Part shown: piece by piece, positions 1-64,000 of the stretch
How positions within the stretch are numbered: position 1 is the first letter of the stretch
How the letters are laid out: each line of letters starts with the position of its first letter
Source: an uncultured Clostridium sp.
GTDB taxonomy: Bacteria; Bacillota; Clostridia; Clostridiales; Clostridiaceae
Assembly (NCBI GenBank): GCA_963524945.1
Contig: CAURJV010000011.1
Location: 28,085-92,084, forward strand
Length of the DNA stretch: 64,000 nt
Direction of reading: 5' to 3'
Made by a program: the position numbers and the translations under genes
The notes under the pieces: generated by a model
The model's input: the letters and a program-made list of their open reading frames with translations, nothing else
Told to the model about the DNA's origin: nothing
The model's database searches: none

Positions 1-51
1 AAGGTGCTACAGATAGAGACAGAATTTAGACAACCTACTAAATATTTATAG
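1..51 (+). CDS. 3' end of an upstream CDS (partial, product unknown)
   Basis: Frame 1 reads KVLQIETEFRQPTKYL then TAG at 49-51; too short to identify. Confidence 0.35.
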   Translation, partial: KVLQIETEFRQPTKYL

Positions 52-144
52 TAATAATGCTGATTAAAGAGGATAAGGCTTTTATTGTTTTTTAAAAATT
101 CTTATACTGCAGATTAGCATAGGAAAAGTGATAGAAAACTATTA

Positions 145-173
145 TTGACAAAAATTATACTATAAGATATCAT
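145..173 (+). promoter_or_regulatory. Sigma-A-like promoter upstream of the valS leader
   Basis: TTGACA (145-150), 17-bp spacer, TATCAT (168-173). Confidence 0.6.
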
Positions 174-256
174 AAGTGAGAGTTCAAATTTCATGTTTAA
201 CTGTTTAAAGTTACTCACTGATTTTATGTGAGCTTAAGTAATAATATAATATATAA

Positions 257-633
257 AAGCAATGAAAAAGAGGAGTAAAAATTTTTAGGCATTTAAAGGA
301 AACTCATAAAAAATTGAGGAGTACAGTTCTTTTTGCTAAATTCATAGGATAAGAAAGCTCACTCAGACGAGCTGAGGAGTACAATTCTTTGAACTAAATT
401 ATAGATTTAGAAAGAATTAGCAAGAACTAGGAAGAGAGAGGGAGTTGCTGAAAACCCTTATGCAGAAAATTTTGAAGGTAGCTTTTGAGCTTCTTTAGTG
501 AAATAATAGTAGCTAAAGACGGTTTGTCTGAATCGTTATTTAAATTAAGAGTCCATTAATGCAGTAATTCTGTATATGTGGAAATAAAGGTGGTACCGCG
601 AGCTTTCGTCCTTTTGTGATGAGGGCTCTTTTT
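257..633 (+). promoter_or_regulatory. T-box riboswitch leader, Val specifier
   Basis: Stem I base AAGC/GCTT, AGTA motif, AG-rich bulge 433-438, GCTGA distal loop 447-451, specifier GTA (Val) at 478-480, Stem II CTTTAG..CTAAAG, T-box AAGGTGGTACCGCG 587-600, terminator with T-run to ~633; upstream of valS. Confidence 0.93.
302..414 (+). repeat. Imperfect tandem duplication (~55-nt units) inside the T-box leader
   Basis: 302-357 and 361-414 share ACTCA..TGAGGAGTACA.TTCTTT...CTAAATT.ATAG....AGAAAG. Confidence 0.85.
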
Positions 634-743
634 GCGTTGAGAATCCAAAAGTGAGAATGGAAATTTTATATTTGGTTATTCGAAAGCCCCAGTGAGTGAC
701 TGTGAGTCGGGGTTAATTTATTAAGACATAGCAATTACAGTAC

Positions 744-807
744 ATATTCTAAAGAATATATATTCTTAGGGATAAATATTCTTTACAATATTTATTGTTT
801 AGAATAT
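744..807. repeat. Four tandem 16-bp quasi-palindromic units
   Basis: ATATTCTAAAGAATAT / ATATTCTTAGGGATAA / ATATTCTTTACAATAT / TTATTGTTTAGAATAT at exact 16-bp period. Confidence 0.6.
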
Positions 808-857
808 AAAAATTTAACAAGTTAATTGTTAGTTTAACTAAGTTTGGAGGAATGAAA

Positions 858-3503
858 ATGTCAGAAGAAATAAAAAACATATCAACTACATATGACCCAA
901 AAGAATTTGAAGATAGGATTTATAAAAACTGGGAAGAAAAAGGTTATTTTACACCAGTAATTGATAAAAATAAGAAGCCATATACTATTATAATGCCGCC
1001 GCCAAATATAACTGGGCAGCTACACTTAGGGCATGCATTTGATGATACGCTTCAAGATATGCTTATTAGATTTAAGAGAATGCAAGGTTACTCTACATTA
1101 TGGTTACCTGGAGAAGACCATGCTTCTATTGCAACAGAAGTTAAAGTTGCAAATCAATTAGCAGAACAAGGTTATGATAAGAAAGAAATGGGAAGAGAAG
1201 CATTCCTTGAAAAAGTTTGGGAATGGAGTGACAAATATAGAGCTACAATAAGAAATCAAGTTAAAAAGCTTGGAGTATCTGCAGACTTTACAAGAGAAGC
1301 ATTTACAATGGATGAAAATCTTAGCGCTGCTGTAAAACATGTATTTGTTAAGCTTTATAATGAAGGATTAATATATCAAGGAAATAGAATAACTAATTGG
1401 TGTACACACTGCCAAACAGCATTATCAGATGCAGAAATTGAATATGAAGAACAAGCAGGGCATTTCTGGCATATCAATTACCCATTAGCTGATGGAAGCG
1501 GGTTTATTGAAATAGCAACAACTAGACCTGAAACATTACTTGGAGATAGTGGTGTAGCTGTAAATCCTAATGATGAAAGATATAAACACCTTATAGGCAA
1601 AACTGTAATACTTCCTCTAGTTAACAGGGAAATTCCTATAGTTGGAGATGAATATGTAGATTTAGAATTTGGAACTGGTGCAGTTAAGATGACTCCAGCT
1701 CATGATCCTAACGACTTTGAAGTTGGTAAAAGACATAACTTAGAAATCATAAGAGTAATGGATGATAAGGGAATTATTAATGAAAAAGGTGGCAAATATA
1801 AAGGTCTAGATAGATATGAAGCAAGAAAAGCCATAGTTAAGGATTTAGAAGAAGCAGGTCTTTTAGTTAAGATAAAAGATCACGCTCATAACGTTGGAAC
1901 TCATGATAGATGTGGAACTACAGTAGAACCTATAATCTCAAAACAATGGTATGTTAAGATGGAAAGTCTTGCAAAGCCAGCGGTAGAAGTAGTTAGGAAT
2001 GGCAAAACTAAATTTGTTCCTGAAAGATTTGATAAGATATACTTCAACTGGATGGAAAATATCCAAGACTGGTGTATTTCAAGACAATTATGGTGGGGAC
2101 ATAGAATTCCAGTATACTATTGTCAAGATTGTGGAGAAATGATGGTACTTGAAGATGCTCCAAAGGCATGTACTAAATGTGGAAGCTCTAATATAGAACA
2201 AGATAATGATGTACTTGATACATGGTTCTCTTCAGCATTATGGCCATTCTCAACACTTGGCTGGCCAAACAAAACAGAAGACTTAGAATACTTCTATCCA
2301 ACAAGTACATTAGTTACAGGACATGATATTATCTTCTTCTGGGTTGCAAGAATGATATTCTCAGGACTTCACTGCATGGGAGAAACTCCATTTAATACAG
2401 TTCTTATTCATGGTTTAATTAGAGATTCTCAAGGTAGAAAGATGAGTAAATCTTTAGGAAATGGTGTTGATCCACTAGAAGTAATTGAAACTTATGGTGC
2501 TGATGCCTTAAGATTTATGATAGCTACTGGTAATGCTCCAGGAAATGATATGAGATATTATCCTGAAAGAGTTGAATCATCAAGAAACTTTGCAAATAAG
2601 ATTTGGAATGCTTCAAGATTTGTAATGATGAACCTTGATAAAGAAGTAATGAACAAATATAAAGAATGCAAAGAATATTCTTTAGCTGATAAGTGGATAT
2701 TATCAGAAATGAATACTTTAATAAAAGAAGTAACAGAAAACATGGAAAAATATGAACTTGGAATTGCTATGCAAAAAGTTTATGACTTTATGTGGACTGA
2801 ATTCTGTGATTGGTATATAGAACTTGTTAAACCTGTATTCTATGGAGAAGATGAGAAAGCTAAGGGAATAGTTTACAACGTATTAAATACAGTTTTAATT
2901 ACAGGATTAAAATTATTACACCCAGCTATGCCATTTATAACAGAAGAAATATTCACTCACTTAAGTGATGAGGAAACTATAACAACTTCAGCTTGGCCTG
3001 AATTTGACGAAGCTTTAGTAAATAAAGAAGCAGAAGATGATATGGCATTTGTAATTGAAGCTATAAAAGGTTTAAGAAATGTTAGAGCTGAAATGAACGT
3101 ACCACCTTCAAGAAAGGCAAAAGTAATCTGCTATATAGCTGAGGATGCTAAAAAAGCATTTAACTCAGGTGTAGCATACATTGAAAAGTTAGCGTCTGCA
3201 TCAGAGGTAGAATTTATAAGTGATAAGGCTAATGTTCCTGCAAATGCTGTATCTTTAGTTGTTAAAGGTGGAGAATTATTCATGCCACTACTTGATCTTG
3301 TAGATAAAGATAAGGAATTAGATAGATTAAATAAAGAAGCAAAGAAACTAGAAGGGGAAATTGATAGAATAGATAAAAAGCTAGGAAATCAAGGTTTTGT
3401 TGCTAAAGCACCAGCAACAGTTGTTGACGCTGAAAAAGAAAAGAGAGTTAAGTATGTTGAAATGTTAGAAGCTGTTAAAGTTAGAATTGAAGCTTTAAAA
3501 TAA
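858..3503 (+). CDS. valS: Valine--tRNA ligase
   Basis: [13 protein letters not shown] (HIGH), [18 protein letters not shown]-terminal coiled coil; start moved to 858 for GGAGG spacing. Confidence 0.98.
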
Positions 3504-3520
3504 TTTTAATGAAATTCAGT

Positions 3521-3570
3521 AAAAGATATTACTAAGTTCCTTGGAGCTTGGTAATATCTTTTTATTTTTT
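3521..3570 (+). terminator. Intrinsic terminator after valS
   Basis: AAAAGATATTACTAAGTTCC-tt-GGAGCTTGGTAATATCTTTT stem followed by T-run. Confidence 0.85.
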
Positions 3571-3768
3571 AAAGGTTTTACTCTGAAAGATAAGCGTGCT
3601 ATTAGAGCATATAAACAAACATGCAATAAATTATTAGCATCATAATAATTTCAATTATTGTATAGTTAGTAAGATAAAAAAGTTAAAAATTTTTGCAAGG
3701 TAAGGATATAATAGAAGGATTATTAATATATATAATTCTAGAATAATATATATGGAGGCGTTTGAATT

Positions 3769-4620
3769 TTGAAAACGAGAAGGCATTTACTTAACTTAAT
3801 TTTTTGGATATCCTTATCAATCTTATTTAATATTATTATATATTACACAAGAGGTGAAACATCAGCAATAGAATATTTTGGGGGTTACATAGTAGAAATG
3901 TCGTTAAGTCTAGATAATTTGTTTTTATTTCTAATGATATTTTCGAGCTTTAGAATACAAGAAGAATATCAGGAAAGGATACTTTTATATGGCGTTATAG
4001 GAGCTATGGTGCTAAGGCTGATTTTCATTTTACTTGGCGTAGCTATGGTAAATAAATTTAGTTTTATATTATCTATATTTGGAGTATTATTGCTACTTAG
4101 TGGTATAAAAATATTTCTTAGGGAAGATGATAATATTCAATTTCATGATAACTTTGCAGTCAAAATTTTAAGAAGGATAATGCCTATAACAAATGTTTTG
4201 CATGGGAATAAATTTTTTGTTAGGAAGAATAAGGTTATTTATGCTACACCACTTTTTATAGTGCTTTTAATAATAGAATTCTCAGATATTATTTTTGCAA
4301 TAGATTCAATACCGGCTATTTTTTCAATAACAACGGATACTTTCATAGTTTATACCTCTAATATTTTTGCAATTTTAGGACTTAGAAGTATGTATTATAT
4401 ATTAGAAAAAATGAATAATATGTTTAAGTTTATGAAATATGGAGTGGGATGTATATTAATTTTTACGGGAATAAAGCTAGTAATATTATTTTGGAAAATT
4501 GAAATTTCAGTTACCAATTCTGTATTAATTATATTGTCTATTTTATTGGCTAGTATACTAATATCGCTATTATGGAGTGAATTTGATAAGTTTAGAAATT
4601 GGTGCAAAAAACGATCATAA
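3769..4620 (+). CDS. TerC/Alx family membrane protein
   Basis: EMSLSLDNLFLF, DIIFAIDSIPA, YTSNIFAILGLRS motifs; TTG start with GGAGG. Confidence 0.9.
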   Translation: MKTRRHLLNLIFWISLSILFNIIIYYTRGETSAIEYFGGYIVEMSLSLDNLFLFLMIFSSFRIQEEYQERILLYGVIGAMVLRLIFILLGVAMVNKFSFILSIFGVLLLLSGIKIFLREDDNIQFHDNFAVKILRRIMPITNVLHGNKFFVRKNKVIYATPLFIVLLIIEFSDIIFAIDSIPAIFSITTDTFIVYTSNIFAILGLRSMYYILEKMNNMFKFMKYGVGCILIFTGIKLVILFWKIEISVTNSVLIILSILLASILISLLWSEFDKFRNWCKKRS

Positions 4621-4816
4621 TTATTTTTAATTCTACTAATTTTAAAAGGAGTACAATTGTTTTTCTGAATAATTATGAAACAAAATTATTGCAAGGATTT
4701 TTTTGTTTAGCTTTTAATTAGTCATTTCACTACAATTAAGATATAATGTAAAGTAAATACATATTATTTAGAATTTGCATTTATAGAAAAACATAAAAGA
4801 CAAAGAGGTAAGAAAA

Positions 4817-6130
4817 ATGAGCATGACTTATAAAGACGCAATGGATTATATTACAAGTGTGGGGAAGTTTGGATCTAATTATGGACTTGAAAGAACTTTT
4901 AGAATTTTAGAGTTACTCGGAAATCCCCATGAAAAACTCAAGCTTATTCATATTGCAGGAACTAACGGCAAGGGATCAACTACAGCTATGATATCAAAAA
5001 TGTTAATTGGAATGGGATATAAAGTAGGAATGTATACATCCCCATATTTAGAAGAATTTGAAGAAAGAATTCAAATAAATGGGATTAATATTAGCAAAAA
5101 ATCCTTAGTAGATTTAGTGGAAGAAATTAAACTAGTAGTTAATAAAGTAATTGAAGAAGGATATGAGCATCCTACTGAGTTTGAAATTATAACTGCTTTA
5201 ATGTTCTTATATTTCTATAGAGAGAAAATAGATTATGGAGTAATTGAGGTGGGCCTTGGTGGAAGACTAGATTCAACCAATGTATTAACACCTAAGGTTA
5301 GTGTAATAACTTCAGTAAGTTTAGATCATATAAATATATTAGGGGATAATTTAAAAGACATAGCAAAAGAAAAAGCCGGAATCATCAAAGAAAATATACC
5401 AGTTGTACTCTATCCTCAAAAAAAAGAGGCAGAAGAAGTAATATTAAAGATAGCGGAAGAAAAAAATTCAAAAGTATATTTTGTGAATAAGGAAAATGGA
5501 AAGTTAGTTGATATTAACTATGATGATTTTTATCAAAATGTAGTTGTTAAAAGTATCAGAAATATATATAAAGTTAAATTTCCTCTGCTTGGAGAACATC
5601 AAATATTAAATTTGGGAGTTGCTTTAAGTGCAATAGAGGTATTATGCGAGAATGAAAAAATAGAATTAGATACAAGCTTAATTGAGAAAGCATTACAAGA
5701 AGTTGTATGGATGGGAAGACTCGAGGTCTTAAAAAAGAAACCTACCATAGTAATTGATGGGGCTCATAATATAGATGGAATTAAAGCCCTTAGAAAGAAT
5801 ATAGAGAAATATTTTAAATATAATAAATTGTACTTATTACTTGGCATTTTAGCAGATAAGCAAGTAAAAGAAATGGTACAAGAAATAACTCCATTAGCTG
5901 AAAAAGTTTATGCACTTACACCACATAGTGAAAGAGCTGAACTTAGTGAAAATTTAAAAGAAGAAATCTTAAACTACAATTCAAATACTATTGCATTAGA
6001 AAGTTATGAGGATGCTTTTTCTTTAGCATTAAAAGAAGCTAAGGAAGAAGATTTAATTGTAGTTAGCGGATCATTATACATGATTGGGGATATGAGAAAA
6101 ATTATAAGAAAGAAATTTCCTCATAAGTAG
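4817..6130 (+). CDS. folC: Folylpolyglutamate synthase/dihydrofolate synthase
   Basis: HIAGTNGKGST, EVGLGGRLDSTN, IDGAHN, SGSLY. Confidence 0.95.
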   Translation: MSMTYKDAMDYITSVGKFGSNYGLERTFRILELLGNPHEKLKLIHIAGTNGKGSTTAMISKMLIGMGYKVGMYTSPYLEEFEERIQINGINISKKSLVDLVEEIKLVVNKVIEEGYEHPTEFEIITALMFLYFYREKIDYGVIEVGLGGRLDSTNVLTPKVSVITSVSLDHINILGDNLKDIAKEKAGIIKENIPVVLYPQKKEAEEVILKIAEEKNSKVYFVNKENGKLVDINYDDFYQNVVVKSIRNIYKVKFPLLGEHQILNLGVALSAIEVLCENEKIELDTSLIEKALQEVVWMGRLEVLKKKPTIVIDGAHNIDGIKALRKNIEKYFKYNKLYLLLGILADKQVKEMVQEITPLAEKVYALTPHSERAELSENLKEEILNYNSNTIALESYEDAFSLALKEAKEEDLIVVSGSLYMIGDMRKIIRKKFPHK

Positions 6131-6181
6131 AGTTGATACACATAAATATTTTCCAAAGTAGTCTAAAAAATATAAATCAAA

Positions 6182-6209
6182 AAAATTCCGAGGCAAGCTT
6201 CGGAATTTT
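6182..6209 (+). terminator. Hairpin/terminator between folC and the HIRAN gene
   Basis: AAAATTCCGAGGC-aa-GCTTCGGAATTTT. Confidence 0.6.
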
Positions 6210-6234
6210 GCTTAAAAGGAGTAATGAAAGTTAT

Positions 6235-8214
6235 ATGGTTAAGAGAGAAATAGAAAACGACAGTAATAATAAGAACTCAATCTATTACGATTTAAAAGAA
6301 TTTCATGATAGAAATCCAGATACACTGTATAGCTATCAAGACTTTGAAGTAGCTGGAAGAAGAGAATTTAAGATTATTACAAATAAGGTTCGTAAACTTC
6401 AGGATTATGAAAAGAATAGATTAGCTAGTGAACTAGTAGAACATCTGTATAATTACGCTTTGGATGAAGAAAAATTGTCAAGTGTTCATGATTATATTAC
6501 ATTAAATCCAATTATCGGTTATTATGAAAACTTGATTAAAATTTTCAAAGACTCAATGGAAAATAATAAAGAAATGTTTCAAGTAATGAGTAAGAGAGTA
6601 AGTAATTTACTTAAAGAGAGTTCGTATTCAGAAGATGTAAAATTGGGAATACTACTTTCGCCTATATGCAGTATTAAAAACTTGAAAGATATATTAAATG
6701 TGTTTTCTATTCATAATGAATATATTTTTTATACAATCAATGTCTACGAATATATTGGAAATTGCAATAATACAATTTTTGAAATTTCAAAGAAATCTAA
6801 AGGATATGGAAAGATATTTTGTATAATGAACCTTACTCCTACAACTTATGAAATAAAAAAATGGATGATAGAAGAAGGCAGTGATAATAGTGTTGGTATT
6901 ACGGAATTATTATCTTATACTATGCTTTCATTAGATCTTTTGAGTTATTTGGAAAATACAAAGTTTTCTAAAGATGAGATTGAAATTTTTGCAAAGTCTT
7001 TTAGTACATTGCTTTCGGACTATAGTTTGGATGATATTAAGAATTCAACAAAAGTTTGTAATAAGTTATTGGAAATTATTGATGATATAGGTGGTGGAAT
7101 ATATTCTTTATATGCCGTAGTTTCAATTTTATATTCAATAGAAGCTATTATTATTGATGAATATAAGAATAAAGGCGGTTCAAGTTCGTATAAGCTAAAT
7201 AATGATTATAAAGAAATAGTAGATAATTGTAAAAAAGTTTGCAAGAAAGACTTGTGGCACAATGTGATTGCTAATGAGGTGTCAAATATAGAAGTTGAGA
7301 GCAGTGTATTGATAAGTTGTGCAGATAAAACAAAGTATAAGTTTAGGAAAAGTGAGTTTGAATTAATTATAAAAAGAGATTATACAAATGCGCTTTTATA
7401 TAAATATGCATTTTCAATTGGAAATAAGTCCATAAAAAAGTGTGCTTTTAAGTTAGGATTAAAGAAACTACCAATGACTGAAATATTAAGTGGGCAGGAT
7501 GAATTAAAAATAGAAAATTTACTTTATGAGGATATAGCACAAATTTGTTTCTTTATAATTATAAAATATTCACAATATGAAGATTTTAAAGATGAATATA
7601 AGGAAATTAATCTTCGAGCGTTAAAATCACCTTTAATTGAGACTAGAATTCAAGCGGTCGCAAATCTTCAAAGATTTAAGGCAGAATTTGATTCTTTAGA
7701 TAAAGAAGCTATTAATGACGCTATTAGCACAGAGATTGTTAGTGATGTACGAAGAGCGTTAAATTCGCTTTTAATTAAATCAAGTAGTAAAAAGAATAAA
7801 AAATATGTTGAAGTTGATGAGAATATGCATATTGATGCGCATGTTAAAGATGTATATTTAACGAGTGTAAATATTGCTGGAACAAATTACTTTGATATGA
7901 GTGAAATATACAATAAATTATTAGAAGATGATATGGTCTATTTAAAAAGAGATTTTGATAATGAATATGATAAAAATGCAATTGAAATCATAACAATTGA
8001 AGGATTTGTAATGGGATATGTTCCAAAAGATAATAATTTAATATTAAAGAATCTAATAGATAAAGGTAAATATCTCTATGGAAAAATAGAAGAGATAAGC
8101 GAAGATTATAGTGTTATAAAAATTGAAATATATTTAAGTTATAAAGATGTAATTGAGGAAATAACAAGTACTTTATCATTACTATCTGGAGAGAAAGACG
8201 ATTATTTGCAATAA
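6235..8214 (+). CDS. Large hypothetical protein with C-terminal HIRAN-like domain
   Basis: C-terminal VNIAGTNY...VYLKRDFDNEYDKNAIEI...MGYVPK matches the HIRAN pattern; start moved past the hairpin to ATG 6235. Confidence 0.75.
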   Translation: MVKREIENDSNNKNSIYYDLKEFHDRNPDTLYSYQDFEVAGRREFKIITNKVRKLQDYEKNRLASELVEHLYNYALDEEKLSSVHDYITLNPIIGYYENLIKIFKDSMENNKEMFQVMSKRVSNLLKESSYSEDVKLGILLSPICSIKNLKDILNVFSIHNEYIFYTINVYEYIGNCNNTIFEISKKSKGYGKIFCIMNLTPTTYEIKKWMIEEGSDNSVGITELLSYTMLSLDLLSYLENTKFSKDEIEIFAKSFSTLLSDYSLDDIKNSTKVCNKLLEIIDDIGGGIYSLYAVVSILYSIEAIIIDEYKNKGGSSSYKLNNDYKEIVDNCKKVCKKDLWHNVIANEVSNIEVESSVLISCADKTKYKFRKSEFELIIKRDYTNALLYKYAFSIGNKSIKKCAFKLGLKKLPMTEILSGQDELKIENLLYEDIAQICFFIIIKYSQYEDFKDEYKEINLRALKSPLIETRIQAVANLQRFKAEFDSLDKEAINDAISTEIVSDVRRALNSLLIKSSSKKNKKYVEVDENMHIDAHVKDVYLTSVNIAGTNYFDMSEIYNKLLEDDMVYLKRDFDNEYDKNAIEIITIEGFVMGYVPKDNNLILKNLIDKGKYLYGKIEEISEDYSVIKIEIYLSYKDVIEEITSTLSLLSGEKDDYLQ

Positions 8215-8237
8215 AATAGCGTAGATAGAGGTTTAAT

Positions 8238-8300
8238 AAAACATAAAAACCGTGCATAAAAAAGAAAATATTTCGTTATTTATGCACGGCTTTTATGTTT
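8238..8300. terminator. Bidirectional terminator between convergent genes
   Basis: AAACATAAAAACCGTGCATAAA ... TTTATGCACGGCTTTTATGTTT inverted repeat. Confidence 0.75.
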
Positions 8301-8343
8301 GCAAAATTAAATTAATTATTGCTAAAACATTATAATGTATTTT

Positions 8344-8601
8344 TTATTTAACAGAATTTTCTGTTTTCCAAGCTAATAGTGCTTTTGATAATTGATCAGG
8401 ACAAGATGTTCCTTTATTTCTGCAATCTATTCCGCTTAGTCTTTTTATTATATCATCCACAGGCATACCTTTAACTAATTGACCAATGCCTAATAAGTTT
8501 CCAGCACATCCCCCAACAAATTCTACATTCTTAAGAATATTATTCTCAATCTCAAGATTTATCGTAGATGAACAAACACCAGTTGTTTTATATGAAAACA
8601 T
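8344..8601 (-). CDS. Stand-alone TSCPD-domain protein (TIGR03905-like)
   Basis: GVCS, FVGGCAGNL, GIDC..KGTSCPDQL; AAGGAG upstream of ATG 8601. Confidence 0.88.
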   Translation of the reverse strand: MFSYKTTGVCSSTINLEIENNILKNVEFVGGCAGNLLGIGQLVKGMPVDDIIKRLSGIDCRNKGTSCPDQLSKALLAWKTENSVK

Positions 8602-8828
8602 TCCACACACTCCTTAAAATAAAATATAACTCTATACATGAAAAGTAAGTAGTTATAAAAATTCGTATAATTTACTTACTTTGAGAATGTAATTAGTTAA
8701 GCTTCCTTCATTATACAAGAAATTTGTCAATAAATAAAGATAATGAAGTTAATAAGTTGTACCAATAATATATATTCAGAATATATTATAGATAGTAGGA
8801 TGATTATCTTAAAAAGGGGGGGAATGGA

Positions 8829-9707
8829 GTGAGTTATATTGTTTTATGTAATACTGGTTCAGATAGTTTAAATAAAATAAACACTGAGAATCTAAATACT
8901 CAAAATATAGTTTTGTCTATTGGTGACGGTCCATTTGGCCCTCATGGATTATCATTGTATAAAGATAAGATTTTAGTTGCGAATAACTATAATAACAGTA
9001 TATCATTGATAGATTTTAATAGTTTCAAAGAAGAAGGTAATATATATGTAGGAGCGCACCCAAATGATATAGTGGCTTATAATGATATTGCTTATGTTTC
9101 GTGTGGGGAATCCAACTCTTTAATAATATATGATCTGATAAATGAGAGAATTAATTTTGAAATACCAACAGGAAAATTCCCTCATAATATCACATTACTG
9201 GAAGATAGAAATGCAGTTTTTATAAGTAATATGGGAGATGACAGCATATCTATAATTGATTATGTAAATAATAAGGAGATAAAACGAATTAAAGTGGAAA
9301 GTACTCCTGTAAAAATAAGTGTATCAAAAAATAAAAAATATTTATACGTATGTATGAGTTATCTTGGGCATGACAAAAATGGGAGTATAGGAATCATAGA
9401 TTTAAAGACTCTTGAATTAATAAATAAAATCCAAGTTGGATATTCACCAGTAGATCTATTTGAAGAAGACAACGTACTATATGTTTCTAATTTATGTGAT
9501 GGTTCAATAAGTATTGTAAATTTAAATGAACTTAAAGAAGAAGCTAAGATTAATATTGGCGGAATGCCTAGGGGAATAGTAAAATCTAAAGAGAACATAT
9601 TTGTTGGAGATCTTTTGAATGGAGTACTAAAGATAGTAAATATAAAAGATAGGAGAATAAAAACCATACCAATAGGAAATGAACCCAATGGTATGACTTT
9701 AACCTAA
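8829..9707 (+). CDS. YncE/YVTN-type beta-propeller protein
   Basis: Repeated I.VG..P..I...YV.N units. Confidence 0.8.
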   Translation: MSYIVLCNTGSDSLNKINTENLNTQNIVLSIGDGPFGPHGLSLYKDKILVANNYNNSISLIDFNSFKEEGNIYVGAHPNDIVAYNDIAYVSCGESNSLIIYDLINERINFEIPTGKFPHNITLLEDRNAVFISNMGDDSISIIDYVNNKEIKRIKVESTPVKISVSKNKKYLYVCMSYLGHDKNGSIGIIDLKTLELINKIQVGYSPVDLFEEDNVLYVSNLCDGSISIVNLNELKEEAKINIGGMPRGIVKSKENIFVGDLLNGVLKIVNIKDRRIKTIPIGNEPNGMTLT

Positions 9708-9723
9708 ATCGATAAAAGTAACT

Positions 9724-10248
9724 TTAATTAATTAATAAACTTATTATATTAGTATAAATTTCAGAAGGATTGTCTTTCCATTTAGCACAAATTGAAGTAG
9801 CCTGATTTTTAGATGGAACTGATAGCTTTAATTCCATTAGTAATGAGTCATCTTCTACAGCTTTAAGGTTAACGATAAAACTGTCGTTTGCACCTAATGT
9901 ATAATCAGAATGTATTGTTAATTCCTTTTTTATAGACTCTATTTTTTCTTTTATATAGTCATTAATAGTAGACATTTTTGAAGGGGATATTCTATCTTGA
10001 AATAAAGAGAGAACATTATCTCCTTTTTCTGTTAATATCAATAATTTTTTATCATTTACATCATGATATTCAACGAATTTAGATTCCTCAAGCTCTGATA
10101 AATATTGTTGGAATGTAAAATAATTAATAAAGTTATTTTCAAGAATTATTTCAGTAAGCTGAGTATTTGATATAGGATTTTTTATTGATTTTAAAACATA
10201 TAACATTAATAACTTATTTTCTGCTAATTCTGATGAACTTTCGTACAT
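9724..10248 (-). CDS. DUF4364-like winged-helix protein
   Basis: KLLMLYVL..NYFTFQQYLSEL..LTEKG pattern; GGAGG upstream of ATG 10248. Confidence 0.75.
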   Translation of the reverse strand: MYESSSELAENKLLMLYVLKSIKNPISNTQLTEIILENNFINYFTFQQYLSELEESKFVEYHDVNDKKLLILTEKGDNVLSLFQDRISPSKMSTINDYIKEKIESIKKELTIHSDYTLGANDSFIVNLKAVEDDSLLMELKLSVPSKNQATSICAKWKDNPSEIYTNIISLLIN

Positions 10249-10350
10249 AATTACCTCCATAATTGATGAAAATCTCCTTTTATTATAACACAAATTTTTT
10301 TTTAGTGAATAGGAGTATATCATAATTTATAAGTTTAAGTTTACTTAATA

Positions 10351-10378
10351 GCATAAAAAAATATGTAATGCATATAGT
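10351..10378 (+). promoter_or_regulatory. Putative sigma-E sporulation promoter
   Basis: GCATAA-N14-CATATAGT upstream of the pdaB-like gene. Confidence 0.5.
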
Positions 10379-10415
10379 TTAAATATAAAATATAAAGTTA
10401 AAAGGAGCAGGGAAA

Positions 10416-11183
10416 GTGACGTGGAAGAAAAAGAGAATCGGTATTGACATATTTTTGATTATCTTTTTAGTATTTATATCTATAGGGATTAGCAAAGCTA
10501 TACAGGCAATGGGTAATATCCAGGAGGAAGATCCTATATATTGCGTTGATACTAATGAAAAAGTTATTAGTTTAACATTTGATATAAATTGGGCAGAAAA
10601 AGATAATTTGAATGTAATATTAGACATATTGGACAAATATAATGTAAAAGGAACATTCTTCATAATGGGAGGATGGGTAAATTATAGTGAGGACAATGTG
10701 AACAAGCTTAAGGCAATAAAAGAGAGGGGGCATGAAATAGGGAATCATAGCTACAAACATCCTATGTTCACGAAAATAGGAGCAGATAGAATTAAAGAGG
10801 AAATAGAAAAAACTAATGATACAATTGAAAAATATACAGGTGAGAGACCTAAGTTATTTAGATTCCCAAGTGGAGATTATAATAAAGAGGCTTTTTCAAA
10901 AGTAAGGAACTTAGGATATGTACCAATTCAATGGAATGTTGATTCGGTAGATTGGAAAGAAGTGTCCCAAGAAACGGAATATAACAGAGTTATGAAAAAT
11001 GCTAAACCAGGATCCATACTTCTTTTTCATAATAATGCCAAGTATACTCCGAATAATTTAGATAGGATCATTAAAGAACTAAAAGAAAAAGGATATGAAT
11101 TTAAACCAGTAGGTGAAATGATATATTCAGATAACTATAGCGTAGACAATCAAGGAATTCAACATAAAGTGAATCTTAACTGA
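10416..11183 (+). CDS. pdaB: Polysaccharide deacetylase, sporulation PdaB-like
   Basis: N-terminal TM, LTFD, EIGNHSYKH, FRFPSG, WNVDSVDW, ILLFH. Confidence 0.8.
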   Translation: MTWKKKRIGIDIFLIIFLVFISIGISKAIQAMGNIQEEDPIYCVDTNEKVISLTFDINWAEKDNLNVILDILDKYNVKGTFFIMGGWVNYSEDNVNKLKAIKERGHEIGNHSYKHPMFTKIGADRIKEEIEKTNDTIEKYTGERPKLFRFPSGDYNKEAFSKVRNLGYVPIQWNVDSVDWKEVSQETEYNRVMKNAKPGSILLFHNNAKYTPNNLDRIIKELKEKGYEFKPVGEMIYSDNYSVDNQGIQHKVNLN

Positions 11184-11395
11184 ACTTATAACCTCAAGGG
11201 TAACAATGTCCAGGGACTTAGTGCCAATTATCACTATCTTTAAACTTGTGATTTATTAGTGGCAGTTAGTCATCATATAAAAATAATTAATATTTATTGA
11301 AAATAAACTAGTTTTTGTATTATAATGGTAATATATGCTAGTGGGAGCATATATTACACAAAATAAAATAATTTCCGATGGAGAGAGGGATTACA

Positions 11396-12046
11396 ATGGA
11401 TAATTTGATGTTAAATAACAAAATTTACCTTGAAGGCAAGGTAACATCTGGATTAGAGTTTAGTCATGAAATGTATGGGGAGGGTTTCTACACTTTTGAT
11501 TTAGATGTAATGAGATTAAGTGATTCAGTAGATAAATTAAATATTACTGTTTCAGAAAGATTACTAAGTGACATAAAGCTTGATGAGGGTGTAGAAATAA
11601 TTGTAGAAGGCCAACTTAGATCTTATAACAAGTTTATTGATGGGTCTAACAAGCTAATACTTACTGTCTTTGCAAGAAACATTGAACCATGTCTAGAAAG
11701 AAGTAAAAATCCCAATGAAATATTTTTAGATGGATACATTTGTAAGGAACCTATTTATAGAACTACACCATTTGGACGTGAGATTGCAGATGTATTACTT
11801 GCCGTAAATAGAGCATACAATAAATCGGATTATATTCCAACTATTGCCTGGGGAAGGAACTCAAGATTCTGTCAAACTTTAAGTGTTGGAGATAATATTA
11901 AGGTTTGGGGAAGACTTCAAAGCAGAGAATATCAAAAGAAGGTATCGGACAGTGAAGTTGTGAAAAAGATTGCATATGAGGTATCAATTTCAAAAATGGA
12001 GAGAGCTAATAAAGAAGAGAGTACTGGAGAAGAGGGCGCAGTATAG
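11396..12046 (+). CDS. Tandem-OB-fold single-stranded DNA-binding protein
   Basis: Two SSB-like halves (VEGQLRSY; SDYIPTIAWG..VWGRLQSR). Confidence 0.85.
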   Translation: MDNLMLNNKIYLEGKVTSGLEFSHEMYGEGFYTFDLDVMRLSDSVDKLNITVSERLLSDIKLDEGVEIIVEGQLRSYNKFIDGSNKLILTVFARNIEPCLERSKNPNEIFLDGYICKEPIYRTTPFGREIADVLLAVNRAYNKSDYIPTIAWGRNSRFCQTLSVGDNIKVWGRLQSREYQKKVSDSEVVKKIAYEVSISKMERANKEESTGEEGAV

Positions 12047-12130
12047 AACTGTTTATTTAATTAAAATAAATATTCTAAATTCGAAAAAGCTATAAGCATT
12101 ATGTAATATAAATATAGTATTTTTTCTGGT

Positions 12131-12177
12131 AAATAAAAAGGTTTCAATTAACATAGATTTATTGAAACCTTTTATTT
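12131..12177. terminator. Bidirectional terminator
   Basis: AAATAAAAAGGTTTCAAT ... ATTGAAACCTTTTATTT between convergent genes. Confidence 0.75.
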
Positions 12178-12272
12178 AATTATGAAAAATAGCTAGTGTA
12201 TTAATTTTATGCATTTGCTAGCTACTTCCCATAATATATTTATGTAATTTTTGAATTTCTAATAGAAAATAA

Positions 12273-12983
12273 TTACTTTCTTAAATCATCTAATATTTGA
12301 GTTTTATCTTTTGTCTTATCATCTACTGCCTTGATTATCTTAGCAGGTGAACCAGCTACAACAACGTTGTCTGGAACATCTTCTGTAACAACAGAACCAG
12401 CAGCTACAACGCTACCTGTACCTATCTTAACACCCTCAAGGATTACAGAATTAGCACCAATTAAGGCGTTATCACCAATCATGCAAGGTTCCTTGCTTGG
12501 TGGTTCTAATACTCCTGCTACAACAGCTCCAGCACCTAAATGAACATTCTTACCTAATTGTCCACGAGCTCCAACTACGGCATTCATATCAACCATAGTT
12601 CCATCTCCGATTTCAGCTCCAATGTTTATTACTGCACCCATCATTATTACTGCATTTTTACCAATAGTAACCTTATCTCTAATGACAGCACCTGGTTCAA
12701 TTCTAGCATCTACTTCAAGTAAATCTAGCATTGGAATAGCAGAATTTCTTCTATCATTTTCTATTCTAAAGTGTTTAATAAGGTGTTTGTTATCTAATAC
12801 TATTTTAGTTATAGAATCAGATTCTCCCATTAGTATATAAAATCCGTTAGAACCATACCATTCTACATCATTCATTTCAGCATTGCTTAAATCTCCATTA
12901 ACATAAACTTTTACTGGAGTCGATTTTTTTGATTCCTTAATAAATCTAGCAATTTCATAAGGATCTGTTAAATTATATGACAT
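12273..12983 (-). CDS. dapH: Tetrahydrodipicolinate N-acetyltransferase
   Basis: [17 protein letters not shown], hexapeptide repeats, GVLEPPS; start at ATG 12983 after GAAAGGGTG. Confidence 0.92.
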
Positions 12984-13138
12984 TATATCACCCTTTCCAT
13001 TATTTTCGCAATCATCCTTATTATAATAAAGATTGAACGCAATTAAAAGGGGAATAAGTAAAAAAACATAAATAGTTTGAATCAATTTTAGTAATGAGGT
13101 AAAATAAGTTTATATTGCAAAACGGGGGCGCATAAATT

Positions 13139-14284
13139 ATGAATAAACAAGTTGAGAAAATACAAATTTCAGGAATAAGAAGGTTTTCTGAGAAAGTTAA
13201 AAATGTAGAGGGCGCAATTTCATTAACTCTAGGCCAACCAGATTTTCCTGTGCCAATACATATATCAGAAGCAATGATTAAAGCCATTAAAGATAATAAG
13301 ACAGTTTATACATCAAATGCAGGGATTGATGAGCTTAGAGAAGAAATCTGTAATTACCTAAAAACATTTGATATTGAATATATTAAAGATGAAATATGTA
13401 TAACAGTTGGTGGAAGTGAAGGATTATATTCAGTATTATTTTCCGTAATGAATTCAGGCGATAAAATATTAATACCTGGACCTGCTTACCCAGCCTATGA
13501 AAATATTTCTACAATGATAGGGGCAGATATAATAACTTATCCTTTAAATGAAGATTTCACATTAGATATAGATAAAATTAAAGAAAAATTAGAGAAGGAA
13601 AACATCAAAGTATTAATGTTGTCATTTCCATCAAATCCTACAGGTGCAATTTTATCTAAAGAGCAAAGAAATGAACTTGTTGAATTAATAAAAAATAAAG
13701 ATATTATAGTAATAACGGATGAAATGTACTCATCTATAATTTTTGATGATTATTATTCAATAGCACAGGCAAAAGAAATAAAAGATAAAGTCATATATGT
13801 AAGTGGGTTTTCTAAAATATTCTCTATGACAGGGCTTAGAATAGGTTATGTTGCATGTTGTGAACAGTACATGAAAGAAATAATAAAAGTACATCAATAT
13901 GGTGTTTCGTGTGCACCTTCTATTGCACAATATGGAGTTCTTGAAGGGCTTAAAAAATCTTTGAATGATGTAGAAAATATGAGAAAGACTTTCGAAAGAA
14001 GAAAAGACTACTGCTTGAATAGATTAAAGAATCTTAATTTGGAAGTTGCAGAACCTAAGGGAGCCTTTTATATATTTCCTTCAATCAAAAAGTTTAATAT
14101 GTCTTCAGAAGAATTTTGTGAAAAGTTATTAAATGAAGGAAAGCTTGCGTGTGTTCCAGGTACAGCTTTTGGTGATTTAGGAGAAGGATACATGAGAATT
14201 TCATATTGCTATAGTGATGAAATTTTAAAAGAGGCACTTGATAGGCTTGAAAGATTTTTAAAATCAAATTTTCCAAACTGCTAA
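13139..14284 (+). CDS. PLP-dependent class I/II aminotransferase (possible N-acetyl-DAP aminotransferase)
   Basis: LGQPDF, PSNPTG, DEMY, GFSKIFSMTGLRIG; divergent from dapH. Confidence 0.88.
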   Translation: MNKQVEKIQISGIRRFSEKVKNVEGAISLTLGQPDFPVPIHISEAMIKAIKDNKTVYTSNAGIDELREEICNYLKTFDIEYIKDEICITVGGSEGLYSVLFSVMNSGDKILIPGPAYPAYENISTMIGADIITYPLNEDFTLDIDKIKEKLEKENIKVLMLSFPSNPTGAILSKEQRNELVELIKNKDIIVITDEMYSSIIFDDYYSIAQAKEIKDKVIYVSGFSKIFSMTGLRIGYVACCEQYMKEIIKVHQYGVSCAPSIAQYGVLEGLKKSLNDVENMRKTFERRKDYCLNRLKNLNLEVAEPKGAFYIFPSIKKFNMSSEEFCEKLLNEGKLACVPGTAFGDLGEGYMRISYCYSDEILKEALDRLERFLKSNFPNC

Positions 14285-14379
14285 TTAAAGAATTTTAAAA
14301 ATAATAAAGAGGTAAGTTATTGTTACTTATTATTTTTAAAAAATCTTTATATAAATAATAATATATAGGGGGCATAACG

Positions 14380-14697
14380 ATGAGCGAATTTAAGAATGTT
14401 ACAGCAGTAAAAAAAGCAAATGTATACTTTGATGGAAAAGTAACTAGCAGAACCATCATATTTGAAGATGGTGAAAGAAAAACTTTGGGGATAATGTTAC
14501 CAGGGGATTATGAGTTTGGAACTGGAGATAAAGAGGTAATGGAGATCTTAGGTGGATCAATGGATGTAAAATTACCGGGCTCAGATAAATTTGTTACATA
14601 CAAAGAAGGCGATGCTTTTACAGTACCAGCCAACTCTAAATTTAATCTAATAGTAAAAGAAGTAGCAGATTACTGTTGCTCTTATATTAAAGAATAA
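14380..14697 (+). CDS. ppnP: Pyrimidine/purine nucleoside phosphorylase (DUF1255)
   Basis: [35 protein letters not shown]. Confidence 0.88.
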
Positions 14698-14733
14698 TTT
14701 AGGTTAAAAAATACTTATAAAGATATAGATATG

Positions 14734-14762
14734 AAAGCATCTGTTTTTGCGGGTGCTTTTTT
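14734..14762 (+). terminator. Intrinsic terminator after ppnP
   Basis: AAAGCATCTGT-tttt-GCGGGTGCTTT followed by T-run. Confidence 0.8.
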
Positions 14763-14769
14763 CTTCATG

Positions 14770-14786
14770 GTGTGCCGAACATGGGT
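14770..14786 (+). mobile_element. Possible 5' stub of a group IIC intron
   Basis: GTGTGCCGAACATGGGT just downstream of a terminator; resembles the GUGYG-initiated IIC 5' end; no further intron domains or RT gene visible. Confidence 0.55.
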
Positions 14787-14914
14787 ACTGCTCTTCACTG
14801 TGTTACGTTGACACAATGTTTATTTTTTTGTTAGTATTATATCATCAAAACAGAAGATTAAATATTAAAATATCGCAATATTTTCAAGTAAGGATTATTA
14901 TAACAAGTGAATGT

Positions 14915-15223
14915 ATGAAAAAGATTATGAATGAACAATTAATTTATGAAGTACTTTCCGTTGTAGAAGAAATCCCTGAAGGGAAGGTAGCTACATATGG
15001 ACAAATTGCCAGCCTTATTGGCAGAGACAAAAATGCACGGCTTGTTGGGAAGGTTCTTAGCCAGGCAGAATTTTATGGTAGATATCCATGCCATCGTGTG
15101 GTAAATCATGCTGGAAGATTAGCTCCGGGGTGGCAAGAACAACGATTTCTGCTATTAGAAGAAGGTGTATCCTTTAAAGATAGGAATCATGTTGATATGA
15201 AGGCAAATCGGTGGGAATGTTAG
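14915..15223 (+). CDS. MGMT-family DNA-binding/alkyltransferase protein (single domain)
   Basis: IPEGKVATYGQIA, ARLVG, PCHRVV; start at 14915 or 14927. Confidence 0.88.
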   Translation: MKKIMNEQLIYEVLSVVEEIPEGKVATYGQIASLIGRDKNARLVGKVLSQAEFYGRYPCHRVVNHAGRLAPGWQEQRFLLLEEGVSFKDRNHVDMKANRWEC

Positions 15224-15334
15224 GATGGAGATGCAAGATGAATGAACAGAATTATTTAAATTCGATTGATTGCTTTTAATAGAATATTTAGCAATATAAG
15301 TAGATGTTATATACTGAAAATAATTAATATATTA

Positions 15335-15411
15335 TGTAGTATGTTTCATTGGAATTTAGATGGTTATTATTCTTAGAATAATCCATCTAAATTCCTAGAA
15401 ACCATAATACA
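15335..15411. terminator. Long inverted repeat between convergent genes
   Basis: GGAATTTAGATGG..ATTATTCT/AGAATAAT.CCATCTAAATTCC. Confidence 0.7.
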
Positions 15412-15437
15412 GCTATTTATTTTGGTTAGTAACTAAT

Positions 15438-16193
15438 TTATTGAATTCCTATAACATCACTCATGTCATATAATCCTGGATTAGTCACAGAAGCCATATA
15501 TTCACATGCTTTTAGAGCACCAACTGCGAAAACTTCTCTTGAAATTGCTTTATGAGTTAATTCTATTACTTCACCAGTTCCGGCGAAAATAACATCGTGG
15601 TCTCCAATTATACCACCACCTCTAACTGCATGGATACCAATTTCATTTTCTTCTCTTTTGGAATTTCCTTCTCTTCCATAGATGTACTTTGTTGTATCTT
15701 CTATAGAGTTTTTTATGGAATCTGCAAGCATAATTGCAGTTCCACTTGGAGCATCTACTTTTTGATTATGATGCTTTTCAACTATTTCAATATCATAGTT
15801 TCCATAGAGTAGAGGAGTTACTTTCTTTAAAAGAGAATTAATTAAATTAATACCAAAAGACATGTTGCCTGATCTAAATAGTTTAAGAGTAGAACTCTTT
15901 TCATCTATTAAAGCTAAATCTTCTGGTGTAAAGCCAGTTGAACATATTACTAATGGTTTGTTAGTTTTTTCTGTTATTTCTAATAGACTATGAAGAGCAT
16001 CAGCTCTTGAAAAATCTAATAAAACATCATATTGGATGTTTAAATCCTGAGCGCTTTCAAAGATAGGATATGGAGCATTACTTGGAAATTTATCGATTCC
16101 AGCAACAATCTCTAAGTTTTTGAATTTATCAGCGCATTCTGTAATCATCTTACCCATCTTACCTGAGCAACCATTTAATACTATTTTTATCAT
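15438..16193 (-). CDS. dapB: 4-hydroxy-tetrahydrodipicolinate reductase
   Basis: [22 protein letters not shown]. Confidence 0.96.
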
Positions 16194-16202
16194 ATTATCA
16201 CC

Positions 16203-17081
16203 TTATATCAATTTATAATCTAGCAAAGCAGCTTTTAGTATTTCCTCATTGTTATTATCCATTTCACAAAGCGGAAGCCTTAAAGGACCAACATTGAGGC
16301 CCATAAGATTCATGGCTGTTTTAACTGGGATTGGATTCGTTTCTAAAAATAAAGTATTCGCTAAAGATAAAGTGTCTAACTGAATATCTAAAGCTTCTTT
16401 AAATTTATTAGCTAAACATTTTTCAGCTATTTCATGAACTTTACTTGGAATTATATTAGCTAAAACTGAAATTACGCCTATACCTCCAATGGACATTATA
16501 GATACAATTTGATCATCATTACCAGAATAAATATCTATAGAATCTCTGCAAAGTGCCTTCATTTGAAGTATCTGGCTGATATTTCCGCTAGCTTCTTTTA
16601 TAGCAACAACATTGCTTAATTCAGCAAGCTTAACTAAAGTTTTAGGTGCAATATTAACACCTGTTCTACTCGGTACATTATAAAGTACAATAGGAGTATT
16701 AACTTCATCATTTATAGCTTTAAAATGTTTTATCAAACCATTTTGAGTAGTTTTATTGTAATATGGTGTAATAACAAGAAGTCCATCTACTCCAACGCTT
16801 TCTGCATATTTACTCATTGAAATAGCAGCAGCAGTATTATTTGAGCCGGTTCCTGCAATTACAGGAATTCTTTTGTTTATTACATCAACTGTAAATTTAA
16901 TCGTATCTTTTTTCTCTTTTTCTGTCATTGTAGTAGCTTCACCTGTAGTACCACAAATTACAATAGCATCAGTACCTTCTTTAACATGCCATTCTAATAA
17001 ATTTCTAAGTGATTCAAAGTTAATTCCATTTTCATTAAATGGCGTAACTATAGCTACAGCTGAGCCTTGAAATATTGACAT
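16203..17081 (-). CDS. dapA: 4-hydroxy-tetrahydrodipicolinate synthase
   Basis: [32 protein letters not shown]. Confidence 0.96.
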
Positions 17082-17110
17082 TCAGATTCCTCCAACTTAA
17101 TTACTAAGAA

Positions 17111-18103
17111 CTATTTATTATCTTTTATCATTATTTCAGCAATTTGAATAGCATTAAGTGCTGCACCTTTTCTTATGTTATCACCAACGACCCATAGATT
17201 TAAACCATTATCCACGCTGAAATCTCTTCTTATTCTTCCGACATAAACGTCGTCTTTTCCTGAAACTTCAAGAGCAGTTGGATATTTTAATTCGTCTACT
17301 TTATCATATACAGTTACACCTTGAGTGTTTCCAAATAATTCGAAAATATCTTTTATATCAAATTCAGAATTAAGTTCAACATTGATGCTTTCACTATGTC
17401 CATTAAGTACTGGAACTCTAGCTGTAGTAGCAGTTACTCTTAAATCTGGTTCATGAAGAATTTTTCTAGTTTCTTTAATCATCTTTTCTTCTTCTTTAGT
17501 GTAACCATCTTCTAAAAATACATCTATATGAGGTAAAACATTACCAGCAATAGGGTAAGGGAACTTCTTAGGTGCAACGCCCTTAACACCATCTTCTAAA
17601 TCTCTTATACCTTGGATACCAGCTCCAGATACTGCTTGGTATGTTGAATAAACTATTCTCTTAATTCCATATTTATCATGTAAAGCTTTCATTATCGGCA
17701 TTGCTTGGATTGTTGAACAATTTGGATTTGCAATTATTCCTTTATGAAGTTTGATATCTTCTGGATTAACTTCTGGTACTACAAGTGGTACCTCAGGATC
17801 CATTCTCCATGCGCTGCTATTATCAATTACTACTGCGCCATATTGCGCAAAAATAGGTGCAAATTCTTTACTAGCATCTCCACCAGCTGAAAATAGTGCA
17901 TAATCTATTTTTTTATCTTTTATATTCTTTTCACAAGTTTCTTCAACTACATAATCCTTCCCTTTAAATGGTAAAGTACTACCTTCAGATCTCTTTGATG
18001 CAAAAAGATATAAATTATTTACTGGAAAGTTTCTTTCTTCTAAGATTTCTAAAAATTTTCTACCTACATTTCCAGTAGCCCCAACTATTGCAATATTATA
18101 CAC
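17111..18103 (-). CDS. asd: Aspartate-semialdehyde dehydrogenase
   Basis: VGATGNVG, ANPNCSTI, YQAVSGAG, DNIRKGAA. Confidence 0.96.
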   Translation of the reverse strand: MYNIAIVGATGNVGRKFLEILEERNFPVNNLYLFASKRSEGSTLPFKGKDYVVEETCEKNIKDKKIDYALFSAGGDASKEFAPIFAQYGAVVIDNSSAWRMDPEVPLVVPEVNPEDIKLHKGIIANPNCSTIQAMPIMKALHDKYGIKRIVYSTYQAVSGAGIQGIRDLEDGVKGVAPKKFPYPIAGNVLPHIDVFLEDGYTKEEEKMIKETRKILHEPDLRVTATTARVPVLNGHSESINVELNSEFDIKDIFELFGNTQGVTVYDKVDELKYPTALEVSGKDDVYVGRIRRDFSVDNGLNLWVVGDNIRKGAALNAIQIAEIMIKDNK

Positions 18104-18544
18104 AATAATCCCTCCTAAATTTATTTATTAATATTTTTATATATACAATTACTATAGTTAAATATTGAATAAATATCAAGTCAATGAGCAAAATAAGTTG
18201 AAAAAAACTATTCATAAAGGATTATTTGTTCCATTAATTAGGGGAGATATAAAAGAATGTGTATATTTATGCATATATATACCACAAATTGAAAGAATTA
18301 TTAAGTAATCATTGTTTCATATAAATTCTTAGAAATATGATAGTTAAAATATTAATTTCTATAAAAATATATTTTTATAGAATAGTAATGGGATAGAAGG
18401 AAATAATATTGGGTGAAAAGATAAACTTTAGAATTTATTTTTATAGCTTAGTTTAATTAGCTTAGAATTTATTTTAATATTTCTTTTTATACAATAAAGA
18501 AATATTAATAAAAAACTAACTATTAAGATTGGTAGGGATAAAAA

Positions 18545-18763
18545 ATGGGTAATAAATCTGTAAAAAAGACAATAAAAGCAAAACTTAAAGCAAATAAGGA
18601 GCTTACAGAAGCTGAAAAAATGAGAGAAAAAATTAAGTATGAAATTGCAGAAGAACTTGGCTTGATCGATAAAGTTAATAAAGAAGGATGGGGTGGACTA
18701 TCTTCTGGAGAAACCGGAAGAATAGGCGGAATAATGGCTAAAAGAAAAAAAGTGCCAAAGTAA
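18545..18763 (+). CDS. Small acid-soluble spore protein, alpha/beta-like
   Basis: KYEIAEELGL and GWGGLSSGETGRIGG. Confidence 0.8.
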   Translation: MGNKSVKKTIKAKLKANKELTEAEKMREKIKYEIAEELGLIDKVNKEGWGGLSSGETGRIGGIMAKRKKVPK

Positions 18764-18864
18764 ATGACAAGCTGCTATACTTTTACTAATTTGACTAAGT
18801 AAATAATTACGATATAATATACTAGATGAATTAGTAAATTTACGTTAAGGGCGTGATAAAGCAG

Positions 18865-19602
18865 ATGGCTTATAAAGAGTTTGCCAATATATATGATGAA
18901 TTAATATATGAAGATATTAATTATGATAAAGTTGCAGATAAGATTATAAATATATGTAGAGAAAATAATTTAAAGTTTGAAGATTATTTGGATTTAGCAT
19001 GTGGAACTGGAAATGTTTCAATTAATGTAGCAAAATATTTTAAAACTGTTTATGCAGTAGATTTGTCAGATGATATGTTAAATGTAGCCTTTGATAAATT
19101 TAAAAAGAATAAGATTAAGGCAAAAGTAATCTGTCAAGATATGTGTGAGTTAAGTTTAAATAAAAGATTTGATCTTATAACTTCTGTGCTTGATTCGACG
19201 AATTATATAACAGAGGATGAAGATTTGCTTAATTATTTCTCAAGTGTATATGAACACCTAAAAGAAAACGGCATATTCATTTTTGATATAAATTCGTATT
19301 ATAAACTTTCTACTGTTCTTGGAAATAATATATATACTTATAGTTCTGAAGAAATTTTTTATACATGGGAAAATTCATTTGAAGATGATGTATTAAATAT
19401 GTTTTTAACATTCTTCGTAAAAACTGAAAATGAACTATATAAAAGATTCGAAGAAGAGCATTTTGAAAGAGCTTATAAAGAAAGCTATATAGAGAATATA
19501 TTAAAAAAATGTAACTTTAGAATAATAAATAAATTTTCAGGATATTCTGATGAGGAAGTAAATGAAAATAGTGAAAGAATACTTTACATAGTAAGTAAAT
19601 AA
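18865..19602 (+). CDS. Class I SAM-dependent methyltransferase
   Basis: [22 protein letters not shown]. Confidence 0.88.
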
Positions 19603-19628
19603 GATGTGAAATAGGAGATGAGATACAA

Positions 19629-20510
19629 ATGCAAGATAAAATAGTTAGAGCAACCGCTAAGGATGGAATGGTTAGAATAATAGCAGGAATTACTACTAAT
19701 TTAGTAAATGAAGGCTGTAAAATACATGAATGTACGCCTGTAGCTTCAGCAGCTTTAGGAAGAATGTTAACTGCAGGTACACTTATAGGAACTACACTAA
19801 AAAGTGAAAAAGAAGTTGTAACTTTAAAAATAAATGGTAATGGGGAAATAAATGGAATAACAGTAACTGCACATAGTGATGCATCTGTTAAAGGGTTTAT
19901 TGGAAATCCATATGTTGATAGGCCTCTTAATGAAAAAGGAAAATTAGATGTTGGAGGAGCTATTGGAACAGATGGTATTTTATATGTAATAAAGGATTTA
20001 GGGCTTAGAGATCCATATGTTGGACAAGTGCCTATACAAACTGGAGAAATAGCAGAAGATTTTGCATATTATTTCACAGCATCTGAGCAAACACCATCAG
20101 CGGTATCACTTGGTGTATTGGTTGATAGAGATTTATCTATAAAGGCGGCAGGTGGATTTATAGTGCAAATGATGCCTGGTGCAGATGAACTTCTTGCAGA
20201 TGTTATAACATATAGATTAGAAGAAATTCCACCAATAACTACATTAATAAGTGAAGGAAAAACAATAGAAGAAATTTTAGAGTATATTTTTGATGGAATG
20301 GATTTAAAAATATTAGATTCTTTAACTCCAGAATATAAATGTGATTGTTCTAGAGATAGAGTTGAAAAAGCATTAATATCTATTGGAAAGGAAACTCTTC
20401 AAGAGATATATGATGACAAAAAGAATGAGGAAATAGTGTGCAACTTTTGCAATACTAAATATGAATTTACTAATGATGAAATAGGGGAATTATTAAATAA
20501 TAGTAGATAA
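19629..20510 (+). CDS. hslO: Hsp33 redox-regulated chaperone
   Basis: [16 protein letters not shown]...CNFC zinc motif. Confidence 0.95.
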
Positions 20511-20565
20511 ACATATTGAAATTATTTCAAGTAAAATTACAGAATAAGAATAATAAAAAGCTACA

Positions 20566-20611
20566 GAGAATAATTTGGAAGACTATGAAAAGTCAGATTA
20601 TTCTCTTTTTT
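20566..20611 (+). terminator. Terminator after hslO
   Basis: GAGAATAATTTG ... CAGATTATTCTC followed by T-run. Confidence 0.6.
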
Positions 20612-20792
20612 CGTGCATAAATATTATAATACAATAAAAAAGAAAATATATTCGCCTGCCAGATTTTCTCACATGCGTTTGAAAAGGCAGATGCGTAAAA
20701 AAACCTACACTTATGAAAAGAGTGCGAAGTACAATATGGAATTTAACCAAAATCGCTTGCGATTTTGTTATTTTAATGAAAGGGTGTGTGTT

Positions 20793-21548
20793 ATGAAAAA
20801 ATTTTTGGATATTATTCTTGGTATGATTATTATAGTATATATTGCAGTAATAAATATTATAAGCAGCTCTAAAATCTCATTTAGTATTCCTATTTTTATT
20901 TTAGGAGCTACTTTAATAATATATCATTTTATTAAGAGGAGAATAGAAAGTAATAAGCTTATATATAGGTATTTTAAAGTTTTAAAAGTACTAATTTGCA
21001 TAGGAGTTATATTTTTTTTAGGAATAGAAATTTTTATAATTAATTATCCTAAATATAATAAGGGGAATGCAGATTATATTATTGTTTTGGGAGCAGGACT
21101 TGATACTAAATCTAACCCAAGTTTAATCCTTCAAGGAAGATTGGATGCAGCTTTAGAATACATACAAGAAGGTGATTATAGATTCATTGTTTTATCAGGA
21201 GGACAAGGATCGGACGAGAAGCTGCCAGAATCACATGCAATGAAAAAATATTTATTAAATAGAGGAGTTGATGAGGAAAAAGTAATAATTGAAGATAATT
21301 CAAGGAATACAGATGAGAATCTTAAATTTTCAAAAGCAAAAATAGAAGAAAATAGTGGGAAATCTCTAGATAAACTTAATATTAAAATAGTAACAAGCGA
21401 TTTTCATGCTCTTAGAAGCAGTATCTTAGCAAAGAGAAATGGATATGTAAATTATAGCAATTATTCTAGTCGCACTGTATGGTATTTAATTCCTATAACA
21501 TATACAAGAGAAGCTTTTGCTATTGTTAAAAGTATGATATTTGATTAA
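20793..21548 (+). CDS. YdcF/DUF218 family membrane protein
   Basis: N-terminal TMs, IIVLGAG, SGGQG..E, S.NT.ENL, VTSDFH. Confidence 0.88.
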   Translation: MKKFLDIILGMIIIVYIAVINIISSSKISFSIPIFILGATLIIYHFIKRRIESNKLIYRYFKVLKVLICIGVIFFLGIEIFIINYPKYNKGNADYIIVLGAGLDTKSNPSLILQGRLDAALEYIQEGDYRFIVLSGGQGSDEKLPESHAMKKYLLNRGVDEEKVIIEDNSRNTDENLKFSKAKIEENSGKSLDKLNIKIVTSDFHALRSSILAKRNGYVNYSNYSSRTVWYLIPITYTREAFAIVKSMIFD

Positions 21549-21596
21549 TATTAATATACAATTGAATTTTATTAGCTTGAAAGGATAGCGTAAACA

Positions 21597-22442
21597 ATGA
21601 GGATAAATAAATTATTTAGTAACTATGGAATTTGTTCTCGAAAGGAAACAAATAGATTAATTGAAGAAAAGAGAATTATTATAAATGGAAGATATTGTGT
21701 TGAGGGACAATGGGTAAATGATTCAGATGAAGTAATATTTGACGGTAAACCAATTTCTACGGTGGAAAAAGTATATATTGTCTTGAATAAACCAGTTGGA
21801 ATTACTTGTACTGCAGAGAATAAAGTTAGTGATAATATAATTTCCTATATGAAATATCCACACTATATATTTCCAGTTGGCAGATTAGATAAAGACTCGC
21901 AAGGGCTTATTTTAATGACTAATGATGGTGAAGTTGCTAATAGGATTTTAGAAAGTGATAATATGCATGAAAAAGAATATTTAGTTCAAGTAAATAAAAA
22001 CTTTGATGATGAATTTTTAAAGAGGATGTCTGATGGAGTTGAGATTACAGGGAATAAAAGTTCTGGTGTTAGAAGGATAAGTGATAAATTAGGTCTATAT
22101 AAGAAAATAGAAGATAAAGAAATTCTACTAGGGGAAGAAGATCCAGGTGACTCGTCCATAGTACAGTTAAAAGAATTGAAAAACATAGAACGCGAACAAA
22201 ATAAATTTGTTAAAACAAGACCATGTCAAGTAGAAAGGGTAGATGACAATACATTTAAAATTATACTAACTCAGGGAATGAACAAACAAATCCGTAAGAT
22301 GAGCGGAGCTTTAGGTTATAAGGTTATTAAACTTGAAAGAATTAGAATAATGAATATAAAGCTTAATGATCTGAAGATAGGAAAATGGAGGTACTTGGAA
22401 GAAAATGAAATAAGAATTCTTAAAAATGAGTTGTTTAGGTAA
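21597..22442 (+). CDS. RsuA/RluF-family pseudouridine synthase with internal insertion
   Basis: S4 domain (CSRKE), LNKPVG, PVGRLDKDSQGL, QGMNKQIRKM. Confidence 0.92.
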   Translation: MRINKLFSNYGICSRKETNRLIEEKRIIINGRYCVEGQWVNDSDEVIFDGKPISTVEKVYIVLNKPVGITCTAENKVSDNIISYMKYPHYIFPVGRLDKDSQGLILMTNDGEVANRILESDNMHEKEYLVQVNKNFDDEFLKRMSDGVEITGNKSSGVRRISDKLGLYKKIEDKEILLGEEDPGDSSIVQLKELKNIEREQNKFVKTRPCQVERVDDNTFKIILTQGMNKQIRKMSGALGYKVIKLERIRIMNIKLNDLKIGKWRYLEENEIRILKNELFR

Positions 22443-22659
22443 AATATATCTTAGTCAACATCAATTTTGGGTTAAGATTGATAAGTATATAAGTAAACTT
22501 TATTGAAAAGGATATATGCCTATGAGATAATTAAATTAAATATAGTAGAGTTATAGTTAAAATTATAAGTAAATTCTATAATATAGGAATATTTAACCTT
22601 TTTATTATATAAACCACTATAGTTTTGAAGAAATATTTTAATTCACATGGAGAGATAGT

Positions 22660-22989
22660 ATGAAAAAAGAATTGATAAAAGCAATTGAAGCAGCAGAAAG
22701 ATATAATTTATTTTTAAAGGTAGTGACATCAGTTAGAAGCTACGATTCATATAACAGCTTTTTTAATATTTACGATGAGCATGAAGAGGCATGCAGAAGA
22801 ATAGTTGTACTTACTAAAACAAAGGAATTGGAAGAAGTTTATGATGAAGATCCAACAGAAGAAATAAAAGAATGCAAAATAGTTCAAGGTAATTTATGGA
22901 TAAATGATTATTCCCTGTTGACGAATCCAGATAAAATAAATTTATCAAGTTTATATGTTATTAAGAATTTGGTTGAGGAACTATTATGA
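22660..22989 (+). CDS. Hypothetical acidic protein overlapping the kinase start
   Basis: 109-aa ORF, GGAG RBS, ATGA overlap with next gene. Confidence 0.7.
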   Translation: MKKELIKAIEAAERYNLFLKVVTSVRSYDSYNSFFNIYDEHEEACRRIVVLTKTKELEEVYDEDPTEEIKECKIVQGNLWINDYSLLTNPDKINLSSLYVIKNLVEELL

Positions 22990-24431
22990 AAATAAAGAAA
23001 CGTCTAACCATTTCAAATATATTCATGTTAATTATACCTGTAATTATCATATTTATTATTGCGGTTATAATGAATATTCCATTTTCAAAGGCCTATGAAA
23101 ATAGATTTGAAGGTTATAGGGAGCATGATCAGTATGCTTATTTCATTCAACAAAGTTTAAAACCAGATATGAGAAATATAGAAAATAAAAATGATTTAGA
23201 CAAATTTCCAGAGGAATTACAGAAATTTCTTGATCCTAAGGGATATCACCTAATAATAACATATGATGGGGAAATTGTATCATCAAATATTGAAGATAAG
23301 GATAAAGAAGCTATTTCAATGATAGGGGATGATGTACTTTTTAAATCTAATTCATTAGTTTTAGAAATGAACTCCATATCCTTAGTTAAAAATAGCTTTG
23401 TTAAGGATAATAAAGTAGTAAATATTATTGCAATAAATCCATCATATAAACCTGTAAGGATTGACATAAAAAATGAAATGTCAACTTTGGTAATAAGCTA
23501 TATAATAATGGTTATTATAATTTCACTAATTGTTGTTACGATAACTAATGTTATACTATCAAGTAAGATTTATAAGAAATTAATTCGTCCTTTAGAACTT
23601 TTAAGCTATGGAGCTGAACAGATAAAAAACGGAAATCTGGACTTTGAAATGAATTATGAAAGTGATGATGAATTTGGACAAGTTTGTGGTGATTTTGATG
23701 AAATGAGATTAAGATTAAAACATTCGGTCGATATGCAGCTAAAATATGAAGAAGATAGAAAACAACTAGTGGTAGGAATATCTCATGATCTAAGAACACC
23801 ATTGACCGCAATTAAAGGTTACGTGGAAGGATTACGTGATGGAGTAGCAAATACTCCTGAAAAACAAAAAAAGTATCTAGACACAATTTATACTAAAGCT
23901 TGTGATATGGATGTATTAGTTGATAGTTTGTTCCTTTTTTCTAAATTAGATACAGGCCGATTTCCATTTAAATTTGATGTAGTAAACATTAGGGAATATA
24001 TAGAGAGATTTTACAGATGTGCTAAGAAAGAATTCTATGGAAAAAAAGTTGAAATTTCATTTGAAAGTAAATGTGAAAATTCAACATTAGTGAAACTCGA
24101 TTATAATGAAATGAATAGAGTTCTTCTGAATATATTGGATAATAGTGTTAAATATAAGCAGAATAGTGAAGTTAAAATAAAAATTAAATTGTATGAAGAT
24201 GAAGAACTTGTAGTATTAGAAATTAGTGATAATGGTTCGGGGGTTCCAGATGAAGATCTTTCTAAGTTATTTATAAGTTTTTATAGAGGAGATGTTTCGC
24301 GCACAAAGCCTAATGAAGGAAGTGGACTTGGATTAGCTATAGCAAAACATATAATAGAAGCGCATGATGGAGAGGTTAAAGCCTATAATAAGGATGGACT
24401 TACAATAAGAATAACATTACCTAAAAGATAA
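22986..24431 (+). CDS. Membrane sensor histidine kinase (HAMP-HisKA-HATPase)
   Basis: Two TMs, SHDLRTPLT, NSVKY, DNGSG, GSGLGL. Confidence 0.95.
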   Translation: MKIKKRLTISNIFMLIIPVIIIFIIAVIMNIPFSKAYENRFEGYREHDQYAYFIQQSLKPDMRNIENKNDLDKFPEELQKFLDPKGYHLIITYDGEIVSSNIEDKDKEAISMIGDDVLFKSNSLVLEMNSISLVKNSFVKDNKVVNIIAINPSYKPVRIDIKNEMSTLVISYIIMVIIISLIVVTITNVILSSKIYKKLIRPLELLSYGAEQIKNGNLDFEMNYESDDEFGQVCGDFDEMRLRLKHSVDMQLKYEEDRKQLVVGISHDLRTPLTAIKGYVEGLRDGVANTPEKQKKYLDTIYTKACDMDVLVDSLFLFSKLDTGRFPFKFDVVNIREYIERFYRCAKKEFYGKKVEISFESKCENSTLVKLDYNEMNRVLLNILDNSVKYKQNSEVKIKIKLYEDEELVVLEISDNGSGVPDEDLSKLFISFYRGDVSRTKPNEGSGLGLAIAKHIIEAHDGEVKAYNKDGLTIRITLPKR

Positions 24432-24472
24432 TTATAAAATGGGGATTTATTATAGAGTGGGGAGGATAGTCA

Positions 24473-25171
24473 ATGAAAAAGATATTAATAATAGAAGATG
24501 ATGAAAGTATAGCTGAATTAGAAAGAGATTATCTGGAGATAACTGGATTCAGAACAGAAATTGCTGAAAACGGATATAAAGGACTGGATCTTGCGCTAAA
24601 TGAAGAATTTGATTTGATTCTCTTAGATGTGATGCTGCCAGGAAAGGACGGCTTTAAAGTTTGTCAGGAGATAAGAGCTGTTAAAGAAATACCTATTTTG
24701 ATGGTAACTGCTAAAAAAGAAGATATCTATAAGATACAAGGACTTGGCATAGGTGCTGATGACTATATTGTAAAGCCATTTAGTCCAAGCGAGCTTGTAG
24801 CAAGAGTAAATGCTCACATTTCTAGATATGAACGTCTCACAACTATTGAAAAAAATAGCGATAATGAAAAAAGTTCAATAATTATTGGACGCATTAAAAT
24901 TTTACTTAAAGCAAGAAGAGTTTATATAGGAGAAAATGAAGTTAAATTTGCTAACAAGGAATTTGAACTTTTAATGTTTTTAGCTTCAAACCCTAATATT
25001 GTATTTTCAAAAGATACATTGCTAGACAGGATATGGGGAGAAGAATCTTTAGGAGATAGTTCTACTATAACTGTACATATTAATAGAATAAGGGAGAAAA
25101 TTGAGTTAGATAGCAGTAATCCTGAATATATTGAAACTGTGTGGGGAGCTGGATATAGATTTAACTTATAA
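24473..25171 (+). CDS. OmpR-family response regulator
   Basis: IEDD, LDVMLPG, KPF, IETVWGAGY. Confidence 0.95.
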   Translation: MKKILIIEDDESIAELERDYLEITGFRTEIAENGYKGLDLALNEEFDLILLDVMLPGKDGFKVCQEIRAVKEIPILMVTAKKEDIYKIQGLGIGADDYIVKPFSPSELVARVNAHISRYERLTTIEKNSDNEKSSIIIGRIKILLKARRVYIGENEVKFANKEFELLMFLASNPNIVFSKDTLLDRIWGEESLGDSSTITVHINRIREKIELDSSNPEYIETVWGAGYRFNL

Positions 25172-25284
25172 ATTAGTGCTTATTTTATGTTGAATGAAAA
25201 GATGTTTATCTCAATAATTATTTGAGTTTATATAATAAACTTTAATGATAAGATAAAGAGATTAACAGAGAATTATGAAATGCT

Positions 25285-25344
25285 AGCTAGAGGTGTAATT
25301 ATTTTTGTAAAGAAATACAAAAGTTAATTGCACCTCTAGCTTTT
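25285..25344 (+). terminator. Terminator after the response regulator
   Basis: AGCTAGAGGTGTAATTA ... TAATTGCACCTCTAGCT-TTT. Confidence 0.8.
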
Positions 25345-25356
25345 GTTTATAATGTT

Positions 25357-25435
25357 AAATTTAACATAAATTTAACATTTGTTTATATTCTGTTTATATA
25401 TGTGTAATAGAGATGTTACAATCCTTTATTATAAT
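25357..25435 (+). promoter_or_regulatory. OmpR-type direct repeats plus -10 box upstream of the export operon
   Basis: TTAACA-N5-TTAACA (25361-25377), TGTTTA-N5-TGTTTA (25380-25396), TGTAAT-N5-TGTTAC (25403-25419), TATAAT 25430-25435. Confidence 0.7.
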
Positions 25436-25495
25436 TAGAAAATAAATTTAAAGTAGAATAATATTACTAAATGACAAATCGAGGAGGAGACAAGA

Positions 25496-26671
25496 TTGAG
25501 AAAAACATTTATAAGTTTTTTAATTGGAACTTTAGTGGTTTCTAGTATTATATCAATGATTAATATACCAAGTGTATATGCTGATACTACTGATAATAGT
25601 ACAATTAACGAAGTGTCTGATAGTGGTACGATTAAAGTATCATTAGAAAACATACGAGATATTATGACTGAAAATAATTTAAATATTAAGATTCTGGATA
25701 ATAAGCTTAAGATTGCCCAAGAAACATATGACGATGATAAGTCGGCTTATACTTCAAAAACTGAGCCTAAGCAAGAAAACTATAAAGATGATAATGGAAA
25801 TTATGATGATGCAGCTTATAAGAAAGCTTTGGATGCCTACAAATCAGCTAGAGACGACTATGAAAAATCCAAAGATGATTTAAAAACAGCTAGAGATAAT
25901 TATGATAAAGGTGTTGAAGATCAGGTTTATACAGCTCAACAAGCATATATAGCTTATTTGTATGATTTATCGAAAAGTAAAATATCAGATGATACGAAGG
26001 AGCAAAATGAAAAAAAGGAACAAATATATAAAATTCAATATGATAGTGGATTTATATCAAAAAATAAATATACTGAGTTATTACAAGCCAATACATCAGA
26101 TAATGATTCAAAGTCGACAAATGATACAGTAGAACTTGATAGAATTAAGCTATGCAATACTTTAGGGATTAGTCCTGAGGAAAAAGTAATATTCAATACA
26201 GATATAACTAAAGACTTTCAGGTTATATCTAAGATAAATTATGAAGATGATTTAAAACAGATGCTTGACAATAGCTTAGAAATAAAATTGCAAAATGATA
26301 CTATTGATGACTTAAAAGATCAAGAAGATGATTACGATGATAAAGATCAAGATGATATTTATGATTATAAACTTGAGAATGAAAACACTCAATTAACACA
26401 ACTTATTAATAATTCAGAAACAGATTTCAAGAAACAATATAATGATTTAATGACTTCTTACAATTCAATAAAAAGCAGCTATGATGTGATAAACCAGAAA
26501 CAAAAAGAATATGAAATTGAGCAAAAGAAATATGATTATGGATTTGTTTCAAAAAATGATGTCGATGCTGCGAAATTGACTTTAGATAATGATAACGCGG
26601 ATTTTATAAATAAAAGAAATCAATGCTATTTATCTTATTTAAAGTACATTGAAATGAAAGAGGGTTACTAA
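25496..26671 (+). CDS. Secreted coiled-coil protein, TolC/OEP-like helical repeats
   Basis: Signal peptide (..SVYA), two repeats ending in YDSGFISK / YDYGFVSK; first gene of an MFP-ABC operon. Confidence 0.65.
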   Translation: MRKTFISFLIGTLVVSSIISMINIPSVYADTTDNSTINEVSDSGTIKVSLENIRDIMTENNLNIKILDNKLKIAQETYDDDKSAYTSKTEPKQENYKDDNGNYDDAAYKKALDAYKSARDDYEKSKDDLKTARDNYDKGVEDQVYTAQQAYIAYLYDLSKSKISDDTKEQNEKKEQIYKIQYDSGFISKNKYTELLQANTSDNDSKSTNDTVELDRIKLCNTLGISPEEKVIFNTDITKDFQVISKINYEDDLKQMLDNSLEIKLQNDTIDDLKDQEDDYDDKDQDDIYDYKLENENTQLTQLINNSETDFKKQYNDLMTSYNSIKSSYDVINQKQKEYEIEQKKYDYGFVSKNDVDAAKLTLDNDNADFINKRNQCYLSYLKYIEMKEGY

Positions 26672-26673
26672 AA

Positions 26674-28149
26674 TTGAAGCTTTTATTTAATAAAAAAACT
26701 TTAGCTAATAAAGAAATTATAGAAACAACTGAAGCAAGCAAGAAAAAATTTTTCACTAAAAGGAAAGTTATAAGTTTAGTAGCTGTATTAGTTGTTATAG
26801 CAATAGGAGGCGGTATTTATAAGGTGAAATTTGCTAAAACAAAAACAACGCAAAGCAGTGTCAAGTATACCACCCTTAAGAAAACAAATATTGCTACAAC
26901 AATTAGTTCATCAGGTGCTATAAAGAGTGGGGATTCCACAAATATATATTCAAATTTAGAATATAATGTTGCATCGATTAACGTTTCAGTTGGAGAGGTA
27001 GTAAAAAAAGGAGACGTGCTTGCAACAATAGATACATCAACTCTACAAGAACAACTTGCAGAAGCAGAACAAACTCTAACGGCAAATGAGGAAAAAAATC
27101 AGTTATCATTAACAAGTGCAAAACAAAAATACGATAACTTACAGTATTTACATGATAATAATTTACAGACTGATATAATAAATGCAGAAAAATCTGTTGA
27201 CAGTGCAAAACTTGATATGGAAGATAAGAATAAAGTTTATGAATATGATAAGGTCATGTTTCAAAATGGCGAAATCTCTCAACAAGATTTAAACACAGCA
27301 AAAACAAATTATGAAAATTCTAAAGGAGTTTACGATAAATCAACGGTTGCATTAGAAGCGGCAAAAGTTAATTCTGATCAATCACTATCTGAAGCAAAAA
27401 CAGCTTATGAATCGGCTCAAGCAGCGGCTAATGATAAGAGTAGTAGGCTTGCATATGAAGACAAGAAGAAGAAATTGCAAGATGCACAAGTTGTAGCGAC
27501 TGTGGATGGGACAGTAACTAATGTAAATGCTGTAGTAGGTATACAAGCATCTGGAGCATTATTTGTAATTCAAGATTTAGGAAATTTAATTGTTAATGCA
27601 AGTGTTGATGAAACAGATGTCGCAAAAGTAAAAGTGGGACAAAAAGCTCAAATAACAACGGATGCATCAGGCTCTGATATTATTGATGCACAAGTTGTAA
27701 GTGTTGAACCAGTTTCTAGTACTGCAAGTGCAAGTACAAGTACAACTAGCACTAGCAATGGTAAAACTAGCACTAGTACTAGCTCTACCGGTAACACTAC
27801 AAGCAGTGATGTATCTTTCACAGTTAAGGTACAGTTAACAGGTAAAAATGATAAGGTGAAAGTAGGTATGAATTCAGTAGTAAATATTATTACAGATGAA
27901 AAAAATGATATCTATTCAGTACCATATGGAGCAGTAATTAATAATAATGGACAAAACGAGGTTTATGCAGCAGTTGAACAGGGTGGAAAATATATTGTTA
28001 AGGAAATTCCTGTAACTAAAGGTATAGAATCAAATGCAAATGTTGAAATTGATGGTCCTGATCTTTCAGACGGAATGATTATACTTAACGAACCAACAAA
28101 TTATAAAGTTGGTGATACAGTACAAATAAGTTCTCGAAAAACAAAGTAG
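26674..28149 (+). CDS. Efflux membrane-fusion (adaptor) protein
   Basis: N-terminal TM, VSVGEVVKKGDVLA, long helical hairpin, ATVDGTV, VDETDVAKVKVGQ. Confidence 0.9.
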   Translation: MKLLFNKKTLANKEIIETTEASKKKFFTKRKVISLVAVLVVIAIGGGIYKVKFAKTKTTQSSVKYTTLKKTNIATTISSSGAIKSGDSTNIYSNLEYNVASINVSVGEVVKKGDVLATIDTSTLQEQLAEAEQTLTANEEKNQLSLTSAKQKYDNLQYLHDNNLQTDIINAEKSVDSAKLDMEDKNKVYEYDKVMFQNGEISQQDLNTAKTNYENSKGVYDKSTVALEAAKVNSDQSLSEAKTAYESAQAAANDKSSRLAYEDKKKKLQDAQVVATVDGTVTNVNAVVGIQASGALFVIQDLGNLIVNASVDETDVAKVKVGQKAQITTDASGSDIIDAQVVSVEPVSSTASASTSTTSTSNGKTSTSTSSTGNTTSSDVSFTVKVQLTGKNDKVKVGMNSVVNIITDEKNDIYSVPYGAVINNNGQNEVYAAVEQGGKYIVKEIPVTKGIESNANVEIDGPDLSDGMIILNEPTNYKVGDTVQISSRKTK

Positions 28150-28156
28150 GGGGTGA

Positions 28157-28900
28157 GTGTCTTTGAGTAAAAATATAATAGAAATGAAAGACATTACAAA
28201 AAGCTTCTATATTGGAACTCCAAATCAATTAAATATTTTAAAAGGAATTGATATTAGTGTAAAAGAAGGAGAATTTGTAGCAATAGTCGGTTCATCTGGT
28301 TCTGGAAAAAGTACATTAATGAATATTATAGGAGCACTTGATAGAGCAACTTCTGGGAACTATATTTTAGATGGTACAAATATTAATGAGATATCTGATA
28401 ATGGTTTATCTGAAGTAAGAAATAAACAAATAGGTTTTGTATTTCAAACATATAATCTAATTCCAAGAAGTTCAGCCTTGAAAAATGTGGAATTACCAAT
28501 GCTATATTATGGAATGAGTAAAAAAGATAGAAGAATACGTGCAGAAGAACTTTTAGATCTTGTCGGAATGAAAGATAGAATGTCTCATCAACCAAATGAA
28601 CTGTCAGGAGGACAAAAGCAGAGAGTGGCTATTGCGAGAGCATTAGCTAATGATCCGAGTATAATACTTGCGGACGAGCCAACGGGTGCTCTTGATTCAA
28701 CAACCGGAAGGTTAGTTATGGATTTATTTCATAAAGTCCATGAGCAAGAAGGTAAAACTATTGTATTTATAACCCATAACAGCGAACTTGCAGAGGAAAC
28801 AGAAAGAATTATAACTTTGAAGGATGGAAATATAATATCTGAAAAAAAGAATGATATGTACTACAGAAGATTTCCAAAAGAGGACAAAGTATGTTTATAA
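28157..28900 (+). CDS. ABC transporter ATP-binding protein (MacB/LolD type)
   Basis: GSSGSGKST, LSGGQKQR, ADEPTGALD; start may be TTG 28163. Confidence 0.95.
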   Translation: MSLSKNIIEMKDITKSFYIGTPNQLNILKGIDISVKEGEFVAIVGSSGSGKSTLMNIIGALDRATSGNYILDGTNINEISDNGLSEVRNKQIGFVFQTYNLIPRSSALKNVELPMLYYGMSKKDRRIRAEELLDLVGMKDRMSHQPNELSGGQKQRVAIARALANDPSIILADEPTGALDSTTGRLVMDLFHKVHEQEGKTIVFITHNSELAEETERIITLKDGNIISEKKNDMYYRRFPKEDKVCL

Positions 28901-30384
28901 AAGAAAATATAATGCTTGCAGTTGCAGGGCTCAAATCCAATAAAATGAGAGCGTTACTTACAATGCTTGGAATAATAATAGGGATAGCGTCAGTAATTGG
29001 TGTTGTTTCAGTAGGAAATGCAATGACCTCTTCTTTAACAAGTTCAATGTCCTCAATGGGTGCAACTAATATTACAGTTAACGTGCAAGAAAAAAGTACT
29101 ACAAGTACATTAAATTCGTTGAATTCCGATAATTCGAATTTAAAAGACAAAAATAATTCGAATTCAAAAAATTCAGGTTCGAAAAATTCTAACAGTTCAA
29201 ACTCGAAAAGCTCAAATGGTACTTCACAAAATAATAGTGGAGGCGCAAAGTCAGGCGGTGGCGCACCACAAGGTGGGGGTGGAGTGCCAGGTGCAGGTGC
29301 CATGAAAGCAGCAAGCGGAGGAGGAATGCCTCCAGGAGGTTCAGGAAGACAAGGAAAATCAAGTAGCACTGCAAAAGATATTGACCTTATGACAATGGAA
29401 CAGATAAATGATTTACAGGAAAACTTTAGTGACGAAATAAGTTCTATAAGTGTATCTGAAAGTGGTAGCTCAGGTAAAGTTAAAAATGATTCAACGTATT
29501 CTAATGTAAGCACAGTAGGGACAAATGTTGGATATAAAGATGTTAAAAATTTGGAAATGGCCGAAGGTAGATATCTTTCACAAAATGATATTGATGGAGC
29601 AAAAGATGTTGCAGTAGTTTCAGATAAATTAGTATCCAAGATATTTGGAACAAATGTAGATCCCATAAATCAGGATATAAAAGTTTATACATCAAATGCA
29701 ATTTACACATACACAATAGTTGGAGTATATAAATATAAAGCTTCGGGAGGAAATAGAACAACATCTGATGAAAATTTAACTACTGACCTATATATTCCTG
29801 TTACTGTAACAAAGAAGACAGCAACTAATAAAAATTACCAGACATTTCAAATAAAAGCAAAAGATGAAGTAAATGTTCAATCATTTACTAATGAATTATC
29901 AGACTACTTATCTAAGCTTTATGCAAAAAATGCAAAGTTTGAAGCTCAAGCAAGCAATATGGAAAGTATGCTTGAATCAATGACATCAATGATGACTACA
30001 GTTGCAGTGGCTATATCTGCTATTGCAGGAATTTCACTCGTGGTTGGCGGAATTGGAGTTATGAATATAATGCTAGTATCTGTTACAGAAAGAACAAGAG
30101 AGATAGGAACTAGAAAGGCACTTGGAGCTAAAAGCAGTCATATAAAGATGCAATTTATAGTTGAATCAATTATAATATGCTCCATTGGTGGTATTTTAGG
30201 AATATTACTTGGTTTAGGTGCAGGAGCAATTGGTTCAAAAGCTATGGGGTATGCAACTACAGTATCGCCATTAGTTATTTTAATAAGTTTTTCATTTTCA
30301 ATGTTTATTGGAGTATTCTTTGGATATTATCCAGCAAAGAAAGCAGCGGAATTAGATCCGATAGAAGCGCTTAGATATGAGTAG
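28891..30384 (+). CDS. MacB/FtsX-type ABC permease
   Basis: LLTMLGIIIGI, VGGIGVMNIMLVSVTERTREIG, PIEALRYE. Confidence 0.95.
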   Translation: MFIKENIMLAVAGLKSNKMRALLTMLGIIIGIASVIGVVSVGNAMTSSLTSSMSSMGATNITVNVQEKSTTSTLNSLNSDNSNLKDKNNSNSKNSGSKNSNSSNSKSSNGTSQNNSGGAKSGGGAPQGGGGVPGAGAMKAASGGGMPPGGSGRQGKSSSTAKDIDLMTMEQINDLQENFSDEISSISVSESGSSGKVKNDSTYSNVSTVGTNVGYKDVKNLEMAEGRYLSQNDIDGAKDVAVVSDKLVSKIFGTNVDPINQDIKVYTSNAIYTYTIVGVYKYKASGGNRTTSDENLTTDLYIPVTVTKKTATNKNYQTFQIKAKDEVNVQSFTNELSDYLSKLYAKNAKFEAQASNMESMLESMTSMMTTVAVAISAIAGISLVVGGIGVMNIMLVSVTERTREIGTRKALGAKSSHIKMQFIVESIIICSIGGILGILLGLGAGAIGSKAMGYATTVSPLVILISFSFSMFIGVFFGYYPAKKAAELDPIEALRYE

Positions 30385-30424
30385 AAGAGATTTTAAAATA
30401 AGTTAATATTTAAAAAAAGTTTTT

Positions 30425-30466
30425 TAATGCCATGGAGTTATTATGTATTATTGCTCCATGGCATTA
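30425..30466. terminator. Bidirectional terminator
   Basis: TAATGCCATGGAG ... CTCCATGGCATTA. Confidence 0.75.
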
Positions 30467-30477
30467 CTATATTACTA

Positions 30478-31101
30478 TTACACAAATATTTCATAAATTC
30501 CAAAAGCGATTAATATACTTCCAGATATGAAATTTGAATATTTAATAAAAAGTTTTGAAAGATTAATATTGCGATTAAAATAACTTATATATAGAAACAC
30601 AATAGAAATAATAAAACTAAAAAATACACTTATACTAAGATTAACGCCTGTTATACTGGCAGCAAAATTTATACAAATATTGTTTAGAGATAGTGCAATG
30701 GAAAGAACTAAACATTCTTTAAGATTTATATTATGAGATTTATCTAAATTTAGGATATAAGGATTCTCCAAAATACTTTTATACTTTAAAGAACTTTCAT
30801 AATAAAAAGAAGTATCGTAACCAAGACGTTTTTTTTCTAATCGAATATATTCAACTATAAAAGAAATTCCAATATAACTTAAAAGAATAGCACCAAACAT
30901 ATTACTGATCCTAGGATCTATTAAGGGCAGAATCAATTTACCAATATACATGGAAACAAATGTACTAACAGAAGTTACTATCGAAAGCAAAATGGCATTT
31001 GATTTAGATAAATGTATTTTTTCAATTCCATAAGATAAAAAAACTGATAAAGTTGCTATATTTGTTGAAATAGCTAATAAAAGAGGCGATACAAAAATCA
31101 T
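30478..31101 (-). CDS. YtaF/MntP-like membrane protein
   Basis: Six TMs, LDKSHNINLKECLVLSIALSLNN; conserved acidic residues appear degenerate. Confidence 0.75.
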   Translation of the reverse strand: MIFVSPLLLAISTNIATLSVFLSYGIEKIHLSKSNAILLSIVTSVSTFVSMYIGKLILPLIDPRISNMFGAILLSYIGISFIVEYIRLEKKRLGYDTSFYYESSLKYKSILENPYILNLDKSHNINLKECLVLSIALSLNNICINFAASITGVNLSISVFFSFIISIVFLYISYFNRNINLSKLFIKYSNFISGSILIAFGIYEIFV

Positions 31102-31411
31102 ATGGAACTCCTAAAAATTATTTTAATATAATATATTCATTTAATTCGAAAAAAGATTGCGATATGATAAATTTATAAAATATTTGTTTGATTTTTAAAC
31201 ATTTGATCGAAAAAAGTATGAAATATTTACATATTGAAAGTCGTGTGATAAAATACACTTAATATTTTATAAATTTGAAAAGTTGATACTAGGTGGTGTA
31301 GTAATAAAATATATAAGAAAAATATATTTGTTATGAAAATTCGACTACGTTTGAGGGGCTATATAGGATCATAAATGAATTTCATAATAAATTATTCTGG
31401 GGGGCATGTGA

Positions 31412-33082
31412 ATGTTAAATTATACGAAATATAAAAGATTTGAAACAATAAAATTGAATGATAGGATATGGCCTGATAAAGAAATAAACAAAGCGCCTAT
31501 ATGGTGTAGTGTCGATTTAAGAGATGGAAATCAAGCTCTTATTAATCCAATGACAGTAGATGAGAAGATTGAATTTTTTAAATTACTTATTAAACTTGGT
31601 TTTAAGGAAATAGAAGTTGGATTTCCATCAGCATCACAAATTGAGTATGACTTTTTAAGAAGGTTAGTTGATGAAAATCATATTCCAGATGATGTAACAG
31701 TGCAAGTATTAACACAAGCTAGGCCACATTTAATAAAGAAGACATTTGAAGCATTAAAAGATATAAAAAAGGCAATTGTTCATATATATAATTCGACTTC
31801 GGTACTTCAGAGAGATGTTGTTTTTAATATGAGTAAAGAAGAGATTAAAGAAATTGCAGTTGAAGGAACTAAATTAGTGAAAGAATACGCAGGAAGTTTT
31901 GAAGGAGAAATATTACTTGAGTATTCACCTGAGAGTTTTACGGGGACAGAGCTTGAATATGCAATAGAAATTTGTGATGCAGTTTTGGATACCTGGGAAG
32001 CTAATAAGGAAAATAAAGTTATAATAAATCTTCCTTCAACGGTACAAATGGATACTCCCAATGTTTATGCAGACCAAGTTGAATGGATGTGCAGAAATTT
32101 CAAAGATAGAGAAAGGGTAATTGTAAGTGTTCATCCTCATAATGACAGAGGAACTGGCGTTAGTGATGCAGAACTTGCAATGCTTGCAGGAGCAGATAGA
32201 GTTGAAGGAACTTTATTTGGAAATGGGGAAAGAACAGGAAATGTAGATATACTAACAATAGCATACAATATGTTCTCACATGGGATAAATCCAGAATTAA
32301 ATATTGAGAATGTAAATGAAATAATTGAAGTTTATGAAAGATGCGTTAAAATACCAGTGCATGTAAGACACCCATATGCGGGAAATTTAGTATTTACAGC
32401 ATTTTCAGGATCGCATCAAGATGCTATAAATAAAGGCATTAAAAAATATAAGGAACGTCATAATAGCATATGGCAAGTACCATACTTACCAATAGATCCA
32501 AGTGATTTAGGAAGGGAATATGAAGCTTTAGTCAGAATAAATAGTCAATCAGGTAAAGGTGGAATTACATTTGTTATGGATCATTGTTATGGATTTAAGA
32601 TTCCAAAGACTATGCAGAAGGAGTTTGCAGATGTTATTCAAAAAATTTCAGAAGGAAAAGGTGAGGTTTCGCCAACAGAGGTTAAAGAGGCTTTTGATAA
32701 AGAATATTTGAATCTAGAAATACCATTCAAATTAGTTAAATGTACAGTATTAGATATTTCAGATAATGGCTGCGAAGAAGATACTAAGGTTAATGTATCT
32801 ATAATATATAATGGACAGGAAAGAGAACTTGAGGGTATAGGAAATGGGCCTATAGATGCATTTAAGTCAGCATTATCTAGAAGTAGTTTAATTAATGTTA
32901 AAATCATAGATTACACAGAACATGCTTTGAGTACAGGTTCTGAGGCACAAGCAGCAGCTTACGTGTACATGGAGAGAAATGATATAATGAAGAAAACATT
33001 TGGGGTTGGTGTTGATAGTAATATTACAAGGGCTTCAATCAAGTCAATGATGAGTGCATTAAATCGTCTCTACCATCAATAA
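31412..33082 (+). CDS. leuA: 2-isopropylmalate synthase (yeast/actinobacterial type)
   Basis: WCSVDLRDGNQAL, HPHNDRG, GNGERTGN, AFSGSHQDAI, GNGPIDAF. Confidence 0.95.
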   Translation: MLNYTKYKRFETIKLNDRIWPDKEINKAPIWCSVDLRDGNQALINPMTVDEKIEFFKLLIKLGFKEIEVGFPSASQIEYDFLRRLVDENHIPDDVTVQVLTQARPHLIKKTFEALKDIKKAIVHIYNSTSVLQRDVVFNMSKEEIKEIAVEGTKLVKEYAGSFEGEILLEYSPESFTGTELEYAIEICDAVLDTWEANKENKVIINLPSTVQMDTPNVYADQVEWMCRNFKDRERVIVSVHPHNDRGTGVSDAELAMLAGADRVEGTLFGNGERTGNVDILTIAYNMFSHGINPELNIENVNEIIEVYERCVKIPVHVRHPYAGNLVFTAFSGSHQDAINKGIKKYKERHNSIWQVPYLPIDPSDLGREYEALVRINSQSGKGGITFVMDHCYGFKIPKTMQKEFADVIQKISEGKGEVSPTEVKEAFDKEYLNLEIPFKLVKCTVLDISDNGCEEDTKVNVSIIYNGQERELEGIGNGPIDAFKSALSRSSLINVKIIDYTEHALSTGSEAQAAAYVYMERNDIMKKTFGVGVDSNITRASIKSMMSALNRLYHQ

Positions 33083-33188
33083 AATTTAATTATATATTGC
33101 GATTAATCTTCTACATCTTAGTTTTAATTAAGCACATGGATTACTAGAGTTTTAAATGTAAATTTATTATTGCAAAAAGTATATTATT

Positions 33189-33239
33189 AAAAATAGCTAA
33201 CTATTATGTAAAGTAATAATATAATAGTTAGCTATTTTT
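33189..33239. terminator. Bidirectional terminator
   Basis: AAAATAGCTAACTATTAT ... ATAATAGTTAGCTATTTT. Confidence 0.75.
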
Positions 33240-33242
33240 ATT

Positions 33243-33869
33243 TTAATTAGTCTGGTTACTCCATTTTTTAAAATTAAAATAATTAACTAGTATAACAATA
33301 AAAAGCATAATAGCAAATACGTATAACGAATACTTTATACTAATTCCTAAAAATGTATAAAGAAGAATTATTGGTGTATCTGCAAAAAATATTGTTAAAG
33401 TATATTTAATAAAGCTAATTTCAGCTAATACAGAAAAGAAACAAATAATATCTGTGGGAATAACAGGAGAAGATACCCCTAAAGCTAAAATTTGCACATT
33501 ATTTTTTTTGATCATATTGTAAACTTTAGGATATTTATTTATTATTTTATTTTGATAACTCATTCCAAATGTAAGTCTTGCAAAGAAAAATAATAGAATT
33601 TCACTTAATAAATTCGCTGTTGCAGTTAAAATGAATGCTTCGTATGGATTAAATAGTATTCCACCAACAATTATAAAAATTGTACAGGGAATGAGCGTAA
33701 AAATTCTTAACGATGCAATTATGAAAAATAAAATTGTACTAAATTTTCCGTATGTATTTAAAAAAAATATTATTTTATTAACTCCGTTATTATACAATTG
33801 GTATTTAAAAAAAACAAATAAAATTGATATCCAAAATACAATAGCAATCCCCTTGAATAGTCTATTCAT
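33243..33869 (-). CDS. TVP38/VTT (DedA-like) membrane protein
   Basis: Hydrophobic, IPCTIFIIVGGILF, SPVIPTDI; AAGGAG upstream of ATG 33869. Confidence 0.8.
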   Translation of the reverse strand: MNRLFKGIAIVFWISILFVFFKYQLYNNGVNKIIFFLNTYGKFSTILFFIIASLRIFTLIPCTIFIIVGGILFNPYEAFILTATANLLSEILLFFFARLTFGMSYQNKIINKYPKVYNMIKKNNVQILALGVSSPVIPTDIICFFSVLAEISFIKYTLTIFFADTPIILLYTFLGISIKYSLYVFAIMLFIVILVNYFNFKKWSNQTN

Positions 33870-34270
33870 TAAATTTATCACTCCTTTTATACTAAATTTA
33901 AAGACGCCGAAAAAAAGTTTATAATAGCATATTTCCACCCTGCTATAAACTATTTTACCAATAAATTATAAGAATATGTTAAAATTTTGGAAATCTTTCG
34001 TTTATTTTAAGAATTATTAATAATTAATTTTTGGTATTGATAAAATAATGGAAATAAAATATATTTCTAAAAATAGGATTTATGTTAATGAATTATACAA
34101 AACTTCTAAATTATATAATAGTATTAGTATAGTTTAAATTAAAATGTTAATTAATGTACTATAATAAGATTGAAGGTCGTATTAAATCACTGACAATAAA
34201 GTAATAGAAGATATCCTAAAATTAAGGTATAATCATAGTAAAAACATAACTTTTACTAGGGGGCAGTTGT

Positions 34271-35335
34271 ATGAGTAAATATTGGAATGATAAAGTTAGA
34301 GAAATAGAGCCTTATGTGCCTGGGGAGCAGCCTAAGGATAGAAAGTACATAAAATTAAATACAAACGAGAATCCTTATCCACCATCAGATAAAGTTTTAG
34401 AAGCTATGAAGAATGAACTTAATGGTGATTTGAAGCTTTATCCAGATCCAACATGTAGTGAGTTAATAAGTGAAATAGCTAATTACTATAAGCTTGATGA
34501 TGATGAGATATTTATAGGAAATGGTTCGGATGAAATTTTGGCATTTTCGTTTATGACTTTTTTTTCAAAAGACAAAAAAATATTATTTCCGGATATAAGC
34601 TATACTTTCTATAAAGTTTATGCTGAACTTTTTGATTTAAATTATGAATTAATAAAATTAGATGATAATTTTGATATACCATTAGAAGAATTAAAAAAAA
34701 CAAATGGTGGAGTAATAATACCAAATCCTAATGCACCAACAGGAAAATATATAAATACAGAAAGCTTAAAAAATTTAATTGAAGCTAATAGAGATAGTGT
34801 AGTAATTATTGATGAAGCTTATATAGATTTTGGCGGCAAGTCAATGGTTGAATTTATAGATGAATATGATAATCTGTTAGTAATTCAAACATTATCAAAA
34901 TCACGTTCACTAGCTGGGCTAAGAGTCGGATTTGCATTGGGGCATAAAGATTTAATAGAGGGATTAAACAGAATTAAAAATAGCATAAATTCTTATACAA
35001 TAGATAGAGTCGCTTTAGCTGGGGCTAAAGCAGCTATTCAAGATACTAAATATTTTGAGAAGATAACTAAGAAAATAATAAAAACAAGAGAAAAAGTAGT
35101 TAAGGAATTAGAAAATTTAAATTTTAGAGTTTTGAAATCAGAATCAAATTTTCTTTTTGTTAGCCATAATAGGGCTTATGGGAAGTTACTTTATGAAAAT
35201 TTGAAAGATCAAGGAATACTAGTAAGACATTTTGATAAAGAAAGAATAGATAATTTTCTAAGAATAACAATAGGGACTGATGAAGAAATGAATGTTTTAA
35301 TTGAAAAATTAAGATTAATTTTGAATAATAATTAG
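34271..35335 (+). CDS. hisC: Histidinol-phosphate aminotransferase
   Basis: KLNTNENPY, GNGSDE, NPNAPTG, DEAY, TLSKSRSLAGLRVG. Confidence 0.93.
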   Translation: MSKYWNDKVREIEPYVPGEQPKDRKYIKLNTNENPYPPSDKVLEAMKNELNGDLKLYPDPTCSELISEIANYYKLDDDEIFIGNGSDEILAFSFMTFFSKDKKILFPDISYTFYKVYAELFDLNYELIKLDDNFDIPLEELKKTNGGVIIPNPNAPTGKYINTESLKNLIEANRDSVVIIDEAYIDFGGKSMVEFIDEYDNLLVIQTLSKSRSLAGLRVGFALGHKDLIEGLNRIKNSINSYTIDRVALAGAKAAIQDTKYFEKITKKIIKTREKVVKELENLNFRVLKSESNFLFVSHNRAYGKLLYENLKDQGILVRHFDKERIDNFLRITIGTDEEMNVLIEKLRLILNNN

Positions 35336-35565
35336 AGAAAATTACAATAAAAGTATAGTTAATTTAGATACAATTTATTAAGTGGGATTATTTTTTAAAA
35401 TCCAATTCAGTAAAATGTATCTAATTTATTTATTGAATAATATTATTAAGTATATAGAATAGAAATTTAGGATGTTAATATAATGGAATTTTTACTCTGA
35501 ATTTATGATTTATCATTTTCCGAATTAGAAGAGAAATTTTAATTTTTGAAGGAAGGCTTGATTTT

Positions 35566-36603
35566 ATGAAATTATGTATTAATAAAGAATACGTTTTAGA
35601 TGTTGCAAAGGAAATATTAGAATTTGATAGTCCAACTGGTTTTTGTTTTGAGATAATTGATAAAATAAGAGATATAGTTAGAGAATTAGGATATAGTTTT
35701 GAAACTACCAATAAAGGTTGTGGAATAATAACTATACAAGGTAAGTCGGATGAAAGAATATTAGGATTATCTGCTCATGTAGATACATTAGGTGCTATGG
35801 TTAGATCAATAACTTCAGATGGAAAAATAAAATTCACCCTACTTGGAGGACCAATTGTTCCGACTTTAGATAGTGAATATTGTACAATACGAACAAGGGA
35901 AGGAAAGAAGTATACAGGAACATTCTTAAGCACAAGCCCTGCGGCTCATGTTTTTGAGGATAGCTCGAGTAAAACAAGAGATCCGAAAAATATGGAAATA
36001 AGAATTGATGAAGAGGTTCATTCAAAAAGTGATGTTCAAAAGTTGGGTATTTGTGTAGGAGACTTTATATTTATTGATCCTAAAACAACAATTACTGAGA
36101 GTGGATTTATAAAATCAAGATTTATTGATGATAAAGGTAGTGTTTCTTGCTTAATGGGTCTATTAGAATTATTTAGTAGAGAAAAAATAGTTCCTAAATA
36201 TACTACCAAAATATTAATTTCAACTTATGAAGAAGTTGGGCATGGAGCATCATATATACCAAGCGATATAGTTGAGCTGATAGCAGTAGATATGGGATGT
36301 ATTGGGGAGGATTTAACTTGCAGTGAATATGATGTATCAATATGCGCCAAAGATTCAGGAGGACCCTATGATTATAATATAGTAACGAAACTAATTAATC
36401 TTGCAAAAGATAATAAGCTAAAATATGCTGTAGATATTTATCCAATGTATGGTTCGGATGTAGGGGCTGCTTTAAGAGGTGGAAATGATATACGTGGAGC
36501 CTTGATAGGTCCTGGTGTCCATGCATCTCACGGAATGGAAAGGACTCATTACAGTGCTTTCGAGAATACTATTAAATTATTATATTTTTATTTAACTAAT
36601 TAA
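35566..36603 (+). CDS. M42 family metallopeptidase
   Basis: SAHVDTLG, SRFIDDK, EEVGHG, GSD, HGMER. Confidence 0.9.
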   Translation: MKLCINKEYVLDVAKEILEFDSPTGFCFEIIDKIRDIVRELGYSFETTNKGCGIITIQGKSDERILGLSAHVDTLGAMVRSITSDGKIKFTLLGGPIVPTLDSEYCTIRTREGKKYTGTFLSTSPAAHVFEDSSSKTRDPKNMEIRIDEEVHSKSDVQKLGICVGDFIFIDPKTTITESGFIKSRFIDDKGSVSCLMGLLELFSREKIVPKYTTKILISTYEEVGHGASYIPSDIVELIAVDMGCIGEDLTCSEYDVSICAKDSGGPYDYNIVTKLINLAKDNKLKYAVDIYPMYGSDVGAALRGGNDIRGALIGPGVHASHGMERTHYSAFENTIKLLYFYLTN

Positions 36604-36758
36604 AAATATAATCATAATCTATTATTAGGATTGCAAAAATAAATGTATGCTATATATAAAGCAGTTTTTGGGATGAAAAGTAAGTAATGTAGATACATTT
36701 TAGGAGCGATTTTAGTAACTTTTGTATAATTGTATTATGCAGAAGGAGGGGATGGGTT

Positions 36759-37394
36759 ATGGATATAGAAAACTTAAAAAAGGAATATGTAAAAGATAAA
36801 ATTGATAAAGAATATATTGAAAATGTAAAAAGAGCAACAATAGTCTTACTAAAACAGTTAATAAACCTTGATAAAGAGGTATGGGAAGAATGTGGTAATA
36901 TATGCCTTATATATATGGCATATATTAAAGAAGAATTTTGTAATTATTTCATTAAAAATGGTTTTGAAATTAGACAAGAAACTGAAATAATTGCAAAATA
37001 TGAAGGTTTAAAAATAAAATTATTAAAATTAGCAGAGGATTGTAAATATGAAGCTAAATATATTCTTAGAGTCGGTGAGCATAAGGAATTTTATATTAAA
37101 TTAAGGCCTTCAAATAAATATAGAAGGATGATTTCCTGGAATTTCCCATTATCTAATAACGATATGCTTAATATAAACAAAGAAAATGGAAAAGATGCTA
37201 TAGCTACTTGTAACGATTTAAAAAAAATAAAAAATACAGGTGAATTTTTAAAAAAGAAAATAGAAGACCTTAATGATGTATTAAGTGAAATTAGTTCATT
37301 TAAATATGTTTATACAAAATATGAAAAAGATAAAATTAATGATGATGGCAAAATTGAATTTGATACATTTGAGGAATTATTTAAATCATTATAA
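36759..37394 (+). CDS. Hypothetical protein
   Basis: 211-aa ORF with GGAGG RBS; no motif recognised. Confidence 0.7.
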   Translation: MDIENLKKEYVKDKIDKEYIENVKRATIVLLKQLINLDKEVWEECGNICLIYMAYIKEEFCNYFIKNGFEIRQETEIIAKYEGLKIKLLKLAEDCKYEAKYILRVGEHKEFYIKLRPSNKYRRMISWNFPLSNNDMLNINKENGKDAIATCNDLKKIKNTGEFLKKKIEDLNDVLSEISSFKYVYTKYEKDKINDDGKIEFDTFEELFKSL

Positions 37395-37615
37395 ATAATA
37401 CTGAATTAAAGTATAAAGGATAAATGGCTAAAAATGTATGATATATAATTACCTAATATACGCTGTATGAAGTATATGATCTAAGAGATGGAAACAATAT
37501 TAATGGAGAATTGATAGGTTGATATTCTAATGTATCTAAAATGTATAAAAAGAACAATTATAATAATTTTAAAAATAATACAAGGTTTATATATTTAATT
37601 AATTTGGAGGTATAT

Positions 37616-38260
37616 ATGAAAGCAGTTATATTTGACATGGATGGAGTAATTATTGATAGTGAACCAATTCATTTTGAGGTAGATATTCAAACTATAAGAG
37701 AATTAGGTTGTGATATTTCAGAAAAAGAATTGGAAAAGTATGTAGGGTCAACAAATGAATATATGTATACGGATATAAAGAAAAATTATAATATAAGAAA
37801 ATCATTGCAAGAAATAATAGATTATAAAGTAGAATTGACTAAAATGAAGATTATTGAATCTGATTTAGAGCCAATAGATGGAATTAAAGAATTGTTAATA
37901 GAATTAAAGAATAGAAATATTCCTGCTGCAATAGCATCATCATCACCTAAGGATCTGATTGATATTGTTGTATCTAAGTTTAAATTACAAGAATACTTTA
38001 AATATATTATAAGTGGAGAAGAAGTTGAAAGAGGTAAACCATCACCTGATATTTATATTGAAACATCAAAAAAATTGGAAATATCACCAAAAGAGTGTGT
38101 CGTTATTGAAGATTCTAGGAATGGAGTATTTGCTGCAAAAGATGCTGAAATGAAATGTATAGGATTTAAAAATATTAACTCAGGAAATCAAGATTTATCT
38201 AAGGCGGATGTAATTGTTAACTCAATTCGAGATATAGATTTAAATAATATTCTATTCTAG
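37616..38260 (+). CDS. HAD-superfamily phosphatase (beta-PGM-like)
   Basis: FDMDGVIIDSE, KPSPDIY, IEDS; GGAGG upstream of ATG 37616. Confidence 0.92.
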   Translation: MKAVIFDMDGVIIDSEPIHFEVDIQTIRELGCDISEKELEKYVGSTNEYMYTDIKKNYNIRKSLQEIIDYKVELTKMKIIESDLEPIDGIKELLIELKNRNIPAAIASSSPKDLIDIVVSKFKLQEYFKYIISGEEVERGKPSPDIYIETSKKLEISPKECVVIEDSRNGVFAAKDAEMKCIGFKNINSGNQDLSKADVIVNSIRDIDLNNILF

Positions 38261-38407
38261 ACAGTTATATGATTTGAAATTATATAGAATAAATGAAAAA
38301 AAAGGATATGCTATTAAATTTCCTAAAATTGATTTTTTTAAAATTATTTGAGATTATACGTCTAAAATGGTATAATTTATATGAAAAAAATCAAGGGAGA
38401 CGATTAG

Positions 38408-39883
38408 ATGCGACGAGATAAAGTAAAAAAGCTAGCAGTAATAGCAATATTTTTATGCATTAGCAGCATACCAGTAGTAACTTATGCAAAAGATTCAAGG
38501 ATAAATGGAGAAATTATCGAACAACGCAATGTCGTAATTAGTAATAATTGGCTTACAGAAGAGGTTGCTAAGCAACTAGGCAAAAAAGTTGGAGATCTTA
38601 CAGAACAGGACTTCTTGAATATTAAGAAAATTGATTTGAGATATGAAAATATTGATAGTAATATACCTGAAGAAATTAAGTTATTAAAAAATTTAGAGTC
38701 TTTAAATCTAAACTATTGTAAAATAAGTGGACAAGTTCCGGAGTATTTAGGAGAGTTGTCTAAGTTAACTTATTTAGATTTAGGAGATAATAAAATTGAA
38801 GAATTGCCAGACAATGTTATGCAAAAAATTATTAATGGAAAGTATAGTTATTGTGATATTGAAGGTAATAAGTTAAGTTTAAATGAAGGATGGTATTTCT
38901 TAAAAGGAAAATGGTGCTACTTAGATGGTCATGGAAAGAGAGTTAGTGGTACTCAGACGATAGATGGGAAGAAGTATGAATTTAATGATGATGGAAGTGT
39001 AAAAGAAGGTTGGGAAAGTGATAAGGATAAGAATTGGTACTATTATGATAGAGTAAATGGTGCAATAAAGAATGATTGGAAACAGATATCAGGAATTTGG
39101 TATTACTTTGATAAAGATGGAAAAATGGAAAAAGGATTGCAAACAATAAAAGGCGCTAAATATTTTTTCAATGATAATGGTTCGATGGCGACCGGATGGA
39201 CAAAGATAGATAATAACTATTACTATTTCTCAGGTTCAGGAGCAATGCAGTATGGGTGGTTGACTTTAAATGATAAGATTTACTATTTGGATACTACTTC
39301 GGGCATAATGGCATCAGGAGATAAGGTTATAAATGGTAAGAAATATGGATTTTCTAGCGATGGTGCATTAATTAAAAATGTGTGGCTAGACAATTATACA
39401 TATGTCAATCCTAATGGTGAGACAGTGAATACTTACTCTAATTATTCGCATTCAAGTACAAACTATCAACTATTTAAATATATGACTAATGTGAATAATC
39501 AATTAAGCGTAGATAGTACTGCTGTTGCATTACATGACGGCATTACTAGTAATAACTGCGTATATTTTACATCTGAAGCATTAAGAAGAATAGGTGTTAA
39601 TATACCAACGTCAACAGCAAATACATATCAGTTAGAGAATGTACTAAAGAATATGGGATTTGTCTATAGTTATGATTTTTCTCAAATTAAACCAGGAGAT
39701 ATTGTATTTACAAATAATTATACTCATGTCTATATTTTTATGGGTTGGGATAAAGATGGATATGCTTATATTGTAGATAATCAAAGGACAAGCTTTGGAA
39801 ATTTAGTACTTCATAAAAGGCTTATTCTTCAAGATACTGCTACAACAGATAGGGCAACACATTTCTTCTACTATCCATATTGA
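38408..39883 (+). CDS. Secreted LRR + cell-wall-binding-repeat protein with C-terminal papain-like domain
   Basis: Signal peptide, LRRs (LESLNLNYC, LTYLDLGDN), WYYF..G.M..GW repeats, NNCVYFTSEALR..PGDIVF..HVYI. Confidence 0.8.
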   Translation: MRRDKVKKLAVIAIFLCISSIPVVTYAKDSRINGEIIEQRNVVISNNWLTEEVAKQLGKKVGDLTEQDFLNIKKIDLRYENIDSNIPEEIKLLKNLESLNLNYCKISGQVPEYLGELSKLTYLDLGDNKIEELPDNVMQKIINGKYSYCDIEGNKLSLNEGWYFLKGKWCYLDGHGKRVSGTQTIDGKKYEFNDDGSVKEGWESDKDKNWYYYDRVNGAIKNDWKQISGIWYYFDKDGKMEKGLQTIKGAKYFFNDNGSMATGWTKIDNNYYYFSGSGAMQYGWLTLNDKIYYLDTTSGIMASGDKVINGKKYGFSSDGALIKNVWLDNYTYVNPNGETVNTYSNYSHSSTNYQLFKYMTNVNNQLSVDSTAVALHDGITSNNCVYFTSEALRRIGVNIPTSTANTYQLENVLKNMGFVYSYDFSQIKPGDIVFTNNYTHVYIFMGWDKDGYAYIVDNQRTSFGNLVLHKRLILQDTATTDRATHFFYYPY

Positions 39884-40034
39884 TGCGATATTTAACATGA
39901 ATAGAAAATGTAGGTAAGTTATTTGTTACATTTTTATAAATGTAAAATACATTTATATCTATAAGTAAAATATATATTTAAATAGAATGACAATGTATTA
40001 TGCTTAATTATTCCACTTAGCTTCGGTTCTGACT

Positions 40035-40081
40035 AGGATCCTTATAATTAATAATTCTTTATTAATTATAAGGATCCTTTT
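40035..40081 (+). terminator. Perfect 20-bp hairpin with short T-tail
   Basis: AGGATCCTTATAATTAATAA-ttct-TTATTAATTATAAGGATCCT-TTT. Confidence 0.75.
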
Positions 40082-40186
40082 GTTATGAAAAATTGTAAAT
40101 AAATTTTATTCATATATATTGAGGGAATATAGTATAAATAAAAATATGAATATAATGTATGGTTGCAATGGAGGGAGAGAAGTTTA

Positions 40187-41149
40187 ATGAAAGTTCAAGT
40201 TGATATATTTTCAGGTTTTTTGGGTGCTGGAAAGACAATGTTAATCAAAAAATTATTATCAGAAAAAATTTATGATAATAATACAGTTATTATTGAAAAT
40301 GAGTTTGGAGAAGTCGGAATAGATGGAGACATATTAAAAGAAAGTAATATTGAAATTAAAGAAATAAATTCTGGATGCATTTGCTGCCAGGTATCTGGAA
40401 ACTTTGGAGAAGCTATTTTAGAGGTTATAAATAAATATAATCCTAGCAATATAATAATCGAACCTTCAGGCGTAGCAAAATTAAGTGAGATATTAAACAT
40501 TCTTCAAGAAAAAAAATTTCAACATAAGCTTGAAATTAGAAATATTTTCACTTTAATTGATATTAGAAATTATGATATGTATTTGAAAAATTTCAAGGAA
40601 TTTTATGAGAATCAAATAAAAAGAGCAAAAACTATAGTTTTAAGCAGAAGTCAACTAGTAGATAATAAAAAGATTGATGCAACTATAGATTCTATAAGAA
40701 AGTTAAATTTGAAAGCTAAAATAATATATAAACCATGGGATTTATTAAAAGGAAATGATTTTCTTAGTACAAATATAATAAATGAAAAAAGAAAAATTTT
40801 TGCTGCAAATTCTAGCATTAGCGCTAGCGCAAGTAAGCAGATGAGAAGAGAAGTAAGCCATAGTGCAAATGAAATTTTTGAAAGTTATCCTATAGATCTT
40901 GAAGAAAATATAAGTATGCTTGAAATCCAAAAAAAATTCGAATTTATTTCAACTAATAATAAGTTCGGAAGAATAATAAGAGCTAAAGGTGTTTTTAAGG
41001 CAAACGATGGAGAGTATTATCAATTTGATTATGTGCCTAATGAATTTAAAAGTAGAAAAATCAGGTGGTCAAATAAGAAAGTGGTTTCAATAATTGGTAG
41101 TGAGTTAAATAAAAAGGAATTAGAAAGGTTATTTATTAGGAAAATATAA
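40187..41149 (+). CDS. CobW/COG0523-family G3E GTPase
   Basis: SGFLGAGKT, ENEFGEVGID, GCICC, IEPSG, C-terminal RAKG. Confidence 0.92.
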   Translation: MKVQVDIFSGFLGAGKTMLIKKLLSEKIYDNNTVIIENEFGEVGIDGDILKESNIEIKEINSGCICCQVSGNFGEAILEVINKYNPSNIIIEPSGVAKLSEILNILQEKKFQHKLEIRNIFTLIDIRNYDMYLKNFKEFYENQIKRAKTIVLSRSQLVDNKKIDATIDSIRKLNLKAKIIYKPWDLLKGNDFLSTNIINEKRKIFAANSSISASASKQMRREVSHSANEIFESYPIDLEENISMLEIQKKFEFISTNNKFGRIIRAKGVFKANDGEYYQFDYVPNEFKSRKIRWSNKKVVSIIGSELNKKELERLFIRKI

Positions 41150-41191
41150 AAAATATTGATCATTAAAACTTTGTAGAGAGGTGGTGGAATT

Positions 41192-41827
41192 ATGAAAATA
41201 CATATTGAGATTGTGACAGGTTTTTTAGGAGCTGGAAAAACGTCATTTATAAATTCACTTTTAAAAGAAAGTTTAGTTGATGGAGAAAAAGTATTGGTCT
41301 TTCAATTAGAACAAGGAGAAAAAAATATTGTATATTCTAATAACATAAGTAATTTTGTAAGAATCCAGGATGTTTTAGATATTAAAGATCTTAAAGAAAA
41401 AATGATATATTCGATAAAGAAATATAAACCTAACAGAATAATAATTGAATATAATGGAACTTCTGATTTAAAAGAACTATTTGATATATTGAATGAAAGA
41501 ATTTACAGAGAATGTAGTAAGGTTACTACTGTATTCTTTGTTGCAGATGGCAAGACATTAAAGCAATATATTGACAATATGGGAGGCTTTATAATACCTT
41601 TTATACAAAACGCCAATATGATTGTCATTAATAATATAGATTATTGCAAAAAAGAAATTTTAAATGAAGGTTTTAAAAAAGTTAAGAACATAAATCCTAA
41701 AGCGTTTATTTTACGAGTTAGTAATAAGTATATTTTAAATTCTACACTTAGGGAAGCAAGGGTATTGGACAATGGATATTTAAAAAAGATAAAAATTAAA
41801 ATGATAAACTATAAAAAAAGTTATTAA
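41192..41827 (+). CDS. Short CobW-like GTPase lacking CxCC
   Basis: TGFLGAGKTS, IEYNG; no CxCC, no C-terminal domain. Confidence 0.82.
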   Translation: MKIHIEIVTGFLGAGKTSFINSLLKESLVDGEKVLVFQLEQGEKNIVYSNNISNFVRIQDVLDIKDLKEKMIYSIKKYKPNRIIIEYNGTSDLKELFDILNERIYRECSKVTTVFFVADGKTLKQYIDNMGGFIIPFIQNANMIVINNIDYCKKEILNEGFKKVKNINPKAFILRVSNKYILNSTLREARVLDNGYLKKIKIKMINYKKSY

Positions 41828-41857
41828 CATAAAATATTGGGGAAATGAGGAAAGTGC

Positions 41858-42856
41858 ATGAATCGTTATAAGAAGAAATTTAAAGCTTTCTTTATTATAA
41901 GTGTAGTAATACTATCAATATATATATACAATAAATATCCAACTCTTATATATATTGAAGTTATAGGAGATTTTGCGAGTATATTTACAAGTATAATTCT
42001 TGAGGCAATGCCATTTATCATAATAGGATCCCTCATATCTGCTATAATTCAAACATGTATATCAGAAAGGATTATTGCGAAGATAATACCTAAAGCAAAT
42101 ATTTTAGGATATTTAGGAGCAGCTTTAATAGGACTTATTTTTCCGGTTTGTGAGTGCGCAATAGTTCCTATAACAAGAAGGCTTATAAAGAAAGGTGTAC
42201 CTGTTGGGTTTGGAGTAACATTTATGCTTGCTGTACCTATAATTAATCCTGTTGTAATAATGTCTACTTACTATGCATTTTACGATAAAAAAATTATGGT
42301 GCTTCTTAGAATAGTTGGAGGATTTATAGCTGCAATTTTAATTGGGATGATAGTAAATTCACTTGAAAAAGATAAGAAAGGTTTAGTAATAGATTTTATA
42401 GATAATGATAGCTATTGTAACTGCGGATGTAATTCATATGTGGAAAATCAAAACAAATTAAGAGCAATAATTGAACATACAAATAGAGAGTTCTTGGATA
42501 TAATGGGATACCTAATACTTGGGACATTTATATCTAGTGTATTTCAAGTGGCAGTATCTCATGGAGAAATAAACTTTATTTCTAATAATAAGATTTTGGG
42601 AATAGTTGTAATGATGTTGCTTGGATTCTTTTTATCTCTTTGTTCGGAAGTAGATGCATTCGTAGGAAAAAGTTTTTTAACTAACTACTCACTTAGTGGG
42701 GTTACAGCATTTTTAATTTTAGGTCCAATGCTTGATTTGAAAAATCTTATTATGATTATTGGGGCTTTTAAAAAGAGTTTTGTACTTAAATTAAGTATAA
42801 GTACAATAGTTGTTGTATTTGTAATCTCCTTTTTATTCATGATGTGCGGAATATAA
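41858..42856 (+). CDS. DUF318 (YcgR-like) permease
   Basis: FPVCECAIVP, LAVPIINP, LCSEVDAF, GPMLDLKN. Confidence 0.9.
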   Translation: MNRYKKKFKAFFIISVVILSIYIYNKYPTLIYIEVIGDFASIFTSIILEAMPFIIIGSLISAIIQTCISERIIAKIIPKANILGYLGAALIGLIFPVCECAIVPITRRLIKKGVPVGFGVTFMLAVPIINPVVIMSTYYAFYDKKIMVLLRIVGGFIAAILIGMIVNSLEKDKKGLVIDFIDNDSYCNCGCNSYVENQNKLRAIIEHTNREFLDIMGYLILGTFISSVFQVAVSHGEINFISNNKILGIVVMMLLGFFLSLCSEVDAFVGKSFLTNYSLSGVTAFLILGPMLDLKNLIMIIGAFKKSFVLKLSISTIVVVFVISFLFMMCGI

Positions 42857-42908
42857 AGATGCACTTTAAATGATAGCAATTTAAATATAAAAAGGAGCTG
42901 AAAAATAA

Positions 42909-43652
42909 GTGAAAAGATTTAATTTTGATGAGTTTTTATGGTTTATTGTTCTTATATTTCTAGACTTGTCCATAATATATTTAATATCTACTGGAAGTAT
43001 AGGTTTTTATATAGGTAGCAATATGATTAAATATTTTTATATTTCTATAATAATGATAAGTATAATTACTGTTTTTCAAATAAAAAATATATTTACACCT
43101 AAAGGCAGCATGAATATTAAAATAAAATTGTTTCCAATAATACTAGCCTTAATAATAGGTTTCATATCGATTAATAAGCAACAAACATTTAAACATTCGG
43201 AGCTGAATTTAGAAATTTTAGAAAACAAAACGAGTGTTATTGATAGAAAGTCATTATATGAACATGAATTTGAGTATAACTTTAATAAGAGCAACATAAG
43301 AAACAATGAAGAAACTATAAGAATTGACGAACATAATCCTACAATGCTTGATGATATACGGATTAATCCAGAAAAATATATAGGGAAAAAGTTAGAAATA
43401 CATGGATTTGTATGCAAAGAAAATTACTTAAACAAAAATCAAATAATTATAGGGAGAATTATAATGACATGCTGTGCTGCTGATTCAAAAATTGTTGGAA
43501 TAGTAGGAGATTATGATAAGTCTTACCAACTAAAGGAGAATGATAAGATTAAGGTTATAGGGGAAGTAGGTAGCTCGGTGATTAAGGATGAAAGCAATGT
43601 AGAGCATAAAATACCATCTATAAAAATAGAAAAATTAGAGATAGAAAATTAA
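42909..43652 (+). CDS. TIGR03943/DUF1980 (YcgQ-like) permease subunit
   Basis: Three N-terminal TMs, YIGKK..I.GFV, R..MTCCAAD. Confidence 0.85.
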   Translation: MKRFNFDEFLWFIVLIFLDLSIIYLISTGSIGFYIGSNMIKYFYISIIMISIITVFQIKNIFTPKGSMNIKIKLFPIILALIIGFISINKQQTFKHSELNLEILENKTSVIDRKSLYEHEFEYNFNKSNIRNNEETIRIDEHNPTMLDDIRINPEKYIGKKLEIHGFVCKENYLNKNQIIIGRIIMTCCAADSKIVGIVGDYDKSYQLKENDKIKVIGEVGSSVIKDESNVEHKIPSIKIEKLEIEN

Positions 43653-43654
43653 AG

Positions 43655-43725
43655 TTAAACGTATATTCATGGAAATCACTAATAAAAGTAATTTATTAGA
43701 TAAAAAAGCATGAATATACGTTTAA
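43655..43725. terminator. Inverted repeat between convergent genes
   Basis: TTAAACGTATATTCATG / CATGAATATACGTTTAA, 17-bp perfect arms. Confidence 0.7.
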
Positions 43726-43788
43726 TATGCTTTGATTTAAATTTTAATAGTGTAGTATTTTATATACAAAATCCACAAACTCTTATAA

Positions 43789-44367
43789 TTATTTAGAAGG
43801 ATCTGATAAAATAATTGTTACATAAGAAATTTTACCATTTGGTTCATTATTAGAAACTACATTGATCTTAAATGTATCAAATTTATTATTCCATTCAAGT
43901 CCAGCAGGGGAAATTGTAGCATCAGAATCATCTGCGTTTATGCCTACTAATTTTAAGATATTAATTCCATCAGCTGGAAATTTCATTTCTGACTTAGGAA
44001 TTATCTTAATTTCATTACATTTTGAGTTGTTATATTTTATTTCAAAACTATAATCATCTTTTTCATAGGTAGCTTTACCATCTTCTTCACTAATAGCTTT
44101 TCCTAAAAGTTTCTCAACTTCACTCTTATCTTTATCCTTAAAATCAGTTAAAGAAGCAATTTGCTTAACTTCTACAGTAGGTTTGTTATTTTCACCAACT
44201 ATTTTAGAATTACTTTGAGAAGATTGTTCAGTTGTAGATGCTGTGGAAGACTGCTCCGTTGTACTTTCATTATTCAAATTTGCAGAAGCTTTAGTTTTTC
44301 CACAAGATATTAATGCAGTTGAACTAATTGCTGCAACTAACAATAGACTAATGATTTTCTTTTTCAT
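43789..44367 (-). CDS. Hypothetical lipoprotein
   Basis: MKKK + hydrophobic stretch + LISC-G lipobox, S/T-rich linker with repeated STTEQSS. Confidence 0.82.
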   Translation of the reverse strand: MKKKIISLLLVAAISSTALISCGKTKASANLNNESTTEQSSTASTTEQSSQSNSKIVGENNKPTVEVKQIASLTDFKDKDKSEVEKLLGKAISEEDGKATYEKDDYSFEIKYNNSKCNEIKIIPKSEMKFPADGINILKLVGINADDSDATISPAGLEWNNKFDTFKINVVSNNEPNGKISYVTIILSDPSK

Positions 44368-44959
44368 AAAAATTTTCCTCCAACATATGTGTATATTTTA
44401 GTGAGTTTTTTTGCATATAAATTCTAAGTAACATAGTTCACCCTATATAAATTATACTTGATAAGTTAAGATAAACTTTGATGGATTGAACTTTTTAGAA
44501 CATATGCAAATTTACATCACTGCCAATTATAACACTGATCAATTTAGGTAATTGTTTACTTAAGAAAGCTTTAATAAAATAATAATTTATTCTTAATTAT
44601 TATAATTAGGAAAATCAATGAAAGAGAATTATAGATTGAAGTGAAGGCTAATTTATAATTCTCTGCTTTTTATATAAAAAATTATTAGATTTGAGATGAA
44701 AGAATCTATAGAGATTTAAGTAATATGTTATCAATAATGAAAGGATACTTATTTCAGTTATTAATGTGAAATAGGTATCCATGTATTAATTTATTGAAGT
44801 TTTATTTAAAATTTGATTAGGTGTTAACAATGAAATTTGTACTTATTAAATTTATTATTACACATGTTGAAATTAAATTTCTACATTCTTTATCTGATTA
44901 AGCACTTAGCTTACTAAAATTTTAAATGTAATTTTAGTATTGCAACATATATTGAGAAA

Positions 44960-46135
44960 TTATTTTTTTTGAGAGTATTGCTTAGAATTATAATTAGTAT
45001 CTTCCAAAACTCCGCCAAAAACCTTCTTTTCTTCAAATTTTATACTAAATTCTCTCTCATATTTTTTTATTATATTAAGCTGTTGAACAGTTAAAATACA
45101 TATAGAAGTACCATGAGCGTTTCCTCTAGCAGTTCTTCCAGATCTATGGAGATATTCATTTAATTTTAATGGTAAATCTAAATGGAATACATGAGTTATA
45201 TCCGCAACATCAAGACCACGAGCTGTAACATCTGATGAGACTAGTATTTTTATTTTACCTGCTCTAAAGCTTTCAATTGCGAGTTTTCTATCTTCCTTAG
45301 AAATCTTTCCGGTCATAGCAAAACAATCTTTGCTATGATAATTAAGTTTGGCTGTTGTTAATTCAATATCCTCATTGTTATTGACAAAGATGATTGCTTT
45401 TTCTGGTTTCGCAGCCACAAGAACTTTTCTTAAGGTTTCAAACTTATCACGTCTTTCACATAAGATAAACATATGCTCAATATTAGGATTTATTAAAGGC
45501 TTATCTTCACTTTTTATTATTATTGGTTCCTTCATTAGAGACTTCGCAGTTTCTAATGTTTCAGGTTTTATAGATGCTGAAAATAGCATAAGCTGTCTAT
45601 CCCTCATTGTTGATTTAACAATGTCTTTAGTAACATTAGATCTCTTCGGATCTAATAAATTATCTCCTTCATCAATTATTATTGTTTTTATAGTATGGGC
45701 AGTTATTTTTTTCTTTCGAATTAAATCTAGAATTCTACCTGTTGAACCAACAATTATATGAGGTTTTATTTCTTTAAGTTTTTTTATTTGATTATTTATA
45801 TTAACGTCACCAATAATAGATAGTGAAGTTATAGGAAATGATGAGTTCTCAGCAAGAAGCTTAATTTGATCTTCTATTTGTTTAGCAAGTTCATGTGTTG
45901 GAGCCAATATTAATCCTTGCATTTCTCTCTTTGATGTATCTACTTTATGAAAAAGAGGCAATAGATAAGCTAATGTTTTACCGCTTCCTGTAAAGGCTTC
46001 ACCAATTATATCTTTGCCCTCAAGAGCAGGTAAAATAGAAGAGGATTGAATTGAAGTTGGTATATTAATTCCTTGTTTTTGTAGCCCTTCTATTATACTT
46101 GAATTTAAATTTAAATCACTAAATGAGTTAATCAT
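44960..46135 (-). CDS. DEAD-box-family RNA helicase (DEGD variant)
   Basis: TGSGKT, PTHEL, DEGD, SAS, ARGLD, HRSGRTAR. Confidence 0.92.
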   Translation of the reverse strand: MINSFSDLNLNSSIIEGLQKQGINIPTSIQSSSILPALEGKDIIGEAFTGSGKTLAYLLPLFHKVDTSKREMQGLILAPTHELAKQIEDQIKLLAENSSFPITSLSIIGDVNINNQIKKLKEIKPHIIVGSTGRILDLIRKKKITAHTIKTIIIDEGDNLLDPKRSNVTKDIVKSTMRDRQLMLFSASIKPETLETAKSLMKEPIIIKSEDKPLINPNIEHMFILCERRDKFETLRKVLVAAKPEKAIIFVNNNEDIELTTAKLNYHSKDCFAMTGKISKEDRKLAIESFRAGKIKILVSSDVTARGLDVADITHVFHLDLPLKLNEYLHRSGRTARGNAHGTSICILTVQQLNIIKKYEREFSIKFEEKKVFGGVLEDTNYNSKQYSQKK

Positions 46136-46450
46136 TAATTTCTCCTTTTATAGTTGAATAATTTTTTTGATATATTGCTAATTAATTATATCCTTATTAT
46201 GTGCATTTTTCTAGTTAAAGTTACATAATCCCACAGATATATTATCTGATATAGAATGATTATATATTTATGTAAAAAAACTACTCTCTAAATTAAAATT
46301 TAGATTTAAAGTATAAATTGCATTAAAACAATGAGAAAATAAACAAACAAATAGTGTTTGAAAAATAGATAAGAATGGTATAATAAGAAAGATTTATATA
46401 ATTTCTGATTAATATAATTTAATAAAATAATTGAGGTGAAAATTTAATAT

Positions 46451-47893
46451 ATGAATAATGAATTCACTAAATTTAAAATAAGTGATGAAATACTAAAATC
46501 AATCGAGGGACTTGGTTATAAAAATCCATCAAAAGTTCAAGAAAAAGTTATCCCAGAGATACTTTTGAATAAAGATATCATAGTTAAATCACAAACGGGA
46601 AGTGGAAAGACGGCAGCTTTTGGGATTCCTTTATGTGAGAAAGTGGATTGGAATGAAAATATCCCACAAATTTTAGTATTAACACCTACGAGAGAACTCG
46701 CTGTTCAAGTAAGTGAAGATATAACTAATATAGGAAGGTTTAAAAGAATAAAATCTGTTTCGATTTTTGGTAAAGAACCTATCTCAGAACAGGAGAGAAA
46801 ATTGAAACAGAAGACACACGTAGTGGTTGGAACTCCAGGGAGAATTCTAGATCATATAGATAGAGGAAGCCTTGATGTAACTCAAATTAAATATTTTGTT
46901 ATAGATGAGGCTGATGAAATGCTTAATATGGGATTTATAGGGCAAGTTGAAGGAATTATTAGAAGACTTCCAAAGAAAAAAGTTACTATGTTATTTTCAG
47001 CAACAATACCAGAGGAAATAAAGGTATTGTGTGATAAATATCTGAATAAGCCTGTAGATATAAGCATTGATAATCAAAGACTTATTAACGAAAATATAGA
47101 TCATAATTTATATTATACTAATTATGAAGATAAGATAGAAAAACTAAATGATATTTTAATAACTGAGAAACCTGAAACAGTAGTTATATTTGCAAAAACT
47201 AAAGAGAATGTAGATAAAGTGTTTCAATGGTTAAAATCTAAGGGGTACTCGGTAAATAGAATACATGGAGGAATGCTTCAAAAAGAAAGATTAAGCATTA
47301 TGGATGGCTTTAGATCGGGTGATTTTAGAATACTTGTGTCCACAGATCTAGCTTCAAGAGGAATCGATGTTAAAGGAATTACTCATGTAATAAATTATGA
47401 TCTTCCAGTAGAGAAGGAAGCATATGTACATAGAATAGGGCGAACAGGAAGAGCAGGGGAAAAAGGGAAGGCAATAAGCTTCTGTGTTAATGAAAAAGAT
47501 AAGCTTTTAAGTGAAATTGAAGAGTTTATTGGATTCAAAATTCCCGTTTATAATTTGCCTGAGAAAAAAACAGTTGAAATGGAAAAAGACGAAGGAGTTA
47601 AAACACTTAGAAGTAAACCTAAAAGAAAAGAAGAAAAATCAAAATCTATAAATAACAATATAACAAAAATTTATTTAAATGGAGGTAAAAAAAAGAAGAT
47701 CCGTGCCGGAGATATAGTTGGTGCTATTTGTAAAATAGATGGTATTAAATCTGAAGATATTGGAATCATAGATGTTCAAGATTCAGTATCATATGTTGAT
47801 ATATTAAATGGAAAAGGAAAACGAGTTATAGATGAATTAAAAAATATAACTATAAAAGGTAAAATTATTAAAGCTGAAAAAGCAAAAAAGTAA
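46451..47893 (+). CDS. dbpA: DEAD-box RNA helicase with DbpA-type RNA-binding domain
   Basis: TGSGKT, PTREL, DEAD, SAT, HRIGRTGR, C-terminal GGKKKKIRAGDIVGA. Confidence 0.88.
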   Translation: MNNEFTKFKISDEILKSIEGLGYKNPSKVQEKVIPEILLNKDIIVKSQTGSGKTAAFGIPLCEKVDWNENIPQILVLTPTRELAVQVSEDITNIGRFKRIKSVSIFGKEPISEQERKLKQKTHVVVGTPGRILDHIDRGSLDVTQIKYFVIDEADEMLNMGFIGQVEGIIRRLPKKKVTMLFSATIPEEIKVLCDKYLNKPVDISIDNQRLINENIDHNLYYTNYEDKIEKLNDILITEKPETVVIFAKTKENVDKVFQWLKSKGYSVNRIHGGMLQKERLSIMDGFRSGDFRILVSTDLASRGIDVKGITHVINYDLPVEKEAYVHRIGRTGRAGEKGKAISFCVNEKDKLLSEIEEFIGFKIPVYNLPEKKTVEMEKDEGVKTLRSKPKRKEEKSKSINNNITKIYLNGGKKKKIRAGDIVGAICKIDGIKSEDIGIIDVQDSVSYVDILNGKGKRVIDELKNITIKGKIIKAEKAKK

Positions 47894-48207
47894 GTATGTT
47901 AATATAAAATTTTAAAGGATGTTAACATAAATAATATTAAGTGGTATTATAGATATTGAATAGATGATCTTATTAAATATAGGAAGTAGCCACTATATTA
48001 ATGCAAATCTTTTTACTTTATAAAATGGTATGTAACAGATTATTTTAAGGAAGTTAAGTTTAAAACATCAAAATTTTGACAAAGAATAGAATATAGATGA
48101 GCATTTAAATTAGTTTAGGTGTATTATATATATAGCTGAATATCTGATGACAAAAAACTAAAATATTAGTAAGAGATAATATATTATAAAGAGGTGTTAT
48201 AAAAATA

Positions 48208-49077
48208 ATGATTTTAGATAGAAATGAAAAATGTTGGTGTGGTAGTGGTTTGAAATACAAAAAATGTCATTTAGAATTTGATGAGAAAATTGAAAGTTTT
48301 AAAAGAAAAGGTCATATAGTCCCACCAAGAAATATTATAAAAAGCTCAAAGGATATCGAAGGAATCAAAAGAAGTGCTAAAATTAATGATGGAGTTTTAG
48401 ACTTAGTTGCAAGTAAAATTAGAGCAGGAATGAGCACAGCGGATATAGATAAATTAGTATATGATTATACTATAGAACATGGAGCAATCCCAGCACCATT
48501 GAACTTTGAAGGCTTTCCAAAGAGTGTTTGTACATCAATAAATAATGAAGTATGCCATGGAATCCCGGACGAAAATATTATAGTCAAAGATGGAGATATT
48601 ATAAATGTAGATGTTTCTACGATTTTGGATGGATATTATTCGGATGCGTCTAGAATGTTTATGATTGGCAATGTTAGCGAAGAAGCTAAAAGATTAGTAG
48701 AAGTAGCCAGAGAATGTATGGTAAAAGGAATTGAAGCTATAAAACCTTGGGGATTCTTAGGAGATATAGGAGCAGCATGTCAGGAACATGCTCATAAAAA
48801 CGGATATACAATAGTAAGAGCATTAGGTGGACATGGAATAGGTAATGAATTTCATGAAGATCCATTTGTTCCTCATATAGGGGAGAAAGGAACTGGAATG
48901 TTGCTTGTTCCTGGAATGATTCTTACAGTGGAACCAATGGTTAATCAAGGAACTTATGATGTTTTTGTCGATGAAGAAAATGAATGGACTATTTATACAG
49001 CCGATGATAAATTATCAGCTCAGTGGGAGCATACAGTGTTAATAACTGAGACTGGAATAGAAATTTTAGCTAAGTAA
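48208..49077 (+). CDS. map: Methionine aminopeptidase type I with N-terminal SEC-C motif
   Basis: RNEKCWCGSGLKYKKCH; CHGIP, DASR, GHGIG..FHE, EPM, SAQWEHT. Confidence 0.95.
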   Translation: MILDRNEKCWCGSGLKYKKCHLEFDEKIESFKRKGHIVPPRNIIKSSKDIEGIKRSAKINDGVLDLVASKIRAGMSTADIDKLVYDYTIEHGAIPAPLNFEGFPKSVCTSINNEVCHGIPDENIIVKDGDIINVDVSTILDGYYSDASRMFMIGNVSEEAKRLVEVARECMVKGIEAIKPWGFLGDIGAACQEHAHKNGYTIVRALGGHGIGNEFHEDPFVPHIGEKGTGMLLVPGMILTVEPMVNQGTYDVFVDEENEWTIYTADDKLSAQWEHTVLITETGIEILAK

Positions 49078-49160
49078 TATATAAGGTAGTTAAAAGTGGT
49101 TTTTAAATCAATTTTGGCTACCTTGTTTAATGGAAGTATTAATCTAAGGAGTATTATTAA

Positions 49161-51611
49161 ATGGATAATGTAGCTTTAAATTATTTGGAGAAATATTATG
49201 GATATAAGTCATTTAGAAAAGGGCAAGAAGACATAATAAGCAAAATAATAAATGGAGAAGATGTACTTGCTATAATGCCAACTGGAGGAGGAAAGTCAAT
49301 TTGCTATCAGATACCAGCACTGATGCTAGAAGGAATAACAATAGTAATTTCTCCTCTAATATCCCTAATGAAAGATCAAGTAGATACGTTAAAAGATATG
49401 GGGATTGAAGGTGCTTTAATAAATAGTACACTGAGTGCCATAGAAGAAAAAGAAGTAATAAACAATCTGGAAAATAGTCAAATAAAGATTCTTTATATAG
49501 CGCCTGAAAGATTAGAATCTTTTGAGTTTTTGAGTGTTATTTCTAAATGTAATATTTCTCAAATAGCTGTAGATGAAGCTCATTGTATTTCTCAATGGGG
49601 ACATGATTTTAGGGGAAGTTATAGAAAAATAGCACATTTCATAAGTTTACTTCAAGAGAGGCCTATAATAACAGCATTTACTGCAACTGCATCACAGGAA
49701 GTAAGAGAAGATATAGTAGATCTTCTTAAACTGAATAATCCAAGAGTCTTTATAACAGGTTTTGATAGAGAAAATTTATTTATAAGCGTGATTAAAAGTG
49801 GTAACAAAAAAGAATATTTATATAAATACATAGAAAATAATAAAGAAGTTTCAGGTATTATATATGCTGCAACTAGGAAAGAAGTCAATAATTTATATGA
49901 ATCTTTGCAAGCGAAAGGGTATAATGTGACTTGCTATCATGCGGGATTATCTGAAAATACTAGAAAAGAAAATCAAGAAAATTTTATATATGATAGAGCT
50001 GATATTATGATAGCTACCAATGCTTTTGGAATGGGGATAGACAAACCTAATATAAGATATGTTGTACACTATAATATGCCAAGAAATATTGAAAGTTACT
50101 ATCAAGAGATTGGAAGAGCAGGAAGAGATGGAGAAAAGAGCGAATGCGTATTATTATTTTCGCCTCAAGATGTTCAGGTCCAAAAGTATTTAATAGAAAA
50201 TTCAATAGAAGATGTAGAAAGAAAGAACAATCAATATAGAAAGCTTCAACAAATGATGGATTTTGTATATAGCAATTATTGTTATAGAAAATACGTCTTG
50301 GAGTATTTTGGAGAAACATACAATGGGCAATGTGATAATTGCAGTAATTGTTTGAGCGAAGGAGAATTTGTTGATAAGACGATAGAAGCACAAAAAGTTC
50401 TTTCATGTATATATAGAATGAAAGTTAAATTCGGAATTGGAATGCTTGTAGATGTACTTAGAGGGTCTAAAAATAAAAAAGTTATTCAATTCAATTTTAA
50501 TGAGCTGTCCACTTATGGATTAATGAAAGAATATTCAGCAGAAGATCTCAAAAACTTTATTAATACATTAATTTCTCATGGATATATTAATGTGGTTGAA
50601 GGTACATATCCAGTGTTGAGTTTAAATGATAGATCAAGAAGAGTACTAACATCTCAAGAAAAAGTTCAATTAAAAGAGTTTAGAGTAGAAAAGAAAGCTA
50701 GTGAGGATAATGAACTTTTTGAAATACTTAGAAATTTAAGGCAAGAACTAGCAAAGAAAAACAATGTTCCGCCATATATAATATTCGGCGACGTTACATT
50801 AAAAGAAATGGCTGTAAATTATCCAATATCAAAATATGAAATGCTTAAAATTTCTGGAGTTGGAGAAGTTAAATATAATAAATACGGAAAAGTATTTGAA
50901 GATGTAATACGGAATTTTGTAGAAGAACATGAAATTGAGATACCTGATCATGATGAAGTTTTATTAGGGGAACAAAAGAGTATAAATAAAGATGAAGAGT
51001 CTAGATTAGAAGTTAAAACAGACTTAGAATTATACGAGAGATTAGACAATGCAAGAAAAGAATTCGCTAAAAAAGAAAGAACTTTACCACAAGCAATACT
51101 GACAATGAATACTATAAAGGAAATAAGCGGAAGATGCCCAAGTACTTTAGATGAATTAAAAGATATAACAGGCATGGGACCTAAAAAAATAAGCTCGTAT
51201 GGAGAAAAGATAATAAATATAGTAAACGAATATTTGTCAGAAAATGATAGAAAAGTAGAGTGGATCGAAAGAAAAAGAAGAAAGGTTATAATTGATGGAG
51301 AGACTAGAGAGAATGATCAAATTTCAATAGATATGCTTAAGCAGAATACAGATGTACATGAAGTATCTCAAAAATTAGAAGTCTCAATTTCAACAATCCT
51401 AGGATATTTAACAGAGTATATAAAAGAGTTTGGAGAAAATATATTCCATGTAAATTTAGAAGAGTTTTATAATGAAGAAGATGAAAAGCTAATAATAGAT
51501 GTATGTCAAAAGTATGGATATGATAAGATAAATGTATTAAAAAAAGAATTGCCTTCGCATATAAAATATGAAAGCATAAGAGCTGTAATTTTAAAGCGGT
51601 ACTACTTGTAG
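49161..51611 (+). CDS. recQ: DNA helicase RecQ
   Basis: PTGGGKS, DEAHCISQWGHDFR, QEIGRAGRDG, CDNC, RQC, two HRDC-like segments. Confidence 0.96.
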   Translation: MDNVALNYLEKYYGYKSFRKGQEDIISKIINGEDVLAIMPTGGGKSICYQIPALMLEGITIVISPLISLMKDQVDTLKDMGIEGALINSTLSAIEEKEVINNLENSQIKILYIAPERLESFEFLSVISKCNISQIAVDEAHCISQWGHDFRGSYRKIAHFISLLQERPIITAFTATASQEVREDIVDLLKLNNPRVFITGFDRENLFISVIKSGNKKEYLYKYIENNKEVSGIIYAATRKEVNNLYESLQAKGYNVTCYHAGLSENTRKENQENFIYDRADIMIATNAFGMGIDKPNIRYVVHYNMPRNIESYYQEIGRAGRDGEKSECVLLFSPQDVQVQKYLIENSIEDVERKNNQYRKLQQMMDFVYSNYCYRKYVLEYFGETYNGQCDNCSNCLSEGEFVDKTIEAQKVLSCIYRMKVKFGIGMLVDVLRGSKNKKVIQFNFNELSTYGLMKEYSAEDLKNFINTLISHGYINVVEGTYPVLSLNDRSRRVLTSQEKVQLKEFRVEKKASEDNELFEILRNLRQELAKKNNVPPYIIFGDVTLKEMAVNYPISKYEMLKISGVGEVKYNKYGKVFEDVIRNFVEEHEIEIPDHDEVLLGEQKSINKDEESRLEVKTDLELYERLDNARKEFAKKERTLPQAILTMNTIKEISGRCPSTLDELKDITGMGPKKISSYGEKIINIVNEYLSENDRKVEWIERKRRKVIIDGETRENDQISIDMLKQNTDVHEVSQKLEVSISTILGYLTEYIKEFGENIFHVNLEEFYNEEDEKLIIDVCQKYGYDKINVLKKELPSHIKYESIRAVILKRYYL

Positions 51612-51732
51612 TGAACTAATAAAATCTATTAGGTTATTTTGGACCAAATTAAGTACATCTAAGAATATTACTAATTTCTATTAAATATATTTAATAGTGG
51701 AATAGAAGATAGAGTAAAGAGGTGTAATTAAA

Positions 51733-52236
51733 TTGGATCCATACGAGGTTTTAGGTGTTGAAAAAACAGCTTCTGAAGAAGAAATAAAAAATAAATTTAA
51801 AAATATTTTGGAAGAATATACACAAAATCAAAATGAAACTACAAAACAAAAAGTTTTAGCTCTTAGTGCGGCATATGAGCTTATTATTAATGGCAATCTA
51901 TATAAAGAAATTCGTGATTTAGTCGATAATAAAAACTTTTCTGAGGCTGAAGCAAAATTGAACTTAATAAATAATGCGAATTCAGCAGAATGGAATTATC
52001 TTCAAGGTTTTATATCTGTTCAAAAGGGGTGGTTTGACAGTGGGCTTAATTACTTGAAAAAAGCTGTAGAATTAGATCCTAATAACCATGAATATTTGGA
52101 CAGCTTAAACAAATTGCAATCAAGAGTTATTGACTATATGAAAAAGTATGCAGATAAAAATGTGAAACCCAATTCTAATAATATGAATGCTTGTGGTGGA
52201 GATAATAATAGTGGTAGTAACGGGGGAATGTGTTAG
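51733..52236 (+). CDS. Degenerate J-domain + TPR protein
   Basis: DPYEVLGV..AS.EEIK start without HPD; AEWNYLQG..AVELDPNN TPR. Confidence 0.78.
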   Translation: MDPYEVLGVEKTASEEEIKNKFKNILEEYTQNQNETTKQKVLALSAAYELIINGNLYKEIRDLVDNKNFSEAEAKLNLINNANSAEWNYLQGFISVQKGWFDSGLNYLKKAVELDPNNHEYLDSLNKLQSRVIDYMKKYADKNVKPNSNNMNACGGDNNSGSNGGMC

Positions 52237-52394
52237 TAAGTATATTCTAATTTGAATTTAACATATATAAGTCCTAAGAAAGATTATTCATCAAACTTTA
52301 ATTTCTATCTAATAGTAATGGCGCTTGCAGTGATGCTAATATTTATGAATTTTATTAAATAGAACTTATATATAAATAAATTTTATTATTTGGG

Positions 52395-52423
52395 TTGAAG
52401 TTTTTAAATATTTATGTTATTCT
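52395..52423 (+). promoter_or_regulatory. Sigma-A-like promoter for the candidate sRNA
   Basis: TTGAAG-N17-TATTCT with extended TG at 52415-52416. Confidence 0.65.
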
Positions 52424-52428
52424 AAATA

Positions 52429-52497
52429 AGCAGTTGGTACGTAAAGTGCTAATGTGGAGCTTAGAGTGTCCTTCGCCGGTCTCTAAGCTCCTTTTTT
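52429..52497 (+). ncRNA. Candidate small regulatory RNA upstream of sigI
   Basis: Promoter, 5' hairpin 52433-52453, terminator GGAGCTTAGAG/CTCTAAGCTCC + T6 with a 14-nt GC-rich loop. Confidence 0.6.
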
Positions 52498-52818
52498 GTG
52501 TTTAAATAGAATATGAAATTAAATTTTTGAGGTAATAAAGTGAATATATATAGTACCGTTTACTGAACTAATAAAAAACTACTATGAAATATATTGTTAA
52601 GAGAAAAAAGTTCTATAAATATATTTTTCAATTAACAACGTTAAAAATAAATTTAATACATGATATAATAGTAAGTATCAGTTTAGATTTTACACAAGTA
52701 TTTTTATGGAATGTTAAATTAAGCCTAGAAATTAAAGTTTTACATTTGTTTAATAAAAAGTACCAAAACTTATAAATTTTTTTGTATATAATAATGACCG
52801 GAGAAGGGAGCGTATGTC

Positions 52819-53484
52819 ATGCTCGAATGTGTTTTAATAGATTTAAATGTTGATAAGAACACAAGTATAAATGAACTTATTGAAAATCATATGCCTTTTA
52901 TAATAAAAAGTATTTCAGATGTGACAGGTCGCTATGTATCTTGCGAAAATGATGAAGAACTTAGTGTGGGATTACTTGGTTTTCATGAGGCAATTGAAAG
53001 ATATGATAACGAGAAGGGACATTTTTTATCTTTTGCAAAATTGGTAATTGGAAGTAGAATAAAGAATTACTTAAAAGGTGAAAATAAGCATAATCATTCA
53101 TCTTTGGACGAATTAGTGGACAAAGGTTTGGATTTTAGAGATGAATATTTTGAGCCTAAAGAAGATAATAGTGTGTTGCTAGAAGAGATAACTACTTTAA
53201 AGAATGAAATAAGTTCGTTTGGTTTTACTTTGGAAGATTTGGTGAATGAAGCTCCCAAACAACAGGCAACGAGAAAGAATGCAATTAATTTATCAGAAGA
53301 AATATCAAAGGATGAAGAATTTTTATCTTTTATGTATTTGAAGAAGAGATTGCCAATCAAAAAGATTGTTCTAAAGTTCTCAGTTACAGAAAAGGTAATA
53401 AAAAGAAGTAAAAAATTTATAATTTCTGTTGTAATAATAATTGACAAGAATCTCAGTGCTTTAAAAAATTGGATCAGGAAGTAG
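52819..53484 (+). CDS. sigI: RNA polymerase sigma-I factor
   Basis: ENDEELSVGLLGFHEAIERY..KGHFLSFA, DLVNEAPK, KRLP.K, IKRSKKFII; followed by rsgI-like gene. Confidence 0.88.
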   Translation: MLECVLIDLNVDKNTSINELIENHMPFIIKSISDVTGRYVSCENDEELSVGLLGFHEAIERYDNEKGHFLSFAKLVIGSRIKNYLKGENKHNHSSLDELVDKGLDFRDEYFEPKEDNSVLLEEITTLKNEISSFGFTLEDLVNEAPKQQATRKNAINLSEEISKDEEFLSFMYLKKRLPIKKIVLKFSVTEKVIKRSKKFIISVVIIIDKNLSALKNWIRK

Positions 53485-53493
53485 GTGAAAAGA

Positions 53494-54624
53494 ATGAATA
53501 GGGGAATAATAATGGAAATTAAAAAAAGTTATGCTATAGCTTTAAATGATAATGGCATAATGGAAAAAATTGCACCTAAGAAAGACATGAAAATGGGGCA
53601 AAAAATATTTTATTTTGAAGATGATGTCATTAAGGCTAGTCATGGTGGGACTTATAGGTATAATAACTTTATTAAGTCAATTGGAGCAATTGCAGCGTTG
53701 TTTTTAATAGTATTCACCTTCTTTCATACTATGAAATCTGATACAGCGTATGCAGTTGTTAGTTTAGATATTAATCCTAGTATACAAATAGAAGCTGATA
53801 GTAAATTGAAGATTATTAGTGTTGAAGGTGTAAACAATGATGGAAAGAATATAGATTTTACTGATGTTAAAGGTATATCTCTTGATGAAGGAGTACAAAA
53901 AATAAAAGAAAAACTTATAGAAAAAAAATATTTAGATACTAATAGGGAAGTATTGGTTGGATTTGCATTTATAAAGAATGAAGATAACAGTTCTTATGAG
54001 AAAGATATAAAGGACGTTATTCAATCTACTTTTAATACAGAAAAAGTCACTTATGTTAAAGGTGATAAGGATGATGTTGATGAAGCCAAGACAAAAGGAA
54101 TAAGTTTAGGAAGATATGAAGCATCTCTAGTGGTAGATGAGAATACAAAGAATAAAATAGACGTAGCACCAGTAAAAGAAATTACTGCAAGCATAAAAGA
54201 TAAAGATAATGTAACTCAGTGGGATGCAAAAGACGAAAAAAATAATGATGTCGTTACTCCGGCTACTAATTCAAATTCAGATTCAAAACCTGAAAAAACA
54301 ACTGTAGATAAGCCTGTAATAAATGGAGCAGCTGACAATTCATTACCTAATGTGGACTCGGGGAAAGCTACAGATAACCCTAAAAAAGAACAAAAGGATG
54401 ATGGTGTGTTAAATTTACAACCAGAAGTTCCCGCACAAAATGATAATAAGGGAAATCTGCCTGTGACAAGTCCAGGAAAAGACGATAATACCATTAATAT
54501 AGGACCGAGTAATGGCACTATCGTTAATAATCCTACATCAGGAAAAATTCCGGAAGATCCGAATAAAACCATAGAGGTACCAAAAACTGAAGAAAATACG
54601 GTTAATAAGGCTGTTAAAAATTAA
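53494..54624 (+). CDS. rsgI: Anti-sigma-I factor RsgI-like
   Basis: N-terminal GIIMEIKK..GQKI domain, single TM, YAVVSLDINPSI, GISLGRY, low-complexity tail. Confidence 0.88.
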   Translation: MNRGIIMEIKKSYAIALNDNGIMEKIAPKKDMKMGQKIFYFEDDVIKASHGGTYRYNNFIKSIGAIAALFLIVFTFFHTMKSDTAYAVVSLDINPSIQIEADSKLKIISVEGVNNDGKNIDFTDVKGISLDEGVQKIKEKLIEKKYLDTNREVLVGFAFIKNEDNSSYEKDIKDVIQSTFNTEKVTYVKGDKDDVDEAKTKGISLGRYEASLVVDENTKNKIDVAPVKEITASIKDKDNVTQWDAKDEKNNDVVTPATNSNSDSKPEKTTVDKPVINGAADNSLPNVDSGKATDNPKKEQKDDGVLNLQPEVPAQNDNKGNLPVTSPGKDDNTINIGPSNGTIVNNPTSGKIPEDPNKTIEVPKTEENTVNKAVKN

Positions 54625-54635
54625 TGAGTTACTTA

Positions 54636-54684
54636 AAAGTAGATTTATCTAGATGCATAGCATGGAAGATAGATCTACTTTTTT
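54636..54684 (+). terminator. Terminator after rsgI
   Basis: AAAAGTAGATTTATCT ... AGATAGATCTACTTTT + T-run. Confidence 0.75.
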
Positions 54685-54827
54685 AGTTTACTATATATTT
54701 TATACTTATATGATTAGTTACAAGAGTAAAATGCAATAGAAAAATCATATTAAAAAGAGGACTAGAATAAAAAATTATAGTATACTTACTAGTAAGTATT
54801 ATTAATAAGGATTTGGGGAGATTAAAA

Positions 54828-56609
54828 ATGATAAAAGAATTATTAAAAAATAATATACTGATATGCGATGGAGCAATGGGAACATATTATTCAGAAGTAA
54901 CAGGCAATGATGTATCTTATTGCGAATTTGGTAACTTAAATGATAAGGAAACTATAAAAAGAATACATAAAGAGTATATTGAAGCGGGGGCTAAACTAAT
55001 TAGAACAAATACTTTTTCGGCTAATACATATGATCTTGGAGTATCGTTAGAAACATTAAAGGATATAATTAAATCAGGAATAAACTTAGCTAAAGAAGTA
55101 ACAAGAAATACGCCTGTTTTAATAGGTGCAAGTATTGGACCTATTAAAACAGATAATTTAGATGAATTTAGCAATGAGGTTTTAGAAGAATATAGATACA
55201 TAGTAGATTGTTTTTTAGAAAATGGAGTAGATATTTTTATATTTGAAACTTTCAGCAATTACAATTATTTGAAAAAAATAAGTGAATATATTAAAGGCAA
55301 GAATATAAATAGTTTCATACTTACTCAGTTTGCCGTTAAGCCAGATGGGTTCACAAGGGATGGGTTAAGTTCAGCTAAATTGATTAAAGAAGTGCGAAAT
55401 ATTAAATATATAGATGCGTTTGGGTTTAACTGTGGGTCAGGTCCATCACATATACTAGAAATTATTAAAAAAGTTAATATAGAAAATGAAATTGTTTCAG
55501 CACTACCTAACGCAGGTTATCCAGAGATAATTCATGAAAGAACAGTTTATCCAAATAATCCGTTATATTTTGCAAAAAAAGTTAATGATATAAGGTCTTT
55601 TGGAGTTTCTATTGTAGGGGGATGTTGTGGAACAAACCCAAACTATATTAAACAACTAACAAAGATAGTTAATGAAAATTCTAAAATAGTTAATGCTAAC
55701 ATTAAAGCTGAAGAAAAGGTTAAAAGTTTTGAGAAAAAGGCTAATAATACTTTTAAAGATAAGCTTGAGAATGGTGAATTTGTTGTAGCTATAGAGTTAT
55801 CAGCACCAATTGATACAGATATATCAAAAATTATAGATGGAGCCAAGATATGTAAAGAAAATAATATTGATTTAGTAACAGTTCCTGACTCGCCAATGTC
55901 TAAGGTTAGAGCTGATTCTGCCATTATATCATCTAAAATTAAGAGGGAAATAGGAATCGAAGCTATGCCTCATATTTGTTGTAGAGATAAGAATACTAAT
56001 GCTATAAGATCAAGCTTAATAGGATCTCATATTGAAAATATAAGAAATATCCTTGCAATTACTGGTGATCCTATATCTGATGCTAGTAAAGTTGAAACAA
56101 AAAGCGTATTTAACTTAAATTCATTTAGGTTAATGGAATTGATAGAAAGCATGAATGAAGAAGTATTCAAAGAAGATAGCATTTATATAGGCGGCGCTTT
56201 GAATTTGAATGTTTTAAATAAAGAAATAGAATATAATAGAATGATGAAGAAGATAGAAAAAGGTGCAAAATTTTTTTTGACGCAACCTATCTATGATGAT
56301 AATGCTATAGAGTTCTTGAAAATGATTAAAGAAAGAACCAATGTGAAAATTTTGGCAGGATTACTTCCAGTTGTAAGTTATAGGAACGCAATGTTCTTAA
56401 ACAATGAACTTCCAGGGGTAACTATACCAGATAAGTATGTAAAATTGTTTTCGGAAAATATGAGCAAGGAAGAGGCTCAAGCAATTGGTGTAAGCATTAC
56501 TGTGGAGATCGGAAAGAAACTTAAAAATATTGCTGATGGGTTATATTTTATAACTCCATTTAATAGAGTTAATATGTTAATTGAAATTATTAAGCAAATT
56601 AATGCCTAA
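54828..56609 (+). CDS. yitJ: Bifunctional homocysteine S-methyltransferase/methylenetetrahydrofolate reductase
   Basis: DGAMGT, TNTF, FETF, GFNC, PNAG.P, GGCCGT; C-terminal MTHFR (H.CCRD.N, ITGDP, TQPIYD). Confidence 0.9.
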   Translation: MIKELLKNNILICDGAMGTYYSEVTGNDVSYCEFGNLNDKETIKRIHKEYIEAGAKLIRTNTFSANTYDLGVSLETLKDIIKSGINLAKEVTRNTPVLIGASIGPIKTDNLDEFSNEVLEEYRYIVDCFLENGVDIFIFETFSNYNYLKKISEYIKGKNINSFILTQFAVKPDGFTRDGLSSAKLIKEVRNIKYIDAFGFNCGSGPSHILEIIKKVNIENEIVSALPNAGYPEIIHERTVYPNNPLYFAKKVNDIRSFGVSIVGGCCGTNPNYIKQLTKIVNENSKIVNANIKAEEKVKSFEKKANNTFKDKLENGEFVVAIELSAPIDTDISKIIDGAKICKENNIDLVTVPDSPMSKVRADSAIISSKIKREIGIEAMPHICCRDKNTNAIRSSLIGSHIENIRNILAITGDPISDASKVETKSVFNLNSFRLMELIESMNEEVFKEDSIYIGGALNLNVLNKEIEYNRMMKKIEKGAKFFLTQPIYDDNAIEFLKMIKERTNVKILAGLLPVVSYRNAMFLNNELPGVTIPDKYVKLFSENMSKEEAQAIGVSITVEIGKKLKNIADGLYFITPFNRVNMLIEIIKQINA

Positions 56610-56655
56610 ATAATTATAATTCTTATATGAATAATAAAAGACAAGAGGGATTTTT

Positions 56656-57201
56656 ATGAAGGTTGGTCTTATTAGACATTTTAAAGTTGATTACCGTAAA
56701 AGTTTTTTTATGACATCAAAAGAATTTAAAAATTGGGAAGAAAATTATAATATAAGCAGTGTGATTAGAAAAGATGTAGAGCTTATGGGGATAAATTGGG
56801 ATAAGTGTTATTCTAGTACGCTTATAAGAGCGATAACTACAGCACAGCATGTATATAAGGATGATATAATTCAAAATGATCTAATTAGAGAGACTATTAT
56901 TGATCCGATATTTAAAAGTAATTTAAAGCTTCCGTATTGGTTTTGGGCGATTAGTGGAAGAATAGCGTGGTATTTCAATCATAAATCTCAACAAGAAAAT
57001 AAGATTATCACAAGAGAAAAAGCTGAGAAATTTGTTGATTTATTATTAAACGAAGCAAGAAAGGAAGGTGCAGAAAACATTTTAATTGTTACGCATGGTT
57101 TTTTTATGTATAGCCTTCAAAAAGAATTGAAGAAAAGAGGTTTTACGGGCAAGCTAGTATACAGTCCTAAAAACGGAATTTTATATTTGTATAAAAGATA
57201 A
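56656..57201 (+). CDS. Histidine phosphatase superfamily protein
   Basis: LIRH, SS.L.RA..TA, IVTHG. Confidence 0.82.
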   Translation: MKVGLIRHFKVDYRKSFFMTSKEFKNWEENYNISSVIRKDVELMGINWDKCYSSTLIRAITTAQHVYKDDIIQNDLIRETIIDPIFKSNLKLPYWFWAISGRIAWYFNHKSQQENKIITREKAEKFVDLLLNEARKEGAENILIVTHGFFMYSLQKELKKRGFTGKLVYSPKNGILYLYKR

Positions 57202-57273
57202 TACAATAAGTATAAATTTTATATTTAAGCAAAACTTTATATAATGTAAAGAAATTTAAGTACAGGGTCAATG

Positions 57274-57315
57274 AAATATGCTATCTTTTATGATAAAAAG
57301 TATAGCATATTTTTT
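57274..57315 (+). terminator. Terminator after the histidine phosphatase gene
   Basis: AAATATGCTAT-CTTTT..AAAAG-TATAGCATATTT + T-run. Confidence 0.6.
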
Positions 57316-57392
57316 GATATATATTATTGAAATAAATGCTAAATTAAGTTAGTATACTTTATATACAAATGATGATAAGGAGGAATATAAAT

Positions 57393-58634
57393 ATGATAAA
57401 TAATGATAATTTGATTGGTGAAGCTAATAGATGTTTGCTGTGTAAAAAACCAGCTTGTAGGTTTAATTGCCCAGTTGAAACACCTATACCTGATATTATA
57501 AGTATGTATAAGGAAGGAAAAATTGAAGAAGCAGGAGAAATATTATTTGAAAATAATCCGCTTTCGGCAGTATGTTCATTAGTATGCATTCATGAAGACC
57601 AATGTAAAGGAAATTGTATAAGAGGGATTAAAGGGGATCCAATACGATTTCATGATATAGAGCAGGAAATATCCCAAAAATATATAGAAAAAACTAGGTT
57701 TAAAACTGTTTCTAAAAAGAAAGACAGAGTTGCTATAATTGGTGGTGGACCAGCAGGAATTACTATTGCATTTATACTAGCTAAGAAAGGATATAATATC
57801 ACTATTTTTGATGCGCATGAGAAGATAGGCGGGGTACTAAGGTATGGAATACCAGAATATAGACTTCCCAAAAAATTAATAGATTCTATTGAAGAAAGAT
57901 TAATGGAGCTTGGTGTAAAAGTTAGGCCTAATACTCTTATTGGTCCAGTGATAACATTAGATAGACTATTTGAGGATGGATATAAAGCAGTATTTATTGG
58001 TACAGGAGTATGGAATCCAAAAACATTAAATATTAAAGGTGAAACTTTGGGAAATGTACATTTTGCTATTGATTATCTAAAATCACCAGAAAACTATAAG
58101 CTAGGTAATAAAGTGGCTGTTATTGGAGCTGGTAATGTAGCTATGGATGCTGCAAGAAGTGCAAAAAGAAATGGAGTTGAAGATGTTACAATAATATATA
58201 GAAAAGGCTTTGATCAAATGTCTGCAACTAAGCAAGAAATAAGGGAGGCTAAGGAGGATAAAATTAATTTTGAATTATTCAAATCACCATTAGAAATAAC
58301 AGAAGAAGGTGTAAGATTAGTTAATACTGAGAATGTAATTGGGTCAGATGGAGAAGTTCAAAACAAAGTTATTAAAGAAAAAGAAGAATTTTTCAAATGT
58401 GATTCAATAATTATAGCTGTAAGTCAAACCCCTCGAACTAATATAGTTTCAAATACAACAAAATTAAATACCAATAAATGGGGATTGTTAATAACCGACG
58501 ATAAAGGAAATACAACTAAAAAAGGTACATTTGCATCAGGTGATGTTGTTACCGGCGCTAAAACTGTAGTAGAAGCTGTAGTACAAGCAAAAATAGTTGC
58601 TCAAACCATTGAAGATTACTGTGAAAATAACTAA
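57393..58634 (+). CDS. GltD-like Fe-S/FAD NAD(P)-dependent oxidoreductase
   Basis: RCLLC...C...CP, GGGPAG, YGIPEYRLPK, GAGNVAMD, ASGDVVTG. Confidence 0.9.
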   Translation: MINNDNLIGEANRCLLCKKPACRFNCPVETPIPDIISMYKEGKIEEAGEILFENNPLSAVCSLVCIHEDQCKGNCIRGIKGDPIRFHDIEQEISQKYIEKTRFKTVSKKKDRVAIIGGGPAGITIAFILAKKGYNITIFDAHEKIGGVLRYGIPEYRLPKKLIDSIEERLMELGVKVRPNTLIGPVITLDRLFEDGYKAVFIGTGVWNPKTLNIKGETLGNVHFAIDYLKSPENYKLGNKVAVIGAGNVAMDAARSAKRNGVEDVTIIYRKGFDQMSATKQEIREAKEDKINFELFKSPLEITEEGVRLVNTENVIGSDGEVQNKVIKEKEEFFKCDSIIIAVSQTPRTNIVSNTTKLNTNKWGLLITDDKGNTTKKGTFASGDVVTGAKTVVEAVVQAKIVAQTIEDYCENN

Positions 58635-58807
58635 ATAATAAAGATTAAATATAACATTGATAAATTCAGGAAAAACAGTTAGATCGTATAGGTTGCAAAA
58701 ATGAATTTTAATTATTAAAATATTACTAGAAGTAAATTAAGCTTTTTTATATACTGTGATTATCGTATATGGTGAAAAAGGTTTACTTAATAAGGAGTGT
58801 AAAAAAT

Positions 58808-59806
58808 ATGAGTGTCACTATAAAGGATATTGCAAAATTGGCTAATGTTTCTCATACAACTGTGTCTAGAGCACTTAACAATAGTCCATACATTAATGAA
58901 GAAACCAAAGTTAAAATTATAGCTTTAGCAAAAGAATTAAATTATGTACCAAATTATAGTGCTAAGAGTCTTGTTTTGCTAAAATCATACGTTATAGGAG
59001 TGTTTTTTTCATCAATTAGCGAAGGTACATCAGATACATTCTTCCACGAAATCATAAGAGGAGTTAACAATGTCATAGATAAAGAATATAATTTGGTTGT
59101 AAGAGGTATAGATGATTATCAGTACTCTCATTTAATTGATAACAGAAATTTTGATGGAATAATTGTTGTAAGCCAAAGCAAAAATGACGATGAATTCATA
59201 CAAACTATTCTAGAAAAAGATATACCAACTGTAGTTATAAATAGATATATTGAAAATGAAGGATTAGTAAATATAATGTCAGATGATACAAAAGGAGTTT
59301 ATGATGCTGTTACTTATTTTATAGAGAACAATCATAGAAAAATAGCACTATTGCAAGGAAATAAGGAATTTGAATCGACAGTATATAGAAGAAGAGGCTA
59401 TATAAGAGCATTAGAAGATAATAATATTCCTATCAATGAGGAATATATTTTAAGTGGCAGATATGATTTGAAAAGCGGATATGAGAATATGAAAAAGTTA
59501 CTTGAATTAGAAAATAGACCAACAGCAATCTTTTGCGCTAATGATGATATAGGGGTTGGCGCTATGAAAGCAATATTTGAAACTGGATTAAAGGTTCCAG
59601 ATGACATCTCAATTATAGGATTTGATGACAGTAATTTTTGTAACTACGTAACCCCTCCATTGACAAGTGTAAGAAAGGATTCTTTAGCTATGAGCGAATA
59701 TGGTGGAAGAAACTTATTAGATATTATAAAAAACAAAGAAGTAGATAAAGAAAAAGTTTATATACAATCTCAACTTGTAGTAAGAAAATCAGTAAGAGAA
59801 CTCTAA
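58808..59806 (+). CDS. LacI-family regulator, ExuR-like
   Basis: TIKDIAKLANVSHTTVSRALN, DISIIGFDD, PLTSV; directly upstream of uxaC. Confidence 0.92.
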   Translation: MSVTIKDIAKLANVSHTTVSRALNNSPYINEETKVKIIALAKELNYVPNYSAKSLVLLKSYVIGVFFSSISEGTSDTFFHEIIRGVNNVIDKEYNLVVRGIDDYQYSHLIDNRNFDGIIVVSQSKNDDEFIQTILEKDIPTVVINRYIENEGLVNIMSDDTKGVYDAVTYFIENNHRKIALLQGNKEFESTVYRRRGYIRALEDNNIPINEEYILSGRYDLKSGYENMKKLLELENRPTAIFCANDDIGVGAMKAIFETGLKVPDDISIIGFDDSNFCNYVTPPLTSVRKDSLAMSEYGGRNLLDIIKNKEVDKEKVYIQSQLVVRKSVREL

Positions 59807-59856
59807 TAATGAATTTTAATAATTAGTGGTCAAATTCACTAATTATTAAAAAAAGT

Positions 59857-59979
59857 TGTTAACGTTCACAAAAAAGTGTTGCGTTATTTGAAATATGATA
59901 TTATAATAAAGTTATCAAGTAGATACAAGAAAATGTTCACGTGAACAGAAATTTGCACGTATTTCTGTTCACGTGAACA
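59857..59979 (+). promoter_or_regulatory. uxaC promoter with three LacI-type palindromic operators
   Basis: TGTTAACGTTCACA 59857-59870; TTGCGT-N17-TATAAT 59879-59907; TGTTCACGTGAACA at 59934-59947 and 59966-59979. Confidence 0.85.
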
Positions 59980-60000
59980 AAAAAGGAAAGAGGATTTGAT

Positions 60001-61401
60001 ATGAAAAAGTTTATGGATGAAAATTTTTTATTAAGCAACGAAGTGTCTGAAAAATTATATCATAATTATTCAGGAAAAATGCCAATTATTGATTATCATT
60101 GCCACATTAATCCAAAGGAAATATTAGATGATAAAAAGTTTGAGAATATAACTCAAGTATGGCTTTATGGTGATCATTATAAATGGAGACAAATGAGAAC
60201 TTTGGGCATAGATGAAAAATATATTACAGGAGATGGAAGTGATTATGAAAAGTTCTTAGCTTGGGCGAAGACTATATCATTTGCTATCGGGAATCCACTT
60301 TATCATTGGACACACTTAGAGCTTAAAAGATTCTTTGGAATTGATGAAGTTTTGAATGAAAAAAGTGCACCTGCTATTTGGGAAAAAGTTAATAAGATGT
60401 TAAATAGCGATGATTTCACAGTAAGAAATCTTATTAAAAAATCAAATGTAAAAGTGATATGTACAACAGATGATCCTATAGATTCGTTAGAATATCATTT
60501 AGCAATAAAAGAAGATAAAAGCTTTGATGTTAAAGTGTTACCAGCATTTAGACCTGATAAAGCATTAGGCGTTAATAAAGAAACATTTAAAGAATGGTTT
60601 AGTAAACTAGAAGAAGTTGTAGGCTCAAAAATTACAAACTTTGATGAATATTTAGAAGCGTTAAAAAAGAGAGTTGAATTCTTTCATGAGGTTGGATGCA
60701 GAGTATCAGATAATGCATTAGATTTCGTTCCAGTAGGAAATGCTTCGCTAGAAGAAGTTAGAGAAATATTTGCTAATGTACTTAAGAGTGGACAAGTTTC
60801 ATTTGAAGATGAAAATAAATTAAGAGTATATTTATTAAAGTTCTTTGGAAAATTATATCATGATTTAGGTTGGGTAATGCAGTTCCATATGAATTGTGTT
60901 AGAGATAATAATTCGAAAATGTTTAAAAAATTAGGTCCAGATACTGGATTTGATTCATTAAATGATACTGAAGTTGCAATTCCATTATCAAGATTATTAG
61001 ATTCACTAAATAATGAAGATGCACTACCAAAGACAATTATATATAGCTTAAATCCAAATGATAACTCAACAATAGGTACTTTACTTGGATGCTTCCAAGG
61101 AGATGGAGTTAAAGGTAAAATACAATTTGGGTCAGCTTGGTGGTTCAATGATCACAAGATTGGTATGCAAGATCAAATTAGAACTTTAGCTAATTTAGGT
61201 ATGTTAAGTACATTTGTTGGAATGTTAACAGATTCTAGAAGCTTCTTGTCTTACACAAGACATGAATATTTTAGAAGAATACTTTGCAACGTAATTGGTG
61301 AATGGGTAGAAAATGGTGAATTACCTAATGATATTGAACACCTAGGACAGATTGTATCTGATATTAGTTATAATAACGCAGATAAATACTTTAATATGTA
61401 A
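60001..61401 (+). CDS. uxaC: Glucuronate/galacturonate isomerase
   Basis: PIIDYHCH, GDHYKWR, CTTDDP, AWWFND, GMLTDSRSFLSY.RHEYFRR. Confidence 0.97.
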   Translation: MKKFMDENFLLSNEVSEKLYHNYSGKMPIIDYHCHINPKEILDDKKFENITQVWLYGDHYKWRQMRTLGIDEKYITGDGSDYEKFLAWAKTISFAIGNPLYHWTHLELKRFFGIDEVLNEKSAPAIWEKVNKMLNSDDFTVRNLIKKSNVKVICTTDDPIDSLEYHLAIKEDKSFDVKVLPAFRPDKALGVNKETFKEWFSKLEEVVGSKITNFDEYLEALKKRVEFFHEVGCRVSDNALDFVPVGNASLEEVREIFANVLKSGQVSFEDENKLRVYLLKFFGKLYHDLGWVMQFHMNCVRDNNSKMFKKLGPDTGFDSLNDTEVAIPLSRLLDSLNNEDALPKTIIYSLNPNDNSTIGTLLGCFQGDGVKGKIQFGSAWWFNDHKIGMQDQIRTLANLGMLSTFVGMLTDSRSFLSYTRHEYFRRILCNVIGEWVENGELPNDIEHLGQIVSDISYNNADKYFNM

Positions 61402-61408
61402 TTTTATA

Positions 61409-61443
61409 TGTATGAAAATAAGTAAACTGCTTATTTTCATACA
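61409..61443. other. Intercistronic hairpin between uxaC and uxaB
   Basis: TGTATGAAAATAAG ... CTTATTTTCATACA, no T-tail. Confidence 0.6.
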
Positions 61444-61480
61444 GTGATACAACTGAAGTTGAAATTTAGGAGGAATAGCC

Positions 61481-62929
61481 GTGAAATTAAATAAGGAATT
61501 ATATAAAGAATTTAAAACATATCCAGAAAGAGTATTGCAATTTGGAGAAGGCAACTTTTTAAGAGCTTTTGTTGATTGGCAAATAGATAAAATGAATGAT
61601 GAAGCAGACTTTAATGGAAGTGTCGTAGTTGTTCAGCCTCTAGAAAATGGTCTTGTGGATATGCTTAATGATCAAGATTGTTTATACACTTTATATTTAC
61701 AAGGTGTGCAAAATGGGCAAGCATCAAAGACACATAAAGTGATCAACAGCATAAGTAGGGGGATTAATCCTTACAGAGATTATAATGAATATTTAAAAGT
61801 CGCAGAAAATCCAGAATTGAGATTTATAGTATCAAATACAACAGAAGCAGGAATTGCATTTGATGAAAACGATACTTTAAATGGAGGATGTCAAAAAAGT
61901 TATCCAGGTAAGTTAACTGCATTTTTATATCATAGATTTAATACATTTATGGGCGATAATAGTAAAGGATTTATTATAATCCCATGTGAGCTTATTGATA
62001 GAAATGGTGAAAAACTTAAAGAAATAGTATTAAAGTATGCAGAAATATGGAATTTAGGACAAGAGTTTTCGGATTGGATAAATAATGCTAATACTTTTTG
62101 CTGTAGCTTAGTTGATAGAATAGTTCCAGGATACCCAAGAGACACGATTGATGAAGTTAGAGCAGAACTTGGATATGATGATAATCTTGTAGATGTAGGT
62201 GAAATATTTCATCTATGGGTAATAGAAGGTCCTCAATCTATAAAAGATGAATTACCAATAGAAAAAGCAGGACTTAATGTAAAAGTTGTAGATGATATGA
62301 CACCATATAGAACAAGAAAAGTTAGAATTTTAAATGGACCTCATACAGCAATGGTTCCAGTAGCATATCTTTATGGATTAGAAACTGTAGGAGAATCTGT
62401 TGATCATGAGGTTATAGGAAAATATGTTCATGATGTAATATATGATGAAATCATAGAAACTTTAGATTTACCTCACGAAGAATTAGTGGAATTTGCAGAT
62501 GCGATTATAGAAAGATTCCAAAATCCATATGTAAAACACTATTTGATGAGTATAGCATTAAATTCGCTATCTAAATACAAAACAAGAGATTTACCAAGTT
62601 TGACTGAATATCTAAAGAGAAAAGGTACGCTTCCTAAGAAATTAGTATTCTCACTTGCATCTTTAATAGAATTCTATAAAGGAAAAAGAGGAGAAGAAGA
62701 TATTCAGTTATCAGATGATGAAGATATATTAGAATTATTTAAGGAATTATGGGGAAAACATGATGGAACAAAAGAAGGGCTAAACAAAATTGTAACTTCG
62801 GTTCTTGCATACGAAAAGAATTGGGGAAGCAATTTAAATGAAATTCCTAATTTAACTGATGAAGTTTCAAGATACCTAGAAGTAATTGAAAAAGTAGGAA
62901 TGAAAGACGCTGTTAAAGAAGTCCTATAA
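61481..62929 (+). CDS. uxaB: Tagaturonate reductase (altronate oxidoreductase)
   Basis: [40 protein letters not shown]. Confidence 0.94.
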
Positions 62930-63014
62930 TGAAATTTATTATCATGCAATTAAACTTTCTTAATTGCATGATAAATAAATATATATAAAATATGATTAAT
63001 AAGGAGGTAAATAA

Positions 63015-63437
63015 ATGAGTTTTGATGAAAATTGTTTTTATTGTTCAAAGAATCAAGATTTAGATTCTTTGATGATTAAGATTTGTGATTTGGACGTATC
63101 AACAGTATATTTATTTAAGGAACAAACTTATAGTGGAAGATGTAACGTTGTTTATAAGGAACATAAAGGTGAAATAGGGGATTTGACTGAAGAGGAAGCA
63201 GCAGCTTTCATAAATGATGCTAGAAAGGTAGCTAAAGCAATCCATAAAGCGTTTAACCCTGATAAAGTAAATTATGGAGCATTTGCTGATACTATGAAAC
63301 ATCTTCATCTTCATATTGTACCTAAATATGAAGGAGGTCCATCTTGGGGGAAAACTTTTGAGATGAATCCACAAAAAGTATATTTAAGCGACGATGAATA
63401 CCAAAATCTAATTTGTAAAATAAAAGATAATTTATAG
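63015..63437 (+). CDS. HIT-family protein
   Basis: CFYC near N-terminus, HLHLHIVP triad. Confidence 0.9.
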   Translation: MSFDENCFYCSKNQDLDSLMIKICDLDVSTVYLFKEQTYSGRCNVVYKEHKGEIGDLTEEEAAAFINDARKVAKAIHKAFNPDKVNYGAFADTMKHLHLHIVPKYEGGPSWGKTFEMNPQKVYLSDDEYQNLICKIKDNL

Positions 63438-63489
63438 TATTGAATTAATGAATAAAAATTAATTAAATTAAAGATACGGAGGAAAAAGA

Positions 63490-64000
63490 ATGTTAAATTC
63501 TGTTGACAAAAACGCATCAACTAATGCTAATAATGGAAACGTTAAATTAAGTCTAAGAGAAAAAATTTCTTATGGTTTTGGAGATTTTGGTAATGGATTT
63601 ATGTTTGACTTAGGTCAATCATATCTTACAAAGTTTTTTATAGATACATGTGGAATTAGTGCCGGAGCAGTTGGTGGTATATTCGCATTTACAAAGATAT
63701 TCGATGCATTCATGGATCCATTAGCAGGATCGCTGATAGATAGTAGAAAAGCAGGCAAATCAGGAAAGTTTAGACCTGTAATGATGATTTCAAGTATAAT
63801 TCTTGCGCTACTTACAATTATTACTTTTACTATGCCTGAGATGCCACTTTCATCTAAGATTATATATGGTTATGCAACATATATGATTTGGGGTCTTGTA
63901 TACTCATTCACTAATGTTCCTTATGGATCATTGGCATCTGTTATGACAAGAGATGTAGAGGATAGAAGCCAGCTAGCTACATTTAGACAGGCAGGTTCAT
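63490..64000 (+). CDS. GPH-family (MelB/UidB-like) sugar:cation symporter, 5' part (runs off window)
   Basis: GGAGG RBS; MLNSVDK..EKISYGFGDFGNGF..IFDAFMDP..GKFRP..YSFTNVPYGSL; absent from the ORF track because truncated. Confidence 0.9.
   Translation, partial: MLNSVDKNASTNANNGNVKLSLREKISYGFGDFGNGFMFDLGQSYLTKFFIDTCGISAGAVGGIFAFTKIFDAFMDPLAGSLIDSRKAGKSGKFRPVMMISSIILALLTIITFTMPEMPLSSKIIYGYATYMIWGLVYSFTNVPYGSLASVMTRDVEDRSQLATFRQAGS

Follow-up and report, generated by a model that had tools for sequence, protein, structure and literature searches.

The window analysed here, a stretch of 64,000 nucleotides from an uncultured Clostridium sp., carries between a J-domain/TPR gene and the sigma factor gene sigI a compact unit made up of a candidate promoter, a 5' hairpin and an intrinsic terminator. 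The features of this locus are as follows.

51733..52236, + strand: J-domain/TPR gene (Pfam DnaJ and a weak TPR match), upstream of the small RNA element
52395..52423, + strand: candidate sigma-A-type promoter (TTG-nnn -35 element, 17 nt, extended -10 element TG-n-TATTCT)
52429..52497, + strand: predicted small RNA, about 69 nt here and up to about 80 nt in relatives; start placed from the promoter spacing
52430..52455, + strand: 5' hairpin P1 (core 52434-52440 with 52446-52452), rich in G-U pairs, nearly invariant in sequence, with a variable loop
52456..52497, + strand: intrinsic terminator, 11-bp stem and U-run
52470..52479, + strand: apical CC-UUCGCC-GG, a 2-bp stem with a conserved hexaloop; candidate seed
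52760..52792, + strand: putative sigI promoter region, conserved in an alignment of 30 sigI leaders
52796..52808, + strand: proposed target site from duplex computation (the extended Shine-Dalgarno sequence is 52802-52810)
52805..52807, + strand: pile-up of left fragment ends of the sigI mRNA in RNA-seq of a close relative, inside the target site
52808..52824, + strand: predicted cis hairpin GAGC/GCUC, covering the end of the Shine-Dalgarno sequence and the sigI start codon
52819..53484, + strand: sigI (NCBIfam NF006170, 337.6 bits against a cut-off of 271)
53497..54624, + strand: rsgI, anti-sigma factor (Pfam RsgI_N and RsgI_M)

The identities of sigI and rsgI proposed in the preliminary description are upheld, the former by the NCBIfam cut-off that it passes and the latter by its Pfam domains, and the window SigI is 99.5% identical to the SigI of records L093 (C. 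beijerinckii) and L046. Just upstream, at 44960-51611, two DEAD-box helicases (one DbpA-like) and recQ are clustered along with an ORF that we take to be methionine aminopeptidase-like; after rsgI lies a long inverted repeat (54632-54687), probably a bidirectional terminator, with a weak mir-368 match on both strands. In many relatives (L261-L267, L428-L431) a Snf2-type helicase gene of about 1000 aa separates the RNA site from sigI, and the same gene is absent from the window between 52236 and 52819. The tight adjacency of the RNA and sigI in the window thus reflects the loss of this gene here or its insertion elsewhere.

The positions originally given for the promoter, hairpin, 11-bp terminator and loop all match the sequence. 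The promoter comprises TTGAAG (52395-52400), a 17-nt spacer, TG (52415-16) and TATTCT (52418-52423), and scores 8 of 12 consensus positions, under the cut of the promoter scan. It is followed by the 5' hairpin (52430-52455), the terminator stem (52456-52466 with 52481-52491), a 14-nt loop (52467-52480) and the U-run (52492-52497). The unit as a whole (52429-52497) folds with a minimum free energy of -28.5 kcal/mol (z -5.4), and none of 200 shuffles is equally stable. The loop had been described as unusually large and GC-rich: it does span 14 nt between the arms of the stem, but it is not open, as a CC/GG or CU/GG stem closes it to the hexaloop UUCGCC. Across 41 aligned rows the first of these apical closing pairs is C-G in 41/41, while the second is C-G in 22 and U-G in 19. 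The suggested comparison with Rfam was run with the covariance models of Rfam 15, and the element belongs to no Rfam family at E<=5; three weak matches lie elsewhere in 50000-56000.

Conservation, covariation and genomic context

The unit is conserved, its structure covaries and it occurs independently of gene context. A covariance model of the element (R1), run on 129 genomes of the genus, matches 92 of them (91 strongly and one cut by a contig end) once one junk match of 93 is set aside. Among 146 genomes that represent the rest of the family, 10 match strongly, and these span six genera. In a class-wide sample of 151 genomes the only strong matches fell in two genomes of the genus itself, next to three weak ones, and the phage and plasmid collections gave no match. 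A DNA search over 40 scored relatives likewise recovered the RNA part in 14 other genomes of the genus, in unrelated gene contexts. A pattern scan of genome contigs returned at least 120 stretches, with 41 among the matches listed carrying the full unit; the 30 titled stretches among the matches listed are all Clostridium or Clostridiaceae, including C. perfringens. In genome G000 the element is single-copy at the BLAST level.

The promoter elements TTG, TG and TA..T are invariant in all 15 aligned genomes, whereas the flanks diverge. In the terminator stem, 10 of 10 pairs show changes on both sides across 41 distinct rows, giving a covariation score of 0.306 against 0.164 in shuffled alignments; none of 500 shuffles reaches the score, and slid controls stay at or below 0.146. 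The loop core and the 5' block, on the other hand, are fixed across the same 41 rows while the stem covaries. For the 5' block this invariance is partly by construction, since alignment A2 owes 26 of its 41 rows to a pattern that fixes it, although the 15 rows found by BLAST independently show a fixed block. The P1 helix also draws support from variants in three genomes (G063, G070 and G081), which exchange G-U for Watson-Crick pairs or the reverse and so keep or strengthen the pairing. Fixed loop and 5' block sequences together with a covarying stem form the pattern of a sequence that is read by another molecule.

The neighbours of the element vary, and at 20 of 45 loci the next ORF is encoded on the other strand (by mechanical ORF calls of at least 60 aa, duplicate loci included), so the element cannot generally act in cis. 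Having its own promoter and intrinsic terminator, containing no ORF and being independent of its neighbours, it has the make-up of a trans-acting sRNA; features of a riboswitch or attenuator are lacking in that the downstream gene is not constant and no competing antiterminator is found. It is dispensable, since at least five sigI-bearing relatives lack it. Among individual genomes, G131 has lost the RNA, G142 keeps the promoter and stem only and G022 has an N-gap at the site. Thus, the proposal that the promoter, hairpin and terminator form a small RNA gene is strengthened by the genus-wide conservation and the covarying stem, with a discrete transcript as the likely product, and from these sequence comparisons the unit is most likely a conserved small regulatory RNA gene common to most Clostridium species.

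Transcription at the locus and the proposed pairing with the sigI leader

Transcription could be followed in three unstranded RNA-seq runs from one study of a close relative of the window organism, in which bins of zero depth mark places where the sequenced organism has diverged in sequence. Termination occurs at the hairpin in this relative. The depth upstream falls from about 150-270 (52398-52428) to 1-3 beyond 52491, right fragment ends lie at 52431, and 9 and 23 reads cross 52496 in two of the runs. The J/TPR mRNA enters the element and appears to stop at the terminator, and given this collapse across 52431-52497 the hairpin also serves as the end of that mRNA. There is no separate small-RNA peak in these 151-nt paired unstranded libraries, which exclude RNAs of about 70 nt. 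Farther on, 52801-52831 is the site of a 17- to 52-fold step, in which the depth per direction climbs from about 90-120 to values of 1600-4900, and the left ends of sigI fragments pile up at 52805-52807. This gives sigI a short leader of its own, whose true start is somewhat upstream of this pile-up. The preliminary description had also allowed for long-range pairing within a read-through leader, a version disfavoured by the few reads that cross the terminator, which make any read-through leader a minor one, and by the sigI ends at 52805-52807. Over 52801-53050 the runs of the relative show a very abundant sigI mRNA, with a depth in each direction of up to about 11,800. A second sigma-A-like site upstream of sigI (52641-52669) matches 10 of 12 consensus positions with an extended -10 element, and the RNA depth behind it is very low.

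A short-leader sigI mRNA is consistent with the putative promoter conserved in 30 leaders. This region (52760-52792) contains GTACC.AAA, 13-14 nt, TGTA and an overlapping TATAAT-like hexamer. It resembles the sigma-I promoter consensus AAA-N13/14-CGWA, as given in the accessible text of PMC4711584, but has T for C (TGTA against CGWA). The combination of a sigma-I-like TGTA element with a TATAAT-like hexamer suggests, at the level of sequence, that sigI may be autoregulated or under dual control. The GAGC/GCUC hairpin at 52808-52824 is predicted in all 28 folded leaders of the 30 and might possibly act as a translational damper or thermometer, apart from the sRNA. An upstream in-frame ATG was considered as the cause of leader conservation and set aside, since only 7 of the 28 leaders have it in frame.

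The central proposal had been that the terminator loop pairs with the ribosome-binding site of sigI, adding a third layer of control beside RsgI. The pairing itself is as described: of the 13 positions at which 52469-52481 faces 52796-52808, 12 pair (one of them as G-U) and one is a G/A mismatch, and the duplex (-21.3) overlaps the Shine-Dalgarno sequence and stops 10 nt before the sigI ATG (52819). The sRNA would, in this reading, pair in trans with the short sigI leader, cover the Shine-Dalgarno sequence and repress translation, the target having been gained in the nearest species group. Several observations speak for it: among 5088 start regions sigI has the best raw duplex energy, and it adjoins the RNA gene; 15 of the 30 leaders, with SigI identity as low as 80%, give a computed duplex of -20 kcal/mol or better; and the RNA-sigI spacing stays at 0.2-4 kb throughout that group. 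Moreover, the commonest leader substitution (A/G) falls at the unpaired position, and with the start codon inside the conserved hairpin the target would be a free entry site.

The match was held hard to attribute to chance. Its adjacency to the RNA is indeed unusual, but its strength is ordinary, since 12 shuffled loops find best duplexes of -20.3 to -26.1. Seven of the 13 target bases are Shine-Dalgarno sequence, which complements 9 nt of the 16S 3' end seen in L293, and the mismatch opposes the near-invariant G of the hexaloop. When accessibility is included, sigI drops to rank 50 among the 400 best raw matches, and the computed duplex depends on the start site, being -17.3 for a start at 52797 but only -11.5 for one at 52800.

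The comparative evidence also speaks against sigI as a conserved target. The gene is present in 48 of 124 genomes of the genus, and 51 of the 92 carriers of the RNA lack it at E<=1e-15. Among the 23 carriers with a SigI at least 68% identical, 13 keep the site, 5 weaken it and 5 lose it (genomes G017 and G020 were left out of the scoring), and four more distant carriers reach only -6.5 to -7.6. Compensation is found nowhere, the loop being unchanged wherever it was fully inspected (G096, G056, G070, G085, G145, G140, G009 and G016). Conversely, G135 retains an intact site, yet the RNA is absent genome-wide and a plain terminator stands at its syntenic position, and synteny persists without pairing in G016 (at 6 kb) and G009 (at 16 kb). 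The expected co-conservation of loop and target thus breaks down in all but one lineage, and within that lineage the two do not covary. This makes a lineage-limited repressor of sigI unlikely; judged from the sequences, the neat match looks like a lineage-limited coincidence made up mostly of Shine-Dalgarno complementarity and a few bases gained, and the scanning of many windows would tend to select just such an adjacency. If the link were true, it would provide RNA-level control of a sigma-I factor, which we did not find in the literature searched, and a clean case of the gain of a neighbouring gene as target. In genome G020 (L164, L159) sigI is seemingly split in two pieces and the RNA is still present.

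Candidate targets, related systems and interpretation

Three other candidates in G000 looked as good as sigI, namely rsmE, spo0A and accC. The two-site match to rsmE fails in 28 of 30 loci, being limited to G000 and one near-identical genome. The 12-bp match of spo0A to the 5' block (rank 2) reaches -14 kcal/mol or better in 9 of the 83 carriers and in 4 of the 27 genomes without the RNA, with mean duplexes of -10.2 and -9.9, respectively (110 of 118 spo0A-positive genomes compared). For accC, a gene of fatty-acid synthesis, a perfect 11-nt site for the 5' block lies in the first codons in 27 of the 75 carriers and in 2 of the 20 genomes without the RNA, by a hand count among the matches listed (106 of 113 rows) in which kin are not independent and second carboxylase copies are ignored. 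The site is absent from one whole large clade, and accC stands as a weak lead, as codon bias and kinship may account for it. A start-codon pattern search revealed, among the matches listed from four genomes, no recurring target besides accC. Hence among sigI, rsmE, spo0A (not conserved) and accC (partial) there is no conserved target, the whole-genome search having covered one genome. The best matches in a single genome, such as sigI, rsmE and spo0A, can seem convincing yet fail on comparison.

Other partners were also considered. The best duplexes with 16S rRNA, of about -18 kcal/mol, were treated as chance. The CIRCE operator is an inverted repeat with a fixed 13-nt spacer between 7-nt arms; the element fits its right arm but has a spacer of 4-7 nt and G-U-type changes in the left arm, and a true CIRCE lies elsewhere in G000 (C155). 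Mimicry of the tRNA D and T loops was rejected on mismatches of spacing and variants.

The element has very probably been listed before. Table S1 of PMC3025663 (Chen et al. 2011) places sCbei_2113 on the + strand between Cbei_1825 (DnaJ-domain) and sigI (Cbei_1826) in C. beijerinckii NCIMB 8052, so that the correspondence is by flanking genes, not by sequence. That entry, as it stands in the table, is a 188-nt interval with a SigF promoter call, without sequence, structure or target; it is absent from the candidates tested in Table S2, and none of six supplements of the paper gave a sequence match to the element. The same source places sCLL_A2435 between matching DnaJ-domain and Snf2 genes in another species. 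No study of the element was found beyond this untested 2011 prediction in a mostly open-access literature taken without the motif supplements of PMC8632094 and PMC11109978. The accessible portions of PMC6429828 and PMC3879012 hold nothing on it, and the preprint 10.1101/2024.02.27.582317 mentions Cbei_1826 once in its accessible part.

A parallel might be struck with the RsaE/RoxS-type sRNAs (as covered by the available text of PMC2790875), with which the element shares a 5' hairpin, an exposed C-rich motif, a 3' terminator and an anti-Shine-Dalgarno logic. Unlike them it is shorter, has its motif in the terminator loop, has no Rfam match and lacks an unpaired UCCC, the loop being UUCGCC with a UUCCC variant in 1 of 41 rows. 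SpoY and SpoX of C. difficile (excerpts of PMC10267692) are likewise clostridial sRNAs acting on the mRNA of a transcription regulator; compared by description, the 5' block of the element pairs over 12 nt with early spo0A here, but the site is not conserved. By the available description in 10.1101/663880, sr8384 of C. acetobutylicum is likewise a small clostridial ncRNA and has a homologue in C. beijerinckii, but it is 94 nt long and overlaps the CAC2383 ORF; it is stated there to be absent from the 2011 list, on which the window element apparently appears. The element is thus a conserved, uncharacterised clostridial sRNA family, and the alignment and model amount to a new RNA family definition.

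The reading we consider probable is that of a stand-alone, trans-acting base-pairing sRNA whose C-rich apical loop addresses G-rich ribosome-binding regions. The sigma-A promoter would yield an RNA of about 70-80 nt with the 5' hairpin and the terminator, the tip of which would present the conserved loop UUCGCC in the context UCC/UUUCGCC. This loop would nucleate pairing on ribosome-binding sites of the GGUGAA(G/A)G type and thereby block 30S binding; the G-U-rich 5' hairpin would protect the 5' end or act as a second, masked seed, and at this locus the hairpin of the element would double as the end of the J/TPR mRNA. The separate transcript, the base pairing and the repression are inferred. 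The loop variants G to A (G087b, G059b) and C/U would retain pairing with a GGUGAAG-type site, though the C/U variation fits the cis CC/GG stem equally well, and the exposed loop of just 6 nt counts against a loop seed.

Alternatively, the element might be a protein-binding or structural RNA, a sponge or scaffold in which a protein would contact the 5' helix and the UUCGCC hexaloop, neither of them serving as a seed. P1 keeps a fixed sequence despite being paired, with 5 of its 6 pairs invariant, and such variants as occur make the helix stronger, the opening of nt 1-12 is computed to cost 8.4 kcal/mol, and four target hypotheses have failed or are partial. The absence of an Rfam match and the anti-Shine-Dalgarno character of the C-rich loop argue against it, we know of no protein-binding motif in the RNA, and real targets could have been missed by a search of one whole genome; altogether we regard this as improbable.

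A cis role, as the terminator of the upstream gene, as a leaky leader attenuator of a downstream helicase gene or as both, appears very unlikely. It would accommodate the end of the J/TPR transcript in the relative and the helicase neighbours: a CshA-like DEAD-box gene is directly next at 12 of the 68 unique loci (at 8 of these about 20-30 nt past the stem, without space for a promoter), a Snf2-type helicase follows at 7 retrieved loci, and degenerate second copies sit before the same CshA-like gene. Against this stand the opposite-strand neighbours in 20 of 45 loci, a CshA-like orthologue in G000 without such a leader, and the want of a competing antiterminator, the best terminator-free fold being 16-22 kcal/mol worse in all six cases tested. 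A plain terminator, moreover, would need no conserved loop and no conserved promoter of its own, and G142, with promoter and stem kept but loop and P1 lost, shows the look of a mere terminator. Highly doubtful, finally, is a family-wide two-seed riboregulator whose loop would, in the window lineage, repress sigI as a third layer beside RsgI while its 5' block pairs with accC in the service of envelope homeostasis.

About 70% of the genus retains the candidate sRNA, with solvent producers as well as gut and pathogenic species among the named records, and to our knowledge few sRNAs have been characterised in Clostridium proper. With its fixed loop and 5' block, short length and own promoter, and being open to deletion in C. 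beijerinckii, it offers an entry point into clostridial sRNA biology.

Several genomes carry further copies. Degenerate second copies (L274, L275 and L276 in G087, G094 and G059; also L008, L009 and L219) keep the promoter and stem, have the loop UUCACC or an otherwise altered one and lie directly before the CshA-like DEAD-box gene, in some genomes about 1.2 kb from the main copy. Genome G416 has three strong copies (L413, L426, L427; L054, L088), one of them with the variant loop UUCGCG upstream of a DEAD-box gene. A rebuilt 5' hairpin, or the loop motif or 5' block alone, is seen in L279 and L280 (G021, G024), L424 (G361), L434 (G353) and L289 (G149), which are possible distant homologues.
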